Source: an uncultured Pelagibacteraceae bacterium
Lineage (GTDB): Bacteria; Pseudomonadota; Alphaproteobacteria; Pelagibacterales; Pelagibacteraceae
Length of the DNA: 64,000 nucleotides
Direction: 5' to 3'
Assembly: GCA_902573385.1 (NCBI GenBank)
Contig: CACGJS010000002.1
Span: 17,393 to 81,392, forward strand
Positions within the stretch are counted from its first letter, which is position 1, and each line of letters starts with the position of its first letter. The translations under genes were made by a program, and so were the position numbers. Below, one piece after another: positions 1 to 64,000 of the stretch. The notes below the pieces were generated by a model. The model ran no database searches. It was given only the letters and a program-made list of their open reading frames with translations, and was not told where the DNA came from.

Positions 1-264
1 GTATTTATCATTTAACTGTACTCTAACAACATCAGTTCCTACAGGAATTTTATCATTAGCATCTCTTGTTAAATCTACTTTGTATTGTGTGTTGAAGTGC
101 CAACCTGCTGATTGAACTTCTCTACTAATTTCATTTAAAATATTTTTTGCTGTTGTACCATCTACAGGTAAAGACCCTGTTAAGGTTGATAATGGAGCTT
201 CTCCAATAGTACTTAATATCGTATTGACTGCTTCTAGCTCAGTCGTTCTTGTTGTAATTGTCAT
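1..264 (-). CDS. Tail tubular protein A (T7 gp11-like), 5' part, truncated by window edge
   Basis: Manual translation MTITTRTTELEAVNTILSTIGEAPLSTL...REVQSAGWHFN resembles T7 gp11 ELxAVNxILxxIGExP...GWxFN; follows capsid. Confidence 0.9.
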   Translation of the reverse strand, partial: MTITTRTTELEAVNTILSTIGEAPLSTLTGSLPVDGTTAKNILNEISREVQSAGWHFNTQYKVDLTRDANDKIPVGTDVVRVQLNDKY

Positions 265-353
265 TAAGGTAATAGGTCGTCATAAAAACTATCAATTTTT
301 TTATTAACCTTATCTTTTATTTTTTTAATTAATTTACATAACCAACACATCAT
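264..353 (-). CDS. Small phage protein, 29 aa (MMCWLCKLIKKIKDKVNKKIDSFYDDLLP)
   Basis: AAGGAG Shine-Dalgarno upstream; stop overlaps gp11-like start (TAATG). Confidence 0.55.
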   Translation of the reverse strand: MMCWLCKLIKKIKDKVNKKIDSFYDDLLP

Positions 354-373
354 AATTTTCTCCTTTAAATAAC

Positions 374-412
374 CACAGGCGTAGATTGTCTGTGTTAATC
401 TCTACGCCTATG
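374..412 (-). terminator. Stem-loop directly after capsid gene (T-phi position; terminator or processing site)
   Basis: CATAGGCGTAGA / TCTACGCCTGTG 12-bp stem with one G-U pair; no strong U tract. Confidence 0.5.
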
Positions 413-424
413 ATTTTGTTATAA

Positions 425-1375
425 CTATTGAGCTATAATTCTTACTGCACTCTCAGGTCTTAGAATACCATGACCTAGAGCAAGTCTAGCTGTCATTAGG
501 TTTCCTAATCTACGAGCATCATAAGTATTTTCTAAAACTAAATCTTTTAGTTTTACTGTACCAACTGCTGATTTGTGGAATACCACTGCACCAACATGTT
601 GTGCATCTACATTGTAAGTGTTGTTTGTTCCTGAAATACTAGCCGATTGGTCAGTAAATGCAGTAACAGCAGTGTTAGATTTAACTATTCTAACTCCACC
701 TACCATTAGAACTTGTCCTTTTGAGAAGTCTCCATTATTTGAAGAAAAGTCTCTTGAAACAAGTTTATCTATGTTTGCTAATTGGTAGTAAACATCTGGT
801 GTTACTACACAATATCTGTCAGATGTTGGAACATCTCTTTCATCTAAATCTTGAATTGCTTCAAAAATAGATGCAACCATAGAAGTTGCGTTTGTTTTAC
901 AGTCAGCGTCAACTACATTTGAGCCACCACTTCCACCAGTAATATTTGCTGAACCTGCTGATGCAAGAACAACTAACTGAAGTAAATGTTGGTCTACTTT
1001 TTTAGCTAATGCTTGACCCATTTCTCTTGAATAGATTGAACGAACATCATAATGATTTTTCAATTCATCTATTTCGCCAAGAAATGCGTGTGCTATTAAC
1101 ATATCATCAATGTTGATAACTTTTTCGTTGTGCTTAACTGCTGTTCCAACGATTTCGTTTCCAACTGTATGATATGAACTAGCGATTGTACCTGTTACAG
1201 GAAATTGTGCTGATTTACCTGAAGCGATTGTTCTTACAGTAGTCATATCCATCATTTGGTTTTCTCTTGCAAATGTTGAAAGGACTTCCCCTGAAAAAAC
1301 TTTCAGAAATAAATCATTATAACCTGTACCAGTTGCGTTCACAAGACCTAGTCTTGATGGTACTGCGTTTGACAT
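425..1375 (-). CDS. Major capsid protein (T7 gp10-like)
   Basis: LFLKVFSGEVL, RTIASGKSAQFP, C-terminal GHGILRPE motifs. Confidence 0.96.
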   Translation of the reverse strand: MSNAVPSRLGLVNATGTGYNDLFLKVFSGEVLSTFARENQMMDMTTVRTIASGKSAQFPVTGTIASSYHTVGNEIVGTAVKHNEKVINIDDMLIAHAFLGEIDELKNHYDVRSIYSREMGQALAKKVDQHLLQLVVLASAGSANITGGSGGSNVVDADCKTNATSMVASIFEAIQDLDERDVPTSDRYCVVTPDVYYQLANIDKLVSRDFSSNNGDFSKGQVLMVGGVRIVKSNTAVTAFTDQSASISGTNNTYNVDAQHVGAVVFHKSAVGTVKLKDLVLENTYDARRLGNLMTARLALGHGILRPESAVRIIAQ

Positions 1376-1429
1376 ATTATTGTCTCCCTTTGTTATTGTT
1401 GATTTAAACCTAATCTTACTTTCATCAGG

Positions 1430-1456
1430 AAGTTATCAGTCGTAACTGGCAACCTT
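1430..1456 (-). promoter_or_regulatory. Structured leader hairpin upstream of capsid gene
   Basis: AAGGTTGCCAGT-TACG-ACTGATAACTT; G-U pairs form only on the coding strand. Confidence 0.45.
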
Positions 1457-1495
1457 AGATTTGAATTAGTCATCTCTCTTTTAAAAAAGATGAGA

Positions 1496-1624
1496 TTATT
1501 TTTCTTGGTGTTTTTTAATTTGGTAACCTAAACCTGTTTTTTTGTTTCCATATAGTATTTGCCATGACCAACTAGATAAGAAAGTTGAGTAATGGTATAT
1601 TTTTTCTACTATATATTTTTTCAT
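1496..1624 (-). CDS. Small phage protein, 42 aa (MKKYIVEKIYHYSTFLSSWSWQILYG...)
   Basis: Manual translation; ATGA overlap with upstream ORF stop. Confidence 0.55.
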   Translation of the reverse strand: MKKYIVEKIYHYSTFLSSWSWQILYGNKKTGLGYQIKKHQEK

Positions 1625-1764
1625 TTTTTATGTTGTCTTCTTTTATGTTTATTCATTGAACTCCATTTAATTCTACTTGGGTTCTTTGATATACTTGTTT
1701 TTTTAAATCTAGACCTAGTTTCGTGTTCTTCTTTTGAAAGTAGGCTATTTTTCTTTTTAGCCAT
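1621..1764 (-). CDS. Small basic phage protein, 47 aa (MAKKKNSLLSKEEHETRSRFKK...)
   Basis: Manual translation; start abuts upstream stop (TAAATG). Confidence 0.6.
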   Translation of the reverse strand: MAKKKNSLLSKEEHETRSRFKKTSISKNPSRIKWSSMNKHKRRQHKK

Positions 1765-1887
1765 TTAGGCTTTTTTCTTAAAACCTTTTTTCATTTTAGC
1801 GTAGGCTTTAGATGTAATAGTAGATTTCTTTTTACTTCTACTAATACCTAGCTTCTTTCTACGATTTATATTTCTATATAATGACAT
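1765..1887 (-). CDS. Small basic phage protein, 40 aa (MSLYRNINRRKKLGISRSKKKSTIT...)
   Basis: AGGAG SD upstream; tightly packed with neighbours. Confidence 0.7.
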   Translation of the reverse strand: MSLYRNINRRKKLGISRSKKKSTITSKAYAKMKKGFKKKA

Positions 1888-1895
1888 GTTGTCTC

Positions 1896-2276
1896 CTATT
1901 TTTTCTTAAATGCTGATACGCCTTTAATTCCAAGTACACTTGAGTAGCCACCAATGATTAAACCTTGTAGCCATAGTGGAAATTTATTTACTTGTTCAAA
2001 AAAACTATCAAGTTTTGTAATGATTTCTGGGTCATCTGAAAAAATACCCCATGCACAAACTAACAAAGGAATTGAAATAATTATTAAAACTATTTCATCT
2101 TTTAAATCGTTAGCTTGATGAGTTTTGACAGTATTGACCATTTCAATCTCTCCATCAATAACCCTCTGCATTTGCTTTCTCTCAGCAATACTTTGTAGAA
2201 CTTTTGTTTCTTTTCTATTCTTGTAAACTTCAGAACCAGTTCTTAACGCTAATTTAGCTAATGAAAGCCACATCAT
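1896..2276 (-). CDS. Phage membrane protein, putative holin
   Basis: 126 aa, two hydrophobic segments, basic C-terminus. Confidence 0.55.
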   Translation of the reverse strand: MMWLSLAKLALRTGSEVYKNRKETKVLQSIAERKQMQRVIDGEIEMVNTVKTHQANDLKDEIVLIIISIPLLVCAWGIFSDDPEIITKLDSFFEQVNKFPLWLQGLIIGGYSSVLGIKGVSAFKKK

Positions 2277-2501
2277 TTAATAATTATCACTCCTGTTTCT
2301 TGATTTAGTTCTAACTCTAAGATTGCTTCTAGAGTTGTTTCTTGGGTTTTTATCTCTATGGTCTATGTCTTTACCTGCTATTGCTTTAACACCAAGTTTC
2401 TTCCTCATTAATCTTCTAGCTAGATTACGACTTGACCTGTTTTTTCTTTGTTCAGGTTTAGAATGATAATTTCTATATTCTCTTGCGTAATCTCTAGCCA
2501 T
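2277..2501 (-). CDS. Small HNH-type endonuclease
   Basis: GKDIDHRDKNPRNNSRSNLRV motif. Confidence 0.8.
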   Translation of the reverse strand: MARDYAREYRNYHSKPEQRKNRSSRNLARRLMRKKLGVKAIAGKDIDHRDKNPRNNSRSNLRVRTKSRNRSDNY

Positions 2502-3304
2502 TAGAATACTTGGCTTCTACCTATTTTATCTTCTACCATTTTTCTGTAGGCAGGGTCTTTTTCGTATCTTGGGTCATTCATAGCTTCTGTTACTTGTGCA
2601 ACACTTTGAAAAGCATCTTTAGAAACAGCATCACTAGTACCCTCAAATAAAGATGGTTGTTTAGGATTTGCACCTGCTTTTGACATTAAACCTTGAACAG
2701 CAAATTTTGCAGTTTCAATATCTCCACCCTCAACCATATCGTTAAATACTTTAACTTCTGCATCAGATAGATTTGTTGTTGCCCATTGAACAAGCTCGTT
2801 ATATTGCTCTTGTCCACCTGCTACATCTTGAATTTGTTTAGTATTAGTATCAGAGATTAATTTTTGTCCCTCTATATAACTATCAACTAAAGTTTTATCT
2901 AAACCTTGTTTAGCTAACTCTCCATAACTCTTTTCAGAAAGTTCTCCATTTTCAGCAAACTCATTATAAAACTTTTCTAAACCACCTTGTGGTGCTTCTA
3001 CTGTTTTTGTTTCTTCTGCAGGTTTAGCATCTTCTTTAGGTCTCGCAGAAAATTCTTTTTCCAACGCACCATACGCTTTAGCCAATTCTTCTGCATTAGA
3101 GAATTTTTCTGGCAACCATTCTGGTCTGTTTTCTGAAGTTTGCATTTCTGTTTTTGGTTCTCTAACTTCAATGCCCTCTCCATTTGGATTGACAGTAAGG
3201 TCTTTGTTAATATCCAATCCATCTTTCTTTAGGTCTTCTGCTGATTGTTCTAATGTTTTATTACCTGCATCATCAGGTTTTACTTCTAGTCTCTCTGTAC
3301 TCAT
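2501..3304 (-). CDS. Capsid assembly scaffolding protein (T7 gp9-like)
   Basis: RPEWLPEKF and C-terminal AMNDPRYEKDPAYR motifs; follows portal. Confidence 0.92.
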   Translation of the reverse strand: MSTERLEVKPDDAGNKTLEQSAEDLKKDGLDINKDLTVNPNGEGIEVREPKTEMQTSENRPEWLPEKFSNAEELAKAYGALEKEFSARPKEDAKPAEETKTVEAPQGGLEKFYNEFAENGELSEKSYGELAKQGLDKTLVDSYIEGQKLISDTNTKQIQDVAGGQEQYNELVQWATTNLSDAEVKVFNDMVEGGDIETAKFAVQGLMSKAGANPKQPSLFEGTSDAVSKDAFQSVAQVTEAMNDPRYEKDPAYRKMVEDKIGRSQVF

Positions 3305-3309
3305 ATTTT

Positions 3310-4923
3310 TTACTCCATATTTTCAACTGAAACATCTCCAGTCTCATTGTTAATGCCCAAACCTTTACCAGAGTTAGTAATATGTTTTCCTGCTTCGATT
3401 GCTACTCTTGGGTCGGCTAACGCTTGTTGAGCCAACTGTTGTTGTTGAGCTTGTTGTTGTTCTTGTTGGATTTGTTCTTGGTCTTTAAGTAAACCTTGTG
3501 TGTCTACACCATTTGCTACTGCAAATTTCTTAATAGCATCATCAAGATTTATATATTGTGAAAGTGTTTCAGCTCCTAGCGTTCCTGCTAAATCTTGCAT
3601 GAACTGTAGAAGTCTAAGTCTATCACTTGCTCTGCCTAGTGCTTCTAAACCAACAATTATTTTAGGTCGCACAATTTTCTTAGGCAAATCTGGTAGTAAT
3701 TTTTGTTCTCTTAAAATATTTATTTTTCCATTTATGTAAGGTAATTGGAACTCAGTTGTTAATATTCCATATACTCCTCCTAAAGCATCTTGAAGCTCCT
3801 GAGCCACAAGTTGAACTTCAGTTGCAGTAACTCTTTCTGCTTGTCTTTGTACTGATGAATTTAATAAGAAAGCATATTGCAATCTTTGTTCAATTCTATT
3901 CATCATTTCAAATGAAACTCTAAAATCAGCAAATTTATTAGCTTGTAGGACTGATACATCTCCTGAAGAACCCTCAATAATTGCACCATTAGGTGCTTTA
4001 GCTATTGATGATGCTCTAGTAGTTCCATTAGGAGCTACCATAAATAACATTTTAGCTGATGCAGAAGAACCCTCTAAGATTGCTCTTGTTAATCCCTCTA
4101 AGCTACGCAAATCTCCAAGATAACTTTCGCAGTGTGAACGACCATAGTCCATTCCATCTACTCTGTTAAATCTTAAAGCAATAAAAGGTAAAGCATCTAC
4201 TTTATATTTTGTTGTTAAGATTATTTTCTTTCCACATTCTTGATGTAATGTGTAACCTTTATCTTCTCTTTGTATACAAGTGTATAAATCTAATTCTTTA
4301 TTTTCGTATTCCTCTTTTGCTTTACCCTCAATAATAGCAAGTCTAGTTTTTTCAGGTAATGTATCTAAATTAACAACTTCTTTAATTATTATCTTTAATA
4401 CATTTCCTTGATTGTCTCTTTTAACTACATAGTTTTCTAATCTATAAACTCTAAGACCTTGTTCTGTAATTTTTAATAATACATTGCCAGAAACTATCAA
4501 ATTTTTCAGTGCTTCGTATACAGCAACCCTGTCATTAGATACTTCCATATTATCCATGATTGCTTTTTCAATTCCTTGTAAACCTTGTTCAATAGAACCT
4601 TTAGTTCTTGGGTCTCCTTGAATTTGTTTAAATACTAAATCATCTACACTTAATCTGAAAAATGGTGCATGTGGTGGGAAAAGTGCCAACATCAATTTTG
4701 ATGCTAAGTTCATTACACCTCTTGCACCTATGGATTGGTAAGGTGTACGATATTCTGTAGCTTCGTTATTACCTTTATCTGGAAATAAAGTTGGAATAGT
4801 TAATTTAGCACAATCTGTTGCTCTTTCTAAATATGTTTCTCTATTTAATTCTAATTTATTGTATTGCGACTGTATTGAAGATTTATCTTCAGTAACTTTG
4901 TCTCCATAAACATATCTTTGCAT
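3310..4923 (-). CDS. Head-tail connector / portal (T7 gp8-like)
   Basis: 537 aa; PYQSIGARGVMNLASKLMLALFP and AERVTATEV motifs. Confidence 0.96.
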   Translation of the reverse strand: MQRYVYGDKVTEDKSSIQSQYNKLELNRETYLERATDCAKLTIPTLFPDKGNNEATEYRTPYQSIGARGVMNLASKLMLALFPPHAPFFRLSVDDLVFKQIQGDPRTKGSIEQGLQGIEKAIMDNMEVSNDRVAVYEALKNLIVSGNVLLKITEQGLRVYRLENYVVKRDNQGNVLKIIIKEVVNLDTLPEKTRLAIIEGKAKEEYENKELDLYTCIQREDKGYTLHQECGKKIILTTKYKVDALPFIALRFNRVDGMDYGRSHCESYLGDLRSLEGLTRAILEGSSASAKMLFMVAPNGTTRASSIAKAPNGAIIEGSSGDVSVLQANKFADFRVSFEMMNRIEQRLQYAFLLNSSVQRQAERVTATEVQLVAQELQDALGGVYGILTTEFQLPYINGKINILREQKLLPDLPKKIVRPKIIVGLEALGRASDRLRLLQFMQDLAGTLGAETLSQYINLDDAIKKFAVANGVDTQGLLKDQEQIQQEQQQAQQQQLAQQALADPRVAIEAGKHITNSGKGLGINNETGDVSVENME

Positions 4924-4931
4924 TAAATTAT

Positions 4932-5171
4932 TTACGCACTAGGTAAATTCAGACCAGACTTTGTAAGACCTGAACTTGCTAAAGGTATTCTTAATGAACC
5001 TCGACCAGTTCTTCTTCTAGAAGCTGATGAAGCAACATTAACATTTCTTCCTGTCGCATCTGCCATTGCAGGAGCATTTTGCTTTGTCGTAGCACCACTA
5101 ACACTCGGTGGTGTTTGTGGAATTGACTCAGGCATTGGTGGTGGAGCAGGAGCTTTTACTGATACACACAT
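4932..5171 (-). CDS. Small virion protein (T7 gp6.7/gp7.3-like)
   Basis: MC start, Pro-rich, GRGSLRI; directly upstream of portal. Confidence 0.6.
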   Translation of the reverse strand: MCVSVKAPAPPPMPESIPQTPPSVSGATTKQNAPAMADATGRNVNVASSASRRRTGRGSLRIPLASSGLTKSGLNLPSA

Positions 5172-5176
5172 ATTTG

Positions 5177-5353
5177 CTATTCCTCTTGTTCTTGTTTTTG
5201 TTTAATTAAATGATTAACAACTGACCTTTGCCCACCTTTAAAGTAGACTTCTTTTTCGGTATCCTTTAGGTCAGCAGATTTCTCTGGGAAAATACTATCT
5301 AGGTATTCTATAAGCTCATTGCTTATTGTTGGCTTTGGTACTTTTCTTGTCAT
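5177..5353 (-). CDS. Small phage protein, 58 aa (gp6.5 position)
   Basis: Manual translation MTKKVPKPTISNELIEYLDSIFPEK...GQRSVVNHL; AGGAG SD; absent from ORF track (<60 aa). Confidence 0.75.
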   Translation of the reverse strand: MTRKVPKPTISNELIEYLDSIFPEKSADLKDTEKEVYFKGGQRSVVNHLIKQKQEQEE

Positions 5354-5675
5354 TGGATACTCCTAAAGTGGAACTTTTTATAGATTTTCGCTTTTCAGCT
5401 ATTTCCCCTGCTATTGCAGAGTAGCCACAAGCATCAACATAATCATCAGGATTGTGCTGACCTGCTTGTGTTCTAGCTATTTTTAGTAAAGCCATAAGAT
5501 TAGCTACATCTTCAGGTAAGATTATTATATTTAATTTAGTCTTATTCTGTAAATAGGAAGACCATAACCTTGCGATATTTTCATGGTTTTGTACTTTATC
5601 TCCATGCTTATCTTCTCTGTCAGTACTAACTAGCTTTTTGGTTTTCTCTAAAATGTCTGTAGTGTTCATATTCAA
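5316..5675 (-). CDS. DUF6378-like phage protein
   Basis: HGD...NHENIARLWSSYL...VANLMALLKIAR...DDYVDACGY pattern. Confidence 0.75.
   Translation of the reverse strand: MNMNTTDILEKTKKLVSTDREDKHGDKVQNHENIARLWSSYLQNKTKLNIIILPEDVANLMALLKIARTQAGQHNPDDYVDACGYSAIAGEIAEKRKSIKSSTLGVSNDKKSTKANNKQ
5362..5376 (-). promoter_or_regulatory. Candidate phage RNAP late promoter
   Basis: AAGTTCCACTTTAGG; shares AAGTTCCnCTT with 12326-12340; position equivalent to T7 phi6.5. Confidence 0.45.
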
Positions 5676-6495
5676 AATCCCATAGTTTTACTTTGTTTGT
5701 TTTATAATCGTACTCGCCCTCTCTTAATATTCTGGCAAGTCTTGCTTGGTGGTAGGCATCATCAATAGAATATTTATTTCTATAATATTCTTGAAGTACT
5801 GCTTCCCAACATTCTCTTATTGTTACTTTTTCATTAAGAACTCTTGATGCTTTTACTGCACCAACTCCAACACAACCTTTATAACCATCAGTTTGGTCTC
5901 CAGTTAAAGTCTGTGTACAAAAGTTATAATCTGCTTTGTTTTCGTCTACATATTCTATCTGGTCGTCAATAATGCAAACTTGCCATGCAGGTATAGTTCT
6001 CATGTCCTTATCCCCAGAAACTATCACACAATTATTTTTGTGTTCTCCTGTAGCTAATAAACCAATAGTGTCATCAGCTTCTAAGTTTGGATAAGTTATT
6101 GTGTGGTGTGTTTCTTCAATCCACTTTCTAATAGGTGCATAAGAAATTGGTTTTCTTATTTTCTTTCTATAAGATTTATAGTCGCTGTCTAATTTTTTTC
6201 TGAAATTATTTTTATCAGAAAAACAAATAATAGCGTCTTTAGATTTTGTTAAATCCATATAGAAAGCTATGGACTGAGTAAATAATTGTTTACCCTTTTT
6301 AGCATCTGATGCTAAAGTCCAAATGTCATTACCCCAGTCAATAGGTTCTTCCAATGAGGAAGTAATCTTGTAGACTAGTAGGTCTCCATCAACTAACATT
6401 TTTTTATTCTTGTTAGCAAAGAATTTATTCATGTTGCTCATCTTATCTTTATTTGCACTATGCAAATGAAAGTGAGCTTCATCTAACTGTGTCAT
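5626..6495 (-). CDS. 5'-3' exonuclease (T7 gp6-like)
   Basis: LVDGD, LEADD, SGDKD, TGDQTDGYKGCVGVG motifs. Confidence 0.93.
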   Translation of the reverse strand: MTQLDEAHFHLHSANKDKMSNMNKFFANKNKKMLVDGDLLVYKITSSLEEPIDWGNDIWTLASDAKKGKQLFTQSIAFYMDLTKSKDAIICFSDKNNFRKKLDSDYKSYRKKIRKPISYAPIRKWIEETHHTITYPNLEADDTIGLLATGEHKNNCVIVSGDKDMRTIPAWQVCIIDDQIEYVDENKADYNFCTQTLTGDQTDGYKGCVGVGAVKASRVLNEKVTIRECWEAVLQEYYRNKYSIDDAYHQARLARILREGEYDYKTNKVKLWDFEYEHYRHFRENQKAS

Positions 6496-6797
6496 AGTTT
6501 TATCTCCTTTAATTTGAGTATGTTTGATTTTGGTATTACTGTTGAGTTACCACCCTCATTTATTGTTCCATCATCATTGAAGTTGATGTCGCCAATAAAA
6601 ACGAATTTGTTATTGCTTGTATTGATTAACCAACCCATAGTTATACAAACTGCAGGTTTTGATTTTTTTAATTGATTTATACTTTCCCAATTTGGCGAAC
6701 TGCAAATATCACTCCACCAACATTTATAAAATTTATATGGAAAATCATCTGTATCTATATCTGGTAAGACAATTTTAGTTTTTAATAACTTCTTCAT
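6492..6797 (-). CDS. Hypothetical phage protein
   Basis: 101 aa ORF coupled to neighbours. Confidence 0.7.
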   Translation of the reverse strand: MKKLLKTKIVLPDIDTDDFPYKFYKCWWSDICSSPNWESINQLKKSKPAVCITMGWLINTSNNKFVFIGDINFNDDGTINEGGNSTVIPKSNILKLKEIKL

Positions 6798-7153
6798 ATA
6801 ATTAGATTGAGTAAATCTTCTTTAGGTATGATGTGTCCTTTGGAGGTGTAATTATCGCCACCTCTTTTAACTGGATAATCTTTCATTAATTTTTTAAGAA
6901 TTTTTGTAGGTATCAAGACCCAGATTTGGTCTTTTCTTTTTTCTACTACTAAAGAGATTGCGTAATACTTAGAAGTAGTAACCATTATTCCTGATGGTTT
7001 TCCTCTACTTTCAATCTCTATAAATACATTACCCCACTTAACAACTAGCCTGTCTGCCTTACATTCTATTTGTCCCTCTATAGCTTTCTGTAAATCGTTT
7101 TCGTGTTTTTGACCAAACGATAGGTCAAGGTCAAACTTGTTAGTGTGTTTCAC
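6794..7153 (-). CDS. Phage protein, possible PD-(D/E)xK nuclease fold
   Basis: IECKAD...GNVFIEIESRGKPSGI pattern seen in marine phages. Confidence 0.55.
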   Translation of the reverse strand: MKHTNKFDLDLSFGQKHENDLQKAIEGQIECKADRLVVKWGNVFIEIESRGKPSGIMVTTSKYYAISLVVEKRKDQIWVLIPTKILKKLMKDYPVKRGGDNYTSKGHIIPKEDLLNLII

Positions 7154-8915
7154 TCCAATTTGTACCGACTTTAATCTCTCCTGCTAATTCGCACTTAAAA
7201 TTAAAAAATTGTTTTGTCTTATTAAATAATTGATTTGCTATAACTTTAAATTCATCAACTTTATCTTTGTGAACTACAAACTGCATTTCATCATGCACAT
7301 GCAAAACCATTCTATAATCTTTACCCCAAACAAAACCTGCTTGTTGTAAATCATTATTAAGTATTACTGTTCCTGCTTTAACTAATAAAGCACCTGCTGA
7401 TTGGATTAATGTATTTAAAGAACTATATTCTGCTCTACACATTAATTTTCTTTTATCTAAACCATAAATCCATTTTTGATTTCTATATTTAACTGCAACT
7501 GCAGTTTTTAAATTCTTTAACGCTGGAATAGCTTTCTCAAATTTTTCTCTTATTCTTTTGGCTTCTGTAACAGAGACATCAAGTATTTCTGACAAGCGTT
7601 CATTTCCTGCAGAATAAATGTAGGCATAAATAAAAGTTTTAGCTTTATCACGACTATCCAATCCGAGTATGTGCTGATTTTTGGTATGTATATCATCTTT
7701 AAGAAGTGTGTTCGCAAAATCTCCACTATCGTAATTATACAAGTAAGATGAAAGTACACGAAGCTCAAGACCAGAAAAATCAATACCGAGCATAACCATA
7801 TTGGCAGGAGCAACAAAAAGGCTACGCATCTCAGTACCATACTTAGACCCTTTCGAGACAACTTGTGCCAAGTTTGGATTAAAGTGCGTACAGCGACCTG
7901 TAACTGCTCCATTTGTGATAATTTTTCCATGAATTTTTCCTTTGTTGTTTAATTTTAGATATGCTTGTTCGCCATCACTTAGCTGACCAAGTCGTTTTTG
8001 AATTAGTAAATGTTCTGATATTAATTTTGCTTCTTCATAAGGTAGTGATTTTAAAATTTTTTCATTTACTTCTGGTTTACCTGTTGCTGTAAAAGATTGT
8101 GGTTTCCAACCTAATGTTTTTAATCTATCTGCTATATGGTCTCTTGAATTAGGATTGAAAATTTCTGTTTTGAATTGTTCAACAGGAACTCCTGCTTTTA
8201 TTCCTCTTTTCTTATTATCTCTTTTATAAGTTTTAAAACCTATAGATTTTCTCCAACTACCAAAGACTGCAGAAAGTTTTTGTTCAATCTCCAGTCTTTG
8301 TTTAGTCAAGGATAAGAAAAGCGACTGAGCAGTCGTCTCATCAAAATCCACACCACCTTGTTCTTGTTTAATAATCCAGTGTGCAAAGTCGTGTTCTAAT
8401 TTGATAGCTTTTTCTGAATAATTTTGTTTTTTAATTAATTCATATAATAGAAAAGTAACTTCTACATCTCTCTCACAATAGTCCTGCATTTCTTTAGACC
8501 ACACATCAAAAGAATTGTTTTCTTGAAAGTCCCCTTTTCGTAAACCCAACCGATAACCCCAACTTTCGATTGAATGTTTACCTATTAGTTTTGGTGGTAT
8601 GTTCTTTCTTGAATAGTCTACTTCAGTCATATTTGACCAAATAAGCCTAGAACAAAGCAAAGTATCTAATACTTCTCCAGTATATTTATAGCCTGTTACT
8701 TTCTCTATAGCAGGTAAATCAAACCCCATTATAGAATGACCTATAATCATATCTGCTTTCTTTAGTAACTCTAGACCCTCATTGATTTGGTCAGGATTAT
8801 AGGAATATACTTTTTTAGTATCTACATCTCTAAAGACCATACAATGAATTTTGTCTAAGCTGTCCAAGAAACCATTGGTTTCAATGTCTAGTATTAGTTT
8901 CATTTTAAGTTTCAT
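7140..8915 (-). CDS. DNA polymerase family A (T7 gp5-like)
   Basis: Exo motifs DIET, YCERD; DFSGLELR, KTFIYA, HDE polymerase motifs. Confidence 0.96.
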   Translation of the reverse strand: MKLKMKLILDIETNGFLDSLDKIHCMVFRDVDTKKVYSYNPDQINEGLELLKKADMIIGHSIMGFDLPAIEKVTGYKYTGEVLDTLLCSRLIWSNMTEVDYSRKNIPPKLIGKHSIESWGYRLGLRKGDFQENNSFDVWSKEMQDYCERDVEVTFLLYELIKKQNYSEKAIKLEHDFAHWIIKQEQGGVDFDETTAQSLFLSLTKQRLEIEQKLSAVFGSWRKSIGFKTYKRDNKKRGIKAGVPVEQFKTEIFNPNSRDHIADRLKTLGWKPQSFTATGKPEVNEKILKSLPYEEAKLISEHLLIQKRLGQLSDGEQAYLKLNNKGKIHGKIITNGAVTGRCTHFNPNLAQVVSKGSKYGTEMRSLFVAPANMVMLGIDFSGLELRVLSSYLYNYDSGDFANTLLKDDIHTKNQHILGLDSRDKAKTFIYAYIYSAGNERLSEILDVSVTEAKRIREKFEKAIPALKNLKTAVAVKYRNQKWIYGLDKRKLMCRAEYSSLNTLIQSAGALLVKAGTVILNNDLQQAGFVWGKDYRMVLHVHDEMQFVVHKDKVDEFKVIANQLFNKTKQFFNFKCELAGEIKVGTNWSETH

Positions 8916-9187
8916 TAGTGAATTTGTGTAACTGTAATTTTTTCTGTACTTGGAAGTATGTGAGCTACTGAGTTGATTGCTCTTGTAATAATCTTTTTAG
9001 CTTCAGTATCTCCACACATTATTACTGGATAAACATTGTCGTGTTTGATTGCGTTATAGATTGCAACCATAATTGTTTTAGATGTTTCAAATACCAACTG
9101 TTGTTGTTCAGAAGATAATTTTAGGTAATCTGGTTTATCTATTAAAAATGCTAAAATAAATTTAGTAAGCATTTTCTCATTCATCAA
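8915..9187 (-). CDS. Hypothetical phage protein
   Basis: 90 aa ORF coupled to helicase and PolA. Confidence 0.65.
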   Translation of the reverse strand: MMNEKMLTKFILAFLIDKPDYLKLSSEQQQLVFETSKTIMVAIYNAIKHDNVYPVIMCGDTEAKKIITRAINSVAHILPSTEKITVTQIH

Positions 9188-10769
9188 AGTCTCCCTCTGA
9201 TAAACGACCAGTTTCTTTATTATAAATTAATGTTGATGCAATTCCTGTATCTCCACTAAATCTATTTTTAAGAACTCTACAAATCATTACATTGCCCTCA
9301 TCTGCAGACTGTTGGTTTCTTTCAAAACCTAATACTGCATCTGATAATTGAGCTAAAGAATGTGAACCTCTTAAATGTGATAAAGAAGTTTGAGTTCCCT
9401 CCTCATGTCCAAATTTGCCCTCAGGTCTTTTTAAATGTGAAACAACAAACATTGCACAATTTAATTCTTCAACTAATTTTCTTAGTGAAGTCATTGTGTT
9501 GTCTATTAATCTTCTTTCATCTCCATCACTCAAACCTGAAATAACTATTGAGATATGGTCTAGGAAAATAACTTTGCAGTCTAAACCTTTTACCATGTAA
9601 CGAATTTTATTTAATAAATCTTCTGTGGAATGACTTCCCCAGTGGTCATACAATGTTATGTAATCTTTTATTTTATTCCATTCATTAACTATATCTTCAT
9701 CAGCTATAGTTTTTCTAACTTCAGGAATATGTATTAATTTATTTAAACCTACTGAAACAATTCCTCTTATACTTCTCTTAACGCTTTCTTCTAAAGCTAT
9801 ATAACCAACTTTATGTTTGTTACTAATTAAGTGATAAGCAATTTCTCTACAGACTTGTGATTTACCTGTACCTGAACCTGCACATAATAAATTAAGTTCT
9901 CCAAGTCTTATTCCATTTAATTTTGAATTTAATCCATTCCATTGGTAAGGAATACTTTCAACATGGTTATCTTTTAATAATAAGTCTTTAGTGTCAGCTC
10001 CCTCTACAATACCTGCAGGACTAAATGATTTAGCTTCCCAAAAACTATCAACAATCTTAGCACCTAAATTAGCTACTAATAAATCATTAGCATCTTTCAT
10101 TGGTAACTTAGCTATGTATGCTTTTTTAACTGGTAAGATGTTTGCACATTCTATTGATGCCTTTGAACCTGCATCATCATTGTCAAACATAAGTACAATT
10201 TTTTCAAATTTACTTAACCACTCTAATTCTCTTTTAATATATTTTTTTGCTGAACTAGCACCTGATGGAACTGATACTACTGGATATTTATGATTATTAA
10301 TTTGGGAAACAGACATTGCGTCTATTTCTCCCTCAGTAATGATTATAGATTTACCCCCATCACGCCATAGGTTCTGACCAAATAATGTTATTTTATCTGT
10401 ATCGCCTAACCATTTAAAAGATTTGTCAGCAAAACGAATGTGTTGTGCTACCAAACTATACTGTTTGTCGTAGTAATTAGATATATGGCAATTCCTGCCA
10501 TTATATATTCCAGTTTCATAATTGAATTTTTTACAGGTCTCAGAGTTTATATGTCTCTTTGGTAATGCGTTTACACTACCCTCTATTAAATCTAGCACTT
10601 CTTTCCTTTTCTGTGGTTGAATTGGTTGTTCCCCATTGAGAGGTGTCCACTGCAAACAACCAAAACAATACGAATGAAATTCGTAGATGGCTAAATTGTC
10701 TTGGCTATTGCAGTTGTTACAAGGAGCATGACGAATGAATTTTTCATCTGGTCTAATTTGGTTCTTCAT
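9177..10769 (-). CDS. DNA primase/helicase (T7 gp4-like)
   Basis: Zn finger CxxC...CxxC, TEGEIDA TOPRIM, AGSGTGKS Walker A, LRGS, KNRFSG. Confidence 0.96.
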   Translation of the reverse strand: MKNQIRPDEKFIRHAPCNNCNSQDNLAIYEFHSYCFGCLQWTPLNGEQPIQPQKRKEVLDLIEGSVNALPKRHINSETCKKFNYETGIYNGRNCHISNYYDKQYSLVAQHIRFADKSFKWLGDTDKITLFGQNLWRDGGKSIIITEGEIDAMSVSQINNHKYPVVSVPSGASSAKKYIKRELEWLSKFEKIVLMFDNDDAGSKASIECANILPVKKAYIAKLPMKDANDLLVANLGAKIVDSFWEAKSFSPAGIVEGADTKDLLLKDNHVESIPYQWNGLNSKLNGIRLGELNLLCAGSGTGKSQVCREIAYHLISNKHKVGYIALEESVKRSIRGIVSVGLNKLIHIPEVRKTIADEDIVNEWNKIKDYITLYDHWGSHSTEDLLNKIRYMVKGLDCKVIFLDHISIVISGLSDGDERRLIDNTMTSLRKLVEELNCAMFVVSHLKRPEGKFGHEEGTQTSLSHLRGSHSLAQLSDAVLGFERNQQSADEGNVMICRVLKNRFSGDTGIASTLIYNKETGRLSEGDFDE

Positions 10770-11256
10770 CTGACTGAAGTTCCCTTAGGTCAGCATCATC
10801 TGTAGTGCTGTCTTGAAATTTGTAATTAGGTATATTCTCGTTTAACAAATATTCTTGAACATCAAAATTAGGACAAGTTTTTCTTTTGTCTAAATCATAA
10901 TGTCCAACAATACGAGCTTCAGGATATAACTTAACTAATCTTGATAATTGTTTGTATAAAGTTTCCCATTGTTCAGCAGTAAAGTTATCTTCAGGTAATT
11001 GCCAATCTTCTTCTAAAGCTCCACCAACTAAACATAAACCAAATGAAGTATGATTGTAATTTTTAACATGAGCTTGAATTGCGTTGTCTTCTCTGCCCTG
11101 TTCATAAGTACCATCACGCTTGATAACTCCTCCATAACCAATCTTTAGCCACCCTCTTTCTCTGTGCCATCTATCTATTGTTTTCGCATCTACATCTTTT
11201 TGTGATGGTCTAGTCTGACTACAGTGAATGACTATGTATGTTGTGTTATCTCGCAT
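10753..11256 (-). CDS. N-acetylmuramoyl-L-alanine amidase (T7 gp3.5 lysozyme-like)
   Basis: IVIHCS, WHRERGW, GHYD...CPNFDV. Confidence 0.92.
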   Translation of the reverse strand: MRDNTTYIVIHCSQTRPSQKDVDAKTIDRWHRERGWLKIGYGGVIKRDGTYEQGREDNAIQAHVKNYNHTSFGLCLVGGALEEDWQLPEDNFTAEQWETLYKQLSRLVKLYPEARIVGHYDLDKRKTCPNFDVQEYLLNENIPNYKFQDSTTDDADLRELQSDEEPN

Positions 11257-11686
11257 TTTTTTTCGCCTTTATTTCATTGAGCCATTCATCTGGGAATGGT
11301 TTCTTGGTTGATTGTATGCAGTGGTATTTGAACCCAAATAGTTCACACCACTTGCCATAAGTAGTTAAAGATTTCTTTCCAATTTTTGTTTTTGAATTTG
11401 AAAAGATAAATCTAATATCTAAATCTTTATGTTGTTGTTTTATGAGTTTGTGTTTCTTTCGGTCTGCTGAATTAAATGCACCCTTAGCTTCCACAATAAA
11501 CTTATCATTTATTGGGAAGTCAGGTGTGTATGATTTTTTCTGAGTAGGTAATTCAAACTTAATTTTCATTCCCTCATAAACAAAATGTACTTTGTTTTGT
11601 TTTAGGAAATTATAAATTACTTCTTCTAAACCACTTTTTAATTCAACATTCTTAGAAATCCGAACTCTCTTGTACTTCTGGTGCAT
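11246..11686 (-). CDS. Endonuclease I / Holliday junction resolvase (T7 gp3-like)
   Basis: KSGLE, YTPDF, VEAKG, LDIRFIF; start re-assigned to ATG 11686 to reduce overlap with SSB. Confidence 0.92.
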   Translation of the reverse strand: MHQKYKRVRISKNVELKSGLEEVIYNFLKQNKVHFVYEGMKIKFELPTQKKSYTPDFPINDKFIVEAKGAFNSADRKKHKLIKQQHKDLDIRFIFSNSKTKIGKKSLTTYGKWCELFGFKYHCIQSTKKPFPDEWLNEIKAKKNAR

Positions 11687-12242
11687 TAGAGTTCTCACTT
11701 CCTGTTGATTTACTTTCAAAACCATCTTCTTCTTTGAAAATGTTTTGGTCTGATTTGCCTTGAACAAGTTTAATAACTTGAACTGCTTTTAGTCGTAGAC
11801 TTACTCCTGCACCTAACATTGGTGTGTAGTAAGGAACTTCTTGATAAGCAACTTTCATTATTGTTCCTCCCCAAATACTTACATCTGCAGGTAATGGGTT
11901 TTTCTTGGCATCAAAAAGCATAGGTCTTTGAGAAAACTTCTCTTGAGTTTTTCTGTTTACACCTGATGCTTTCATCTTAAATTTGAAGAAGACATAATCG
12001 CCCTCCTCTGTATAAGGTTTAGGAGCTTCTTTAATTTTCTTCCCCTTGTTATCTTTTTCAGCTTTAGCAAGACTGTCTACTATTGCTTGGTCAACACTTT
12101 TGACCATATCTGTAGCGTCTGATTTGCTAATCTTTAAAGTAACCTTGTATTCCCCTAGTTCATTAAAACGAACATCTGGTTTTACAAGATGAGGATAAAT
12201 GCTTTCGGAAGCAACACTTACCTTAGTTTGTATATCACTCAT
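11652..12242 (-). CDS. Single-stranded DNA-binding protein (T7 gp2.5-like)
   Basis: GVSLRLKAVQVI and acidic tail ending DF; start re-assigned to ATG 12242 with AGGAG SD. Confidence 0.92.
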   Translation of the reverse strand: MSDIQTKVSVASESIYPHLVKPDVRFNELGEYKVTLKISKSDATDMVKSVDQAIVDSLAKAEKDNKGKKIKEAPKPYTEEGDYVFFKFKMKASGVNRKTQEKFSQRPMLFDAKKNPLPADVSIWGGTIMKVAYQEVPYYTPMLGAGVSLRLKAVQVIKLVQGKSDQNIFKEEDGFESKSTGSENSNAPEVQESSDF

Positions 12243-12276
12243 AATTATTCTCCTATTTGTGATTGATTGATTTGAA

Positions 12277-12326
12277 GCCAACTGAACAACTAGAAAGGAA
12301 AAGGATATGGTGGTCGTTCAGTTAGC
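12277..12326 (-). promoter_or_regulatory. 14-bp RNA hairpin in SSB leader
   Basis: GCTAACTGAACGAC pairs with GTTGTTCAGTTGGC (2 G-U); 22-nt C/U-rich loop. Confidence 0.6.
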
Positions 12327-12340
12327 TATAAGGGGAACTT
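12326..12340 (-). promoter_or_regulatory. Candidate phage RNAP promoter upstream of replication genes
   Basis: AAGTTCCCCTTATAG; ends TATAG like T7-family promoters; first gap after RNAP. Confidence 0.5.
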
Positions 12341-12344
12341 AATC

Positions 12345-12358
12345 ATGCACTAGTGCAT
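12345..12358. promoter_or_regulatory. Perfect 14-bp palindrome, candidate operator
   Basis: ATGCACTAGTGCAT; variants at 15055, 15126, 15183. Confidence 0.65.
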
Positions 12359-12377
12359 ATATATGGACAAAACAAAT

Positions 12378-14048
12378 CTATATACAAAAGAATACAGACT
12401 GCTTGACCTGTTCTAAATTAAGATTTCCTTTTACTGGCATTTGAGGAAACTTCTTTAGGTTCTTCTCAGATAACATTGCTTTCATTTCATTTGCAAAATT
12501 CAATAAAACATCTTCTTTATAGATTTCACAAAAACTATCACGAATTGCATCTGCCATTATTTTATTTTCTGGGACTGTGCAACCAAAGCTGTCATGTATC
12601 ATACTAAAGTTATCAACTCCTGCTTCTTTAGCTTTAACAACTGCTAACTGTAAAACACTAGCATCAAGTGAATGTATAAAATTAGGACAAACTGATTGTG
12701 CAGTTTTTCTTTTATCAATTATATTTGTTTGTGATGCTATAGATAACTTAACAATGCTATCTCCCATTTTAGTTTTAACTCTTTTACTTTCAGTTTTGTA
12801 ACACATCATTTGAACTGGAAAGTTAAGTTTAGGTGTTGTCCAACATACTGGTAGATTTTCTGATGCTACTAGTCTTGCTATAGATTTTAAGAAATCCATA
12901 ATGTCTCTAGCTTTAACAACTACATCATTAATACTGTCCCATACTATTGGTGTTAGATAAGCAGTAGCTTTAAATAGGTCTTCTCCAAACTTATGTTTAG
13001 TTCCTCTTTCAGCTAATTCTTTAGTTACATGGTCTTCTAAGTATTGTCTGCATGAATACCTTGTTAATGAATAAGGTAAACACATAACAGGCTTCTTACA
13101 GATTTTTCTATTTATTCCATAGTCCAACCATAACTTAGCTATATCATCTGTTTTAGCTTTTAGTTTTTCAGTAACCTTTTCTGCAACTAAATTATAAACA
13201 TCTGCAGGTTTATTACTTGGTACTAAATTAGTAGCTAATCCACCTACTTCATCTCTCATCATTGCTGAATAATGTTGTAAGCCAGAATTACTACAGTCTG
13301 CTTGTATTGGTAGCGTTGTTATAAAACTATCACTAAATTCGCTATCACTATACGCTTTCATTTCATAACAAAATGCTAAGAAACAAAAAGGTTTATCTGC
13401 ATCACACCACCATGTGTATTCTAATGGAGACTTGGCACATTCGATAATTCTTTCCATATTATCTTTAATCCATTTAATTCTTACTGGAAGTTCTTCTTTA
13501 TCTACTTCTCCAAATAGACCTGCACCTGCTATTGCTAGTACATCAAAATTATCTCCTATTCTTTTTCCAAATTTAAAAGTTAATAAGGCTCTAGAATAAT
13601 CTGCTGACTGTGGAGATAACATTGCAGGTTTCGGATATATCCTCGACCTGAAGTCTAATTGGTAAGGATAAAAGAAACCACCTTTGTCTAAAAGCATTTC
13701 AGCTTCTTCTATAATCTGACTTACTTGTATGAACTTAGAGTTTTGTTTTGCTCTACCCTCATAGACTTTAGATGCTTCTCTTTTCCATTTAATTAAACTT
13801 TCCTTATTTGTAGATATATCTACAGGCTTTATAGGAAGTTCTATTGTTTGTGGATTTATTGGTAATTTGCCTAGAGGAAAGTCATTTTCCATACATTTCT
13901 TAATAACCTCAAATATAGGTTTATTAATTACCCATTCTGTATGTTGCATAATATTGACTGATTTATAGACATCAGGCATTTGTTTGGCATGATTTTTCAG
14001 TTCTTCTAGGTATCTTCTGTTTGACGCTTTTACTAAATTAAAGTGCAT
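12378..14048 (-). CDS. T7-like RNA polymerase, C-terminal catalytic subunit
   Basis: DFRSRIY, motif A ADCSNSGLQH, motif B RKICKKPVMCLPY, motif C IHDSFG; own AGGAG SD. Confidence 0.93.
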   Translation of the reverse strand: MHFNLVKASNRRYLEELKNHAKQMPDVYKSVNIMQHTEWVINKPIFEVIKKCMENDFPLGKLPINPQTIELPIKPVDISTNKESLIKWKREASKVYEGRAKQNSKFIQVSQIIEEAEMLLDKGGFFYPYQLDFRSRIYPKPAMLSPQSADYSRALLTFKFGKRIGDNFDVLAIAGAGLFGEVDKEELPVRIKWIKDNMERIIECAKSPLEYTWWCDADKPFCFLAFCYEMKAYSDSEFSDSFITTLPIQADCSNSGLQHYSAMMRDEVGGLATNLVPSNKPADVYNLVAEKVTEKLKAKTDDIAKLWLDYGINRKICKKPVMCLPYSLTRYSCRQYLEDHVTKELAERGTKHKFGEDLFKATAYLTPIVWDSINDVVVKARDIMDFLKSIARLVASENLPVCWTTPKLNFPVQMMCYKTESKRVKTKMGDSIVKLSIASQTNIIDKRKTAQSVCPNFIHSLDASVLQLAVVKAKEAGVDNFSMIHDSFGCTVPENKIMADAIRDSFCEIYKEDVLLNFANEMKAMLSEKNLKKFPQMPVKGNLNLEQVKQSVFFCI

Positions 14049-15028
14049 TATTTCTTCTCCTTGTTAATTGATTGAATGATTTCTTTAGTATCGTTTTTGT
14101 AGTTATGCTTCCTGCCATAATATCCTCCTACAAAAGGATTTTCCCAATCTCTAGGTGGCATTAACATTGGTAGGTATTTAGGATAAAGAGCTTCATTCTT
14201 AATATTAAAGTTCTTAATTTCCTCAATGACATGTGGTGTAGCTTCTACATAACAAACAGTTTTAGTCTTACTAGACTTTCTATTCTGATGTTTAACTAGA
14301 TTTAATCTCTCACAATAAGAGACTATTTTTACACCAAGATGTAATTGGCTTTCTTTACTCCAATCATCAAACTGTAATTTGTGCTTGTTCATACAGTAAG
14401 TCCAAACCTTACGCTTGTAGAGGTATCTATTGGCGTTCTGAGGTATGTTTTTTCCTGTAAGTCTCTTTGCTACTTGATTGTATTTATCTTTTTCTTCATC
14501 TTTAAAGATGGTTATTTTAGCTTCAAGCATTAATGCAGTACCAATAACTATAGCTAATTTATTAAGTGTGGTTTCTGCTGAGATACCATCAATTACATTC
14601 TTCAATGCAATCAGGCTCACAGTATCCCATACATTAGGATTATTCTCTACGAACTCCTCGTTAATAAATGCTGACTTTGGTAAACACTGACAGAGTAGCT
14701 TTAATGCTGTTTGCCTATTCCCTGCTTCTCCTGAGGTCATTTTACAGACTTCATCATGGATTAGCTTGGATAGCTCAGTTATATACTTCTGCTGAAGTAC
14801 AATGCCATATAGCGTAGTACTTTCTTGATTATCCTTTACTGCTTCTCTGATTAGCTTTTGGTATCTATTTATACCACCTCTAATCATAGCTTCTTCAAAA
14901 GCTATTTCTTCTTCAATCTTTTTTACATAGTCTTCGGTGTTCTCATTTCTAAATTTACCACCTACTCCTACTTTAATTAATTCCTCCAACTGTTGCTGAA
15001 GTAATGTCTTCTGTTCTGATGTACTCAT
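14048..15028 (-). CDS. T7-like RNA polymerase, N-terminal subunit
   Basis: FEEAMIRGGINRY, WSKESQLHLGVKI, PMLMPPRDW...GGYY (T7 PCVVPPKPW...GGGYW). Confidence 0.9.
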   Translation of the reverse strand: MSTSEQKTLLQQQLEELIKVGVGGKFRNENTEDYVKKIEEEIAFEEAMIRGGINRYQKLIREAVKDNQESTTLYGIVLQQKYITELSKLIHDEVCKMTSGEAGNRQTALKLLCQCLPKSAFINEEFVENNPNVWDTVSLIALKNVIDGISAETTLNKLAIVIGTALMLEAKITIFKDEEKDKYNQVAKRLTGKNIPQNANRYLYKRKVWTYCMNKHKLQFDDWSKESQLHLGVKIVSYCERLNLVKHQNRKSSKTKTVCYVEATPHVIEEIKNFNIKNEALYPKYLPMLMPPRDWENPFVGGYYGRKHNYKNDTKEIIQSINKEKK

Positions 15029-15054
15029 ACTGTTCTTATCCTATGGTTAAGTAC

Positions 15055-15196
15055 ATGCACTTGTGTTTTGTGTTGCACAACAAATTGCGTATTTTGATAG
15101 TTTTGTTGCATTTGTTGCAGAAACTATTCACTAGTGCATATAATGTTATATTTAAAAAAAGCTGTTGCTATTGAAGAAGAATATGCACTAATGAAT
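15055..15196. promoter_or_regulatory. Three degenerate copies of the 14-bp palindrome upstream of RNAP
   Basis: ATGCACTTGTGTTT 15055-15068, ATTCACTAGTGCAT 15126-15139, ATGCACTAATGAAT 15183-15196. Confidence 0.6.
15102..15119 (+). repeat. Tandem direct repeat TTTGTTGCA x2, candidate integrase arm-type sites
   Basis: Further TGTTGCA at 15071; about 100 bp from att core. Confidence 0.4.
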
Positions 15197-15218
15197 GTAT
15201 TGATGATTGGGGTATATA

Positions 15219-15257
15219 TCCTAAGACTAACGCGTCTACCAATTCCGCCACTCGCCC
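15219..15257 (-). pseudogene. tRNA-Leu(TAG) 5' half at prophage att junction
   Basis: GGGCGAG TG GCGGAATTGGTAGACGC G TTAGT CTTAGGA = acceptor 5' strand, D arm, anticodon 5' stem and loop; expected ACTAA replaced by TATAT. Confidence 0.9.
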
Positions 15258-15271
15258 ACAAATTATGCAGT

Positions 15272-15299
15272 TTTATATATTATTGGTTTGATTTGTCCA
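15272..15299 (-). promoter_or_regulatory. Candidate host tRNA promoter
   Basis: TGGACA-N16-TATAAA just upstream of tRNA 5' end. Confidence 0.4.
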
Positions 15300-15555
15300 A
15301 TGCCAAAAACTACAAAAATATAGTTAAATTTTATAATTAGCTTGTATATTTTTATTTTTTACTTGGTTTTCTTATTCTGATTATTAATTTTACTAGATAA
15401 GATTATTTTTTTTGAATTAAATTTACTATTAGTAATGTTGCTCCTATGCCTAGCATATGCTTGTTTCTGAGCTTGTTTCATAGCTTTTTTAGATGACATA
15501 ATTTTAATTAACTTTATTATAATATAAATTAAACAAAATTATACTTATTCTCAAT

Positions 15556-16413
15556 ATGGAAAATATTTCACTGTATGTTTGCGCCTACAATGTTGAAAAA
15601 ACAATCGAAGAAGTAATTCTTGGTATATTAGATTTGCAACCAAAACCTGAGGAAATTATAGTAATTAATGATGGCTCAACAGATTCTACCTCAAAAATAT
15701 TAAATAAATATAAAGATAATATTAAAATTTTTGATTTACCAAAAAATATGGGTATCGGCTATGGAAGAAATTTAGCTATTAAAGAATCAAAAAATAACTT
15801 AGTTGCTACAGTAGATTCTGATGTAGTGCCTGATAAAAGTTGGTTATTAAATATTTACAATTCTATGATCAATAATAAAAGTCATTTATGCGGAGGTCTA
15901 TTATTAGAAAAATATATAAAATCTAATCGCTATAACTATTGGAGAGCAATTCATATAATGCATAGTTTTAAAGAAAAAAAAGTTTCCGATGTTAGATCTT
16001 TTATCACAGGTTCTAATATGCTTCTAAATAAAAGTGCTTGGATTAAAGTTGGAGGTTACGATGAACAATTTAGATCAAATGGTGAAGATGTACATTTTTG
16101 TATTAAATTAAGAAATGAAGGATTTAAAATCTCGTATGATAGTGATGCTTATTGTTATCATCTACAAAATGATAATCTTCAAAGTTTACTTAACCGATGC
16201 TGGAGATATTATATTAGTGGAACTGGATTGAAAAAACCTACATTCAAAAGAATGATACTTCGGTCAATCAAACATTCTAAATATTGTTTAATAAATTTTT
16301 CTAAAGATTTAATTAATTTAAGATTCTCAATTCTTGATATACATTTTAGAGTTTTGTTTAACTATATAAAAATGGAATATAAATCTTGTAAAAATAATGA
16401 AATAAAATTTTAA
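15556..16413 (+). CDS. Glycosyltransferase family 2
   Basis: AYN, VINDGSTD, DSD, GGYDEQF...GEDV. Confidence 0.9.
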   Translation: MENISLYVCAYNVEKTIEEVILGILDLQPKPEEIIVINDGSTDSTSKILNKYKDNIKIFDLPKNMGIGYGRNLAIKESKNNLVATVDSDVVPDKSWLLNIYNSMINNKSHLCGGLLLEKYIKSNRYNYWRAIHIMHSFKEKKVSDVRSFITGSNMLLNKSAWIKVGGYDEQFRSNGEDVHFCIKLRNEGFKISYDSDAYCYHLQNDNLQSLLNRCWRYYISGTGLKKPTFKRMILRSIKHSKYCLINFSKDLINLRFSILDIHFRVLFNYIKMEYKSCKNNEIKF

Positions 16414-16424
16414 TCTCTTAATTT

Positions 16425-17099
16425 ATGAATACCAAATTTATTCAATTAAATAATAGTATTATAAACTGCAAGAAATGTAGACGATTAGTTAATTTTACAA
16501 AAAAAATAACGCAAAAAAAAAGAAAAAAAAATATTAATGATAAATATTGGGGAAAACCAGTTCCTGGTTTTGGAGATCTAAAAGCTAGGTTAATGATTAT
16601 TGGTTTAGCTCCTGCTGCTCATGGAGGAACTAGAACTGGCAGAGCATTCACTGGGGATAAATCTGGTGATTTTTTATTTAAATGTTTACATTTAGCAAAA
16701 ATTTCAAATCAACCTTTTTCTTATCATTTTAAAGATGGTTTGAAATTAAATTCTACGTATATAACAAATATTTTAAAATGTGTACCACCTGGTGATAAGC
16801 CTCAAATCAATGAATTAAATAATTGTTCTCATTATTTTGATAGCGAAATTTCTAATCTTAAAAATTTAAGAGTTATAGTAGCTTTAGGTAAAGTCGCTTT
16901 TGACAATTGTATCAAATTTTATAAGAAAAATTATATAATTAAAAAGAGATTAATATTCATACATGGTAAAAAGTACACTCTGCCTGATGGCAAAACTCTT
17001 ATTGCTTGTTACCACCCCAGTCCAAGAAATGTAAATACAAAAACTGTTAATCTTAGAATGATGAAAGATTTATTTGTTAAAGCAAAAAAAATAATCTAA
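16425..17099 (+). CDS. Uracil-DNA glycosylase family 5 (UdgB-like)
   Basis: CxxC, GLAPAAHGGTRTGRAFTGD, HPSPRN. Confidence 0.9.
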   Translation: MNTKFIQLNNSIINCKKCRRLVNFTKKITQKKRKKNINDKYWGKPVPGFGDLKARLMIIGLAPAAHGGTRTGRAFTGDKSGDFLFKCLHLAKISNQPFSYHFKDGLKLNSTYITNILKCVPPGDKPQINELNNCSHYFDSEISNLKNLRVIVALGKVAFDNCIKFYKKNYIIKKRLIFIHGKKYTLPDGKTLIACYHPSPRNVNTKTVNLRMMKDLFVKAKKII

Positions 17100-17518
17100 A
17101 TTTTAATGCTATCACAAAAATATGGTTTAAATTCTTTGAATAAAACCTCAGGTATCTTAATTGGTTTACCTAAATTATTAATAAAAACTAGTTGAATTTC
17201 TGCATCAACTATTAAGTCTTCTTCTCTTGTAATAATTTGTTTCATAAAAAAAGAAGTTTTTGAAACAGATTTGATAAAAGATCTAATATTTAATTCTTCC
17301 TCAAGATATGATGGTTTTTTATAATCAATATTACAAGATTTAACTACTATATTTGCTTTAAAATTTTCTTTTATTTTTCTATTAGTCAAACCTAGGCTGG
17401 TTATAGCTTCTGTTCTTGCTCTCTCTAAAAAATTTAGATAGTTAGCATAATAAACAATCCCGCCAGAATCAGTATCCTCATAATAAACTTTAACCTTATG
17501 TGTAAAATTTTTATGCAT
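17096..17518 (-). CDS. ybgC: YbgC-family acyl-CoA thioesterase
   Basis: VYYEDTDSGGIVYYANYLNFLERAR. Confidence 0.9.
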   Translation of the reverse strand: MHKNFTHKVKVYYEDTDSGGIVYYANYLNFLERARTEAITSLGLTNRKIKENFKANIVVKSCNIDYKKPSYLEEELNIRSFIKSVSKTSFFMKQIITREEDLIVDAEIQLVFINNLGKPIKIPEVLFKEFKPYFCDSIKI

Positions 17519-17577
17519 TTAAATATAATATCAAAAAAAACAATTATTTAAAATCAAACTAAGATATAATTTAATTT

Positions 17578-17718
17578 ATGAAAGTTTACATTATTTGGTT
17601 AATTGGAGTAATTACATGGAATTTTGGTGTTCCAACAGCATCACCAATTGAAGATGTTATAGTTGCAATACTTTTATCATTTTTAAGTATGAGTCTAAAA
17701 AAATATCTTAAGTTCTGA
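17578..17718 (+). CDS. Small membrane protein, 46 aa (MKVYIIWLIGVITWNFGVPTASPIEDV...)
   Basis: Manual translation; two hydrophobic segments; fills intergenic gap. Confidence 0.6.
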   Translation: MKVYIIWLIGVITWNFGVPTASPIEDVIVAILLSFLSMSLKKYLKF

Positions 17719-18372
17719 TTATTTAGAGGAAAAATAAATATTTTGATAATAAGAAATAGCTTTTAGTTTTGAATTATCAGTATCAGTCATTATAGCTACA
17801 CCATTTAATTCTTTTACGTCTAAATTATGTAATTTTTTAAAATGCTCTCTAACATTAGCTTTTACAGTAACCCACTCATTATTATTATTTTTTGTTGTTG
17901 AAAGAACATAATCAATAGATTTTTTTGTATAGGGACTTGGCCAGTTATCATTTATAGAATTATTACTTGAAAAGACGTAATTAATCGCTCTATTAGATAA
18001 TGCAGTAGCTCCTGTTTTTTTTATTACAAAAACTCTTGCTGCGTAATCATGTCCTTTCTTGCTATTTTCAATAATTCCAGATAAATTTTTTTCAACTTTC
18101 CAAGTAATATTAATATATGGAGTTTTCAAAAGATTTATTTTTATTTCCTTTCCTAAACCTGAACCATTACCTTCAGCTTCAGCTCTAATATAAGGTCCGT
18201 TTTCATTTGATCCTAACTCCCAAGTTGTTTCTCCTTTTACTTTTTTAACTTTTAAATTTTTAAATTCTTCTTCAGTAAAATCAAAAACATTAATTGAATC
18301 TGCTGTGGATATTTGACAAAAGAATTGGGAAAAAATAAAAATAAGTAAAATTTTTTTAATCATAATCTTCAT
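17719..18372 (-). CDS. DUF3047-like exported protein
   Basis: Signal peptide; DYAARVFV, AINYVFSS, AIMTDTDNS. Confidence 0.75.
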   Translation of the reverse strand: MKIMIKKILLIFIFSQFFCQISTADSINVFDFTEEEFKNLKVKKVKGETTWELGSNENGPYIRAEAEGNGSGLGKEIKINLLKTPYINITWKVEKNLSGIIENSKKGHDYAARVFVIKKTGATALSNRAINYVFSSNNSINDNWPSPYTKKSIDYVLSTTKNNNNEWVTVKANVREHFKKLHNLDVKELNGVAIMTDTDNSKLKAISYYQNIYFSSK

Positions 18373-18590
18373 ATAAACTATCTAAATTAATTATCAATTA
18401 TTCATAAAAACATGATTTAGACAAATTTTAAACATTCTAAATTCACTATTATAAATTATATCTATTGAATGAAATCAATAACCGTATTTATACTTTTAAT
18501 TTATTGGTCTATAATAATTTTTGGGCCAGTTCTAGCGAGAGAAAATAAGGTATTTAAAGAAGAATTAATCCAAATAACAAAGAATGAATC

Positions 18591-19337
18591 CTAATAAGTA
18601 GACCTTCCACCACTAATATCAAATACAGCACCTGTAGAAAATGAGTTCTCTTCTGATGATAACCAACAAACTAGAGATGTAAATTCTGTTATTTCTAGAA
18701 ATCTTCCCCTGGGCACTTTTGAAAGCATTCTAGCAACATGTTCTTTGGACATCTGATTTAATATTCTTGTTTTAGCTCCAGCAGGCGTTACTGCATTAAC
18801 TGCAATATTTTTATCAGCTAATTCTTTACCAAGTGATTTTGTGAGCCCAATAGCTCCTGCTTTTGCGGAACTATAAGCGCTTGCATTAGCATTACCATCT
18901 TTTCCTGCTACCGAAGCTACATTAACTATTCTACCATAATCATTTTTAATCATATTTGGCACTACACATTTGCATGTATTAAATGTACCCATTAAATTAA
19001 CATCTACAATTTTATTCCATTCTTTGACATCGTACTCCCATAATGAACTAGTTGAACCTGTGATACCAGCATTATTAACCAATATATCAATATTAGAATT
19101 TTTTATTATTTCTTCTATAACTTCTTTAACTTGATCAAAATTTGTAACATCAACTAGATTGCTTGATAAATTAGAACTATTTAATTTCTTTGAAGCTTCT
19201 TGAAGTTCATTTTTGTCAATATCCCAAATAATAACTTTAGCACCTGAGCTTAAAAATCTTTTAGCTATATCAAAACCAAAGCCCTGAGCTCCTCCTGTAA
19301 TTATTGCTGTTCTATTTTTTAAATCAAATTGATGCAT
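18591..19337 (-). CDS. Short-chain dehydrogenase/reductase
   Basis: TGGAQGFG, NNAG, YSSAK. Confidence 0.92.
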   Translation of the reverse strand: MHQFDLKNRTAIITGGAQGFGFDIAKRFLSSGAKVIIWDIDKNELQEASKKLNSSNLSSNLVDVTNFDQVKEVIEEIIKNSNIDILVNNAGITGSTSSLWEYDVKEWNKIVDVNLMGTFNTCKCVVPNMIKNDYGRIVNVASVAGKDGNANASAYSSAKAGAIGLTKSLGKELADKNIAVNAVTPAGAKTRILNQMSKEHVARMLSKVPRGRFLEITEFTSLVCWLSSEENSFSTGAVFDISGGRSTY

Positions 19338-19341
19338 GATA

Positions 19342-20799
19342 TTATTTTTTCGCTAAAAGATAATAAGTCAAAGAAGAAATTAAAGCTCCTATTATCCACG
19401 AATAAGATTGTAAAAACATTAAATGAACATTCCATATTGTTGAAGCAGCAAATATAAATCCTATTAATAAAGAATATATAGCTTTAATATGCCAACCATA
19501 AGAATAATGATAAGCACTATTTTTTTCTAGTGAAAAAATATCTTTATTAATTAAATTGGTTTTTTTAATTAAATAATAATCAACAATCATAACACCAAAT
19601 AAAGGGCCAAAAAATGAACTCGCTGTATCAACAAATGATAAAATTCCAATTTGGCTTAATAATGATAACCAAAAAATACCTATTAATGATCCTAATAAAA
19701 TAATAATAAACCCAGAATTTTTTATATTCAATTTACTTGGAATAAAATTTAATAATGAATTTTGTGCAGGGACATAATTTGCTATTAAATTTGTTGAACC
19801 AGTTGCAAAAACAATAAAGAATAAAGCTACCACAGTTAATAATATATTATCAAATTTTCCAATAATATCTGTTGGATTGGTTAAAATTCTTTCCATATTG
19901 TTTAGATTTTTATTTAATATCACATCAGATCCAATAACTATAAAAACAGCTAAAACAGAAAATAAAATAAGATTTAATATCAAGCTGAGATTACCCTTCC
20001 TTAATTCTTTTTCGTTTTTTACATATCTTGAAAAATCTCCAAAACTTAAAATTATTATTGAGAAATATGAAAAAATTGTAGCTGCTACAGTTAGCAAGGG
20101 ATTAATATTAGATATAATAAAAATATTTTTATAACTAAAAATATCTAAAAATGCTTTTGTAACATTGTCATAATCAAAAAGAATAATTACTACGAAAAAA
20201 AATATGATACCCAGGTAAACAATTGTTGCGGAAAAATTCATTAATAACTTATTAAATCTATGACCTCTACTAAATAAAAAGAATTGAAAAATTATAGTTA
20301 AAAAAAATGATACAACGTCAATAATATTTAAACCAAATAGAAATATTAAGAAAATATCTTGATCAAGAATTGTATTATCTATTGAATAAAATGATATTCT
20401 TATTAGATAACTAAAAGCTTTAGATAAAAAATATGTTTGAACTCCAAACATAAAAATTCCAACTAAACCTCTAATAAGAGAAAAATATTTTGCACCTTTA
20501 AAACCAAGTGAAGTTCTTAAAATAACCGGAAATGGAAATCCATACTTTTGAGAGGGATTACCTATTAAATTAACTAATAAGTAAACTAAAAATGAACCTA
20601 GTAAAGAACCTAAAAAAACAATCAAAAAATTCAACTCATATATTAGATAAAGCGAGGTTATAAGTGAAAAGGCGATTACACTTTGAATATTAATTCCCCA
20701 AAAACAAAAAAGATCTTTCCAATCCCAATTTTTATCTTTAGGATTTACTGAAACTATCTCCCAGTTTAATAATTTATTTTTACTTTTTTCTTTAATCAC
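19342..20799 (-). CDS. NCS1 nucleobase:cation symporter family permease
   Basis: About 12 TM; GDFSRY, TNLIAN, GPLFGVMIVDYY. Confidence 0.85.
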   Translation of the reverse strand: MIKEKSKNKLLNWEIVSVNPKDKNWDWKDLFCFWGINIQSVIAFSLITSLYLIYELNFLIVFLGSLLGSFLVYLLVNLIGNPSQKYGFPFPVILRTSLGFKGAKYFSLIRGLVGIFMFGVQTYFLSKAFSYLIRISFYSIDNTILDQDIFLIFLFGLNIIDVVSFFLTIIFQFFLFSRGHRFNKLLMNFSATIVYLGIIFFFVVIILFDYDNVTKAFLDIFSYKNIFIISNINPLLTVAATIFSYFSIIILSFGDFSRYVKNEKELRKGNLSLILNLILFSVLAVFIVIGSDVILNKNLNNMERILTNPTDIIGKFDNILLTVVALFFIVFATGSTNLIANYVPAQNSLLNFIPSKLNIKNSGFIIILLGSLIGIFWLSLLSQIGILSFVDTASSFFGPLFGVMIVDYYLIKKTNLINKDIFSLEKNSAYHYSYGWHIKAIYSLLIGFIFAASTIWNVHLMFLQSYSWIIGALISSLTYYLLAKK

Positions 20800-20823
20800 T
20801 GCTTTATATTAAACTAATAAATT

Positions 20824-22158
20824 CTACTGTCCATATAGATAGGCGGGTAACCATAAAGCTATTTTTGGAAAAGCAATAATCAAAATTAAACCAATAACTT
20901 GAATTACCATAAATTGCATCATTCCATAGTATATATCTTTAAGATCCCACTCAGGCACTACACCTTTTAAAAAATAAGCAGACAATGCTACCGGAGGTGA
21001 TAGCCATGCAGTTTGGAGGTTAACAGCTACAAGTATTGCAAACCATGTAAGATTAAATCCTAAAGCCTCTACTAAAGGTAAAATGATTGGAACTATGATC
21101 ATTACAATTGGCACCCATTCTAGGGGCCATCCCAATAAAAAAATCATAACCATTATCATAGCTAAAATTAAATATTTATTCATTTCAAGTCCTAATAAAA
21201 AATCTGTTAAAAGCATTGGTGTTCCAAGTCTTGAAAAAACAGAGCCAAAGAAATTTGATGCTGCAACTAAAACCATTATCAAAGCTGAGATTTCTAAAGT
21301 TTTAACTAAAGCGTCTTGAAGTTTTACTAAAGTTAATTTTCTATAACCTAAAGCCAAAAGCAAAGACCCCATTGCACCACAACCGGCAGCTTCTGTTGGT
21401 GTTGCAAAACCAAACAAAATACTACCTAGGGCAGCAAAAACTAATAAAGCCGGGGGTACCAGCCCTATAAAAAACTCTATCCAAACTGCTTTCATACTAG
21501 TGGCTCTTAACTCTGGAGGCAATATTGGCCCTAAACTTGGATCCATCCAACAACGAATAGTTACATATCCTGCATAAAGTGTAGCTAATAATATTCCAGG
21601 AATTATCGCTGCAGCAAATAAATCTGTCACAGGAATTTCCATTATAGGACCCATTACAACAAGCATAATACTTGGTGGAATTAAAATACCTAAAGTTCCC
21701 CCTGCAGTAATAGTTCCAGCAGCTAACCTAACATTATAACCTGACTTATTCATAGATTTTGCAGCCATAATTCCCAATATAGTTACTGAAGCTCCGACAA
21801 TACCTGTTGCTGCAGCAAAAACTACTGACACAAACAGAACCGCATAATAAAGTGATCCTCTTACTTTAGCTAACATCAATTGAAAAGCTGAAAATAGTCT
21901 TTCCATTAGGCCTGCTTGTTCCATCATTATCCCCATAAAAACAAAGAGGGGAACTGCTGCAAGTGTCTGTTCTGTCATTACCATTGAAAACTGTAAGGTC
22001 ATTAAATAAAAAACCAAGTGACCAAAACCCAAGTAACCAAAAACAAAACCTAAAAAAATTAAAGTAAATGATATTGGAAAACCTACAAATATAGAAAATA
22101 GCATTACACCAATTAATACAAAACCTAATATTGCTGGATCTATAAATTCTGCAATCAT
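20824..22158 (-). CDS. dctM: TRAP transporter large permease
   Basis: AVPLFVFMG, GTLGILIPPSI. Confidence 0.93.
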   Translation of the reverse strand: MIAEFIDPAILGFVLIGVMLFSIFVGFPISFTLIFLGFVFGYLGFGHLVFYLMTLQFSMVMTEQTLAAVPLFVFMGIMMEQAGLMERLFSAFQLMLAKVRGSLYYAVLFVSVVFAAATGIVGASVTILGIMAAKSMNKSGYNVRLAAGTITAGGTLGILIPPSIMLVVMGPIMEIPVTDLFAAAIIPGILLATLYAGYVTIRCWMDPSLGPILPPELRATSMKAVWIEFFIGLVPPALLVFAALGSILFGFATPTEAAGCGAMGSLLLALGYRKLTLVKLQDALVKTLEISALIMVLVAASNFFGSVFSRLGTPMLLTDFLLGLEMNKYLILAMIMVMIFLLGWPLEWVPIVMIIVPIILPLVEALGFNLTWFAILVAVNLQTAWLSPPVALSAYFLKGVVPEWDLKDIYYGMMQFMVIQVIGLILIIAFPKIALWLPAYLYGQ

Positions 22159-22772
22159 TTATCTTCCTGACCCGGCCACTTGCCTCTTGTTGCTGCCCAG
22201 TAACTTTTTAAAAGTTCAGATACTCCTTGAATAATTAAAAAAACAATTCCAATTAATAAACATGTTTTAATTGGCCACATATAAGGCATCCAAGTTGTAT
22301 CCATACCTCTTTCGCTTCTCATGATTGATTCTTGAACGAATCCAATTGTCATATACAAAAAAACAGTTAGACCTGGAAAATAAAATAAAAGATATAACCA
22401 AAAATCAATTAAACCTTGGGTTTTAGTTTTAAAATTTCTATATAAAAAATCTGCTCTTATATGTACTCCTTTTGATAAAGCATAACCGGCCCCAAGCATA
22501 AATAGAGCTCCATATAAAAATCGGCTCATATCATATGCCCATATAGTTGGAGCTAAAAATAACTTTCTTGCAAAAACTTCATAAACCATACCTAAAATTA
22601 AAGGTACCGTTATCCAGCAAACAACATTACCAACCCATTTACTAAATAAGTCAATTTTAACAATAGTAGATGCCATCCATTTTGGCATGTCTTTTGGCAT
22701 TTGCTCTGAACCTCCTCGCCTTTCGGCAATCATTTCATCAGAAATATCTAACTTTGTAGGTTCATTTGCCAT
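22155..22772 (-). CDS. dctQ: TRAP transporter small permease
   Basis: 4 TM; HIRAD motif. Confidence 0.9.
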   Translation of the reverse strand: MANEPTKLDISDEMIAERRGGSEQMPKDMPKWMASTIVKIDLFSKWVGNVVCWITVPLILGMVYEVFARKLFLAPTIWAYDMSRFLYGALFMLGAGYALSKGVHIRADFLYRNFKTKTQGLIDFWLYLLFYFPGLTVFLYMTIGFVQESIMRSERGMDTTWMPYMWPIKTCLLIGIVFLIIQGVSELLKSYWAATRGKWPGQEDK

Positions 22773-22784
22773 AAAAATTCTCTT

Positions 22785-22823
22785 AAAAAAAAACTAAAGC
22801 GATCTTTTTAGACCGCTTTAGTT
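22785..22823 (-). terminator. Rho-independent terminator / stabilising hairpin after dctP
   Basis: AACTAAAGCGGTCT-AAAA-AGATCGCTTTAGTT followed by T tract. Confidence 0.8.
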
Positions 22824-22845
22824 ATAATCCTTTTATATCTTAATA

Positions 22846-23937
22846 CTACTTTAATGTTGCTGCGTGAGCCATTCCTAGCTGCGCATTAGACATTTGTGCA
22901 CCTGACCAGAAAGGAACCGCTGTATCAGCAAATTTTTTCTGAGAATCCCACACTTTTTTAAAGAATGCATTTTTCTCTGCATTTTTATTTAATGTAGCAT
23001 TAGCTGCTGCCATGTACTCAACAAAATAGTCTTTAGGCGTATCATGAAGTTGTACACCATGTTTTGTTGTTAGTTCATGTAACGCTTCACCATTAACAAG
23101 AATTCTTCTTGCTAAAGATTTCATTAATGAAGCATCAGCTGCAACTTTGATTGAGTTTTTCTCATGATCTGAAAATTTCTCATAAGTCGTTCCAGTGATA
23201 TAAAAATCAGCATTAACAACTACTTGGTGTAAACCTTGTAGATAATAATGTTTAAGAACTTTTTGGAAACCAAATACCATATCTGGCTTTGGACAACACC
23301 ACTCAGCAGCATCAATTGTTCCTGCTTCAAGAGCTGGAAGAATGTCTCCACCTCCCATAGCTACAGATGCAATACCAATATCTTTGTAAGTTTGTCCTGG
23401 TATTCCTGGAGGAGTTCTAAATTTTAATTTTCTGAAATCGTCCATGTTTTTAATTGGCTTCGGAAACCATCCTAAAGCTTCAGGTCCAACAGGTTGAAGC
23501 ATAAAACCTTTGATGTTTCTGTTCATTTCTTTCCAAAGTTGATCATATAGTTGCTCACCACCACCTGATAAAAACCATGATAAGAAAGCAATATTATCTA
23601 TACCTACACCTGCTCCTGCTACTGGAGAACCAAATAGCATTGCAGCTGGGTGTTCGCCTGACCAATAGTGTGTCCAAGCAAAACCACAATCTATTAAACC
23701 TTTATCAACTGCATCAAGAGTTTCTTTAACTCCAACCACTGATCCTGCTGGTAAGATTTCAAACTTTAGTGAACCTTGCGTAAGTTTAGTAACTGTATCA
23801 GTAAAGTCTTTAAGCATAACAACTTCGTCGCCTTTTGCATTTAAGACAGTCTGACATTTAAGTGTTTTTGCATTAGCATTAGAAACAAATCCAATTGCTA
23901 AAGTTATTGCAAATAACACTGAAATGATTTTTTTCAT
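22846..23937 (-). CDS. dctP: TRAP solute-binding protein (TakP-like)
   Basis: Signal peptide, LKFRTP, GTIDAAEW; adjacent dctQM. Confidence 0.9.
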   Translation of the reverse strand: MKKIISVLFAITLAIGFVSNANAKTLKCQTVLNAKGDEVVMLKDFTDTVTKLTQGSLKFEILPAGSVVGVKETLDAVDKGLIDCGFAWTHYWSGEHPAAMLFGSPVAGAGVGIDNIAFLSWFLSGGGEQLYDQLWKEMNRNIKGFMLQPVGPEALGWFPKPIKNMDDFRKLKFRTPPGIPGQTYKDIGIASVAMGGGDILPALEAGTIDAAEWCCPKPDMVFGFQKVLKHYYLQGLHQVVVNADFYITGTTYEKFSDHEKNSIKVAADASLMKSLARRILVNGEALHELTTKHGVQLHDTPKDYFVEYMAAANATLNKNAEKNAFFKKVWDSQKKFADTAVPFWSGAQMSNAQLGMAHAATLK

Positions 23938-24085
23938 ATGTATTCCCTCTCTTTAAGTTTTTTTATAAAAAAGGAAGTCTTTCAAAATAAAAAAATTAAA
24001 ACAAGTGCTAATATGGCAAATTTTCTTCAAAAAACATTGGTAAAACTGGAATTTTTGATTTTAAACATTATAAAGCACTAATTAG

Positions 24086-25681
24086 ATGAATAATTTTGAT
24101 TTTATTATAATTGGAGCTGGCTCAGCAGGGTGCGTATTGGCTAATAGATTATCAAAAAATCCAAAAAATAAAGTCCTTCTAATTGAGGCGGGTGGAACAG
24201 ATTCTTATCCGTGGATTCATATTCCAGTGGGTTATTACAAAACAATGCACAACCCAAAAACAGATTGGTGCTATAGTACAGAACCTGATAAAACTATGGA
24301 GAATAGATCTATACCCTATCCTAGAGGAAAAACTCTTGGTGGTAGTTCTTCTATAAATGGTCTTCTTTATATTAGAGGTCAAGAGCAAGATTATGATATT
24401 TGGAGACAGCTTGGTAACAAAGGGTGGAGTTGGAAAGATGTTCTTCCTTATTTTTTAAAATCAGAAAATCAAGAAAGAGGAGATGATAAATTTCACGGTA
24501 CTGGTGGACCTCTATCTGTATCTGATCAAAGAATAAAACTTCCAATACTTGATACTTTCATGAATGCTGCAGAAGAAGTTGGAATTCCAAAAGTAAATGA
24601 TTTTAATAGAGGAGATAATTTTGGTTGTGGATATTTTCAAGTTACTGAAAAAAACGGTTTACGTTGTAGTGCTGCAGTTGGGTATTTAAATCCAATTAAA
24701 AATAGAAAAAACCTAAAAATTGAAACGAAATGTCATGTTGAAAAAATTAATTTTGATAAGAAAAAAGCAATAAGTATTTCATATTGGAAAAATAATAATT
24801 CTTTTACTGCTGGTGCCAATAGAGAAATAATTTTAAGTGCAGGATCAATTGGTTCTCCGCAAATTTTACAAACATCTGGAATTGGAGATGCTAATAAATT
24901 ATCACAACTTGATATAGATATAATAAAAAATTCTTTAGGTGTTGGCAAAAATTTACAAGATCATTTAATGTTTAGACCTGTTTATAAAGTTAAAAATATT
25001 CCAACTTTAAATAAAAAAATTAATAGTATTATTGGCAAATTAATGATTGGCATGGAATATGTTTTTTTTAGAAGAGGACCAATGACTATGGGAGCTAGTC
25101 AACTATGTGGTTTTGCAAAAAGTGATAGTTCTAGAACTACTCCAAATCTTCAATTTCATGTTCAGCCAATAAGTACAGACAAATTAGGAGGATCTAATTT
25201 ACACGATTTTGCAGCCTTTACTCCTACTGTTGCAAATATAAGACCAACGAGCAAAGGTGAAATAAATATAGTTAGTAAAGACAGTAGAGAAAATCCTAAA
25301 ATAAAGATGAATTATTTATCAAGCAGTGAGGACAGAAAGGTAGCTGCCGCAGGTCTAAAACTAATAAGAAAAATTGTTTTAGAAAGTAATGAATTTAAAA
25401 AATATGAACCTGAAGAATTTAGACCTGGAATTGAGATACAGGATGACGAGGCATTAGTAAAAGCTGGCAGCAATTATGCTCAAACAATTTTTCACCCTGT
25501 TGGAACTTGTAAAATGGGAAATGATGAAAGTGCTGTTGTATCGGAAGAGTTGAAAGTTCATGGAATTGAAAATTTAAGAGTAATAGATGCTTCTATTATG
25601 CCTAATATCACTTCAGGAAATACAAACGCACCAACAATTATGATTGCTGAAAAAGGTGCAGATATGATATTGAATAATTAA
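24086..25681 (+). CDS. GMC oxidoreductase (choline dehydrogenase-like)
   Basis: GAGSAG, RGKTLGGSSSING, HPVGTCKMG, GNTNAPT. Confidence 0.92.
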   Translation: MNNFDFIIIGAGSAGCVLANRLSKNPKNKVLLIEAGGTDSYPWIHIPVGYYKTMHNPKTDWCYSTEPDKTMENRSIPYPRGKTLGGSSSINGLLYIRGQEQDYDIWRQLGNKGWSWKDVLPYFLKSENQERGDDKFHGTGGPLSVSDQRIKLPILDTFMNAAEEVGIPKVNDFNRGDNFGCGYFQVTEKNGLRCSAAVGYLNPIKNRKNLKIETKCHVEKINFDKKKAISISYWKNNNSFTAGANREIILSAGSIGSPQILQTSGIGDANKLSQLDIDIIKNSLGVGKNLQDHLMFRPVYKVKNIPTLNKKINSIIGKLMIGMEYVFFRRGPMTMGASQLCGFAKSDSSRTTPNLQFHVQPISTDKLGGSNLHDFAAFTPTVANIRPTSKGEINIVSKDSRENPKIKMNYLSSSEDRKVAAAGLKLIRKIVLESNEFKKYEPEEFRPGIEIQDDEALVKAGSNYAQTIFHPVGTCKMGNDESAVVSEELKVHGIENLRVIDASIMPNITSGNTNAPTIMIAEKGADMILNN

Positions 25682-25683
25682 TA

Positions 25684-26256
25684 ATGTCAGAACAGGTAAT
25701 AATATTTTCGCAAATTGTTTTTATAGATTTAGTTTTAGCTGGTGACAATGCAATAATTATTGGAATGGTTGCTTCAAAATTTCCAGCAGATCAAAGAAAA
25801 AAAGTAATTTTTTGGGGAATAGGTGGTGCGATAATCTTAAGAATTATTTTAACATTACTAACAGCATATTTGCTTCAGATCACTGGCTTAAGATTAATTG
25901 GTGGATTATTGTTACTTTATATAGTTTACAAACTATATGTAGATGTAATTAAAGAATCATCTAAAGAAGAAAATATTAATGTTGATAACTCAAGCCTTAT
26001 TAGGGCTATATGGACTGTCTTACTTGCCGATTTTACAATGAGTTTAGATAATGTTTTGGGAGTGGCAGGTGCTGCGGGTGATCACTATTTTTTATTAATT
26101 TTTGGTCTAGTATTATCAATAATATTGATGGCAACAGCTGCTACATTAATATCAAAATGGATAAAAAAATACAGATGGATAGCATGGTTGGGTTTAATTG
26201 CTATACTAGTAGTTGCTATTGAATTAATTTATACTGATCTTAAAACTTTAATATAA
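25684..26256 (+). CDS. TerC/YjbE family membrane protein
   Basis: DLVLAGDNA and ADFTMSLDNV. Confidence 0.9.
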   Translation: MSEQVIIFSQIVFIDLVLAGDNAIIIGMVASKFPADQRKKVIFWGIGGAIILRIILTLLTAYLLQITGLRLIGGLLLLYIVYKLYVDVIKESSKEENINVDNSSLIRAIWTVLLADFTMSLDNVLGVAGAAGDHYFLLIFGLVLSIILMATAATLISKWIKKYRWIAWLGLIAILVVAIELIYTDLKTLI

Positions 26257-27024
26257 ATGTATTTAAAAAGATATAATTTAAAAAATAAAACAGCTGTAGT
26301 TTCTGGTGCTGGAAAAGGTTTAGGTAGAGCCTGCGCGATTGCTTTAGCTGAAGCTGGTGCCAATTTAATAATTATAAGTAGAACTAAGAAAGATTTAGAC
26401 GAAGTTTCTAAAATAATAAGAAAATATAAAACCAAATGTAAATCTTATATTTGTGATATTACAAATTATAATCAAATAAAATCTATAATAAACAATCAAC
26501 CTAAAATTGATATTTTAGTTAACAACGCTGGAAATAATATTCCAGAACATTTTACAAAAGTTAAAACTAAAAATATGGAATATTTGGTAAAGATTAATAC
26601 AATAGCTTCTTTTAATCTTGCACAATTATGCACTCTTAAAATGATAAAGGCAAAAAATAGAAAAAAAATTGGTGGAGCTATAGTAAATATGTCTTCACAA
26701 ATGGGACATGTAGGAGGTCCAATCAGAAGTGTGTACAATATGAATAAATGGGGATTAGAAGGTTTAACTAAAGGTATGGCTATTGATTTAGCTAAATATA
26801 ATATTAGAGTAAACACTGTTTGCCCTACTTTTGTTGTTACTCCAATGACAAAAAAATTTTTAAAAAATAAAAAATTTAAAAAAGAAACTCTTGGCAATAT
26901 TCCTCTTGGAAGATTTGCAGAAATGTCAGAAATTGCTTCTTCAGTAGTTTTTCTTGCTTCTGAGGCTGCATCGATGATTACAGGAACTTCTTTGTTAGTT
27001 GATGGTGGATGGACTGCAAAATAA
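26257..27024 (+). CDS. Short-chain dehydrogenase/reductase
   Basis: SGAGKGLG, NNAG, YNMNK. Confidence 0.9.
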   Translation: MYLKRYNLKNKTAVVSGAGKGLGRACAIALAEAGANLIIISRTKKDLDEVSKIIRKYKTKCKSYICDITNYNQIKSIINNQPKIDILVNNAGNNIPEHFTKVKTKNMEYLVKINTIASFNLAQLCTLKMIKAKNRKKIGGAIVNMSSQMGHVGGPIRSVYNMNKWGLEGLTKGMAIDLAKYNIRVNTVCPTFVVTPMTKKFLKNKKFKKETLGNIPLGRFAEMSEIASSVVFLASEAASMITGTSLLVDGGWTAK

Positions 27025-27809
27025 TATATAGATTATTACTAATAATCATTTTTACAACAACTCAATTAAATGCAGTTGAATTTAAAGGTAAATTCATACA
27101 AGGTCATTATATTATTGGTATAACCGATCCTACGTCAGAAATAATTATTGATAAAAAAAAAGTTAAAGTTTCAGACGATGGTTATTTTGTTTTTGGAATT
27201 GATCGAGATAGAAAATTTGATTTAACAGTTACTCAAATTAAAAATGGAAATAAAAAAAAATTTATTAAAAAGGTATTAAAAAGAAAATACAATATTCAAA
27301 GAATTGATGGTTTAGAAGAAAGTAAAGTAACACCACCAGAATCGGTTTATAAGAGAATTAAAGAAGAAAATAATAGAATTGGTGAAGCAAGAGCAATTAA
27401 CTCTGATTTACCTTTTTTTAAAAAAAAATTTATTATACCTGTTAAAGGCATAATTAGTGGAGTTTATGGAAGTCAAAGAATTTTAAATGGTAAACCTAAA
27501 TGGCCTCATTACGGAATAGACATTGCTGCTAAAAAAGGAACTAAAATAAAATCATCTGCAACTGGAATTGTAACTATGGCTGAACCTGATTTATATTACA
27601 CAGGCGGAACTATTATTATGGATCATGGACATGGAATCTCAACTATTTATTCTCATCTTGCTAAGCTAAATGTTAAAGTTGGAGATAAGGTATTACAAGG
27701 TGATATTATCGGCACAGTAGGTTCAACAGGAAGATCTACTGGTCCTCATCTAGATTTTAGAGTTAATTGGTTTCAAACTAGACTTGATCCAATGTCGGTA
27801 TTAAAATAA
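27009..27809 (+). CDS. M23 family metallopeptidase
   Basis: HYGID and STGPHLD motifs. Confidence 0.9.
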   Translation: MDCKIIYRLLLIIIFTTTQLNAVEFKGKFIQGHYIIGITDPTSEIIIDKKKVKVSDDGYFVFGIDRDRKFDLTVTQIKNGNKKKFIKKVLKRKYNIQRIDGLEESKVTPPESVYKRIKEENNRIGEARAINSDLPFFKKKFIIPVKGIISGVYGSQRILNGKPKWPHYGIDIAAKKGTKIKSSATGIVTMAEPDLYYTGGTIIMDHGHGISTIYSHLAKLNVKVGDKVLQGDIIGTVGSTGRSTGPHLDFRVNWFQTRLDPMSVLK

Positions 27810-27815
27810 AAATAC

Positions 27816-28589
27816 ATGAAAAGCCTCATTGAAAAAACTTCAGATAAACTTGTAAATGCCTTTCTTAAAGATAAAATTATTTCTCCCATTCCATTACAAT
27901 TTACAAAAAAATTAAAAAATGCACAAAAATTAAGAAAGCTATGTGAAAGCAAAATTAAGGAGCCGGTAATAGGTTTTAAGGCTGCAGGAACTGGAATACC
28001 TTTAATAAAAAAATTTAATGAAAAAGAACCTTTTTATGCATCTGTTTATGAAAGAAATTTTTTAAGAAGTGGAAAAAAAGTTAAAATTAATAAATCAACT
28101 TTAGGAATTGAACTTGAAGTTTGCTATTTAATTAAAAAATCCTTCTTTGCTACAAAAGTTAAAATAACAAAAAAAAATTACCTAAGATTTATATCACATA
28201 CTGCACCCTGTATTGAAATTGTCGGTTATAGACAAAGAAAAAAAGGAATTACTTCTTTTGGTGATTTATGTAGTGATTTCGGCGCAAATGTAAAATTTTT
28301 AATTGGGAAAAAAAAAAAATATAGAAAAATAAAGATAGGTAATTTAAAAACAAAAATTGCAAATAAAAGAATTAATCAAAGTGTAAACGGAAATACAAAC
28401 ACTGTTTATATAAATCCTCTAAACTCATTAAGGTTTGTTTTAAAAAAGCTAAAAGAAGACAAAATAAACTTAAATAAAGATTTCTATGTATTTACTGGTT
28501 CTACTGTAGGTGTTGTTCCAATTAAAAGTAAGGGATCCTATATAGGAAAAATTGATAAATTAGGATCTGTAACGGCAATAATTTACTAA
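27816..28589 (+). CDS. 2-keto-4-pentenoate hydratase / FAH-superfamily protein
   Basis: GFK, GIELEV, APCIEIV, SDFGAN, TGS. Confidence 0.7.
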   Translation: MKSLIEKTSDKLVNAFLKDKIISPIPLQFTKKLKNAQKLRKLCESKIKEPVIGFKAAGTGIPLIKKFNEKEPFYASVYERNFLRSGKKVKINKSTLGIELEVCYLIKKSFFATKVKITKKNYLRFISHTAPCIEIVGYRQRKKGITSFGDLCSDFGANVKFLIGKKKKYRKIKIGNLKTKIANKRINQSVNGNTNTVYINPLNSLRFVLKKLKEDKINLNKDFYVFTGSTVGVVPIKSKGSYIGKIDKLGSVTAIIY

Positions 28590-29740
28590 TGGCACTTCAT
28601 TTTAGTAAACAGGAATTTTCCAATAGAAAAAAAAATATTATTAAATCTATGAAAGAGGAAAACTTAGATGCTCTTCTTATTTTTAGACAAGAATCTATGT
28701 ATTGGCTTACTGGTTATGATACTTTTGGTTATGTTTTTTTTCAAACTTTAATATTAGATCAAAAAGGAAGAATGATTCTTTTAACTAGAGCACCAGATTT
28801 AAGACAAGCTCAAAACACTTCTAATATAAAAGATATTCGAATTTGGGTAGATAAGGATAACTCAAATCCTACAGAAGATCTTAAATTAATTTTGATTGAA
28901 TTAAATTTAAAAGACAAAAAAATTGGTATTGAATATGAAGCATATGGTATGACAGGACGAAATGCCTTAAGAATAAATAATTCCCTAAAAAACTACTGTA
29001 GTATTGAAGATTATTCTGAATTAATTACAAAACACAGAGTTATTAAATCTCAAGAAGAAATTGTTTATGTTCAAAAAGCTGCCCAGTTGGCAGATGAAGC
29101 TCTTGATGAAGCATGGAAATATACGAAAGCTGGCGCCAGTGAAGCTAAAATTTTAGCAGAAATGCAAAAGGTAATACTCGAAGGTGGTGGTGACTATCCT
29201 GCTAATGAGTTTATAATTGGATCAGGTCAAAATGCTTTGCTATGCCGATATCAAGCAGAAAAAAGAAATTTATCCAATAACGATCAATTAAGCATTGAAT
29301 GGGCGGGAGTATTTAAACATTATCATTCAGCAATGTTTAGAACTATACTAACTGGGAAAGCAAATCCTAAACATATAAAAATGCATCAAGCTTGTATAGA
29401 TGCTCTAAGTAACTGTGAAAAAAATTTAGTTCCTGGCAAAACAGCTGGAGCTGTTTTTGATATCCATGCCAAAACATTTGATAATCTAGGTTATAATAAA
29501 GCTAGAATGAATGCCTGCGGATATTCATTAGGCTCAACATTTTCACCAAACTGGATGGACTGGCCAATGCTTTACACTGGTAACCCATATATCATTCAAC
29601 CAGGTAATGTCTTCTTCATGCATATGATATTAATGGACTCAAATAATGAATTGGCAATGAATTTAGGTGAAACATATCTTGTGACTGAAAACGGAAACAA
29701 AAGATTAGGTAAACAAAAACTGGATTTAATAATAATTTAG
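28589..29740 (+). CDS. M24 Xaa-Pro peptidase family (creatinase/ectoine hydrolase-like)
   Basis: QESMYWLTGYDTFGY, RVIKSQEEI, HSAMFRT. Confidence 0.85.
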   Translation: MALHFSKQEFSNRKKNIIKSMKEENLDALLIFRQESMYWLTGYDTFGYVFFQTLILDQKGRMILLTRAPDLRQAQNTSNIKDIRIWVDKDNSNPTEDLKLILIELNLKDKKIGIEYEAYGMTGRNALRINNSLKNYCSIEDYSELITKHRVIKSQEEIVYVQKAAQLADEALDEAWKYTKAGASEAKILAEMQKVILEGGGDYPANEFIIGSGQNALLCRYQAEKRNLSNNDQLSIEWAGVFKHYHSAMFRTILTGKANPKHIKMHQACIDALSNCEKNLVPGKTAGAVFDIHAKTFDNLGYNKARMNACGYSLGSTFSPNWMDWPMLYTGNPYIIQPGNVFFMHMILMDSNNELAMNLGETYLVTENGNKRLGKQKLDLIII

Positions 29741-29791
29741 ATCTGATAGTAATATAAAATTAAACAAATACCAGTAATTAGAGAGAAAAAC

Positions 29792-30538
29792 TTGGACCTG
29801 AAAAATATCATTTTAAATAGTTTTTTATATGTCCCAATGCCAATTATATGGTTATTTATGATATATTTTTTTATTAAATCTAAACTTTTAAAAAAAATTA
29901 TTATTTTGTTTAGTTTTACATTTTTATTAATCACATCTTTACCTATCTTGTCATCTAATCTTAATAAATTTTTTTATAGTGACAGCTACAAAATCTCAAA
30001 TAATAAAAAAAAAATTTCTTACGTATTAATTCCAACTTCAGGAATTTATCATGATAGACACAAAAATTGGCATCCAACAGAAGAAAGTATAAGCCGAACA
30101 CAGTATGGAAAAAAATTAGCAGATGAGTTTAATATTCCTATGATTATATCTGGTGGAGAAAGTGGAAATACATCTTTTTTATCAGATAAAAATATAAGAA
30201 GAAGTAAAGCAGCTAATTTAATTTCAGAATATTTTTCTTATGATTTTTACCATATAGATTCTGAAAGTATGAATACCTTTGAAATGGCAAAAAATTTAAA
30301 AAAATCTAATATAAATTTTGATGGTCCAATATTATTAGCAACAAATCCCCTTCATCATAAAAGAACAATTTTGGCTTTAAAGAAACAAAACTTAGATGTA
30401 GTAATTCCTGATGATTATATTAAAAATACCAGGAATAGTTATTCAATAATACCATCTATTAATGGTTTCAATAGTTTTAATAAAATTATTTATGAATTCT
30501 TAGGCTTAGGTTGGTATTATTTATCGGGAAAAATTTAA
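29792..30538 (+). CDS. YdcF/DUF218 family protein
   Basis: N-terminal TM, IISGG, SMNTFE, HHKR, YEFLG. Confidence 0.75.
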   Translation: MDLKNIILNSFLYVPMPIIWLFMIYFFIKSKLLKKIIILFSFTFLLITSLPILSSNLNKFFYSDSYKISNNKKKISYVLIPTSGIYHDRHKNWHPTEESISRTQYGKKLADEFNIPMIISGGESGNTSFLSDKNIRRSKAANLISEYFSYDFYHIDSESMNTFEMAKNLKKSNINFDGPILLATNPLHHKRTILALKKQNLDVVIPDDYIKNTRNSYSIIPSINGFNSFNKIIYEFLGLGWYYLSGKI

Positions 30539-30555
30539 TTTTCTAAAAATATTTT

Positions 30556-31479
30556 TTAATTTTTTCTAAATAAAATTGCCAAAGCTCCATTTGGATGTTC
30601 TGTTTTTATGATTGATGATTTTTCTGTATTATCAAAAATAAAATCTAGATCATTTGAAGTAAGAATAGAATGGTTAAACTTTTCTTTTTTTAAAATATAA
30701 TCAAATATTTGTTCAATAGTATATTTGTCTCTTTGTAAAAAAATTCCACTATTTTCTTTATTAAATTTTTGAGATAAATTTCTTTCCCTATCAGCGCCTC
30801 TAAAATCTTCTAAAATATAGATCCCACCATCATTTAAATGTTTGTAAAAATTTTTTATATTAAAAAAAAAAGCATCATATGTGTGGCTACTATCGTCAAT
30901 TATAACATCAAACTTTTTATTTTTTTTAAGAAAATTATTTACTTGTTTTTGATTTAAGCAATCAACACTTGAATAATTTAATCTATTACCCTTATAAAAC
31001 AATTTATCTTTTTTTTTTATATCCATGCCATTTATTGATGCATTAGAAAAATATTTATACCAACTAGCTATTGAATGCCCATTTGCAACACCTATCTCTA
31101 AAAAATTTATATCTTTGTCTTTTAAATTTTCAAAAATTTTCTCATATATACTGGTAAAATCATGTCCAAGTTGGTGTTCAAAATTATATGCATTTTCTCT
31201 TTTAATCCATTCTTCGTAGTTTTTAAATTTAACCTCTCTATCTAAAATCAAATGATCATAAGTTTTTTTACCATCAAATTTTCCTTTATCTGAACCAAAT
31301 CTTAAAAAAAGTTCATCTAAATTAAGATTATTGTGAAAAGTCAATTTATCTAAATCAATTTTATTATTTCCAAATAATGTAAAAAATGATTTGTAAAAAA
31401 TAGACTTAAAATCACCTCTACTTAAATAAAGAAAAAATCTTTTATAAAAATATTTTATTTTAGACATCATATTTTTCAA
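30556..31479 (-). CDS. Class I SAM-dependent methyltransferase (sugar O-methyltransferase-like)
   Basis: GSDK, FLEIGVANGHS, FDVIIDDSSH, GGIYILED. Confidence 0.8.
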   Translation of the reverse strand: MKNMMSKIKYFYKRFFLYLSRGDFKSIFYKSFFTLFGNNKIDLDKLTFHNNLNLDELFLRFGSDKGKFDGKKTYDHLILDREVKFKNYEEWIKRENAYNFEHQLGHDFTSIYEKIFENLKDKDINFLEIGVANGHSIASWYKYFSNASINGMDIKKKDKLFYKGNRLNYSSVDCLNQKQVNNFLKKNKKFDVIIDDSSHTYDAFFFNIKNFYKHLNDGGIYILEDFRGADRERNLSQKFNKENSGIFLQRDKYTIEQIFDYILKKEKFNHSILTSNDLDFIFDNTEKSSIIKTEHPNGALAILFRKN

Positions 31480-31554
31480 TGATTAGTACGTTTGTGATAA
31501 AATTCATAGTTAAAAATTCCTTCTGGACAATTAGACTAGATATTATAAAAACAA

Positions 31555-32253
31555 TTGCAAATGATAAAAACCTTTAAAACTGGTAAATGGACATTTGGAA
31601 AAAATGTTTATAAAGAATTTAACTCACACATCGAAAAAAGTATACCGAGCTATTTAAAAACTCAAAAATTAATTTCTGAATTATCAACTTACTTCTTAAG
31701 GGAAGACTCTATTTGTTATGATATTGGTTTTTCTACAGGAACACTTTTAGTTAAGATCAATAATTTAAACCTTGAAAAAAAAATAAATTTCATTGGTATA
31801 GAACCTGAGTTAAATATGCTCAAGAGTTTTAAACGTTCAAAAGAATTTAAAAAAATTACATTAATTAATAAAGTAGTTGAAAATATCAAAATGAAAAAAA
31901 GTGATTATATTATTTCTCATTATACATTACAATTTATAAGACAAAATCTTAGATTAAAAATTTTAAAAAAAATTTACAATTCATTGAATCCAGGTGGAGG
32001 ATTTGTATTATTTGAAAAAGTTTATGCAAATAATTCAAGATTTGAAAAAATTTTTTCAGACATGCTAGTTGACTTTAAATCGAAAAATAATTTCTCTGAA
32101 AAAGAAATTATTAATAAAAATAAAGCTATACGCGGAATTCTTGAACCCTTAACTACAAGACAAAATATTATAAATTTAAAAAAAGCGGGTTTTAAAAATA
32201 ATCAGATAATTCATCAAGATATTAATTTTATAGGGATACTATCAATTAAATGA
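31555..32253 (+). CDS. CmoA-like SAM-dependent transferase
   Basis: HIEKSIPSY, YDIGFSTG, YTLQF, LNPGGGFVLFEK. Confidence 0.8.
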   Translation: MQMIKTFKTGKWTFGKNVYKEFNSHIEKSIPSYLKTQKLISELSTYFLREDSICYDIGFSTGTLLVKINNLNLEKKINFIGIEPELNMLKSFKRSKEFKKITLINKVVENIKMKKSDYIISHYTLQFIRQNLRLKILKKIYNSLNPGGGFVLFEKVYANNSRFEKIFSDMLVDFKSKNNFSEKEIINKNKAIRGILEPLTTRQNIINLKKAGFKNNQIIHQDINFIGILSIK

Positions 32254-33083
32254 TTAAAATTAAGTTACCAAAAAAAATCAAAAATTTAATTAATGCTAAA
32301 AATAACGATGATGTTATTAGAAATAATCTAATTATAAGTAAAAAGTTTCCAAAAATCATTCTTGATAACGATATAAAAAAAAGAATTTTCTCTAAAATAA
32401 AAAAAAAAGATATTAGAGTTTCTAAGGTTCCACACACACCTGATTTAGCAGATTTATATGTCCTTTATAATTTGATCTATTTAAATAACAGAATTAATAT
32501 TTTAGAATATGGTTGTGGATCTTCATCAATAGCTATTTTAAAAGCCTTAAATGATATCAAGAGAAAAAAAAATTCTAAGCATTTTACAAGAATTAAAAAC
32601 CCTTACAGTTTAACTATTATGGATGATAATAAGTTTTTTTTAAACATAGCAAAAAAAAAAATTATAAATTCAAAATATTATAATAAGAATGTAAATTTTC
32701 ATTACTCTAAATGTGTTATGACAAAATATAACAATAGATATGCCACTGAGTATTCATCACACGCATTAGTAAATCCAGATTTTATTTATTTAGATGGGCC
32801 AAGTCATGTTAATATTAAAGGAAAAATTAACAATTTTACTGTTAATGATTTTGAAATGATGCCTATGGTATCAGATATATTAAAGTATGAAAATTTTTTA
32901 ACTCCAGGAACAATTATATTAACTGATGGCAGAACCAACAATGTGAGATTCTTATTAAATAATTTTCAAAGAAAATGGAAACATTTAGAACTGGAATGGA
33001 ATGATAATCACATACTTTACTTAGATGAAAAGCCACTTGGAAATTGGAATAAAGAACAAATTAAGTTTTATAATTCAAATTAA
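32250..33083 (+). CDS. Hypothetical protein, methyltransferase-fold-like
   Basis: ILEYGCGSSS, DFIYLDGP. Confidence 0.55.
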   Translation: MIKIKLPKKIKNLINAKNNDDVIRNNLIISKKFPKIILDNDIKKRIFSKIKKKDIRVSKVPHTPDLADLYVLYNLIYLNNRINILEYGCGSSSIAILKALNDIKRKKNSKHFTRIKNPYSLTIMDDNKFFLNIAKKKIINSKYYNKNVNFHYSKCVMTKYNNRYATEYSSHALVNPDFIYLDGPSHVNIKGKINNFTVNDFEMMPMVSDILKYENFLTPGTIILTDGRTNNVRFLLNNFQRKWKHLELEWNDNHILYLDEKPLGNWNKEQIKFYNSN

Positions 33084-33108
33084 GTTGTGAAAAAATTTAA
33101 ATAAATTT

Positions 33109-34944
33109 ATGTGTGGTTATATATGCTTTGTTAATGAAAATAATCTTGCTAATAAATATTTAAATTATACTTATAAAAATGAATTATCAAACCACAGGGG
33201 ACCAAATAGTCAAAAATTTTATAAAGAAAATAATTTTCTTGCATATTTTAGACGATTATCAATTATAGATGTTACTCATAAATCAGATCAACCAATTATA
33301 TCTCAAGATAAAAGATACATTTTAGTATTTAATGGTGAAATATATAATTTTATAGAATTAAGAAATCGTTTAAAAAAAAAAAATATTAAATTTAAATCAA
33401 ATGGTGATGCAGAAGTTATTTTAAAAAGTTTTATTTACTATGGTGAAAATTTTGTAGATGAATTAAGAGGTATGTTTAGCTTTTGTATTTGGGATAAACA
33501 TCGACAGAAACTCATTGCTTACAGAGACCGATTTGGGCAGAAACCTTTATATTATTTTAAAACAAATCGAGGTTTAATAATTTCTTCTGAAATAAAAGAT
33601 ATAAATAAAATTGCTAACTTAAGTAAAAATTCTTTAACTATAAATAAATATTTATTTAGAAATATCCTTGATAATAATGATGAAACTTTTTATGATAATT
33701 TAAAAAGACTTGAACCTTCTAGAAGATTAATATTCGAAAAAAATACTATTAAAATATCTAAATATTATGATTTAAAATTTTCTGAAAAAAAAAATTTTAT
33801 TCTGGAAGAATTTTTAGATATTTATAACGAATGTTTAAAATTACATTTACAATCGGACGTTAAAATAGCTTTTTTATTAAGTGGTGGAATTGACTCATCA
33901 TCTGTAGTTGCTAGTTCTTTAAATTTTAAAAAAAATATTAAAGCTTTTACAGTGATACCAAAATATACATACAACGAAAAACCATATATCAATCATTTTA
34001 TAAAGCAAAAAAAAATTTCTCATGAATACATAAATCTGGATGACAAAATAAATGTTGATAACTTTAAAAAAGCGTTATCTTTTCAAGATGAACCATTTCA
34101 TGGAACAAACAGTTTATATCAGTTTTTATTAAATCAAGAAATCATAAAAAGAAAATATAAAGTTGTTATTACTGGCGAGGGCGCTGATGAAGTTTTGGGT
34201 GGTTACGATAGAATGTTTCTATATTATATGTGGCAACTTCTAAATGATAATAAAATTAAAAAATTTGATAAAATAGTTTTTGAAAGAAATTTAAATAAAG
34301 ATTTATTAAAAAAAAATATTTTAAATTTAAAAAAAAACATAAATAAAAATATTACTGATTTTGAAAATAATAAAGCTTTTGAATATTTAAATTCAAATAC
34401 TAATAAGAATAAATATTATAATTTAAGATGGAATGATCTTAGAGCCTCTAATAAAAATGTTTTTAAAAAATCACTTAAAAACTCTATTTTTACAAATGAT
34501 TTACAAATTGCTTTGAGGATGTCAGATAGAAATTCTATGTCATCAAGTATAGAAAACAGAGCTCCTTACTTAGATCATAAATTTGTTGATTATATTTTTT
34601 CTATAAAATCAGAAGACTTTTATTATAACAATATGTCTAAGGGCATGTTAAGATTTGCAATGAGAGAAACCTGTCCAAAAAAAATTCTTAATAGAAAAAA
34701 CAAAACTGGTAGACCAGGAAGCGATATGTATTTTATTTTTAAAAAGGTTTTTGATGATTATATTGATTTATTAGAAACATCTGATCTTACCAACTATGGC
34801 TTTAGTATTGAAAAAATTAAAAAAACACTATTTAAATTCAAAAAAAACCTTAATTATTCTTCAAGCTTAAATAAAGATTTTAGAAATGATATGAACTTTT
34901 TTTTTAGAATATACTCTTATTTAGTTTGGTCAAAATTAAATTAA
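33109..34944 (+). CDS. asnB: Asparagine synthase (glutamine-hydrolysing) family amidotransferase
   Basis: MCG, HRGP, NGEIYN, RDRFGQKPL, SGGIDSS, GEGADE. Confidence 0.9.
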   Translation: MCGYICFVNENNLANKYLNYTYKNELSNHRGPNSQKFYKENNFLAYFRRLSIIDVTHKSDQPIISQDKRYILVFNGEIYNFIELRNRLKKKNIKFKSNGDAEVILKSFIYYGENFVDELRGMFSFCIWDKHRQKLIAYRDRFGQKPLYYFKTNRGLIISSEIKDINKIANLSKNSLTINKYLFRNILDNNDETFYDNLKRLEPSRRLIFEKNTIKISKYYDLKFSEKKNFILEEFLDIYNECLKLHLQSDVKIAFLLSGGIDSSSVVASSLNFKKNIKAFTVIPKYTYNEKPYINHFIKQKKISHEYINLDDKINVDNFKKALSFQDEPFHGTNSLYQFLLNQEIIKRKYKVVITGEGADEVLGGYDRMFLYYMWQLLNDNKIKKFDKIVFERNLNKDLLKKNILNLKKNINKNITDFENNKAFEYLNSNTNKNKYYNLRWNDLRASNKNVFKKSLKNSIFTNDLQIALRMSDRNSMSSSIENRAPYLDHKFVDYIFSIKSEDFYYNNMSKGMLRFAMRETCPKKILNRKNKTGRPGSDMYFIFKKVFDDYIDLLETSDLTNYGFSIEKIKKTLFKFKKNLNYSSSLNKDFRNDMNFFFRIYSYLVWSKLN

Positions 34945-34986
34945 TATTATTGATATTTTCTACTATTATAAAAATGATTAAATAAA

Positions 34987-36075
34987 ATGAATAAAATACT
35001 CAAATATATATCTATATACTTATTCTTTTTTATTGTTGGAGACATTCTATTTAGTAACTTTATTTATAAAAAGAAGGTTCAAAATAATTGTTATAAATAT
35101 ACTGAGTATTTTCATCACCTTAAAAAGAATTGTCATGCTAAAGAAAAATGGCTTAAAAATGCTTTAAGTTACGATGTTTATACTGATAATAATGGATATA
35201 GATATAGTGGTAAAAAGAAACATGCCAATTCCAAAAAAGTTGCTACTTTTTCTGGAGGATCTTTTGCTTATGGTATGGGATTAGACTATAAAAAAATTTT
35301 TACTGGATTAATAGAAGACAAAAATAAAGAATACAAAATTATAAATTTAGGTGTACCAGGATATAGTACTTCAGTATTTAATTATCAATTAAAAAAACTA
35401 ATCAATAATGGAATTATACCAAAAAAAATTTTCGTTGTACTTGATGTCCTTGATGTCTCAAATGAAGCATCACTTTGGGGTAAAAAAAATGAATATGACC
35501 ATCCAGTTAAATTAAAAAAAAATATTATTGATGTAGAAGATAACAATAGTCTAAAAAATATTAAAAGAAATAATTTTAAGGTATCAAGATTAATAGCTAG
35601 AAGCGTAAATAATTTTTTTAGATCTATAAGGTTATATTTTAAAACCTTAGGAAAAGAACCTGAGGAGTCAATTAAAACACCTTGGGGTAGTTTTTTATAT
35701 ACCAAGATAGAAGAAACAGAACAGTGGTTATGGGAACCTTTCGGTTTTAATCAAGGTATTTTTAAAGTAACAGAAAATATGAAAGAAATTTCAAAAATGG
35801 CTCAATCGATTAATGCAGATTTTTATATAATAATTTACCCTTGGCCAGATGCGTTAGAATATGGTCAAAATAATTTTAATTGGGAAAAGTTTGCTAATAA
35901 TTTATGTAAAGAAGTTTCTTGTACTGAATTGATAAATTTATTTCCAGATTTCAAAATTATTAAGGAAAATTCTAGTAATTGGATTAGTAAAATATATATT
36001 AAAGATGATATGCATTTAAATGAATTTGGCCACAAGGTCATTGCTGATAAGATATTAAAAGTTGGATTTAATTAA
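34987..36075 (+). CDS. SGNH/GDSL-like membrane-anchored protein
   Basis: GGSFAYG, NLGVPGYS, DMHLNEFGH. Confidence 0.75.
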   Translation: MNKILKYISIYLFFFIVGDILFSNFIYKKKVQNNCYKYTEYFHHLKKNCHAKEKWLKNALSYDVYTDNNGYRYSGKKKHANSKKVATFSGGSFAYGMGLDYKKIFTGLIEDKNKEYKIINLGVPGYSTSVFNYQLKKLINNGIIPKKIFVVLDVLDVSNEASLWGKKNEYDHPVKLKKNIIDVEDNNSLKNIKRNNFKVSRLIARSVNNFFRSIRLYFKTLGKEPEESIKTPWGSFLYTKIEETEQWLWEPFGFNQGIFKVTENMKEISKMAQSINADFYIIIYPWPDALEYGQNNFNWEKFANNLCKEVSCTELINLFPDFKIIKENSSNWISKIYIKDDMHLNEFGHKVIADKILKVGFN

Positions 36076-37397
36076 GTTTCTTTTTTAGCTTCAGTTTTAA
36101 ATTTATCAATCAAATAACTTGTATTTTTAAAACAAAAAACAATGATTAAAGCAATAAAAAGTATTATTAATATATTTGTTTTATCTTGAAAATAACTTGG
36201 TAATTCAAAACCATTTAATCCTAACATACCTTTAATTATACTAAGTGAGCTATTTAGATTATCAGATCTAAAAAATACAAAAGTTAAATTGATGTAATTA
36301 AAAGTGAGAAAACAAGCAATATACTTATTTAATTTAAAATCAAATAGTTTTCTATACACATGGTTTGTTATTAATCCAAATCCATGTAATGCTCCAAAAA
36401 TTACGAATAACCATGACGGTCCGTGCCAAATACCTGCAATAAGAAATACAAAAAAAATTATAATCATTATCTTTAAAAAATTTACTTTTTTTAAAGATTT
36501 GACCCACGGAAAATAAATGTAATTTGTTAAAAAGTTTGCAAGTGTAATATGCCATTTTTGCCAAAAATTAATAATACTTGTAGCTTTATAAGGACTATCA
36601 AAATTAATTGGTAATCTAATATTAAACAATAAAGCAATACCTGTTGCCATATCTACGTACCCACTAAAATCAAAATAAATTTGAAAAGTAAAACTTAAAG
36701 AAGTTAACCAGCTAGCAAAAAATTCTAAATTTTGAGATCCCGAAAAACCATCTTCAACAAATATAGCTAAATTGTCTGCTAAGATTATTTTTTTAAATAG
36801 TCCAATTAAAATTATAACTAAGCCTAGATTTATATTTTGTCTGTTGATAAATCTATTATTTTGATCATCAAATTGAGACATCATATGATTATATTTAACA
36901 ATTGGACCTGCAATTAATTGTGGAAAAAAAATTATAAATAAAGAATATTGAGTAAACCTTGTTCTTTTAATGTTGCCATCATAACAATCTACTAAGTAAG
37001 CTATTGTTTGAAATGTAAAAAAACTCATTGCCAATGGAAATGGTAAATTAAGTAAATCTATATTTGAATTAAATAAAAAATTAATATTTTCAATTATAAA
37101 ATCTGCGTATTTAAAAATAGCTAAAAATAATATGTTAAAAAAGATTGCAAAAAAAAGAATTTTTTTTTTATAATTTTTATGAAGATCATTTTTAATTAAA
37201 TTACCAAAATAAAAATTAAAAATTATTGAAATAATAATTATTGGAGACAGATAAATATTCCACCAAGCATAGAAAAAAAATCCTCCAATAATTAAGAGAT
37301 ATTCATGAGCAAATTTTGAAAATCTAGATAGATAGTAATATAAAAATAAAATTATTGGTAAAAACAAAAATAAAAATACGGGACTATGAAATAACAC
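36072..37397 (-). CDS. MBOAT O-acyltransferase (AlgI/DltB-like)
   Basis: SFFTFQ, FFPQLIAGPI, DFSGY, FWQKWHITL, GIWHG. Confidence 0.93.
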   Translation of the reverse strand: MLFHSPVFLFLFLPIILFLYYYLSRFSKFAHEYLLIIGGFFFYAWWNIYLSPIIIISIIFNFYFGNLIKNDLHKNYKKKILFFAIFFNILFLAIFKYADFIIENINFLFNSNIDLLNLPFPLAMSFFTFQTIAYLVDCYDGNIKRTRFTQYSLFIIFFPQLIAGPIVKYNHMMSQFDDQNNRFINRQNINLGLVIILIGLFKKIILADNLAIFVEDGFSGSQNLEFFASWLTSLSFTFQIYFDFSGYVDMATGIALLFNIRLPINFDSPYKATSIINFWQKWHITLANFLTNYIYFPWVKSLKKVNFLKIMIIIFFVFLIAGIWHGPSWLFVIFGALHGFGLITNHVYRKLFDFKLNKYIACFLTFNYINLTFVFFRSDNLNSSLSIIKGMLGLNGFELPSYFQDKTNILIILFIALIIVFCFKNTSYLIDKFKTEAKKET

Positions 37398-37401
37398 TTT
37401 A

Positions 37402-37629
37402 TTATTTTAAATGATTTACTATTGATTTTATAGATGTTAATTCACCCATTTTATTGGCGCCAATTTCTTGATTAGTTTTTTTTTCTATCTCTAAAATTAT
37501 ATTTACTTGTGCAAGACTATCCCACTGATAGAAATCTTTTGATTTAGAATTTATATTAATATTTTTTGCTTCAACCTTAATATGTTTTGAAACTATTGAA
37601 ATTATTTGTTCTAAATCAATTTTTGACAT
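37402..37629 (-). CDS. Acyl carrier protein
   Basis: 75 aa, WDSL phosphopantetheine site. Confidence 0.85.
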   Translation of the reverse strand: MSKIDLEQIISIVSKHIKVEAKNININSKSKDFYQWDSLAQVNIILEIEKKTNQEIGANKMGELTSIKSIVNHLK

Positions 37630-39364
37630 TATAAATAATTTTTTTCTTAATTTCCTGAATTACCTTGCTATTTAACATTGTAGATAAATCTCCATGTTTT
37701 TTTGAATAGGGATCTATCAAAATTGATCTTAATAGTCTACGTAAAATTTTTCCACTTCTTGTTTTAGGTAATTCATTTATATAATAAATTTCTTTCGGTA
37801 GTGCAAATGATCCAAAATTTGAAACTATTTTTTTTGATATTTCATTATTAAGTTTATTATTTTTAGATACTATAAACAAATAAATGACATGACCTTCTAA
37901 ATCATTAAGTATTGATATTGCACAACATTCATAAATATCCTTAATTGCTAAAACAACAGACTCAATTTCTTCTGATCCAATTCTGTGTCCCCTAATATTT
38001 ATTACATCATCAGTCCTGCCGTGTATAAAAATATTTTTGTTTTTAATTGTGGCCAAATCAAACATTCTAAAGTTATTAGATTTATCCCAATATTTTTTCC
38101 ATTCCTTATTTCCATTTAAAATACTTTTCATGCACCCTGGCCATGGAGTCAATATTTTCATTTCAGTTTTCTTATCTTTATAAAGTTTATTTATCTTTAA
38201 ATACTTACTTGCAAGCTCTCCAGCAGAGCCGTGTGGAACTTGAGAAGTTTTTTGTTTATAGGTAGGTGAAGCTATTATTGCTCCATTTTCTGTTTGATAA
38301 TAAGCATTAACTATAGGTTTGTTTTTATTTGTAAAGTTTTTTGCAAACCATTCTGCTACTGATGGCGCTATGTGTTCTCCCATTGATCCTAGAGTTATAA
38401 GATACTTTGTTTGAAATTTTTTTTTTTTAAATATTATTTTCATTAATCGTATTAAAGTAACTGGCAAATATAAAATAGTAATCTTTAATTTTAATATTTT
38501 TTTTAAAAAAAAATCATCAATTAATAACATCGGTTTTTCAATTAAAACAGCAGTAGCACCGAACGACAAAGGACCAAATAATGCATAAGTATGACCATTT
38601 AACCATCCAGCATCTGATGCGGTTAATATAATTGAATTTCTATTCATTCCAAATTGATGCTTGCAAGTATATTTTGTATAAACTAAATATCCAGCAGAAG
38701 CATGAGTAATTCCTTTGGGCACACCAGTAGAACCTGAAGTAAAAAGTGTAAACATTTCTTTACTACCGTTAATTATTTTACTTTTTAAATTAATAATTTT
38801 TTTATTATTTGGGTGTTTTAATTCATTAAAAAATAAAAATTTAGGCCTTTTTTTAGTTTTTATTTTTTTAGAAATAGTTTTTTTAAATATTTTTTTATTA
38901 AAGGTTGAAAAAAAAATATCAGGTTTAAATATTGATATTCTTTTTGAAATTGCCTCTGGAGCCAAGTCTTCAAATATCACCGAAAAATGAATTCCAAGTT
39001 TAGTACAGCTTAACATTGAAATAGAAGACTCCAATGATGCAGAAGCATGAATCATTACCCTAGAAGAAGATATTTTTTTATTTCTAAGGTGCGAGGTTAA
39101 TATAATTGAAAATGAATTCACTTTTTCATTTATTTGGTCATATGTATAACTTTTTACTTTTTTATTTTTATCTATACAATGAATAGCAACTTTTTTTCCA
39201 AGACCTATTTCTATATTTTTAGTAATACAATTATCAAAAATATTAGTTTTACCGTCAGGATACCAATCAACATAATTATTATTTTTTTTTTTATAAGCAA
39301 AAGAAGGTTTTTGCTTCCACCACATTAAATCTGATTGTTTCAACCAAAAATTTTCAATTTTCAT
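37616..39364 (-). CDS. Acetyl-CoA synthetase-like adenylating enzyme
   Basis: FTSGSTGVPKG, YYQTE, GRTDDVINIRGHRIG, PKTRSGKILRR. Confidence 0.88.
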   Translation of the reverse strand: MKIENFWLKQSDLMWWKQKPSFAYKKKNNNYVDWYPDGKTNIFDNCITKNIEIGLGKKVAIHCIDKNKKVKSYTYDQINEKVNSFSIILTSHLRNKKISSSRVMIHASASLESSISMLSCTKLGIHFSVIFEDLAPEAISKRISIFKPDIFFSTFNKKIFKKTISKKIKTKKRPKFLFFNELKHPNNKKIINLKSKIINGSKEMFTLFTSGSTGVPKGITHASAGYLVYTKYTCKHQFGMNRNSIILTASDAGWLNGHTYALFGPLSFGATAVLIEKPMLLIDDFFLKKILKLKITILYLPVTLIRLMKIIFKKKKFQTKYLITLGSMGEHIAPSVAEWFAKNFTNKNKPIVNAYYQTENGAIIASPTYKQKTSQVPHGSAGELASKYLKINKLYKDKKTEMKILTPWPGCMKSILNGNKEWKKYWDKSNNFRMFDLATIKNKNIFIHGRTDDVINIRGHRIGSEEIESVVLAIKDIYECCAISILNDLEGHVIYLFIVSKNNKLNNEISKKIVSNFGSFALPKEIYYINELPKTRSGKILRRLLRSILIDPYSKKHGDLSTMLNSKVIQEIKKKIIYNVKN

Positions 39365-39449
39365 ATGATTAATAACAGTTTTATTATTTATTAGTTTATC
39401 TATAATAAATAATATACTTGAATTATTAAATAGTTATATATTATTAAGT

Positions 39450-39599
39450 ATGGATTTATTCATTAAACTTTTGGAAATTTTGAGTGAAAAAAAAAAATAT
39501 TGGTTATACCCAATAATTTTTTTCTTTATACTTTTTGCTATATTAACTTACTTCTTCCAAGGAGCTTCTGTACCACCTTGGATTTATTCAATTTTTTAA
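39450..39599 (+). CDS. DUF5989 (SxtK-like) small membrane protein, 49 aa
   Basis: Manual translation ...KKKYWLYPIIFF...QGASVPPWIYSIF resembles family pattern KKYWLxP...QGSAVAPFIYTLF. Confidence 0.75.
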   Translation: MDLFIKLLEILSEKKKYWLYPIIFFFILFAILTYFFQGASVPPWIYSIF

Positions 39600-39637
39600 A
39601 ATAACCTCTAAGATTTAGTTGTGTTATAAAGTTTATT

Positions 39638-40618
39638 ATGAATAGTTTTTTACTTACAAAATTAAGAAAAATTTTTAAATCACTTGGAAAATATGAGTAT
39701 AAGATTTTAGATAAAATTACTTTATCTGAAAATAAAAACATTACTATTAATGACGAAATAATTTTGGAATATGAAAAAAATTTAAAAAAATCTTCTTTAT
39801 TTCCAAAAAAAATGTCAATTGTTATTTGTTTTCATTATAATAAAAAAAGAATTAAAAATTTAAAAACTATTCTTAGAAATATCAACAACTATAAATTTTC
39901 AAAAAGTGTAACAGTTATAACTAATGATATAAATCAAGATAGCTATAATTTTCTTAAGAAAAAGTTAAATAATAGTTTAAAAAAATTTAATATTATAAAA
40001 ATAAAAAATATTCCTGAACCTAATTTGCTTCCTTGGTATTGTTTAGATTTTATGAAAAAAAGTTATAAAAATAAATCTTTCTCACATTTTTTATATCTAG
40101 AAGACGATATTTTAATAAATGAAAAAAATATTAATTATTGGATTTTTACAAGAAAAATTTTAAAAAAATTTAATTTTATTCCTGCTTTTTTAAGATGTGA
40201 AAATAATGGTAAAAAACTAATCTCTGTAGACAATCCAAAAATTATTAAAATAAAAGATACACCAAGAATATTATCAAAGTCAAAAAAGTTTGGATTTATT
40301 AATTTAAAATATCCTTATCATGCTTCATGTCTTATGGATCGTGATTTAATGAAAGAATGTATAAAAAGTAAATTAATTGGAATCGATTATGGTATAAGTC
40401 ATAAAGTTATGAAAACTTTATACCCAATTAAAGAATTAGCTAATATAATCATTGGATATATAAATGTTCCAAAGGGTTACCATAATAGATTTTTTTTACC
40501 ATTTATAAACTTTAATAAAATCCCGATTTACTCAATTATAAAACATATTGATAATAAATATGTTAAGATAGATAATGAAAGTTTTGGTAAAATAGATATT
40601 AATTTTTTACTAAAATAA
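39638..40618 (+). CDS. Hypothetical protein, possibly glycosyltransferase-like
   Basis: FLYLEDD motif; island context. Confidence 0.5.
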   Translation: MNSFLLTKLRKIFKSLGKYEYKILDKITLSENKNITINDEIILEYEKNLKKSSLFPKKMSIVICFHYNKKRIKNLKTILRNINNYKFSKSVTVITNDINQDSYNFLKKKLNNSLKKFNIIKIKNIPEPNLLPWYCLDFMKKSYKNKSFSHFLYLEDDILINEKNINYWIFTRKILKKFNFIPAFLRCENNGKKLISVDNPKIIKIKDTPRILSKSKKFGFINLKYPYHASCLMDRDLMKECIKSKLIGIDYGISHKVMKTLYPIKELANIIIGYINVPKGYHNRFFLPFINFNKIPIYSIIKHIDNKYVKIDNESFGKIDINFLLK

Positions 40619-40622
40619 TATT

Positions 40623-41924
40623 TTAAATTTCACTTTTTGCTTTTAATTTTTCATACATAAGTCTAGCTTTAACACCTATACTTAAAAATGGCTCGGGTGG
40701 TAACCATGTGGGTTTAGTTCTGCTTTCTATAAGATTAATTTCTGATGAATTTTCGTCGCTTGCTTTAATCGCAATTTGTTCACCAAATAAGGTTCCAACA
40801 CCAATGCCAGATCCATTATAACATCCTGCAACAAAAATATTTTTGTCTATTTTTTCAAATATTTGTGAACCATTCCTTGATCTAGAGACAACACCTGACC
40901 AGCTAGATTCAATTATATCTGATGGTAATTCTGGAAATCTTTTTTTAATACTCATGTATTGATTTATTGACCTTTTTTTAATTTCACTTTCTTTCATTTT
41001 AAAGGGATTAAATACTTCAGCAGTATTCCTTACTAATATTCTTCTATCTTTTGTCATACGCACAGTTGCACCCATAGGTCTGACTGGAAGAACGCCCCAT
41101 TCGTCTGGCTCTCCAATAGATTTAAATTCATTTTCTTTCAAAGGTCTTGTCATGCTTGCTGTTAATGTTAATGGAAAATTATAATTTGATTTTATACCTA
41201 ATGATTTTAAAAATCCATTTGTACAAAATATAATTTTTTTTGTAGTTATATTCGCATTTTTAAAATTACATAAAATGACATCTTGATTTTTATTCCAATT
41301 TAAAAGTGTGGAATTTTCATATAATTTAATATTTTTAGGCAATGAATCAATCATAGCTCTAACTAATTTTCCAGGATGAAGTAAAATACCCCCTTTTGTA
41401 TAAAGGGCTAATTTATAAAAACTAGTACCTAGCTTATCACTTAATTCATTTTCGGAAAATAAATCGTGCCTGAAATTTAATTTAGATAAAATTTTACTAA
41501 AATTTATTAAAATTTTTTTATCTTCAATTTTTGATGAGGCAAAATATTTTCCACTTTCGCTCCAATCACAATCAACTTGATATTCTTTTATAAATTTTTT
41601 TACATAATCTATTCCTAATTTATAAATGTCAGTTTTATTTTTGTAGTTGTCTAATTCTTTATTAGAAGTAAATCCATCATTTAAAGTTGTATCAACTAAA
41701 TATCCAGAATTTCTTCCGCTTGCTCCTTCTCCTGCTAATTGGGCATCAATTAATATTATTTTTTTATTTAAATGAATTTCTGACAATTTTCTAGCTGCTG
41801 AAAGGCCAGTATAGCCAGCTCCTACAATTAAATAATCACACTCTTCATCTTTGGAAACTGAATTGATGTTTGTTCTTAATGGAATGTTATTAATCCATCC
41901 ACAAAGTTTATCGTTTTGAACCAT
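40623..41924 (-). CDS. FAD-dependent oxidoreductase (DAO/PuuB-like)
   Basis: GAGYTG, GASGRNSG, GCYNGSG. Confidence 0.88.
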   Translation of the reverse strand: MVQNDKLCGWINNIPLRTNINSVSKDEECDYLIVGAGYTGLSAARKLSEIHLNKKIILIDAQLAGEGASGRNSGYLVDTTLNDGFTSNKELDNYKNKTDIYKLGIDYVKKFIKEYQVDCDWSESGKYFASSKIEDKKILINFSKILSKLNFRHDLFSENELSDKLGTSFYKLALYTKGGILLHPGKLVRAMIDSLPKNIKLYENSTLLNWNKNQDVILCNFKNANITTKKIIFCTNGFLKSLGIKSNYNFPLTLTASMTRPLKENEFKSIGEPDEWGVLPVRPMGATVRMTKDRRILVRNTAEVFNPFKMKESEIKKRSINQYMSIKKRFPELPSDIIESSWSGVVSRSRNGSQIFEKIDKNIFVAGCYNGSGIGVGTLFGEQIAIKASDENSSEINLIESRTKPTWLPPEPFLSIGVKARLMYEKLKAKSEI

Positions 41925-41986
41925 ACCTTTAATATAATATGTTTTGACAAAACTCTTAAACCATATATTTACTATAAATTACAAGA

Positions 41987-44434
41987 ATGAACTACGTACT
42001 ATTATACTCTTTTTTATTAATTTTTACTTTTTCAATAATTGGATATGGATTTTTAATTTCAAAAATTACTAATAAAGAGCTTCTTAGCTATAATCTTGGG
42101 TATCAAGGTTTATTAGGAATTTTTTTCTTAACTATCATATCATATACTACAATTTTTTTTGTTAAACATGGTTATGTTCATAATTTAATAGTACATTTTA
42201 TAGGATTAAGTGCTTTTTTTTATTTTTTTAAAAAAAAAATATCTTTTTTTGCATTAGGCAGATTAATATTAATTATAAGTATTTTTTTTATTGGAATACT
42301 AATTTTAGTTAATCATGATGACTTTTCTTATTACCATCTAACATATTCTCTTGGGCTGACAGAAGATAAATTAATTTTTGGATTAGGAAACTTCCAGCAT
42401 GGATACAGACATCATTCATCAATATTTTTTTTTAATTCAATAATCTATCTGCCATTTATAAAATTCTATTTATTCCATTCTCTTGGATGGTTTGTTTTAA
42501 TTTTTGCAAATTATTTAATTATTGACTTTTTATTATTTAAAAAAATTAAAGAATTGAAATTTGAATATTTTTTTTACTTATTAACATTAGTATTCATCAA
42601 TATTAAATATAGTCGTATTGGTGGTTATGGAACTGATTTACCGGGACAAATTATTTTATTACTAATAGTTCCATTAATTTACTCTACGCTTAAATTAAAG
42701 ACTGAAAATGCTAGATTTTCTTCAAATCTTTCAATAATTATATTTTTAATTGTATATTCGGCAACTTTAAAATCTTTCTTTATTTTAAATTTAATTTTTT
42801 TAATACCTTTCTTTTTCTTTTTTAATTTTAAAGAAATTTTAAAACATTTGTTTTTATCAAAGACATTTATTATCAGTTTTTTTATAATTTCATTATTATT
42901 ATCAATTAATATTGCATACACAGGATGTGCAATTTATCCTGTAAAACAAACTTGTTTTGAAAATAAGCTTAGTTGGTCATTGTCAAAAAAAGATGTTGAA
43001 CAAATGAACAAATGGTATCATCAATGGTCTAAAGCTGGAGCTGGCATCAATTATAGAGTTAAAGACCCCGAAAATTACATTAAAGGAATTAATTGGGTAG
43101 GTAATTGGTATGATAGATATTTTGAGTACAAGGGAAATGAAACTCTAAGAGCAATGCTTGTATTCTCATTAATATTTTTGTTGTTATTTAGAGGGCCAAA
43201 AAAAGAAATTCCTGATAAAAGAAATAAAAAAATTACCTGGTCATTATTTATACTAACAATTGTATTATCTTTAGAGTGGTTTTTTAACCATCCAGCTTTT
43301 AGGTATGGAGGGTATTATCTATTATGCATAATATGGTTTATTCCTTTGTCAATTTATCTTGGTAGTAAAGAATTTTTATCTATTAACAAAAAGAAAATAA
43401 CTATCTCTATAATTGTATTTTCAATAATAATTTTTAATTTAAGAAACTTAAAAAGAATTGATGATGAATTTTTAAGAGTCACAAATCACAATTTTCCTCT
43501 TTTTTATGTTGAGCATCAAAGTTCTGATGAAATAGACTTGGGAAATAATGTTAAAGTTTATATTCCTAATATTGGTCAGGGATGTTGGGTAACAAAAACA
43601 CCTTGTGTGCATGGTGCTAGTGGTTATTCAGCAAAAAATAATTTTGGTTTTAAAATAATCAATGGTAAAAAAATTAGACCAATTAGCAAAATTGAAGAGT
43701 CTGAAGCAATAAATCCAGCAAAGACTCTATCAACTGACAGTTATGAAGTGGCTAGCTCTATGAGATTTAATCCTGCCAATACATCAGGGCTTAGAAAAAC
43801 TGTTGATTCAACTTCCTCTTTAATTGATAGAAAAAAATTAAGTTTATCTTTTTGGGTTAAAAGATCAACCACAGGAACTCAATGGATATTTACAAATTCA
43901 ACTTCTGACAATATCCAAGATTTTACTTTAAAATTTGAAAATGACGCATTAAGACTTTACGATTATCCAGGCAGTTATAAAATTAACAAAATAACTAATA
44001 GATTATTTTTGGATTCCGAATGGTATTCAATAATTATTATAATAGATACAAAATTAAAAACAGCTAGCGATAGAGTTAAAATTTATGTCAATGGTGTAAG
44101 AGAAACTTCTTTTTCAACAAACATTGATCCAGATCAAAATTACAGTATTTCTGTTTTTTCTAATACTGACAAAGAAACAGTTATTGGTGCAAGAGGTGGA
44201 GTAGATAGCCTTCCTCAACACTTTGATGGTTACTTATCTGAATTTTATACTATTGTAGGAAAAGCAAAAGCTAGTACTGATTTTGGAAAATTTGACGAAT
44301 CCAGTGGAAAATGGAAGCCAATAAAATATGAAGGAAGTTATGATAATAATGGTTTCTTTTTGGATTTTGCTGATAATGAAAACTTAGGAGATGATGAAAG
44401 TGGAAATGAAAATGATTTTTTAGCCTTTAAATAA
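41987..44434 (+). CDS. Multi-pass membrane protein (LIC_10190/GT-C-like) with C-terminal phage-like LamG/ConA domain
   Basis: N-part: DFSYYH, many TM, TGCAIYP, HPAFRYGGY, CWVTKTPC; C-part from ~43709: YEVASSMRFN, SFWVKRS, DRVKIYVNG, FDGYLSE, GFFLDF. Confidence 0.8.
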   Translation: MNYVLLYSFLLIFTFSIIGYGFLISKITNKELLSYNLGYQGLLGIFFLTIISYTTIFFVKHGYVHNLIVHFIGLSAFFYFFKKKISFFALGRLILIISIFFIGILILVNHDDFSYYHLTYSLGLTEDKLIFGLGNFQHGYRHHSSIFFFNSIIYLPFIKFYLFHSLGWFVLIFANYLIIDFLLFKKIKELKFEYFFYLLTLVFINIKYSRIGGYGTDLPGQIILLLIVPLIYSTLKLKTENARFSSNLSIIIFLIVYSATLKSFFILNLIFLIPFFFFFNFKEILKHLFLSKTFIISFFIISLLLSINIAYTGCAIYPVKQTCFENKLSWSLSKKDVEQMNKWYHQWSKAGAGINYRVKDPENYIKGINWVGNWYDRYFEYKGNETLRAMLVFSLIFLLLFRGPKKEIPDKRNKKITWSLFILTIVLSLEWFFNHPAFRYGGYYLLCIIWFIPLSIYLGSKEFLSINKKKITISIIVFSIIIFNLRNLKRIDDEFLRVTNHNFPLFYVEHQSSDEIDLGNNVKVYIPNIGQGCWVTKTPCVHGASGYSAKNNFGFKIINGKKIRPISKIEESEAINPAKTLSTDSYEVASSMRFNPANTSGLRKTVDSTSSLIDRKKLSLSFWVKRSTTGTQWIFTNSTSDNIQDFTLKFENDALRLYDYPGSYKINKITNRLFLDSEWYSIIIIIDTKLKTASDRVKIYVNGVRETSFSTNIDPDQNYSISVFSNTDKETVIGARGGVDSLPQHFDGYLSEFYTIVGKAKASTDFGKFDESSGKWKPIKYEGSYDNNGFFLDFADNENLGDDESGNENDFLAFK

Positions 44435-44439
44435 AAACT

Positions 44440-45189
44440 TTATTTTTTCTCAAAAAAAATAATATCTGATTTTTCTGTATTACCTTTGTATTCGTATATA
44501 TTTTTATTATTTTGAAAGATATTATTTATCGTATCATCTGATATTATCTTCGAAGTAAAAGCCTTTTTATCTCTAACATTATTAGCTAATTCTTCAATTG
44601 AAATGTCATTAACATCCTTTAAATGATTAAAATGATCTAATAACTTGTAATCTTCAACAATATAAAAGCCTGATTTTCCAATAAATTTATAAAAAAAGTT
44701 TAAAGCAAGTAATTGATCACTCAAAATATGTGATCCATCATCAATTATAATATCGAATGTATTTATTTTTTTAAAGAAATTTATTTTATTTAAAAATGTA
44801 GTCATCATTTTATAATTTGAAGAATCCATTCCAAAAACATGAATTCTTTTTGAATAAAATTTAAAATTTCTTATATTAATATCTAAACAATAAATTTGAG
44901 AGTTTAAGAAATATTTTGAGAATGCTGCTGCTGATGCTCCAGAAAAAGAACCTATTTCTAAAATATTAATTTCTTTTTTATCTTTAAACTGATTTAAATT
45001 TTTTTCATAAAATTTTGCAAAACCGTGTCCTTGTTTAGTTTCATTATCTACTAAATTTGCTTTATCAGTGTTATAGAATTTAAATAATTTATCTAATGAA
45101 GAATTATCAATATTATCTTGTAGATCAATGTTTATTTTTTTTTTTAATTTGTAAATAAGATTTCTTTTAAATAGACTAAAGAAATTCAA
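44440..45189 (-). CDS. Class I SAM-dependent methyltransferase, paralogue of 30556-31479
   Basis: NTDK, ILEIGSFSGAS, FDIIIDDGSH, GFYIVED. Confidence 0.8.
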   Translation of the reverse strand: MNFFSLFKRNLIYKLKKKINIDLQDNIDNSSLDKLFKFYNTDKANLVDNETKQGHGFAKFYEKNLNQFKDKKEINILEIGSFSGASAAAFSKYFLNSQIYCLDINIRNFKFYSKRIHVFGMDSSNYKMMTTFLNKINFFKKINTFDIIIDDGSHILSDQLLALNFFYKFIGKSGFYIVEDYKLLDHFNHLKDVNDISIEELANNVRDKKAFTSKIISDDTINNIFQNNKNIYEYKGNTEKSDIIFFEKK

Positions 45190-45190
45190 C

Positions 45191-45808
45191 TTATCTTGAA
45201 TAATATTCGATTACTAAATTTGGTTCCATCACAACTGGATACGGTACTTCTTCAAATTTTGGAGTTCTAACAAATTTAACTTTTTTATTTTTTTCATCTA
45301 ATTGAATATATTCTGGAGTTTCTCTTTCTTTGTTTGCTAATGCTATATCAATTAAAGCTAATTTTTTTGATTTATCTCTAATTTCTATAGTATCTTCTTC
45401 TTTTAATGCATAACTTCCAATATTAACTTTTTTGCCATTAACTTTAACGTGGCCATGATTAATTAATTGTCTTGCTGAAAATATAGTTGTTGATAGTTTA
45501 GCTCTATAGACGACTGCATCTAATCTTCTTTCCAATAATCCAATTAAATTTTCTCCAGTATCTCCTTTTAACATTGTGGCTTTTCTATAAATGTTTCTAA
45601 ATTGTCTCTCATTAATATTTCCATAATAACCTTTAAGTTTTTGCTTAGCTTGAAGCTGAATGCCATAATCTGATAATTTAGAGGTTCTTGTTTGACCATG
45701 TTGACCCGGGCCGTAAGCTCTAGAATTGAAAGGACTTTTTGGTCTTCCCCAAAGATTAACCTTTAATCTTCTATCTACTTTATGTTTAGAATTAAGTCTT
45801 TTTGTCAT
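45191..45808 (-). CDS. rpsD: 30S ribosomal protein S4
   Basis: GPGQHG, LERRLD, VIEYYSR. Confidence 0.98.
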
Positions 45809-45848
45809 TTAATATGAGGGGTTATAAACTTACTCTTCATTTTGTCAA

Positions 45849-46562
45849 TCATCCTTTTTTAGCTAAACTAGCAATTACACTTGATAAAATGCGAGTTTCT
45901 TTTTTAGATAATTCCATTTTATAAAAAATGCTTCTTAAATTTTCAAGCATTATAGGTTTTTTCTCAAATGATTTAAAAAAATTTTTTTCTTCCAATTTTT
46001 GAATACATAAATTTGTTACATCTTGAATATCTTTTTTATTAGCAGATCTAATTTTATTTGATTTAGAATATTTTGAAATTTTTAATCTAAATAGGTTGGC
46101 TACTGATTGTGCTATTATGATAACACTATGTGATAGATTTAAAGATTTGAAATCAGGATTTGTTGGTATTTGTAGAGTGTAATTTGTATAACTAACTTCG
46201 TGATTTGATAAGCCTGAAGCTTCAGAACCAAATAAAAAAGCAACTTTTTTACTATAATCAATTTTATTTAAATCATTTAATCTAATATGTTTTACATTTT
46301 TATTTCTAAATCTTGAGGTAGTAGAAATAACTAAATCGACTTTTTTAACCGCTGACTCTAATGTTTCATATACATTACTATTGCTAATAATATCCCTAGC
46401 TCCAACTGATGTTGCTAAAATTTTATCATTTGGAAAAATAGGCTTAGGATTGACTATAACAAGCTTCTTAAAATTAAAATTTTTTATAGCTCTTGCGCAT
46501 GCACCTATATTCTCTGATAATTGAGGTTTATGCAAAATAAATGAAATATTATTAAATGACAT
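45849..46562 (-). CDS. trmJ: TrmJ/LasT SPOUT RNA methyltransferase
   Basis: ENIGACARAIKNF, FGSEASGL, SLNLSHSV. Confidence 0.88.
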   Translation of the reverse strand: MSFNNISFILHKPQLSENIGACARAIKNFNFKKLVIVNPKPIFPNDKILATSVGARDIISNSNVYETLESAVKKVDLVISTTSRFRNKNVKHIRLNDLNKIDYSKKVAFLFGSEASGLSNHEVSYTNYTLQIPTNPDFKSLNLSHSVIIIAQSVANLFRLKISKYSKSNKIRSANKKDIQDVTNLCIQKLEEKNFFKSFEKKPIMLENLRSIFYKMELSKKETRILSSVIASLAKKG

Positions 46563-48175
46563 TAAAGACTTGCTGGAGCATTATCTTTAAATAGCTTATA
46601 ATCTAAACTATCCACTAATGCTTTAAACGAAGCATCAATAATATTTGTTGATACACCAATAGTGAACCAATTTTTTCCTTTTGAGTCTGTACTTTCAATA
46701 GAGACTCTAGTAACAGCTTCAGTTCCAGTATTCAAAATTCTAACTTTATAATCGACAAGTCTAAGATCTTTTAAATATTTAGAATATTTTGATAATTTAT
46801 CAACATTTTGTCTTATAGCATTGTCTAAAGCATTTACAGGACCATTCCCTTCTCCTTGGCAAATAATTTTTTCACCATCAACTTCTAGCTGAGCTTTTGC
46901 TGATGAAATTATTTTACCTGAAGAGTTTTTCTTCACTGACACATCATATTCAGTTATTAAAATATATCTTGGAATTTCACCAATTATTCTTCTTGCTAAA
47001 AGCTCAAATGAAGCATCTGCTCCATCATAACTGTAGCCAATAAATTCTCTATCTTTTACTTCATTTAAAAGTTTTTTAATTTTTGGATCTTTTTCATCAA
47101 TATTTATATTTATTGTTTTTAATCTTGAAATAATATTTGATTTACCTGATTGATCTGAAATTACTATGTTTCTATTATTTCCAACTTCTTTTGGATTAAT
47201 ATGTTCGTAAGTTTTTGGATCTTTTTGTACAGCCGAAACATGCAAACCGCCTTTATGAGAAAAAGCTGCAGCCCCAACATACGGTAAATGCATATTTGGT
47301 TTTCGATTCAATACTTCGTCTAAAAGTCTAGAACACTCTGTTAAGTTTTTAATATTGCTTGATTTAATTCCTGTTTCAAATTTTGCTGAAAAATCATTTT
47401 TTAAAAAAAATGTAGGAATTAAAGACATTAAGTTTGCATTCCCACATCTTTCACCAAGTCCATTAATTGTGCCTTGTACTTGACGAACACCAGATAAAAC
47501 TGCAGCAAGAGAGTTTGCAACTGCATTACCAGTATCATTATGTGCATGAATACCTAAGTTTTTTCCTGGAATAACTTTTGAAACTTCAGCAACTATCTTA
47601 GAAACTTCATGGGGTAAAGTTCCTCCATTAGTATCACATAATACTATCCACCTAGCTCCTTCGTCATAAGCAGCTTTAACACATTCAATTGCATACTTCT
47701 GATTAGCTTTATATCCATCAAAAAAATGCTCAGCATCAAACATAAATTCTTTTTTTGCTTTAACAAAGTGTTTAGTGCTTTCACTAATATTTTCTAGATT
47801 CTCTCTATTCGAAATACCCAATGCAACATCAACATGAAAATCCCAGGATTTACCAACCAAACAAACTGCTGGTGTATTTGAATTTAATAAAGCTGATAAA
47901 CCAATATCATTATCTGCACTATGACCTGTTTTTTTTGTCATTCCAAAGCTAGTAAGTTTGGCATTTTTCAAGTTATGTTTTTTTTGAAAAAATTCTGTAT
48001 CAGTTGGATTAGCTCCAGGCCATCCTCCTTCAATATAATCTACACCTAAATTATCAAGAGCAGATGCAATTTTTTCTTTATCCTCGATAGAAAAATCAAC
48101 TCCTTGTGTTTGAGCTCCATCTCTTAATGTTGTATCAAATATATAAAGTCTTTCTTTGTTCATTTTAATTTCCAA
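46562..48175 (-). CDS. cimA: Citramalate synthase
   Basis: DTTLRDGAQ, FDAEHFFDG, HAHND, AFSHKGGLH. Confidence 0.9.
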   Translation of the reverse strand: MEIKMNKERLYIFDTTLRDGAQTQGVDFSIEDKEKIASALDNLGVDYIEGGWPGANPTDTEFFQKKHNLKNAKLTSFGMTKKTGHSADNDIGLSALLNSNTPAVCLVGKSWDFHVDVALGISNRENLENISESTKHFVKAKKEFMFDAEHFFDGYKANQKYAIECVKAAYDEGARWIVLCDTNGGTLPHEVSKIVAEVSKVIPGKNLGIHAHNDTGNAVANSLAAVLSGVRQVQGTINGLGERCGNANLMSLIPTFFLKNDFSAKFETGIKSSNIKNLTECSRLLDEVLNRKPNMHLPYVGAAAFSHKGGLHVSAVQKDPKTYEHINPKEVGNNRNIVISDQSGKSNIISRLKTININIDEKDPKIKKLLNEVKDREFIGYSYDGADASFELLARRIIGEIPRYILITEYDVSVKKNSSGKIISSAKAQLEVDGEKIICQGEGNGPVNALDNAIRQNVDKLSKYSKYLKDLRLVDYKVRILNTGTEAVTRVSIESTDSKGKNWFTIGVSTNIIDASFKALVDSLDYKLFKDNAPASL

Positions 48176-49560
48176 ATCGTTTTACCATCTTTATTTTCTA
48201 ATATTATACCAATATCTTGTAATTCTTTTCTAATTCTGTCTGACTCATTATAATCTTTATTTTTCCTAGCTATATCCATTAATTTAACTTTTTCATTAAT
48301 ATCTTTAGATTCAATTTTAGCACATTTAAATTTAAAATATTCCCAATCTTCTTTAGACTCAACTAGTATGCCAATAAAATTACATGCTGATATAAAAATT
48401 TCTTTATCTTTTTCATTTCCTTTTAAAGTTTTATCAAACAATTTATGAAGATTAGTAATATAGCCAGGTGTATTTAAATCATCATAAAGTGGTTCTAGAA
48501 TTTCGTCAGGAATTTTAACTTTTTTATTTAAAAGTTTTTTTCCAACTGAATTTGCAGATAAATAATCTTTATTATCTACTCCATCATACCATTTTTGAAT
48601 AGTATTTTGACAATCTTGAAATAGTTTTTTATTCCAATCTAATGGTTGTTTATAATGAGTACTCATTAGAGCTAGCCTCAAAACTTGACCAGCTCCTAGT
48701 TTTTTTACATCTTTAATAGATAAAATATTTCCTTGAGACTTTGCCATTTTTTCATTGGACATGGTAATAAATCCATTGTGTACCCAATAATTTGCAAATG
48801 ATTTTGTATCGTTGGTACATCTAGATTGTGCTATTTCATTTTCATGATGAGGAAAAATTAAATCTATGCCACCACCATGAATATCAAATTGATTTCCTAA
48901 ATATTTTTTTGACATTGCAGAACATTCTAAATGCCAACCAGGTCTACCTTTCCCCCATGGTGAGTCCCAATAAGGCTCACTTCCTACTGAAGGTTTCCAC
49001 AATACAAAGTCTTCAGGATTTTTTTTATCTTCTGAAACTTCTATTCTCGAACCAGCTATTAATTCATCTAAATTTTTATTTGACAATTTTCCATAATCTT
49101 TAAATTTCTTTACCTCAAAATAAACATGTTTTTTATTTTCATATGCATATTTTTTATTAATAAGTTCAGAAATCATATTAATCATTTCATTAATATGGTC
49201 TGTTGCTTTTGGTTCTTCGTTAGGCACTTCTAAGTTTAAATAATAACAATCATCTTTGAAGTCTTTAATAACCTTGCTTGTTAAATCTTGAATAGAAATT
49301 TTATTGTCATTTGCTGATTTTATTATTTTATCATCAACATCAGTTATATTTCTTACATAATTAACAGCACTTTTTTCATATTTGCATTTTAAAACCTTAA
49401 ACAAGACATCAAAAATAACTAAAGGTCTTGCATTACCAATATGTGGATTGTCATATACAGTAGGTCCACAAACATACATTCTAATATTTTTTGGATCTAT
49501 AGGAACAAATTTTTCTTTTTTGTTGCTGAGGTTATTTGTTAAAAAAATATCTTTATTCAT
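48160..49560 (-). CDS. cysS: Cysteinyl-tRNA synthetase
   Basis: CGPTVY, HIGN, GRPGWHLEC, KMAKS. Confidence 0.97.
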   Translation of the reverse strand: MNKDIFLTNNLSNKKEKFVPIDPKNIRMYVCGPTVYDNPHIGNARPLVIFDVLFKVLKCKYEKSAVNYVRNITDVDDKIIKSANDNKISIQDLTSKVIKDFKDDCYYLNLEVPNEEPKATDHINEMINMISELINKKYAYENKKHVYFEVKKFKDYGKLSNKNLDELIAGSRIEVSEDKKNPEDFVLWKPSVGSEPYWDSPWGKGRPGWHLECSAMSKKYLGNQFDIHGGGIDLIFPHHENEIAQSRCTNDTKSFANYWVHNGFITMSNEKMAKSQGNILSIKDVKKLGAGQVLRLALMSTHYKQPLDWNKKLFQDCQNTIQKWYDGVDNKDYLSANSVGKKLLNKKVKIPDEILEPLYDDLNTPGYITNLHKLFDKTLKGNEKDKEIFISACNFIGILVESKEDWEYFKFKCAKIESKDINEKVKLMDIARKNKDYNESDRIRKELQDIGIILENKDGKTIWKLK

Positions 49561-49605
49561 AATTTTAGAAATATACTTTATTTTTAGTTTTGTGAATCTA
49601 ATTGA

Positions 49606-50361
49606 TTAAATAGGAATTTTGCATACTGGAATAGGCTCCATTTTATGCAAATTTTGTTTTCTAATTTTTTCATACTCTTTCCTATGAGGTGAATTTGGAT
49701 TTTTCATTGCATCTTCCAATTGCTCATATTTAAAACCAAGCTGACCTTCATCAGTTCGACCATCATCCCAAAGTCCATCAGTTGGAGGTGCTTCAATAAT
49801 TTCTTTTAATATTCCTAACTCTTTTCCTAATTCCCAAACTACAGTTTTGTTACAGTCAGCAATTGGTGAAATATCCACTCCTCCATCACCATATTTTGTG
49901 TAAAAACCTACACCAAAATCTTCAACTTTATTTCCAGTGCCTACAACTATCCCTTTATTTGATGATGCTACTTGATAAAGAGTAGTCATTCTTAATCTTG
50001 CTCTAGAGTTTGCAAATCCATGTTCATTATCAAATTTATTAAGTGTTGAAGAAAATGAATTAAATAATTCATCTAAACTAATTGTGTGAGCCTCTACATT
50101 TTTAAATTTCTTAAGCAACCAATTTTGATGTTTTAAACTTAAATCATGTTGTGACGATTTTTGTTTAATTGGCATTGATAATACGATTGTTTTTAATCCT
50201 GTCATTGCACTTAAAGTGCTTGAAACAGATGAATCTATTCCGCCTGATATACCAATAACTAAAGATTGAGCTTGAATTGGCATTGTTTCAACATAATTTT
50301 TTATCCAATTGCTTATAAATTTTATTTTTTCAGATGTTTTCATATTATTGAACTTAAACAA
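49606..50361 (-). CDS. nadE: NH3-dependent NAD synthetase
   Basis: SGGIDS, ARLRM, FYTKYGDGG. Confidence 0.95.
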   Translation of the reverse strand: MFKFNNMKTSEKIKFISNWIKNYVETMPIQAQSLVIGISGGIDSSVSSTLSAMTGLKTIVLSMPIKQKSSQHDLSLKHQNWLLKKFKNVEAHTISLDELFNSFSSTLNKFDNEHGFANSRARLRMTTLYQVASSNKGIVVGTGNKVEDFGVGFYTKYGDGGVDISPIADCNKTVVWELGKELGILKEIIEAPPTDGLWDDGRTDEGQLGFKYEQLEDAMKNPNSPHRKEYEKIRKQNLHKMEPIPVCKIPI

Positions 50362-50382
50362 AATTGTATTTAATACAATTAA

Positions 50383-51768
50383 TTAAGATGCCGCTTTAAT
50401 ATTATTTTTTGAATATCCAGAATTTTTTTTAATCTCATCGGAAATTAAAAATGCTAATTCTAGTGCCTGATTAGCATTTAATCTAGGATCACAGTGCGTA
50501 TGATATCTTGAAGATAAATCTTTATCAGAGATTTTTTGAGCACCTCCTGTACATTCAGTTACATTTTGACCTGTTAATTCGATATGTAATCCTCCCGCAT
50601 AACTTCCCTCACTTTGATGACAAGCAAATACATTTTTAACTTCACTTAACACACTATTGAAAGGTCTAGTTTTAAATCCAGTGGTTGCTTTAATTGTATT
50701 TCCATGACAAGGATCACATGACCAAATAACATTAAGACCTTCTTTTCTGATTGCTCTAATTAATTTTGGCAAATGTTTAGATACATTTTCGTGACCAAAC
50801 CTTGAAATCAGTGTAATCTTACCCTTTTCATTTGTGGGGTTAATCTTGTTACACAAATTAATAAGATCATCTGCTTTTAAAGTTGGACCACACTTAATAC
50901 CTATAGGGTTTTCTATTCCTCTACAAAATTCAACATGACCTCCATCAAGCTGCCTTGTTCTATCTCCAATCCAAACAAAATGTGCAGAGGTATCATGGTT
51001 TTCTCCTGTGGTTGAGTCTGTTCTTGTCATTGACTCTTCAAATGGTAGCAATAGTGCTTCATGAGAAGTCCAAAAGTTTACTGTCTTCAGTCTTCTATTG
51101 AAGTCTGAATTAATTCCACATGCATCCATAAAAGCTAAGGCATCTGCTATTCTATCCTCTAATTCTTTAAATCTTTTTGCTTCAGGACTTTTTTTAATAA
51201 AACCTAAATTCCATGTATGAACATTTTTTAAATCTGCAAAACCACCATGACAAAATGCTCTAACTAAATTTAAAGTAGCAGCTGATTGAGAATAAGCTTT
51301 AAATAATCTTTTTGGATCAGGAATTCTCGCTTTTTCACTGAACTCTATTCCATTTATGTTGTCTCCTAAATAACTTGGTAACTCTACTCCCTCTTTTGTT
51401 TCTGTTGGTGCGCTTCTTGGTTTTGAAAATTGTCCTGCAATTCTTCCTAGCTTAACAACAGGTAACGATGCAGAATAAGTAAGAACCAAAGACATTTGCA
51501 ACATCAATTTAAATGTATCTCGTATATTATCAGGATGAAATTCAGCAAAACTTTCTGCACAATCTCCACCTTGTAAAAGAAAAGCTTTACCATCAACAAC
51601 TTCTGAAAGTTGTTGTTTAAGATGTCTAGTTTCACCTGCAAAAACTAAAGGTGGAAAAGTTCTCATTTTATCTAAAACTTGATCCAACTCCTTTTTATCC
51701 GGATATTCTGGAATATGTTTAACAGGATATTTTCTCCAACTATTTATTTTCCAATTTTTCATGTTCAA
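50383..51768 (-). CDS. Class II DAHP synthase
   Basis: LLQGGDCAE, RIAGQFSKPRS, CDPRLN. Confidence 0.95.
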   Translation of the reverse strand: MNMKNWKINSWRKYPVKHIPEYPDKKELDQVLDKMRTFPPLVFAGETRHLKQQLSEVVDGKAFLLQGGDCAESFAEFHPDNIRDTFKLMLQMSLVLTYSASLPVVKLGRIAGQFSKPRSAPTETKEGVELPSYLGDNINGIEFSEKARIPDPKRLFKAYSQSAATLNLVRAFCHGGFADLKNVHTWNLGFIKKSPEAKRFKELEDRIADALAFMDACGINSDFNRRLKTVNFWTSHEALLLPFEESMTRTDSTTGENHDTSAHFVWIGDRTRQLDGGHVEFCRGIENPIGIKCGPTLKADDLINLCNKINPTNEKGKITLISRFGHENVSKHLPKLIRAIRKEGLNVIWSCDPCHGNTIKATTGFKTRPFNSVLSEVKNVFACHQSEGSYAGGLHIELTGQNVTECTGGAQKISDKDLSSRYHTHCDPRLNANQALELAFLISDEIKKNSGYSKNNIKAAS

Positions 51769-51797
51769 CCTAGGATTGTTGTATCAGAGTTTTTTTA

Positions 51798-53618
51798 TTA
51801 TTCAACGGTTACAGATTTAGCTAAATTTCTAGGTTTATCTATGTCAAAACCTTTTTTTAAAGCAGAATAATATGCAAGTTTTTGTAATGGTATAGTTAAA
51901 AGAAAAGGTAAAAGATCTTGATTAGTACTTTCAACCTCAACTGTTTCCCATATATTTTCAGACACGACTTCATCATTACTTTTGTTTGTTATTAACAAAA
52001 CTTTAGCACCCCTCGCAATAACTTCCTGCATATTAGAAATAGTTTTTTTATAATAATTATCTCTTGGTGCTAAAACAACTACAGGCATACCCTCTTCAAT
52101 TAAAGCTAATGGTCCATGTTTCATTTCACCCGCTGGATAACCTTCGGCATGAATATATGATAATTCTTTTAATTTTAATGCACCCTCTAAAGCTATTGGA
52201 TAAGAAAAACCTCTACCCAAAAACATAGATCCTTTTGCTTCATTAAATGTATTAGATATATTTTGTATCTTATTGTCTGTTAATAAAGTTTGTTTAACTA
52301 ATTTTGGTAGTTCTTTTAAATCTTTAACTTTTTTAGATAATTCTTTTTTTTCTATATCACCTCTTAATAATCCCATTTTTAAAGCTAAAATATACAATAT
52401 AAGAATTTGTCCTGAAAAAGCTTTTGTAGAGGCAACTCCAATTTCAGTGCCACAATGAATCGGTAAAACAAACTCTGAATCTCTTGCTATAGAGCTTTCT
52501 ATAACGTTTACAATTGCACAAGTTTTCATGCCATTTTTATTACATAAATCTAATGCAGCATAAGTATCTGCTGTTTCACCAGACTGAGAAACAAAAACGT
52601 ATAAAGCATCTTTTTTAAATCTATTTTTTCTGTATCTAAATTCTGATGCAATATCTACGCTTACATCTAAAGAAGTTACTTCTTCAAACCAATATTTAGC
52701 CATTAAACATGAGTGATACGCTGTACCACAACCAATTAAAGTAATTGAAGAAATCTCATTATCTTTCCAGGGCATATTGTAAATATTGATATCATTGTTT
52801 TTATTGTCTACATATTCTTTAATTCCATTTTTAAGAGTGATTGGCTGTTCCTCAATTTCTTTAGCCATAAAATGTTTATAATCTCCTTTATCATATCTTT
52901 CATCTTCACTTGATAATTCTAAAACTTTTTTATTAATTTTGGCTCCAACTTCATTAAAGAATTCGATGTGATCTTTTTTAATCACACAAAATTCTCCATC
53001 ATCTAAATAAGTGATTTTATTTGTCATTGATTTAAGCGCATATGAGTCTGAGCCTAAGTAGTTTTCATTTGGACCATAACCAACAGCTAAGGGTGAGCCT
53101 CTTCTAGCTCCCACAATTAAATCTGGTTCATCTTTAAATATAATTCCAAGCGCAAAACTTCCATTAAGAGCTTTTAAAGTATTTTTAATTGAATTAACTA
53201 TATTTTCTGTTTTTAAATGTTCTGTAATCAAATGAACAATCACTTCAGTATCTGTTTGGGATTTAAACTTATGGCCTTTGCTGATTAAAAATTTTTTTAA
53301 CAAAGTAGAATTTTCAATTATTCCATTATGTACAACAGATACGTTTTGTGATGAATGAGGATGCGCATTAATCCTATTCGGTAATCCATGTGTTGCCCAT
53401 CTAACATGTCCAATGCCAATAGTACCTTCCATACTTTGTACTAAAGAATTTTTTTCAAGATTGTCTACCCTACCTTCTGATTTAATTTCATTAATTGAAC
53501 CACTTGAAAGAGTTGCTATTCCTGCTGAGTCATAACCTCTATACTCTAACTTTTTTAACGAATTAATGATTGTTGCTGAAACTGGTTTATTACTATTAAT
53601 ACCTATAATTCCACACAT
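51798..53618 (-). CDS. glmS: Glutamine-fructose-6-phosphate transaminase
   Basis: MCGI, HVRWATHG, PRNLAKSVTVE. Confidence 0.98.
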   Translation of the reverse strand: MCGIIGINSNKPVSATIINSLKKLEYRGYDSAGIATLSSGSINEIKSEGRVDNLEKNSLVQSMEGTIGIGHVRWATHGLPNRINAHPHSSQNVSVVHNGIIENSTLLKKFLISKGHKFKSQTDTEVIVHLITEHLKTENIVNSIKNTLKALNGSFALGIIFKDEPDLIVGARRGSPLAVGYGPNENYLGSDSYALKSMTNKITYLDDGEFCVIKKDHIEFFNEVGAKINKKVLELSSEDERYDKGDYKHFMAKEIEEQPITLKNGIKEYVDNKNNDINIYNMPWKDNEISSITLIGCGTAYHSCLMAKYWFEEVTSLDVSVDIASEFRYRKNRFKKDALYVFVSQSGETADTYAALDLCNKNGMKTCAIVNVIESSIARDSEFVLPIHCGTEIGVASTKAFSGQILILYILALKMGLLRGDIEKKELSKKVKDLKELPKLVKQTLLTDNKIQNISNTFNEAKGSMFLGRGFSYPIALEGALKLKELSYIHAEGYPAGEMKHGPLALIEEGMPVVVLAPRDNYYKKTISNMQEVIARGAKVLLITNKSNDEVVSENIWETVEVESTNQDLLPFLLTIPLQKLAYYSALKKGFDIDKPRNLAKSVTVE

Positions 53619-53620
53619 AA

Positions 53621-54244
53621 TTATTTTTGTTTTCTTTTATAATTTTTAACTTCAGTTTGTAAACTTCTAGTTAAAGCTAAAGATTTCTTTTTTACTGTTT
53701 TTGTTATTACAGAGCCAGCACCAACTACGCTACTTTCCTCAATTGTCAGAGGAGCTACTAAAGATGAGTTTGATCCAATAAATACATTATCTTTTATTTT
53801 TGTTTTATTCTTTTTAATACCATCGTAATTACACGTGATTGTACCAGCTCCTATATTAACTGATTTACCAATATCACTATCACCTATGTATGTCAGATGA
53901 TTTACTTTCGAATTTTTACCAATTATACTTTTTTTAATTTCAACAAAGTTACCAACTTTTGAACCTTCTTTTAAAATTGTACCAGGTCTTATTCTTGCAT
54001 AAGGACCAATATCAACTTTATTTTCAATTCTACAATTTTCAAGATGTGAAAAAGATTTTATAATTACATTGTTTCCAATTTTTACTTTTGGACCAAAAAC
54101 AACATATGGTTCAATGATTACATTTTTTCCTATTTTAGTATCCTTTGAAAAATAAATTGTCTCAGGCCCTACTATTTTTACACCCAACTTTAAAAACTTA
54201 TTTCTAAGTCTATTTTGTAATTTTTGTAATTTTAAATGTTTCAT
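53621..54244 (-). CDS. glmU: GlmU acetyltransferase domain only
   Basis: [31 protein letters not shown]; 207 aa; upstream of glmS. Confidence 0.88.
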
Positions 54245-54314
54245 CTAGGAAATTCTTTATATTAAGTATATACATTTCTTAATTCACAAAATATTTCTTT
54301 AAAATACTTTTAAA

Positions 54315-54998
54315 ATGAAACAAAAATTCACAATTCTTTTTGATTTAGATGGAACATTAGTTGATACGGCTCCTGATTTAATGCTAGCTCATAATTATGT
54401 AATGAAAAAATTTGGCTATCCTACAAAATCAACGGAGGATATTAGAAGTTTAGTTGGACAAGGAGCTGGAGCATTAATTGGCAGATCAATCTGGGGACAA
54501 GCTAAAAAAGAATTTAGCAGAGTTAAAGATGAAAACATCAAAGATGAAATGACAAAAGAATTTATAAACTTTTATGGGAAAAATATTCTTAATAAAAGTA
54601 CTTTAATTAATGGTGTAAAAAAATTTTTGATTTGGTGTAAAAAAGAAAATATATCAATGGCTGTTTGTACTAATAAAACTGAACATCTTGCTGTTGATCT
54701 TTTAAAAAAAATAGAAATTTATAATTTTTTTGAATATGTTGCTGGTCATAATACTTTTGAATATTGTAAACCTGACCCAAGACATCTTACCTCTATAATT
54801 GAAATATTAGATGGAGATATTAATAAATCTCTAATGATCGGTGACAGCGAGTCAGATGCTAATGCAGCAAAAAATGCTGGGATACCTATGATTCTATTAC
54901 AAGACGGCTATACTGAAAAAAATGTAAATCAAATATATCACAATCACTTAGTAAAAGACTTTGTTAATATCGAAAAAATTGTATTAAAATATCTTTAA
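54315..54998 (+). CDS. gph: Phosphoglycolate phosphatase (HAD)
   Basis: FDLDGTLVDTAPD, KPDP, GDS. Confidence 0.88.
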   Translation: MKQKFTILFDLDGTLVDTAPDLMLAHNYVMKKFGYPTKSTEDIRSLVGQGAGALIGRSIWGQAKKEFSRVKDENIKDEMTKEFINFYGKNILNKSTLINGVKKFLIWCKKENISMAVCTNKTEHLAVDLLKKIEIYNFFEYVAGHNTFEYCKPDPRHLTSIIEILDGDINKSLMIGDSESDANAAKNAGIPMILLQDGYTEKNVNQIYHNHLVKDFVNIEKIVLKYL

Positions 54999-55052
54999 GA
55001 TTGATTATTTTTTTTTTACTATTAAAAACTACTTCATGAATTTGGAGTTATT

Positions 55053-56555
55053 TTGATAATACATAAAGTAAAAGTTTACCAATCTAAAACATATCTTCCG
55101 AAAAAAAAACAACTTGCTTGGAAAATTGCAGAAATCGCAAGTGATAATACAAAATTAAATAATAAGGCTATTGATATGGTTATAAATAGAATTATTGATA
55201 ATGCTTCAGTTGCTATTGCGTCACTTAATAGAAAACCAGTTGTTTCCTCTAGAGAAATGGCTTTAAAACATTCTAGAAAAAATGGCGCTACCCTGTTCGG
55301 TGTTAATAATAAATTAAAGTTTGATTGTGAATGGGCTGCTTGGTCTAATGGTACCGCAGTAAGAGAGCTTGATTTTCATGATACTTTTTTAGCTGAAGAT
55401 TACAGTCATCCAGGAGATAATATTCCACCTCTAATAAGTGTTGCTCAACAAAATAAAAAAAGTGGTTTAGATCTTTTAAAAGGGATTGTTACTGCATATG
55501 AAGTTCAAGTTAATTTAGTTAAAGGAATTTGTCTCCATAAACACAAAGTAGATCACATTGCTCACTTAGGACCAAGTGTGGCAGCTGGACTTGGTACAAT
55601 GTTAAGATTAAATACTGAAACAATTTATCAAGCAGTACAACAAGCATTGCACACAACAATATCTACAAGACAATCTAGAAAAGGTGAAATTTCGAGTTGG
55701 AAAGCATACGCTCCAGCTCATGCTGGAAAGCTTGCAATTGAAGCTGTGGATAGAGTAATGCGTGGTGAAGGTGCACCAAGTCCAATTTATGAAGGAGAAG
55801 ATAGTGTTATAGCAAGAATTTTAGATGGAAATAAAGCATTATATAAAGTTCCGTTGCCTAAAAAAGGCGAAACTAAAAAAGCTATACTAGAAACGTATAC
55901 AAAAGAATATTCAGCTGAATATCAATCACAGGCCTTAATTGATCTAGCTAAAAAACTTAAAAAGAAAGTATCTAATTTAAATCAAATTAAAAAAATTGAT
56001 ATTTATACAAGTCATCATACTCATTATGTCATAGGTACCGGAGCGAATGACCCTCAAAAGATGGATCCTAATGCGAGTAGAGAAACTTTAGATCATTCTA
56101 TAATGTATATATTTGCTGTGGCTTTAGAAGATGGTAATTGGCATCATATAAAATCATACACAAAAGCCAGAGCTAGAAGAAAAAGTACTATTAAAATTTG
56201 GAGATCAATTAAGACTCATGAAGATAAAAAATGGACTAAAAAATACCATAATCCGAGCCCTAAGAAAAAATCATTTGGTGCTAGAGTGGTAATAACGCTA
56301 AAAAATGGAAAAAAAATAACTGAACAACAAGATAGAGCAGATGCTCATCCCTATGGTTCACGACCTTTTAAAAGACAAGATTATTTAAATAAATTTTTAG
56401 CTTTAACAGAAAATATTTTAAATAAAAAAGAAAGTGATAGGTTTTTAAAAACAGTACAAAAATTAAGAAAATTAAAATCAGGTCAATTATATAAATTAAA
56501 TATAGAAGTTAAAAAAAGCAAACTTAAAAGGAATCTAAAAAAAGGAATTTTTTAA
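55053..56555 (+). CDS. prpD: 2-methylcitrate dehydratase (MmgE/PrpD)
   Basis: [24 protein letters not shown]. Confidence 0.92.
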
Positions 56556-57451
56556 TGCACTTTGTAGAAAAAGAACCGGTTCAAAAAAGAGTAGATTTTT
56601 CTGAAAAATTAAAATCAAATAAAATATTAAGAGTGCCTGGTGCTTATAATCCCCTTACCGCTAAATTAATTGAGGAAATTGGTTATGATGCCGTTTATGT
56701 TTCAGGTGGTGTAATGGCTAATGATCTTGGGTTTCCTGACATCGGATTAACTACACTGCAAGATGTTAGTACAAGATCTTATTTAATCTCAAGAGTAACT
56801 AACCTTCCCACAATTGTTGATATTGATACAGGATTTAAATCTTGCAAAGAAACAATTGAAACTTTTGAAGAATTTGGAATTACAGGTGTACATCTAGAAG
56901 ATCAAATCGAAAGAAAAAGATGTGGGCACCTAGATAATAAAGAATTAATTACTACTGATGCTATGGTTAAAAAAATTAAAGAATGTGTATTGGCTAAAAA
57001 AGATGAAAACTTTAAAATAATTGCACGATCTGACGCAAGAAGTGTTGAAGGAATTGAAAAGATGATTGAGAGATGCAAAGCTTATGTTGATGCGGGAGCT
57101 GAAATAATATTTCCAGAGGCCCTACACGATGAAAAAGATTTTGAAAAAGTTAGAAAAGAACTTTCATGCTACTTGCTCGCGAACATGACTGAATTTGGAA
57201 AATCAAAATTATTCAACTACAAAGAGTTAGAAAAATTTGGTTATAATATTGTGATTTATCCAGTTACAACACAAAGATTAGCAATGAAAAACGTTGAAGA
57301 TGGATTAAGGGACATTTATGCAAATGGACATCAAAATAATATTATTGATAAAATGCAAACTAGAAAAAGATTATATGAATTAGTTGATTATGAAAAATAT
57401 AATAGCTTAGATGAAAAAATTTATAATTTTAGTACTAATGGACATGAATAA
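56555..57451 (+). CDS. prpB: 2-methylisocitrate lyase
   Basis: EDQ...KRCGH, LANMTEFGKS. Confidence 0.93.
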   Translation: MHFVEKEPVQKRVDFSEKLKSNKILRVPGAYNPLTAKLIEEIGYDAVYVSGGVMANDLGFPDIGLTTLQDVSTRSYLISRVTNLPTIVDIDTGFKSCKETIETFEEFGITGVHLEDQIERKRCGHLDNKELITTDAMVKKIKECVLAKKDENFKIIARSDARSVEGIEKMIERCKAYVDAGAEIIFPEALHDEKDFEKVRKELSCYLLANMTEFGKSKLFNYKELEKFGYNIVIYPVTTQRLAMKNVEDGLRDIYANGHQNNIIDKMQTRKRLYELVDYEKYNSLDEKIYNFSTNGHE

Positions 57452-58575
57452 TGAGTGATGAAATTAAAAAAGGCTTGCTAGGAATAGTGGTGGACGAAAC
57501 TGAAGTTTCAAAAGTAATGCCAGAAATTAATTCTCTTACTTATAGAGGTTATGCTGCTCAAGATTTATGTGCAAAATGTAAATTTGAAGAAGTTGCTTAC
57601 CTTATATTGAATGGAGAACTGCCAAATAAAAAACAATTAAAAGATTTTGAGAAACAAGAGAGAAAAGAAAGAAAACTTTCTAAAACTTTACTTGAAGATA
57701 TAAAAAAATTTCCAAAAAAAGCTCATCCTATGGATGTTGCTAGAACAGCCGTAAGCATTATGGGTCTTGAAGATAAAGAAACAAAAGATAATTCACTAAA
57801 AGCCAATTTACGAAAAGTAATGAGAATTTTTGCAAAAACGCCAGTAGCATTAGCCGCCTTTTATCGAGCTAGAAAAGGTAAAAAAATTATAGCACCAAAG
57901 AATAATCTCTCTTTTTCTGAGAACTTTTTTCATATGTGCTTTGGTAAAGTTCCAAATAAAGATATTGTAAAAGCATTTGATGTTTCTTTAATTTTATATG
58001 CTGAACATAGTTTTAATGTTTCTACTTTCACTGCAAGAACAATTACTAGTAGTTTGTCTGATATTCATGGTGCTATTACTGGTGCCATTGCTAGCTTAAA
58101 AGGTCCTTTACATGGTGGTGCTAACGAAGAAGTAATGCATATGATGAATAAAATAAAAAAACCAGAGAATGCATTTAAATGGATTAATAACGCATTAGAC
58201 AGTAAAGATGTTGTGATGGGATTTGGTCATAGAGTTTATAAAAGTGGAGACTCTAGGGTTCCTACCATGAGAGAATACTTTGGAAAAGTAGCTAAGATTA
58301 AAAAAGATAAAAAGTTTGAAAGAATCTATGACATAGTTGAAAAGGTAATGATTGAAAGAAAAAATATTCATCCAAACGTAGACTATCCTACTGGACCTAC
58401 TTATCATTTAATGGGTTTTGATACTGATTTCTTTACCCCAATTTTTGTTATTTCAAGAATTACAGGATGGTCAGCTCACATAATTGAACAACATGCTGCT
58501 AACAAATTAATTAGGCCTTTAGCAAGCTATAAAGGGAATAAACACAGAAAAGTTATTCAATTAAATCAAAGATAA
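57451..58575 (+). CDS. prpC: 2-methylcitrate synthase
   Basis: GPLHGGANE, MGFGHRVY, PNVD; in prp operon. Confidence 0.9.
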   Translation: MSDEIKKGLLGIVVDETEVSKVMPEINSLTYRGYAAQDLCAKCKFEEVAYLILNGELPNKKQLKDFEKQERKERKLSKTLLEDIKKFPKKAHPMDVARTAVSIMGLEDKETKDNSLKANLRKVMRIFAKTPVALAAFYRARKGKKIIAPKNNLSFSENFFHMCFGKVPNKDIVKAFDVSLILYAEHSFNVSTFTARTITSSLSDIHGAITGAIASLKGPLHGGANEEVMHMMNKIKKPENAFKWINNALDSKDVVMGFGHRVYKSGDSRVPTMREYFGKVAKIKKDKKFERIYDIVEKVMIERKNIHPNVDYPTGPTYHLMGFDTDFFTPIFVISRITGWSAHIIEQHAANKLIRPLASYKGNKHRKVIQLNQR

Positions 58576-58578
58576 ATT

Positions 58579-58827
58579 TTATTTAAGTGCTTCTTTTTTA
58601 AAAAGTGAAATTCCATCTTTTAGTTTATTTTTATATGACTCTTTAAAACTTTCTAACTGCCATCCAGTAAGTCTTTTTTGAATTTCTAGAAGATTTTGCT
58701 TTTTCCACAAATCTGTTGTTTTTTCATCTTTCCAAGTTTTTTTATCATTATTGCTTCTTCCACAACCATAACAATATCCTGTGACAGGGTCTACTTTACA
58801 AATACTAATACAAGGTGAAACAACCAT
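58579..58827 (-). CDS. DUF1289 family protein
   Basis: SPCISICK...CYGCGR. Confidence 0.8.
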   Translation of the reverse strand: MVVSPCISICKVDPVTGYCYGCGRSNNDKKTWKDEKTTDLWKKQNLLEIQKRLTGWQLESFKESYKNKLKDGISLFKKEALK

Positions 58828-58839
58828 ATAGGATGAATG

Positions 58840-59880
58840 TTAACTGAATGCTTCTACCCAAGTTCCTCTTGTAGAGGCTTTAGAATATTCAGTGGCTCTT
58901 CCTTCGAAAAAGTTCATATGTTCAACGGCATTTAACATTGTGTCTAACCAGCCTAGAGGATTTTTATCAATCTTATAGATTGGTTCTAATCCTAATTGAG
59001 AAAGTCTTCTATTACCAATAAACCTTATATAATCTTTCACTTCTTGTGAGGTTAAACCTTCCATAGGACCCATCTCAAAAGCCAAATCAATAAAAGCATC
59101 TTCGTGCTCTATAATAGTTCTACAGGCATTATAAATTTCTTTTTTCAATTCTGGAGTCCAGATTTCTGGGTTTTCATTAATAAATTCTTTAAACAGTCTA
59201 ATCATAGAATTACAATGAAGAGTTTCATCTCTTACAGACCAAGTAACAATCTGACCCATACCTTTCATTTTATTATGCCTTGGAAAATTAAGTAAAATTG
59301 CAAAACTTGCAAATAATTGTAAACCCTCAGTGAAAGCACTAAACACAGCAACTGTTAGCGCTATATCTTTTTTTGATTTCATGTCAAAATTTTGCATGTA
59401 ATCATATTTATCTTTCATTTCTTTATATTTCATAAAAGCTGAATATTCAGACTCTGGCATTCCAATGGTATCTAATAGATGTGAATATGCTGCTATATGA
59501 ACTGTTTCCATAGAAGCAAAAGCAGTCATCATCATCAATACTTCTGTTGGTTTGAATACTGTTGTATAATGTCTTAAATAACAGTTTTGAACTTCTACGT
59601 CAGCTTGAGTAAAAAATCTGAAAATTTGAGTTAATAAATTTTTTTCAGACTGAGTTAAATTTTTTTGCCAATCTCTAACATCATCACCAAGAGGAACTTC
59701 TTCTGGCAACCAATGAATTCTTTGTTGAGTCAACCAAGCATCATAACACCAAGGATATCTAAATGGTTTATAAACTGGATTTTCAACCAATAAACCATTT
59801 TTTTTTGTCTGAATAATTTCTTTTTTATCAGATTGTATAATTTCAGGTTTTATTTTTTCTACTACTGACATGATAAACAC
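58840..59880 (-). CDS. nrdB: Ribonucleotide reductase class I beta subunit
   Basis: HWLPEE, ETVH..AY, RDETLH, NFFE. Confidence 0.95.
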   Translation of the reverse strand: MFIMSVVEKIKPEIIQSDKKEIIQTKKNGLLVENPVYKPFRYPWCYDAWLTQQRIHWLPEEVPLGDDVRDWQKNLTQSEKNLLTQIFRFFTQADVEVQNCYLRHYTTVFKPTEVLMMMTAFASMETVHIAAYSHLLDTIGMPESEYSAFMKYKEMKDKYDYMQNFDMKSKKDIALTVAVFSAFTEGLQLFASFAILLNFPRHNKMKGMGQIVTWSVRDETLHCNSMIRLFKEFINENPEIWTPELKKEIYNACRTIIEHEDAFIDLAFEMGPMEGLTSQEVKDYIRFIGNRRLSQLGLEPIYKIDKNPLGWLDTMLNAVEHMNFFEGRATEYSKASTRGTWVEAFS

Positions 59881-61799
59881 TCCTCATATTCTGGCTGTTC
59901 ATTAATTTGTTTTTTTGACTTGTAAACATTTGCTGTAACATCTGTTGAATTTGCATCATTGACGTTTTCAGCACGTTGTATTGACTTAGATCTACAATAG
60001 TAAAGGCTCTTTAAACCTTTTTTCCAAGCATCAAAATGAATTCTGTGTAATTCTTTCTTATGAACGTCTGCAGGTAAAAATAAATTAACTGACTGAGCTT
60101 GAGAAATATATGGCGTTCTATCTCCACTTAGCTCAATTATCCATTTTTGATCTAACTCAAAAGCAGTTTTAAAAACATCTTTTTCTATGTCTGTTAAAAA
60201 ATCAAGATGAGATACTGATCCTTGGTTAGTTGTAATACTGGACCAAACTTCATCTGTATTTTTTCCATGTTTCTCTAAAAGGTCTTGAAGATATCTATTT
60301 CTAACATTAAAAGAGCCTGACAAAGTCTTGTGAGTATAGCTATTAGCTGCAACCGGTTCTACTCCTGGTGAAGCTCCGCCACATATAACGGAAATTGAAG
60401 CTGTTGGAGCAATAGCAGTTTTGTTTGAAAACCTTTCTTTAAAACCGTAATCTTGAGCATCCGGGCATGCCCCTCTTTCTTCAGCTAAATTTTTAGATGA
60501 TTGATCAACTTGTTCTTGAATATGTTTAAATATTTTTTTATTCCAAACTTTACTCATTACAGATTCAAGAGGAATATTATTTTTTTGTAAATAAGAATGA
60601 AAACCCATAACACCAAGTCCTACACTTCTTTCTTTTGCTGCAGAATATTTTGCATCAGCAAATTGATCAGGTGCTCGATTAATAAAGTCAGATAGTACAT
60701 TATCTAAGAATTTCATTACATCATTAATAATATTTTTATCATCTTTCCACTCATCATACTTTTCAAGGTTTAAAGAAGATAAACAACATACTGCAGTCCT
60801 GTCTCTTCCTTCTTTATCTAAACCTGTTGGCAAAGTAATTTCACTACATAGATTAGAGGTCTTAACAGTTAAGTTTGCAAGCTTATGATGTTGAGGAATT
60901 TGCCTATTAACAGTATCAATAAAAATTATATATGGTTCTCCTGTTTCAATTCTGGCAGTAAGCAGCCTAATCCATAAATTTCTTGCAGAAATAGTTTGTT
61001 GTATAGTTCCGTCAGCTGGACTTTTTAATGCCCAGTGTTCATCTTTCTCTACAGCTCTCATAAATGCGTCTGAAATCAAGATACCATGATGAAGATTTAA
61101 TGATTTTCTATTTGGGTCACCGCCAGTAGGTCTTCTCATTTCTATAAATTCTTCTATCTCTGGATGATCAATTGGAAGGTAACAAGCAGCAGATCCTCTT
61201 CTTAATGAACCTTGACTAATTGCCATTGTTAAAGAATCCATAACTTTAATAAATGGAATTATTCCAGAAGTTTTTCCAACTTTACCAATTTTTTCACCAA
61301 TAGATCTAAGGTTTCCCCAATAACTTCCTATTCCTCCTCCCTTCGCAGCCAACCAAACATTCTCACTCCACAAGTCTAGTATTCCACCTAAACTATCTGA
61401 AGCTTCATTTAAAAAACAAGAAATTGGTAATCCTCTTTTTGTTCCTCCATTTGAAAGAATTGGTGTAGCTGGCATAAACCAAAGATTACTAATATAATTA
61501 TAAAGTCTTTGTGCGTGTAGATTATCATCAGCATATGTGCTTGCAACTCTTGCAAATAAATCTTGATAAGATTCGTTTGGTCCTAAATATCTATCTGCTA
61601 ATGTGGCTCTACCAAAATCTGTAAGATTAGAATCTCTGGCTCTATCAATCTTGATTATAATTCCTTTTTCGTTTTGAAATAACTCAGTTTCATTGCTTAA
61701 AGAAAATAAGTCAGGTCTAATTTTGTTTTGTCCGTCCTCTACATTGGGGCTATAATTAGAGACAGCTTTCTTGAGTGCCTGGGATAGAATTTTATTCAT
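59862..61799 (-). CDS. nrdA: Ribonucleotide reductase class I alpha subunit
   Basis: PISCF, SNLCSEI, IAPTAS, KSLYY, C-terminal CLSCQ. Confidence 0.96.
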   Translation of the reverse strand: MNKILSQALKKAVSNYSPNVEDGQNKIRPDLFSLSNETELFQNEKGIIIKIDRARDSNLTDFGRATLADRYLGPNESYQDLFARVASTYADDNLHAQRLYNYISNLWFMPATPILSNGGTKRGLPISCFLNEASDSLGGILDLWSENVWLAAKGGGIGSYWGNLRSIGEKIGKVGKTSGIIPFIKVMDSLTMAISQGSLRRGSAACYLPIDHPEIEEFIEMRRPTGGDPNRKSLNLHHGILISDAFMRAVEKDEHWALKSPADGTIQQTISARNLWIRLLTARIETGEPYIIFIDTVNRQIPQHHKLANLTVKTSNLCSEITLPTGLDKEGRDRTAVCCLSSLNLEKYDEWKDDKNIINDVMKFLDNVLSDFINRAPDQFADAKYSAAKERSVGLGVMGFHSYLQKNNIPLESVMSKVWNKKIFKHIQEQVDQSSKNLAEERGACPDAQDYGFKERFSNKTAIAPTASISVICGGASPGVEPVAANSYTHKTLSGSFNVRNRYLQDLLEKHGKNTDEVWSSITTNQGSVSHLDFLTDIEKDVFKTAFELDQKWIIELSGDRTPYISQAQSVNLFLPADVHKKELHRIHFDAWKKGLKSLYYCRSKSIQRAENVNDANSTDVTANVYKSKKQINEQPEYEECLSCQ

Positions 61800-61834
61800 A
61801 ATTGTTTATTTGTTATAGTTATTGTAACACAAAA

Positions 61835-61850
61835 CAACTACATGTTGTGT
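61835..61850. promoter_or_regulatory. Candidate NrdR box
   Basis: CAACTACATGTTGTGT upstream of nrdA resembles the NrdR consensus. Confidence 0.55.
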
Positions 61851-61958
61851 GTTATTAACGTTGATATACTATATAAATCATAAATCAACAGAACATTTAT
61901 AGAACATTAAAAATAAAAATCAACAAAAATATTTAATAAAATATAAGTAATACAAGCA

Positions 61959-63413
61959 ATGTCTAAAGATATAAAAATAGATCCATATGGTTTCAGAGAG
62001 TATGACGCAAGATGGTTGTATGAGAAAGACATAAATCAAGCAGGAATAGAGAATCTAGGTAAGGGATTAGGAACTCAAATAATAAAACATACAAAAAAAA
62101 ATAATCCAAGAGTAATTGTTGGTCATGATTACAGATCATACAGTGAAGAAATTAAATTCAATTTAAAAAAAGGGTTAATTTCAACTGGATGTTTTGTTGA
62201 AGATATAAATTTATCATTATCTCCTATGGTTTATTTTGCACAATTTAATCTCGATGCAGATGCTATAGCAATGGTTACAGCTAGTCATAACGAAAATGGT
62301 TGGACTGGAGTTAAAATGGGAATCAAAAAAGGTTTAACTCATGCACCAGATGAAATGAAAGAATTAAAAGACATAACTTTGAATAAAAAATTTAACAAAG
62401 GTAAGGGTAGTGAAAAAAAAATTGATAACTTTCAACAAGTTTATAAAAATGATTTAATAAATAAAAATAAGATAAATAAAAAAATAAAAGCAGTTGTTGC
62501 CTGTGGAAATGGAACTGCTGGAGTTTTTGCGCCTGATATTCTTAGAGGTATTGGTTGTGAAGTAATAGAGTTAGATTGTAAATTAGATTGGACTTTTCCA
62601 AAGTATAACCCAAATCCTGAAGACTTAGAAATGCTCCACGCAATAGCAAAAATAGTAAAAGAAAATAACGCTGATATTGGATTTGGCTTTGATGGAGATG
62701 GAGATCGTGTTGGTGTGATTGATAATAAAGGAAATGAAATTTTTTCTGATAAAATTGGACTGTTAATAGCTCGAAACCTATCATCTAAACATAAAGGATC
62801 AAAATTTGTTGTAGATGTAAAATCAACTGGGTTATATTCTAAAGACAAAATTCTTTTAGAAAATAGATGTGAAACTATTTATTGGAAAACAGGACACTCA
62901 CATATTAAAAGAAAAGTTAATACAGAGAAAGCATTAGCTGGATTTGAAAAAAGTGGACATTTTTTTTTCAATCAACCACTAGGTTATGGCTATGATGATG
63001 GGATTAATTCTGCAATTCAAGTTTGTCATTTATTAAATAACCAAAATAAAATGATGAGTGAAATAATAAATGATCTACCTCACACTTATCAAACCCCTAC
63101 TATGGCTCCTTTTTGTAAAGATGAAGAAAAATATCAAGTAGTAGAAGATTTAGTTAAACAAGTAGAACAAATCAAAAATAATAAAACTAAAATTGATAAT
63201 CAAGAAATTACAGAAGTTTTAACTGTAAATGGAGTTAGATTTTCATTTGAAGATGGATCTTGGGGGTTAATAAGAGCTTCATCAAATAAACCATCTTTAG
63301 TTATAGTAACAGAAAGCCCAACATCTAACAAAAGAAAGAAAAAAATATTTGAATTTATTAATAATTTACTCCAAAAAACTGGAAAAATTGGTGAATATGA
63401 TCAAAAAATCTAA
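61959..63413 (+). CDS. Phosphomannomutase/phosphoglucomutase
   Basis: TASHN, FDGDGDR, GFEKSGH, RASSN. Confidence 0.93.
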   Translation: MSKDIKIDPYGFREYDARWLYEKDINQAGIENLGKGLGTQIIKHTKKNNPRVIVGHDYRSYSEEIKFNLKKGLISTGCFVEDINLSLSPMVYFAQFNLDADAIAMVTASHNENGWTGVKMGIKKGLTHAPDEMKELKDITLNKKFNKGKGSEKKIDNFQQVYKNDLINKNKINKKIKAVVACGNGTAGVFAPDILRGIGCEVIELDCKLDWTFPKYNPNPEDLEMLHAIAKIVKENNADIGFGFDGDGDRVGVIDNKGNEIFSDKIGLLIARNLSSKHKGSKFVVDVKSTGLYSKDKILLENRCETIYWKTGHSHIKRKVNTEKALAGFEKSGHFFFNQPLGYGYDDGINSAIQVCHLLNNQNKMMSEIINDLPHTYQTPTMAPFCKDEEKYQVVEDLVKQVEQIKNNKTKIDNQEITEVLTVNGVRFSFEDGSWGLIRASSNKPSLVIVTESPTSNKRKKKIFEFINNLLQKTGKIGEYDQKI

Positions 63414-63415
63414 AC

Positions 63416-63925
63416 CTATTTTAAACATTTACCAATAGAGCCAAGATTGCACTTCACTCCATCGATCCATACAACATTATTTAAATTTGCACCTTCAAAA
63501 TTAGCCTGCAAGATATTTGCGCCTGTAAAATCAGCTTCAAACAGATTGCTATTATTAAAATTTGCCTCAATTAAGGAAGCTCCTTTAAAATTAGCTCTTG
63601 TTAAATTAGCACTAGAAAAATTGGCCTTTTCAAAATTTCCGCCTTCGAGGTTAGATTCATATAAATTAGCTCTAATAAAAGAAGATTCTGGAAAATTACC
63701 GTATGATAAAATTGAGTTCATCATTATACTTTTATCAAATATAACTTTAATAAAACCAGAAAATGATAAGTTAGAATTAGGTAAATATGAACCACTTAAG
63801 TTTTGCTCATCTGAAAATTGACAATTAGAGTAATCTACACTATCTGACAATGCATCATCACAGCCTGCATGGAGATCATTTGATAAAAATAGTAATAAAA
63901 AAAATATTCCTAATAATTTTTTCAT
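63416..63925 (-). CDS. Exported pentapeptide repeat protein
   Basis: Signal peptide; ANL/ANF pentapeptide repeats. Confidence 0.88.
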   Translation of the reverse strand: MKKLLGIFFLLLFLSNDLHAGCDDALSDSVDYSNCQFSDEQNLSGSYLPNSNLSFSGFIKVIFDKSIMMNSILSYGNFPESSFIRANLYESNLEGGNFEKANFSSANLTRANFKGASLIEANFNNSNLFEADFTGANILQANFEGANLNNVVWIDGVKCNLGSIGKCLK

Positions 63926-64000
63926 TAGTCAAATTCTAGCATGAATAATTTTTAAAAATAATACACTTATTACGTGTTAAATGTTTAATAGAGAATCAGT

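Follow-up and report, generated by a model that had tools for sequence, protein, structure and literature searches.

In the 64-kb stretch of DNA analysed here (the window), a T7-type RNA polymerase (RNAP) is encoded by two minus-strand ORFs. The first gene (14048..15028, minus strand, read 15028-14048) encodes the N-terminal part of the enzyme, a protein of 326 amino acids, and the second (12378..14048, minus strand, read 14048-12378) encodes the catalytic part, a protein of 556 amino acids. At the junction of the two (14046..14062, minus strand), an AAGGAG ribosome-binding site (14062-14057) lies 8 nt before the second ATG, followed by a TAATG stop/start overlap (14050-14046) in which base 14048 is common to the stop and the start. 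The first ORF ends with GGYYGRKHNYKNDTKEIIQSINKEKK and a stop codon and the second begins with MHFNLVK. The two ORFs, their TAATG overlap and the strong Shine-Dalgarno sequence before the second ATG had been described in an initial annotation of this DNA and were confirmed. In Pfam, RPOL_N matches the first ORF and RNA_pol the second. On the PHROG 414 profile (816 positions) the first ORF covers positions 4-259 and the second 261-814, with neither overlap nor gap.

The N-terminal part is equivalent to T7 RNAP residues ~35-288 and contains the C-helix, the promoter-binding domain, subdomain H, the intercalating hairpin and most of the C-linker, to which a conserved N-terminal segment and a 22-aa tail are added. 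The N-terminal segment carries a QLxELxKVGVGGK motif (window 14945-14995, first-protein residues 12-28), which precedes the T7-aligned part; it is invariant in the HTVC011P/HTVC025P branch and was not seen in the Chosvirus-branch protein of locus L107. The catalytic part is equivalent to T7 292-883 and contains the thumb, palm and fingers and the specificity loop hairpin at 417-444. The promoter-binding domain and specificity loop of the T7-type family are both present, with hairpins seen in both predicted models, and the enzyme departs from the family in being encoded by two ORFs and not as a single polypeptide. Compared with T7 1-288 the first half has ~38 additional aa, and the second is ~36 aa short of T7 292-883, so that the 882-aa total, which had been taken as the size of T7 RNAP (883), is a coincidence; the nearest single-chain relatives have ~810-860 aa.

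Comparison with T7 shows that the catalytic residues correspond (D251 to D537, K318 to K631, Y326 to Y639 and H485-D486 to H811-D812), and the residues of motifs A, B and C of the catalytic half are invariant across 35 sequences. The DX2GR motif reads DFRSR in the window (Gly to Ser), the clade consensus being DFRGR. The earlier statement that all catalytic motifs are intact in the C-terminal half is right for the catalytic residues and needs a correction at this motif.

The genes downstream of the pair encode a ssDNA-binding protein, endonuclease I, amidase, primase-helicase, DNA polymerase, exonuclease, portal, scaffold and capsid, and structural genes continue to a terminase-like ORF at the contig end, before the integrase end. 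[quoted passage not shown] The same layout at the attachment site was described previously (10.1101/410191), and integration at tRNA-Leu(TAG) is a feature of group III pelagiphages, as are an integrase and a group-specific HNH endonuclease. We conclude that the locus belongs to a T7-like prophage, 32 kb or more in length, in a marine SAR11-type bacterium and that the integrase end of the prophage is missing from the contig. In a related record, AP013543.1 (L004:115-546), a hypothetical CDS is annotated over the tRNA/attachment region upstream of the polymerase, which is probably a false gene call.

The position of the cut can be given precisely. The first protein aligns to T7 through GGYY-G, equivalent to G284-A288, and the second begins at the R292 position, its FNLVK matching LALVR (294-298). 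The cut is located at T7 288-292, ~160 residues before the cut of N4 RNAP II and ~10 before the laboratory seam at 301-302. The C-linker of T7 RNAP spans residues 251-296, with a hinge at 258-266 and a rotation at 267-268 (PMC3961267), so the cut falls where the linker ends, and ~20-25 residues past the hinge remain in the first protein. Outside this stretch, the model structure of the first protein resembles T7 RNAP, most closely the elongation form (TM 0.57-0.61), and that of the second matches the T7 catalytic body (TM ~0.80) with the specificity loop hairpin kept; being separate models, they carry no information on mutual binding. The PPxxW..GGYY arm (T7 ~267-288) is almost invariant. First-protein residues 276-317 have a pLDDT below 50 when modelled alone and yet are highly conserved, a combination that fits, but does not prove, an arm that folds onto a partner protein. 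It was suggested earlier that the cut parts the promoter-binding domain from the catalytic body. This separation is not a clean one, with the PPxxW..GGY arm staying in the first protein and the specificity loop in the second.

The charged tail of ~20 aa that the initial annotation noticed at the end of the first protein is present (22 aa in the window), but it is variable, with a length of 11-25 aa among relatives, and owes part of its form to the ribosome-binding site and start codon that overlap it: in the overlap types, the tail sequence EEIANAL is encoded by the same bases, in another frame, as the ribosome-binding site and ATG. An acidic-hydrophobic pattern is also found in 14 of 17 distinct tails without an overlap, and is absent from the Chosvirus branch. 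Together with a helix predicted at 314-323, the persistence of this pattern suggests that the tail may be under its own selection.

A protein search against 50,697 phage records returned seven records at 57-69% identity (HTVC041P, HTVC025P, HTVC011P twice, MedDCM-OCT-S30-C28, Eyrgjafa and Gjalp) and one further record, Deep1-GF2-KM23-C739, at 34-40% identity. Six of seven named phage records have two annotated genes or the same two-gene pattern, the seventh being HTVC011P. Six record regions were opened, of which five are annotated with two polymerase genes and HTVC011P with one; the two-gene annotation of Gjalp was seen in the search rows only. The likeness of the window to group III pelagiphages extends to the phage group, the break, the MH[YF]N start, the tRNA-Leu attachment site and the gene order, and it differs from the named group III records only in its junction geometry (the TAATG overlap). 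A comparison with HTVC019P-like phages had been proposed; the relatives are those of the HTVC011P/HTVC025P group, and HTVC019P has a single-chain enzyme.

A set of 77 viral loci from IMG/VR gave 75 informative ones (L078 and L080 are cut short and lack the junction). All 75 are split at the same codon and none is continuous, and their junctions comprise 41 distinct sequences. The start codon of the second gene is ATG in 72 loci and GTG in three, followed by H[YF]N[LF][VIL]K, and AGGA precedes this start in 75/75 loci; as a background, the first gene has 0.043 per 12-nt window. The same codon is the site of the split in 12/12 loci on genome contigs, 11 of which are labelled Pelagibacter or Pelagibacteraceae. 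One locus, L007, has 92.8% DNA identity to the window (98% and 95% for the two proteins) and the same TAATG junction. A search with the Deep1-KM23-C739 protein returned 22 viral loci: 16 are split at the same MHYN/VHYN start and belong to the Chosvirus branch (40% identical), one has only this start, two are uninformative and three distant ones (33-34% identity) are continuous. Every informative locus has the two genes side by side and in the same order. Across 17 pairs, the first gene has dN/dS values of 0.04-0.24, that of 0.24 coming from a pair with dS of 0.005, and the second gene has values of 0.09-0.17, so that both halves are under purifying selection. The comparison of related phage and virome polymerases that had been proposed earlier revealed a shared break, and the suggestion of an evolved two-gene state in place of a 1-bp error is supported by the common codon and the purifying selection. 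Two pairs of loci, L024/L027 and L042/L046, are mosaic, having near-identical first genes with diverged second genes and a crossover within the first gene.

The best 120 protein matches of the second half are 488-574 aa in length (305-973 aa being allowed). Among the best 150 representatives of 50% clusters, 140 have at least 760 aa and three begin with MH at profile position 1, which indicates that the split marks one neighbourhood of a single-chain family. One match among 3334 candidates for a fused form of the first half (861 aa, 27% identity) is weak evidence. Two distant representatives, P0213 (554 aa) and P0269 (559 aa), start near T7 300-313 and are possibly other natural splits or fragments. 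In quick trees, the support of the split clade is 99 in one tree and 53 after P0123, the nearest single-chain protein, was added. A single origin of the split is possible, as suggested by the common MH[YF]N start and by the tree without P0123.

The split itself was already reported. Chen et al. (2019; 10.1101/672428, PMC6811365) found that the RNAP genes of group III of HTVC019Pvirus pelagiphages are fragmented in two except in HTVC011P, that the gene of uv-Fonsiphage-EPL is also fragmented and that no unsplit read occurs in the Fonsibacter prophage, and regarded the break as not recent. The initial annotation supposed that the arrangement may exist unremarked, and this does not hold in view of their description. 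Their account is one short paragraph, which gives neither break position nor mechanism and treats HTVC011P as a true exception. We found no other mention or biochemical study of the split in the literature outside subscription journals and bioRxiv supplements, and no mention in passages of PMC8472413, PMC11617373 and 10.1101/410191. As the arrangement is already in print, our locus adds detail and not discovery. Judged by the sequences compared here, the split is real, old and common to a whole ocean phage group, described before and uncharacterised. New relative to the literature is the status of HTVC011P as a non-ancestral, one-base exception.

HTVC011P (KC465900.1), a cultured phage, is recorded with one continuous frame of 880 aa. 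Five viral contigs (L073-L077) are 98.4-99.2% identical to HTVC011P over 2.4-2.7 kb with exactly one gap (L003:4400-4430), where one A of the first-gene stop codon is missing from HTVC011P. The HTVC011P sequence still has the ribosome-binding site of the second gene and its ATG-HYNLVK, out of frame. A search with a pattern that allows both forms found the same five viral contigs and two metagenome contigs, and the extra base is present in 7/7. Contigs cross the L076 junction without a gap in 4/4 runs from four studies, although contigs drop rare variants; in the RNA runs from the L076 run search, 0.05-0.19 of words were present. In the tree HTVC011P is nested among split members, and its placement outside them is rejected (p-AU 2e-60). 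The one-base difference and the nesting together argue that the continuous frame is secondary and not ancestral. By this comparison, it is a sequencing error or a recent deletion, and the public HTVC011P polymerase protein may be an artefact. If the HTVC011P sequence is right, a re-fused form without the conserved MHYNLVK segment is viable. For annotation this means that the only recorded exception depends on a single base.

How do these two genes produce a working polymerase? A fixed cut, separate start signals, a whole enzyme covered once and purifying selection make two genes for one enzyme likely: two separately started, conserved genes would produce two proteins that probably join non-covalently into one working T7-type RNAP. 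A different option is a single gene whose full-length polymerase product arises by programmed frameshifting, read-through or RNA or protein splicing. Frameshifting close to the stop would yield a protein of near-normal length in the overlap types, and the HTVC011P record has such a joined frame. The spacing between stop and start nevertheless varies among the 75 loci (-31 nt in 13, -28 in 22, -10 in four, 0 in 22, +2 in nine, +10 in one and +132 in four) and all three frames occur (48/26/1); no one frameshift or read-through event fits this variation, which argues against a frameshift product. In named records the spacing is -31, -28, -19, +2 or +498 nt. Foreign ORFs are inserted between the halves at the largest spacings, namely a 43-aa ORF in L042 (1011-1142) and L046-L048, and two annotated ORFs (48 and 85 aa) with a third short one across ~500 nt in HTVC025P (L002:4431-4918, spacing +498 nt); none of the 43-, 48- and 85-aa ORFs matched the PHROG families searched. 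The third ORF of HTVC025P is unannotated, ~32 aa long and hydrophobic. With a ribosome-binding site and ATG or GTG also kept in 75/75 loci, we regard recoding as extremely improbable. A sequencing or assembly error, or a decayed prophage gene, has a probability close to nil. Reads of the window itself were not found, and the four runs that were placed on it gave only relatives at 88-99% identity, of which one contig crosses the junction as a split variant. Against an error, L007 has the same TAATG junction, the split is present in cultured, infectious phages and both genes are under purifying selection.

Another hypothesis takes the pair as a control device, in which the N-terminal protein is a limiting or detachable initiation subunit that gates the lytic transcription of the prophage. 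Each gene does have its own start signal, some members are uncoupled by inserted ORFs, the halves can be reshuffled (one mosaic pair has a dS of 0.005 for the first genes and 0.47 for the second) and operator-like palindromes flank the pair. Yet in 71 of the 75 loci the genes are within -31 to +10 nt of each other, the palindromes lie outside the pair with none between the halves, and the integrase-bearing pelagiphages HTVC019P and HTVC200P have single-chain enzymes. No conserved internal promoter was found between the halves among the relatives. A promoter-like 16-mer at 14164, considered as a driver of the second gene, consists of LMPPR codons and is not kept in relatives. In T7, moreover, the N-terminal domain stays on the enzyme and forms the RNA exit channel in elongation (PMC3961267). 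The idea that the split adds a control step in a temperate phage is unsupported, with the genes mostly coupled and no conserved promoter found between them, and we consider such a device distinctly unlikely. The bolder form, in which the clade has a core and a separable sigma-like initiation subunit (limiting, exchangeable or released) that gates induction, and in which no cultured member is truly single-chain, is in our estimate rather improbable. A further possibility is that the functions have parted: the catalytic half would act by itself or together with a different protein, on single-stranded or pre-melted DNA for instance, and the first protein would have a job of its own. N4 RNAP II, whose N-terminal part is reduced and which depends on a cofactor (PMC4496689), gives a precedent for this, and a conserved N-terminal segment specific to the clade is present in the first protein together with a tail helix. 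On the other hand, the halves tile the single-chain profile exactly, they are adjacent and in order in every informative locus and the arm expected to pack on the catalytic body is invariant, which makes parted functions very unlikely.

The mechanism that we favour is the joining of the two proteins into one enzyme, probably a stable heterodimer operating in the manner of T7 RNAP. The first protein would dock on the catalytic protein via the PPxxW..GGYY arm and its N-terminal helices. Docking of the arm beyond the hinge would leave the promoter-binding domain able to swing and refold from initiation to elongation, as in T7. Both proteins would be required to recognise the promoter, because the first carries the intercalating hairpin and the second the specificity loop. 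Through the stop/start overlap, the two proteins would be made in roughly equal amounts. As the origin, a surface-loop break that was tolerated is the most likely, and it would have been fixed once the second gene gained a start signal; the data can be explained without any regulatory gain.

Signals around the pair were also predicted. A predicted phage promoter, TAAGTTCCCCTTATAG, is located at 12326..12341 (minus strand), between the catalytic gene and the ssDNA-binding protein gene. This 16-nt promoter-like motif occurs with at most two mismatches in 53/56 distinct loci and was not found in a coding control, and it sits after the second gene, where T7 and LUZ100 have phage promoters. Just upstream of it is a palindrome, TGCACTAGTGCA (12346..12357, no strand assigned), a predicted operator; TGCA-N4-TGCA with one mismatch precedes the promoter motif in 43/56 loci, compared to 0.023 expected per 70 nt. 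A near-palindrome of the same kind, also a predicted operator, is at 15127..15138 (no strand assigned) upstream of the first polymerase gene, where TGCA-N4-TGCA is found in 44/55 loci vs 0.056 expected per 170 nt. Based on this conservation, the 16-nt motif is predicted to be a phage promoter and the TGCA palindromes operators, candidate sites for a repressor. With three mismatches allowed, the T7-like promoter candidate TAAGTKCCMCYTATRG has seven sense copies and one antisense copy in 32.7 kb of prophage (~1.6 expected per strand). Weaker promoter copies are near 5377 and 1986, with two at the contig end (C2:167 and C2:136). These 32.7 kb have one close copy only of the motif, so that late transcription driven by the phage polymerase can be regarded only as a possibility. 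A scan for sigma-70 promoters gave 12 sites vs 14.4 expected and a terminator scan gave none, with nothing usable in either.

Two kinds of known enzymes can be compared to this pair. N4 RNAP II is a proven heterodimer of 673 aa from two adjacent genes (gp15 and gp16), which needs gp2, and its gp15 holds the thumb and DX2GR (PMC4496689). It resembles our pair as a T7-family polymerase made from two adjacent genes. In our alignment the N4 DX2GR is at gp15 residue 236 and gp16 begins at ~T7 450-459, whereas here the second protein contains the thumb and DX2[GS]R, the cut being at T7 288-292; the statement in the initial annotation that the N4 break lies elsewhere was correct. The context is also different, as N4 RNAP II goes with a virion polymerase in a Schitoviridae setting, while a T7-like gene set is found here, in which neither a virion polymerase nor gp2 was seen and whose longest ORF in 32.7 kb has 1251 aa. 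The single-chain T7-type RNAPs (T7 gene 1, HTVC019P and P0123) have the same domains, catalytic residues, fold and gene context, and P0123, the nearest, has 811 aa and 45% identity. The loop GGYW-ANGRR-PLALVR is continuous in the single-chain enzymes and open here. In laboratory constructs, T7 RNAP divided at 301-302 is active (PMC4299498). None of the five seams described there coincides with the natural cut at 288-292, after which the LALVR strand belongs to the second protein.

Split-polymerase tools could be developed from an evolved pair that assembles by itself, and such a pair could serve to study how the N-terminal domain is held during the change from initiation to elongation. For the family, the pair represents a second natural way to cut a T7-type polymerase, independent of N4 RNAP II, and shows that a covalent connection is dispensable where the C-linker ends. 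The phage group that carries it is widespread and infects the most abundant marine bacteria.

Follow-up and report, generated by a model that had tools for sequence, protein, structure and literature searches.

The window analyzed here, a stretch of 64,000 nt from an uncultured Pelagibacteraceae bacterium, contains an intact open reading frame at positions 41987-44434 (+) whose deduced product of 815 aa, with zero internal stops, joins a host membrane protein in frame to a LamG domain probably derived from a phage virion protein. We give about even chances to the explanation that this is a GT-C-fold inner-membrane protein carrying a phage LamG domain, captured once, as an optional periplasmic glycan-binding module. 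If so, the fusion would represent a clean, datable capture of a virion-module domain by a host envelope enzyme, kept under selection in SAR11, a group that sheds spare DNA.

Organization and recurrence of the fusion gene

The fusion gene and its surroundings comprise the following features:

29792-45189 (no strand): low-GC island with genes for a DUF218 protein, several methyltransferases, an asparagine-synthase-like protein, a DUF1574-like protein, an MBOAT, an AMP-binding enzyme and an FAD oxidoreductase
40623..41924 (-): FAD oxidoreductase of the DAO family; in G350 and G366, the closest unfused orthologues likewise have one next to them or nearby
41987..43660 (+): membrane domain similar to DUF8201 (PF26626)/LIC_10190, residues 1-558, with ca. 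14 predicted TM helices and a predicted GT-C fold
within 41987..43660 (+): predicted small C-terminal periplasmic subdomain of the membrane domain, with a Cys pair
43661..43708 (+): linker of 16 aa, residues 559-574, the most variable part of the fusion
43709..44419 (+): complete LamG/ConA-like domain of 237 aa, residues 575-811
44420..44434 (+): four extra codons and stop, end of the open reading frame
44440..45189 (-): methyltransferase with a weak Methyltransf_24 match, followed by rpsD; a relative with 41 % identity adjoins the unfused orthologue in G366

Every motif quoted in the first-pass annotation is found in this frame, which that annotation had divided into a membrane part of ca. 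570 aa and a soluble part starting near position 43709. The membrane part is present as described, except that its end lies earlier, at the FGFKII motif (residue 558, nt 43660), and the LamG domain begins where expected, at residue 575 (nt 43709) after the 16-aa linker. The extension beyond the DUF8201-like part amounts to 257 aa, and 5 nt beyond the fusion lies the end of the convergent methyltransferase gene.

At assembly level, the fusion is real and not a chimera, because its junction recurs, in diverged versions, in independent assemblies. Seven further full-length fusions of 815-816 aa occur in other assemblies (P0001, P0002, P0241, P0242, P0243, P0245 and P0247, with P0002 and P0247 possibly coming from one data set), and a partial fused sequence from another assembly (P0248) also covers the junction. 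Two full-length fusions, with 94-95 % identity, were among the best 120 of 715 homologues, the remaining 118 matching the N-terminal part alone, so that the shorter, unfused relatives anticipated for this part do exist; the clusters of those two fusions add five full-length fusions, one partial and one unfused member. Those homologues that carry a name belong to Ca. Pelagibacter, which likely places the host in SAR11. Additionally, contig MDSV01069288.1 (locus L018) is 95 % identical across 14.4 kb, with an identical fusion and an identical gene order. A chimera of host and phage DNA produced during assembly or amplification, which would have overturned the first-pass reading, might be suspected in a fragmentary, prophage-bearing genome (848 kb in 54 contigs, 61 % complete, ca. 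28 % GC), but it is refuted by the diverged junctions and is further contradicted by the host-like GC3 of the fusion (0.15), and we consider its probability negligible. The GC content of codon positions 1 and 2 was mostly below that of five phage-type relatives.

The N-terminal domain occurs in 193 of 400 other genomes of the genus, the open frames listed for it being of at most 624 aa (49 matches are outside this list), and a LamG query found no fused copy in the same 400 genomes. The fusion is thus rare among these genomes, as had been proposed, a wide distribution in SAR11 having been named as refuting a capture.

Phage affinity of the LamG domain

The C-terminal part matched Laminin_G_3 (PF13385) with 41.6 bits, above the gathering score of 27.6, as well as the PHROGs families phrog_27411 (E = 3e-37) and phrog_19943 (E = 2e-26). 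Folded as a model separate from that of the N-terminal part, it gave one closed LamG sandwich (pLDDT 90), which indicates that the capture took in precisely one folding unit. This model was similar to BACOVA_03559, a putative carbohydrate-binding protein (Z 19.7), and its best match to a viral structure had a TM score of 0.87 and an rmsd of 2.0. Searches by sequence retrieved solved structures for neither part, except for SPRY proteins for the phage half.

The domain is equivalent to the N-terminal half of LamG-SPRY proteins of phages: the matching stretch begins right behind their initiator Met and ends immediately ahead of their SPRY linker, and the whole LamG domain is shared, from the N-terminal motif to the closing DxSGN motif. 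It matched 55 phage records, 26 of them from Pelagibacter phages, with ca. 29-38 % identity to the phage sequences among the 40 matches listed. Its closest relatives, P0121-P0123, are LamG-SPRY proteins of 472-480 aa with 54-62 % identity. An IMG/VR contig encodes a sequence 100 % identical to the last 76 aa of P0121, with DUF7483 and an endolysin next; because the LamG half of P0121 lies past the end of that viral contig, the viral location of this half is presumed. In a quick tree of 178 rows, three fused domains and P0121-P0123 formed a group (SH-aLRT 99) nested within 77 rows mostly from viral contigs (support 85), and the five genome loci (six rows) of this larger group all lie amid phage-like genes, as judged from a reading of their open reading frames. 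No close relative of the fused domain itself was found in viral contigs. The domain therefore groups with viral sequences, in line with the phage origin put forward in the first-pass annotation, and not with cellular LamG proteins, the placement regarded there as incompatible with it. These similarities suggest that the domain is likely derived from the phage LamG-SPRY virion-protein family, of which it would no longer be a member, lacking SPRY and DUF7483. In contrast to the phage proteins, LamG is here C-terminal and tethered to a host membrane protein, with changes at 10 of the 59 columns conserved in the family, where the median is 4 and 12 of 105 members deviate as much.

The 157 other LamG open reading frames, from 151 loci, all have at most one TM stretch. 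Complete frames number 110, of which 108 also include SPRY or DUF7483, and every one of the 110 continues past LamG. Single-TM cellular proteins carrying the LamG module account for 13 of the 157. The large single-TM proteins of loci L029, L034, L063-L065, L068, L069 and L087 (Patescibacteria and one alphaproteobacterium), mostly with SPRY or DUF7483, are possibly separate cellular uses of the phage-type module. A source of the fused domain in a cellular surface protein, rather than in a phage, could be envisaged from the 75 cellular-contig loci that carry the family, some of them signal- or TM-anchored (Patescibacteria, Alphaproteobacteria); nevertheless, across most of the domain those proteins reach no more than ca. 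42 % identity, they are placed elsewhere in the tree, the nearest relatives show the phage two-gene form, and the LamG query was positive in a single one of the 400 genus genomes, within a phage-like cassette, making such a source very improbable. For the linker, a derivation from the end of an upstream phage gene, to which it bears a resemblance by eye, was not supported by a profile of 22 gene ends (P of ca. 0.14, 0.53 and 0.08 for three alleles).

Annotations of the phage LamG-SPRY genes vary among lectin domain, virion structural, fiber protein and hypothetical, with examples in HTVC024P (gp40), Skadi-10 (gene 56) and HTVC201P ("lectin domain containing protein"). In cultured pelagiphages, the gene follows the putative tail fibre either directly or four genes later, and it adjoins tail-fibre genes in Skadi-10 and HTVC024P. 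Being distinct from the putative tail fibre and located downstream of it, the gene is, judging from gene order, a structural-module gene with putative receptor binding at most, and the initial designation of the domain as a tail-fibre receptor-binding module is not supported. Lectin genes in variable regions of pelagiphages are proposed as host-recognition genes in PMC10504331 and PMC3909814. The LamG-SPRY family is very large (ca. 5,500 stretches estimated in IMG/VR; 11,819 representatives), and the soluble domain of 237 aa offers a route to the ligand of this uncharacterised marine-phage family, which bears on pelagiphage recognition.

The resident prophage, with whose tail fibres a comparison had been suggested, is T7-like and without a LamG-SPRY gene. 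It was rejected as donor, since LamG and SPRY HMMs and a DUF7483 query matched nothing beyond the fusion in the 61 %-complete genome, where the prophage tail module is wholly on the contig; SPRY and DUF7483 were absent from the fusion as well as from this genome. The prophage RNA polymerase, at 12378-15028 (-), is encoded in two open reading frames of 326 and 556 aa with a 1-base overlap, whose best matches are in HTVC041P, 025P and 011P; the split looks common to known phages, because several of the matched records list two RNA polymerase features. At the prophage-host boundary there is a fragment (ca. 15220-15258, -), presumably similar to the 5′ half of tRNA-Leu(TAG), that is likely an att remnant; ARAGORN and Rfam identified no full tRNA at this position.

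Predicted fold, topology and neighbourhood of the membrane domain

Residues 1-558 align along the whole length of DUF8201 members of 560-570 aa, and a DUF8201 match (PF26626; Atlas score 0.99) is precomputed for P0001 and P0002, which are 94-95 % identical to the present fusion. A local Pfam scan returned no match for this part, that Pfam copy being probably older than the PF26626 model. Model NF047510 (LIC_10190) scored 78.8-80.4 bits (E = 1e-22), related although below its cutoff of 100, and the fusion further differs from the members of both families in its C-terminal extension. No relatives of this part were found in viral contigs. The residues invariant in 92 sequences (HDD 110-112, R210, D217, K262 and RYGG 439-442) are kept in the fusion; D111 and D112 sit in loop 109-164, the first large extracytoplasmic loop predicted, and in this respect the protein has the acidic loop typical of GT-C enzymes, its acidic residues being judged by conservation rather than by residue-by-residue superposition on a known active site. 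The model of the N-terminal part (pLDDT 92), compared with solved structures by VIA, was most similar to ArnT (Z 12.8, in the caution range of the tool for helical proteins; rmsd 5.0, 331 aligned), with further matches to ALG12 (Z 11.8) and AftA (Z 10.0). The top 15 VIA matches were all GT-C enzymes except one, a GPI transamidase subunit, and Foldseek agreed on GT-C, weakly (E above 0.06). A GT-C fold is thus predicted from matches of modest to moderate strength, and the LIC_10190-type, GT-C-like nature initially ascribed to this part is backed both by these structural matches and by the below-cutoff similarity to NF047510. This resemblance marks the members of DUF8201, an unstudied family, as probable GT-C transferases. 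P0008 and P0475 (608 aa), from a close DUF8201 lineage, carry a different C-terminal extension of ca. 45 aa after the same GFKI end, suggesting that this end of DUF8201 tolerates additions.

Fourteen helices were counted, and the K/R bias on alternate loops was 22.8 vs. 14.7 in 92 homologues. In this rough estimate, which is based on helix count and an uneven charge bias only, the K/R-poor side, taken as periplasmic, would hold the acidic loop, the two Cys-pair loops and also the C-terminus, so the LamG domain is predicted to project from the inner membrane into the periplasm. This disfavours the surface-displayed decoy or mask that had been contemplated in the first-pass annotation. An anti-phage decoy, mask or sensor, which would bind either the phage receptor or a part of an incoming phage so as to block or signal infection, would be in keeping with the phage origin of the domain and with the position of the donor-type gene next to tail-fibre genes. 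It would also agree with a lectin-domain structural gene, possibly another gene than LamG-SPRY, in the hypervariable region of Skadi (PMC10504331) and with the description of the O-chain as a main target of phages in Pelagibacterales (PMC11898729). However, a periplasmic site would be beyond the reach of adsorbing tails, the fusion contains no signalling or effector domain, the carrier retains all the invariant family residues, and the LamG cap is nearly invariant (98-100 % identical among most alleles), unlike an arms-race gene; we hence find this role improbable.

The fusion gene belongs to a low-GC stretch of ca. 15 kb adjoining rpsD, where L018 has a 75-aa ACP-like open reading frame between the MBOAT and AMP-binding enzyme genes. 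We take this island to resemble a Dlt/AlgI-type envelope acylation module. The surface-glycan island of the first-pass annotation appears instead as a cluster for acylation, amidation and methylation beside rpsD, and is not recognisable as an rRNA-flanked O-chain cluster, which is marked by 23S and 5S rRNA genes according to PMC11898729. The closest unfused orthologues retain the oxidoreductase or the methyltransferase neighbour, and distant ones adjoin glycosyltransferase and sugar-nucleotide genes, as read from their open reading frames. The genes adjacent to rpsD vary among five relatives. At this spot, the relatives' loci L210-L212 have membrane proteins of 528-533 aa or a protein of 738 aa. 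Two open reading frames of the island had no Pfam match, one of 326 aa at 39638-40618 (+), kept in L018 with a dN/dS of 0.105, and one of 277 aa at 32250-33083 (+). A promoter scan was at chance level (20 vs. 24.1). A search for sequencing data sets containing this DNA listed no RNA set, and the DNA sets shared at most 0.20 of its words.

Selection, recombination and possible role of the LamG domain

The LamG domain is under purifying selection: in the comparison of one sequence pair, the window and L018, dS was 0.139 and dN/dS 0.21 (18.5 synonymous and 16.5 nonsynonymous changes; binomial P = 8e-6), with a dN/dS of 0.22 for the N-terminal part and lower values, 0.045-0.134, for seven neighbouring genes. 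The changes in conserved columns mentioned above include the loss of the near-invariant R of the TNRLFRD motif, and the branch of the fused domain is longer than that of its sister (0.55 vs. 0.29); the lost columns and the longer branch also fit functional decay. The main rival of the periplasmic-module explanation is, in fact, that the domain is a functionless, tolerated passenger, namely phage DNA at the 3′ end of the gene that is kept folded since a misfolded tail would harm the enzyme. The loss of conserved family residues, the absence of the domain from 118 of the best 120 homologues and the existence of an uncapped allele with an identical N-terminal part (P0246) are all as expected for a passenger. 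Yet one stop codon would lift the burden, and the eight full-length fusions, all of them, keep the domain whole; moreover, a dN/dS of 0.21 at a dS of ca. 0.14, the retention of exactly one folding unit, and the occurrence of LamG on two N-alleles that are 14 % apart argue against it. Streamlined SAR11 genomes, besides, lose useless DNA. On balance we hold a passenger to be rather unlikely, if more credible than the other alternatives to the periplasmic module.

In a phylogeny of 26 close homologues, the fused N-terminal parts and that of the unfused P0246 formed one clade (100/99), indicating a single gain. P0246 departs within the linker region and has its stop codon four residues later. Its N-terminal part (558 aa) is identical to those of P0243 and P0245 and 14 % diverged from that of P0001; P0243 and P0001 are 86 % identical in this part and 99 % in LamG, and the LamG domain of P0245 is likewise 99 % identical to that of P0001. 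This pattern points to recombination near the junction, and the LamG module would have moved between alleles by homologous recombination there; that P0243 and P0245 are assembly mosaics is less favoured, considering their extra linker lysine. Capped P0243 and uncapped P0246, having identical enzyme parts, constitute a natural control pair.

According to the explanation that we prefer, the LamG domain of a marine phage LamG-SPRY virion gene would have been captured once, in frame, by one narrow DUF8201 lineage. The N-terminal part would transfer a lipid-phosphate-linked sugar onto an envelope glycan, and the LamG domain, on the evidence of its fold, may bind a glycan and help to hold the acceptor, being probably dispensable as in GT136. 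Among the possibilities raised in the first-pass annotation, the one in which the domain would guide the transferase to its glycan has the best support. Against a glycan-binding module, LamG folds can bind proteins as well, as in pentraxins and neurexin, and the uncapped allele exists.

GT136 (Citrobacter youngae ORF12), whose C-terminal CBM binds the acceptor LPS and is dispensable, and the mycobacterial EmbC and AftD, which have a CBM, likewise combine a membrane core of the GT-C type and a beta-rich module outside the cytoplasm (PMC11127046 for GT136 and EmbC, and 10.1101/2019.12.22.885152 for AftD). The architecture class, GT-C plus acceptor-binding module, is thus already known; what is particular here is a module of probable phage origin. 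The fusion differs from these enzymes in belonging to another sequence family, DUF8201; in that its module has the LamG fold and phage affinity, is found in one small lineage and is absent from one allele; and in that its activity is a prediction, no donor synthase or flippase being recognised beside the gene. A literature search, with most subscription journals and all supplements outside its scope, located no paper on LIC10190 or DUF8201, nothing on the SPRY domain of pelagiphages and no description of the fusion or of the function of either family.

We see little likelihood in a phage-guided camouflage, whereby the stolen phage lectin would direct the transferase to modify the very host epitope that the phage recognises and the cap would be swapped in and out by recombination. 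Seroconverting Gtr systems are carried by prophages. Those systems (GtrA/GtrB/Gtr*; PMC11127046) resemble the fusion in having a GT-C enzyme that modifies a surface glycan and a link to phages; however, in their case the entire transferase machinery is phage-borne, whereas here a host transferase would have taken a virion domain.
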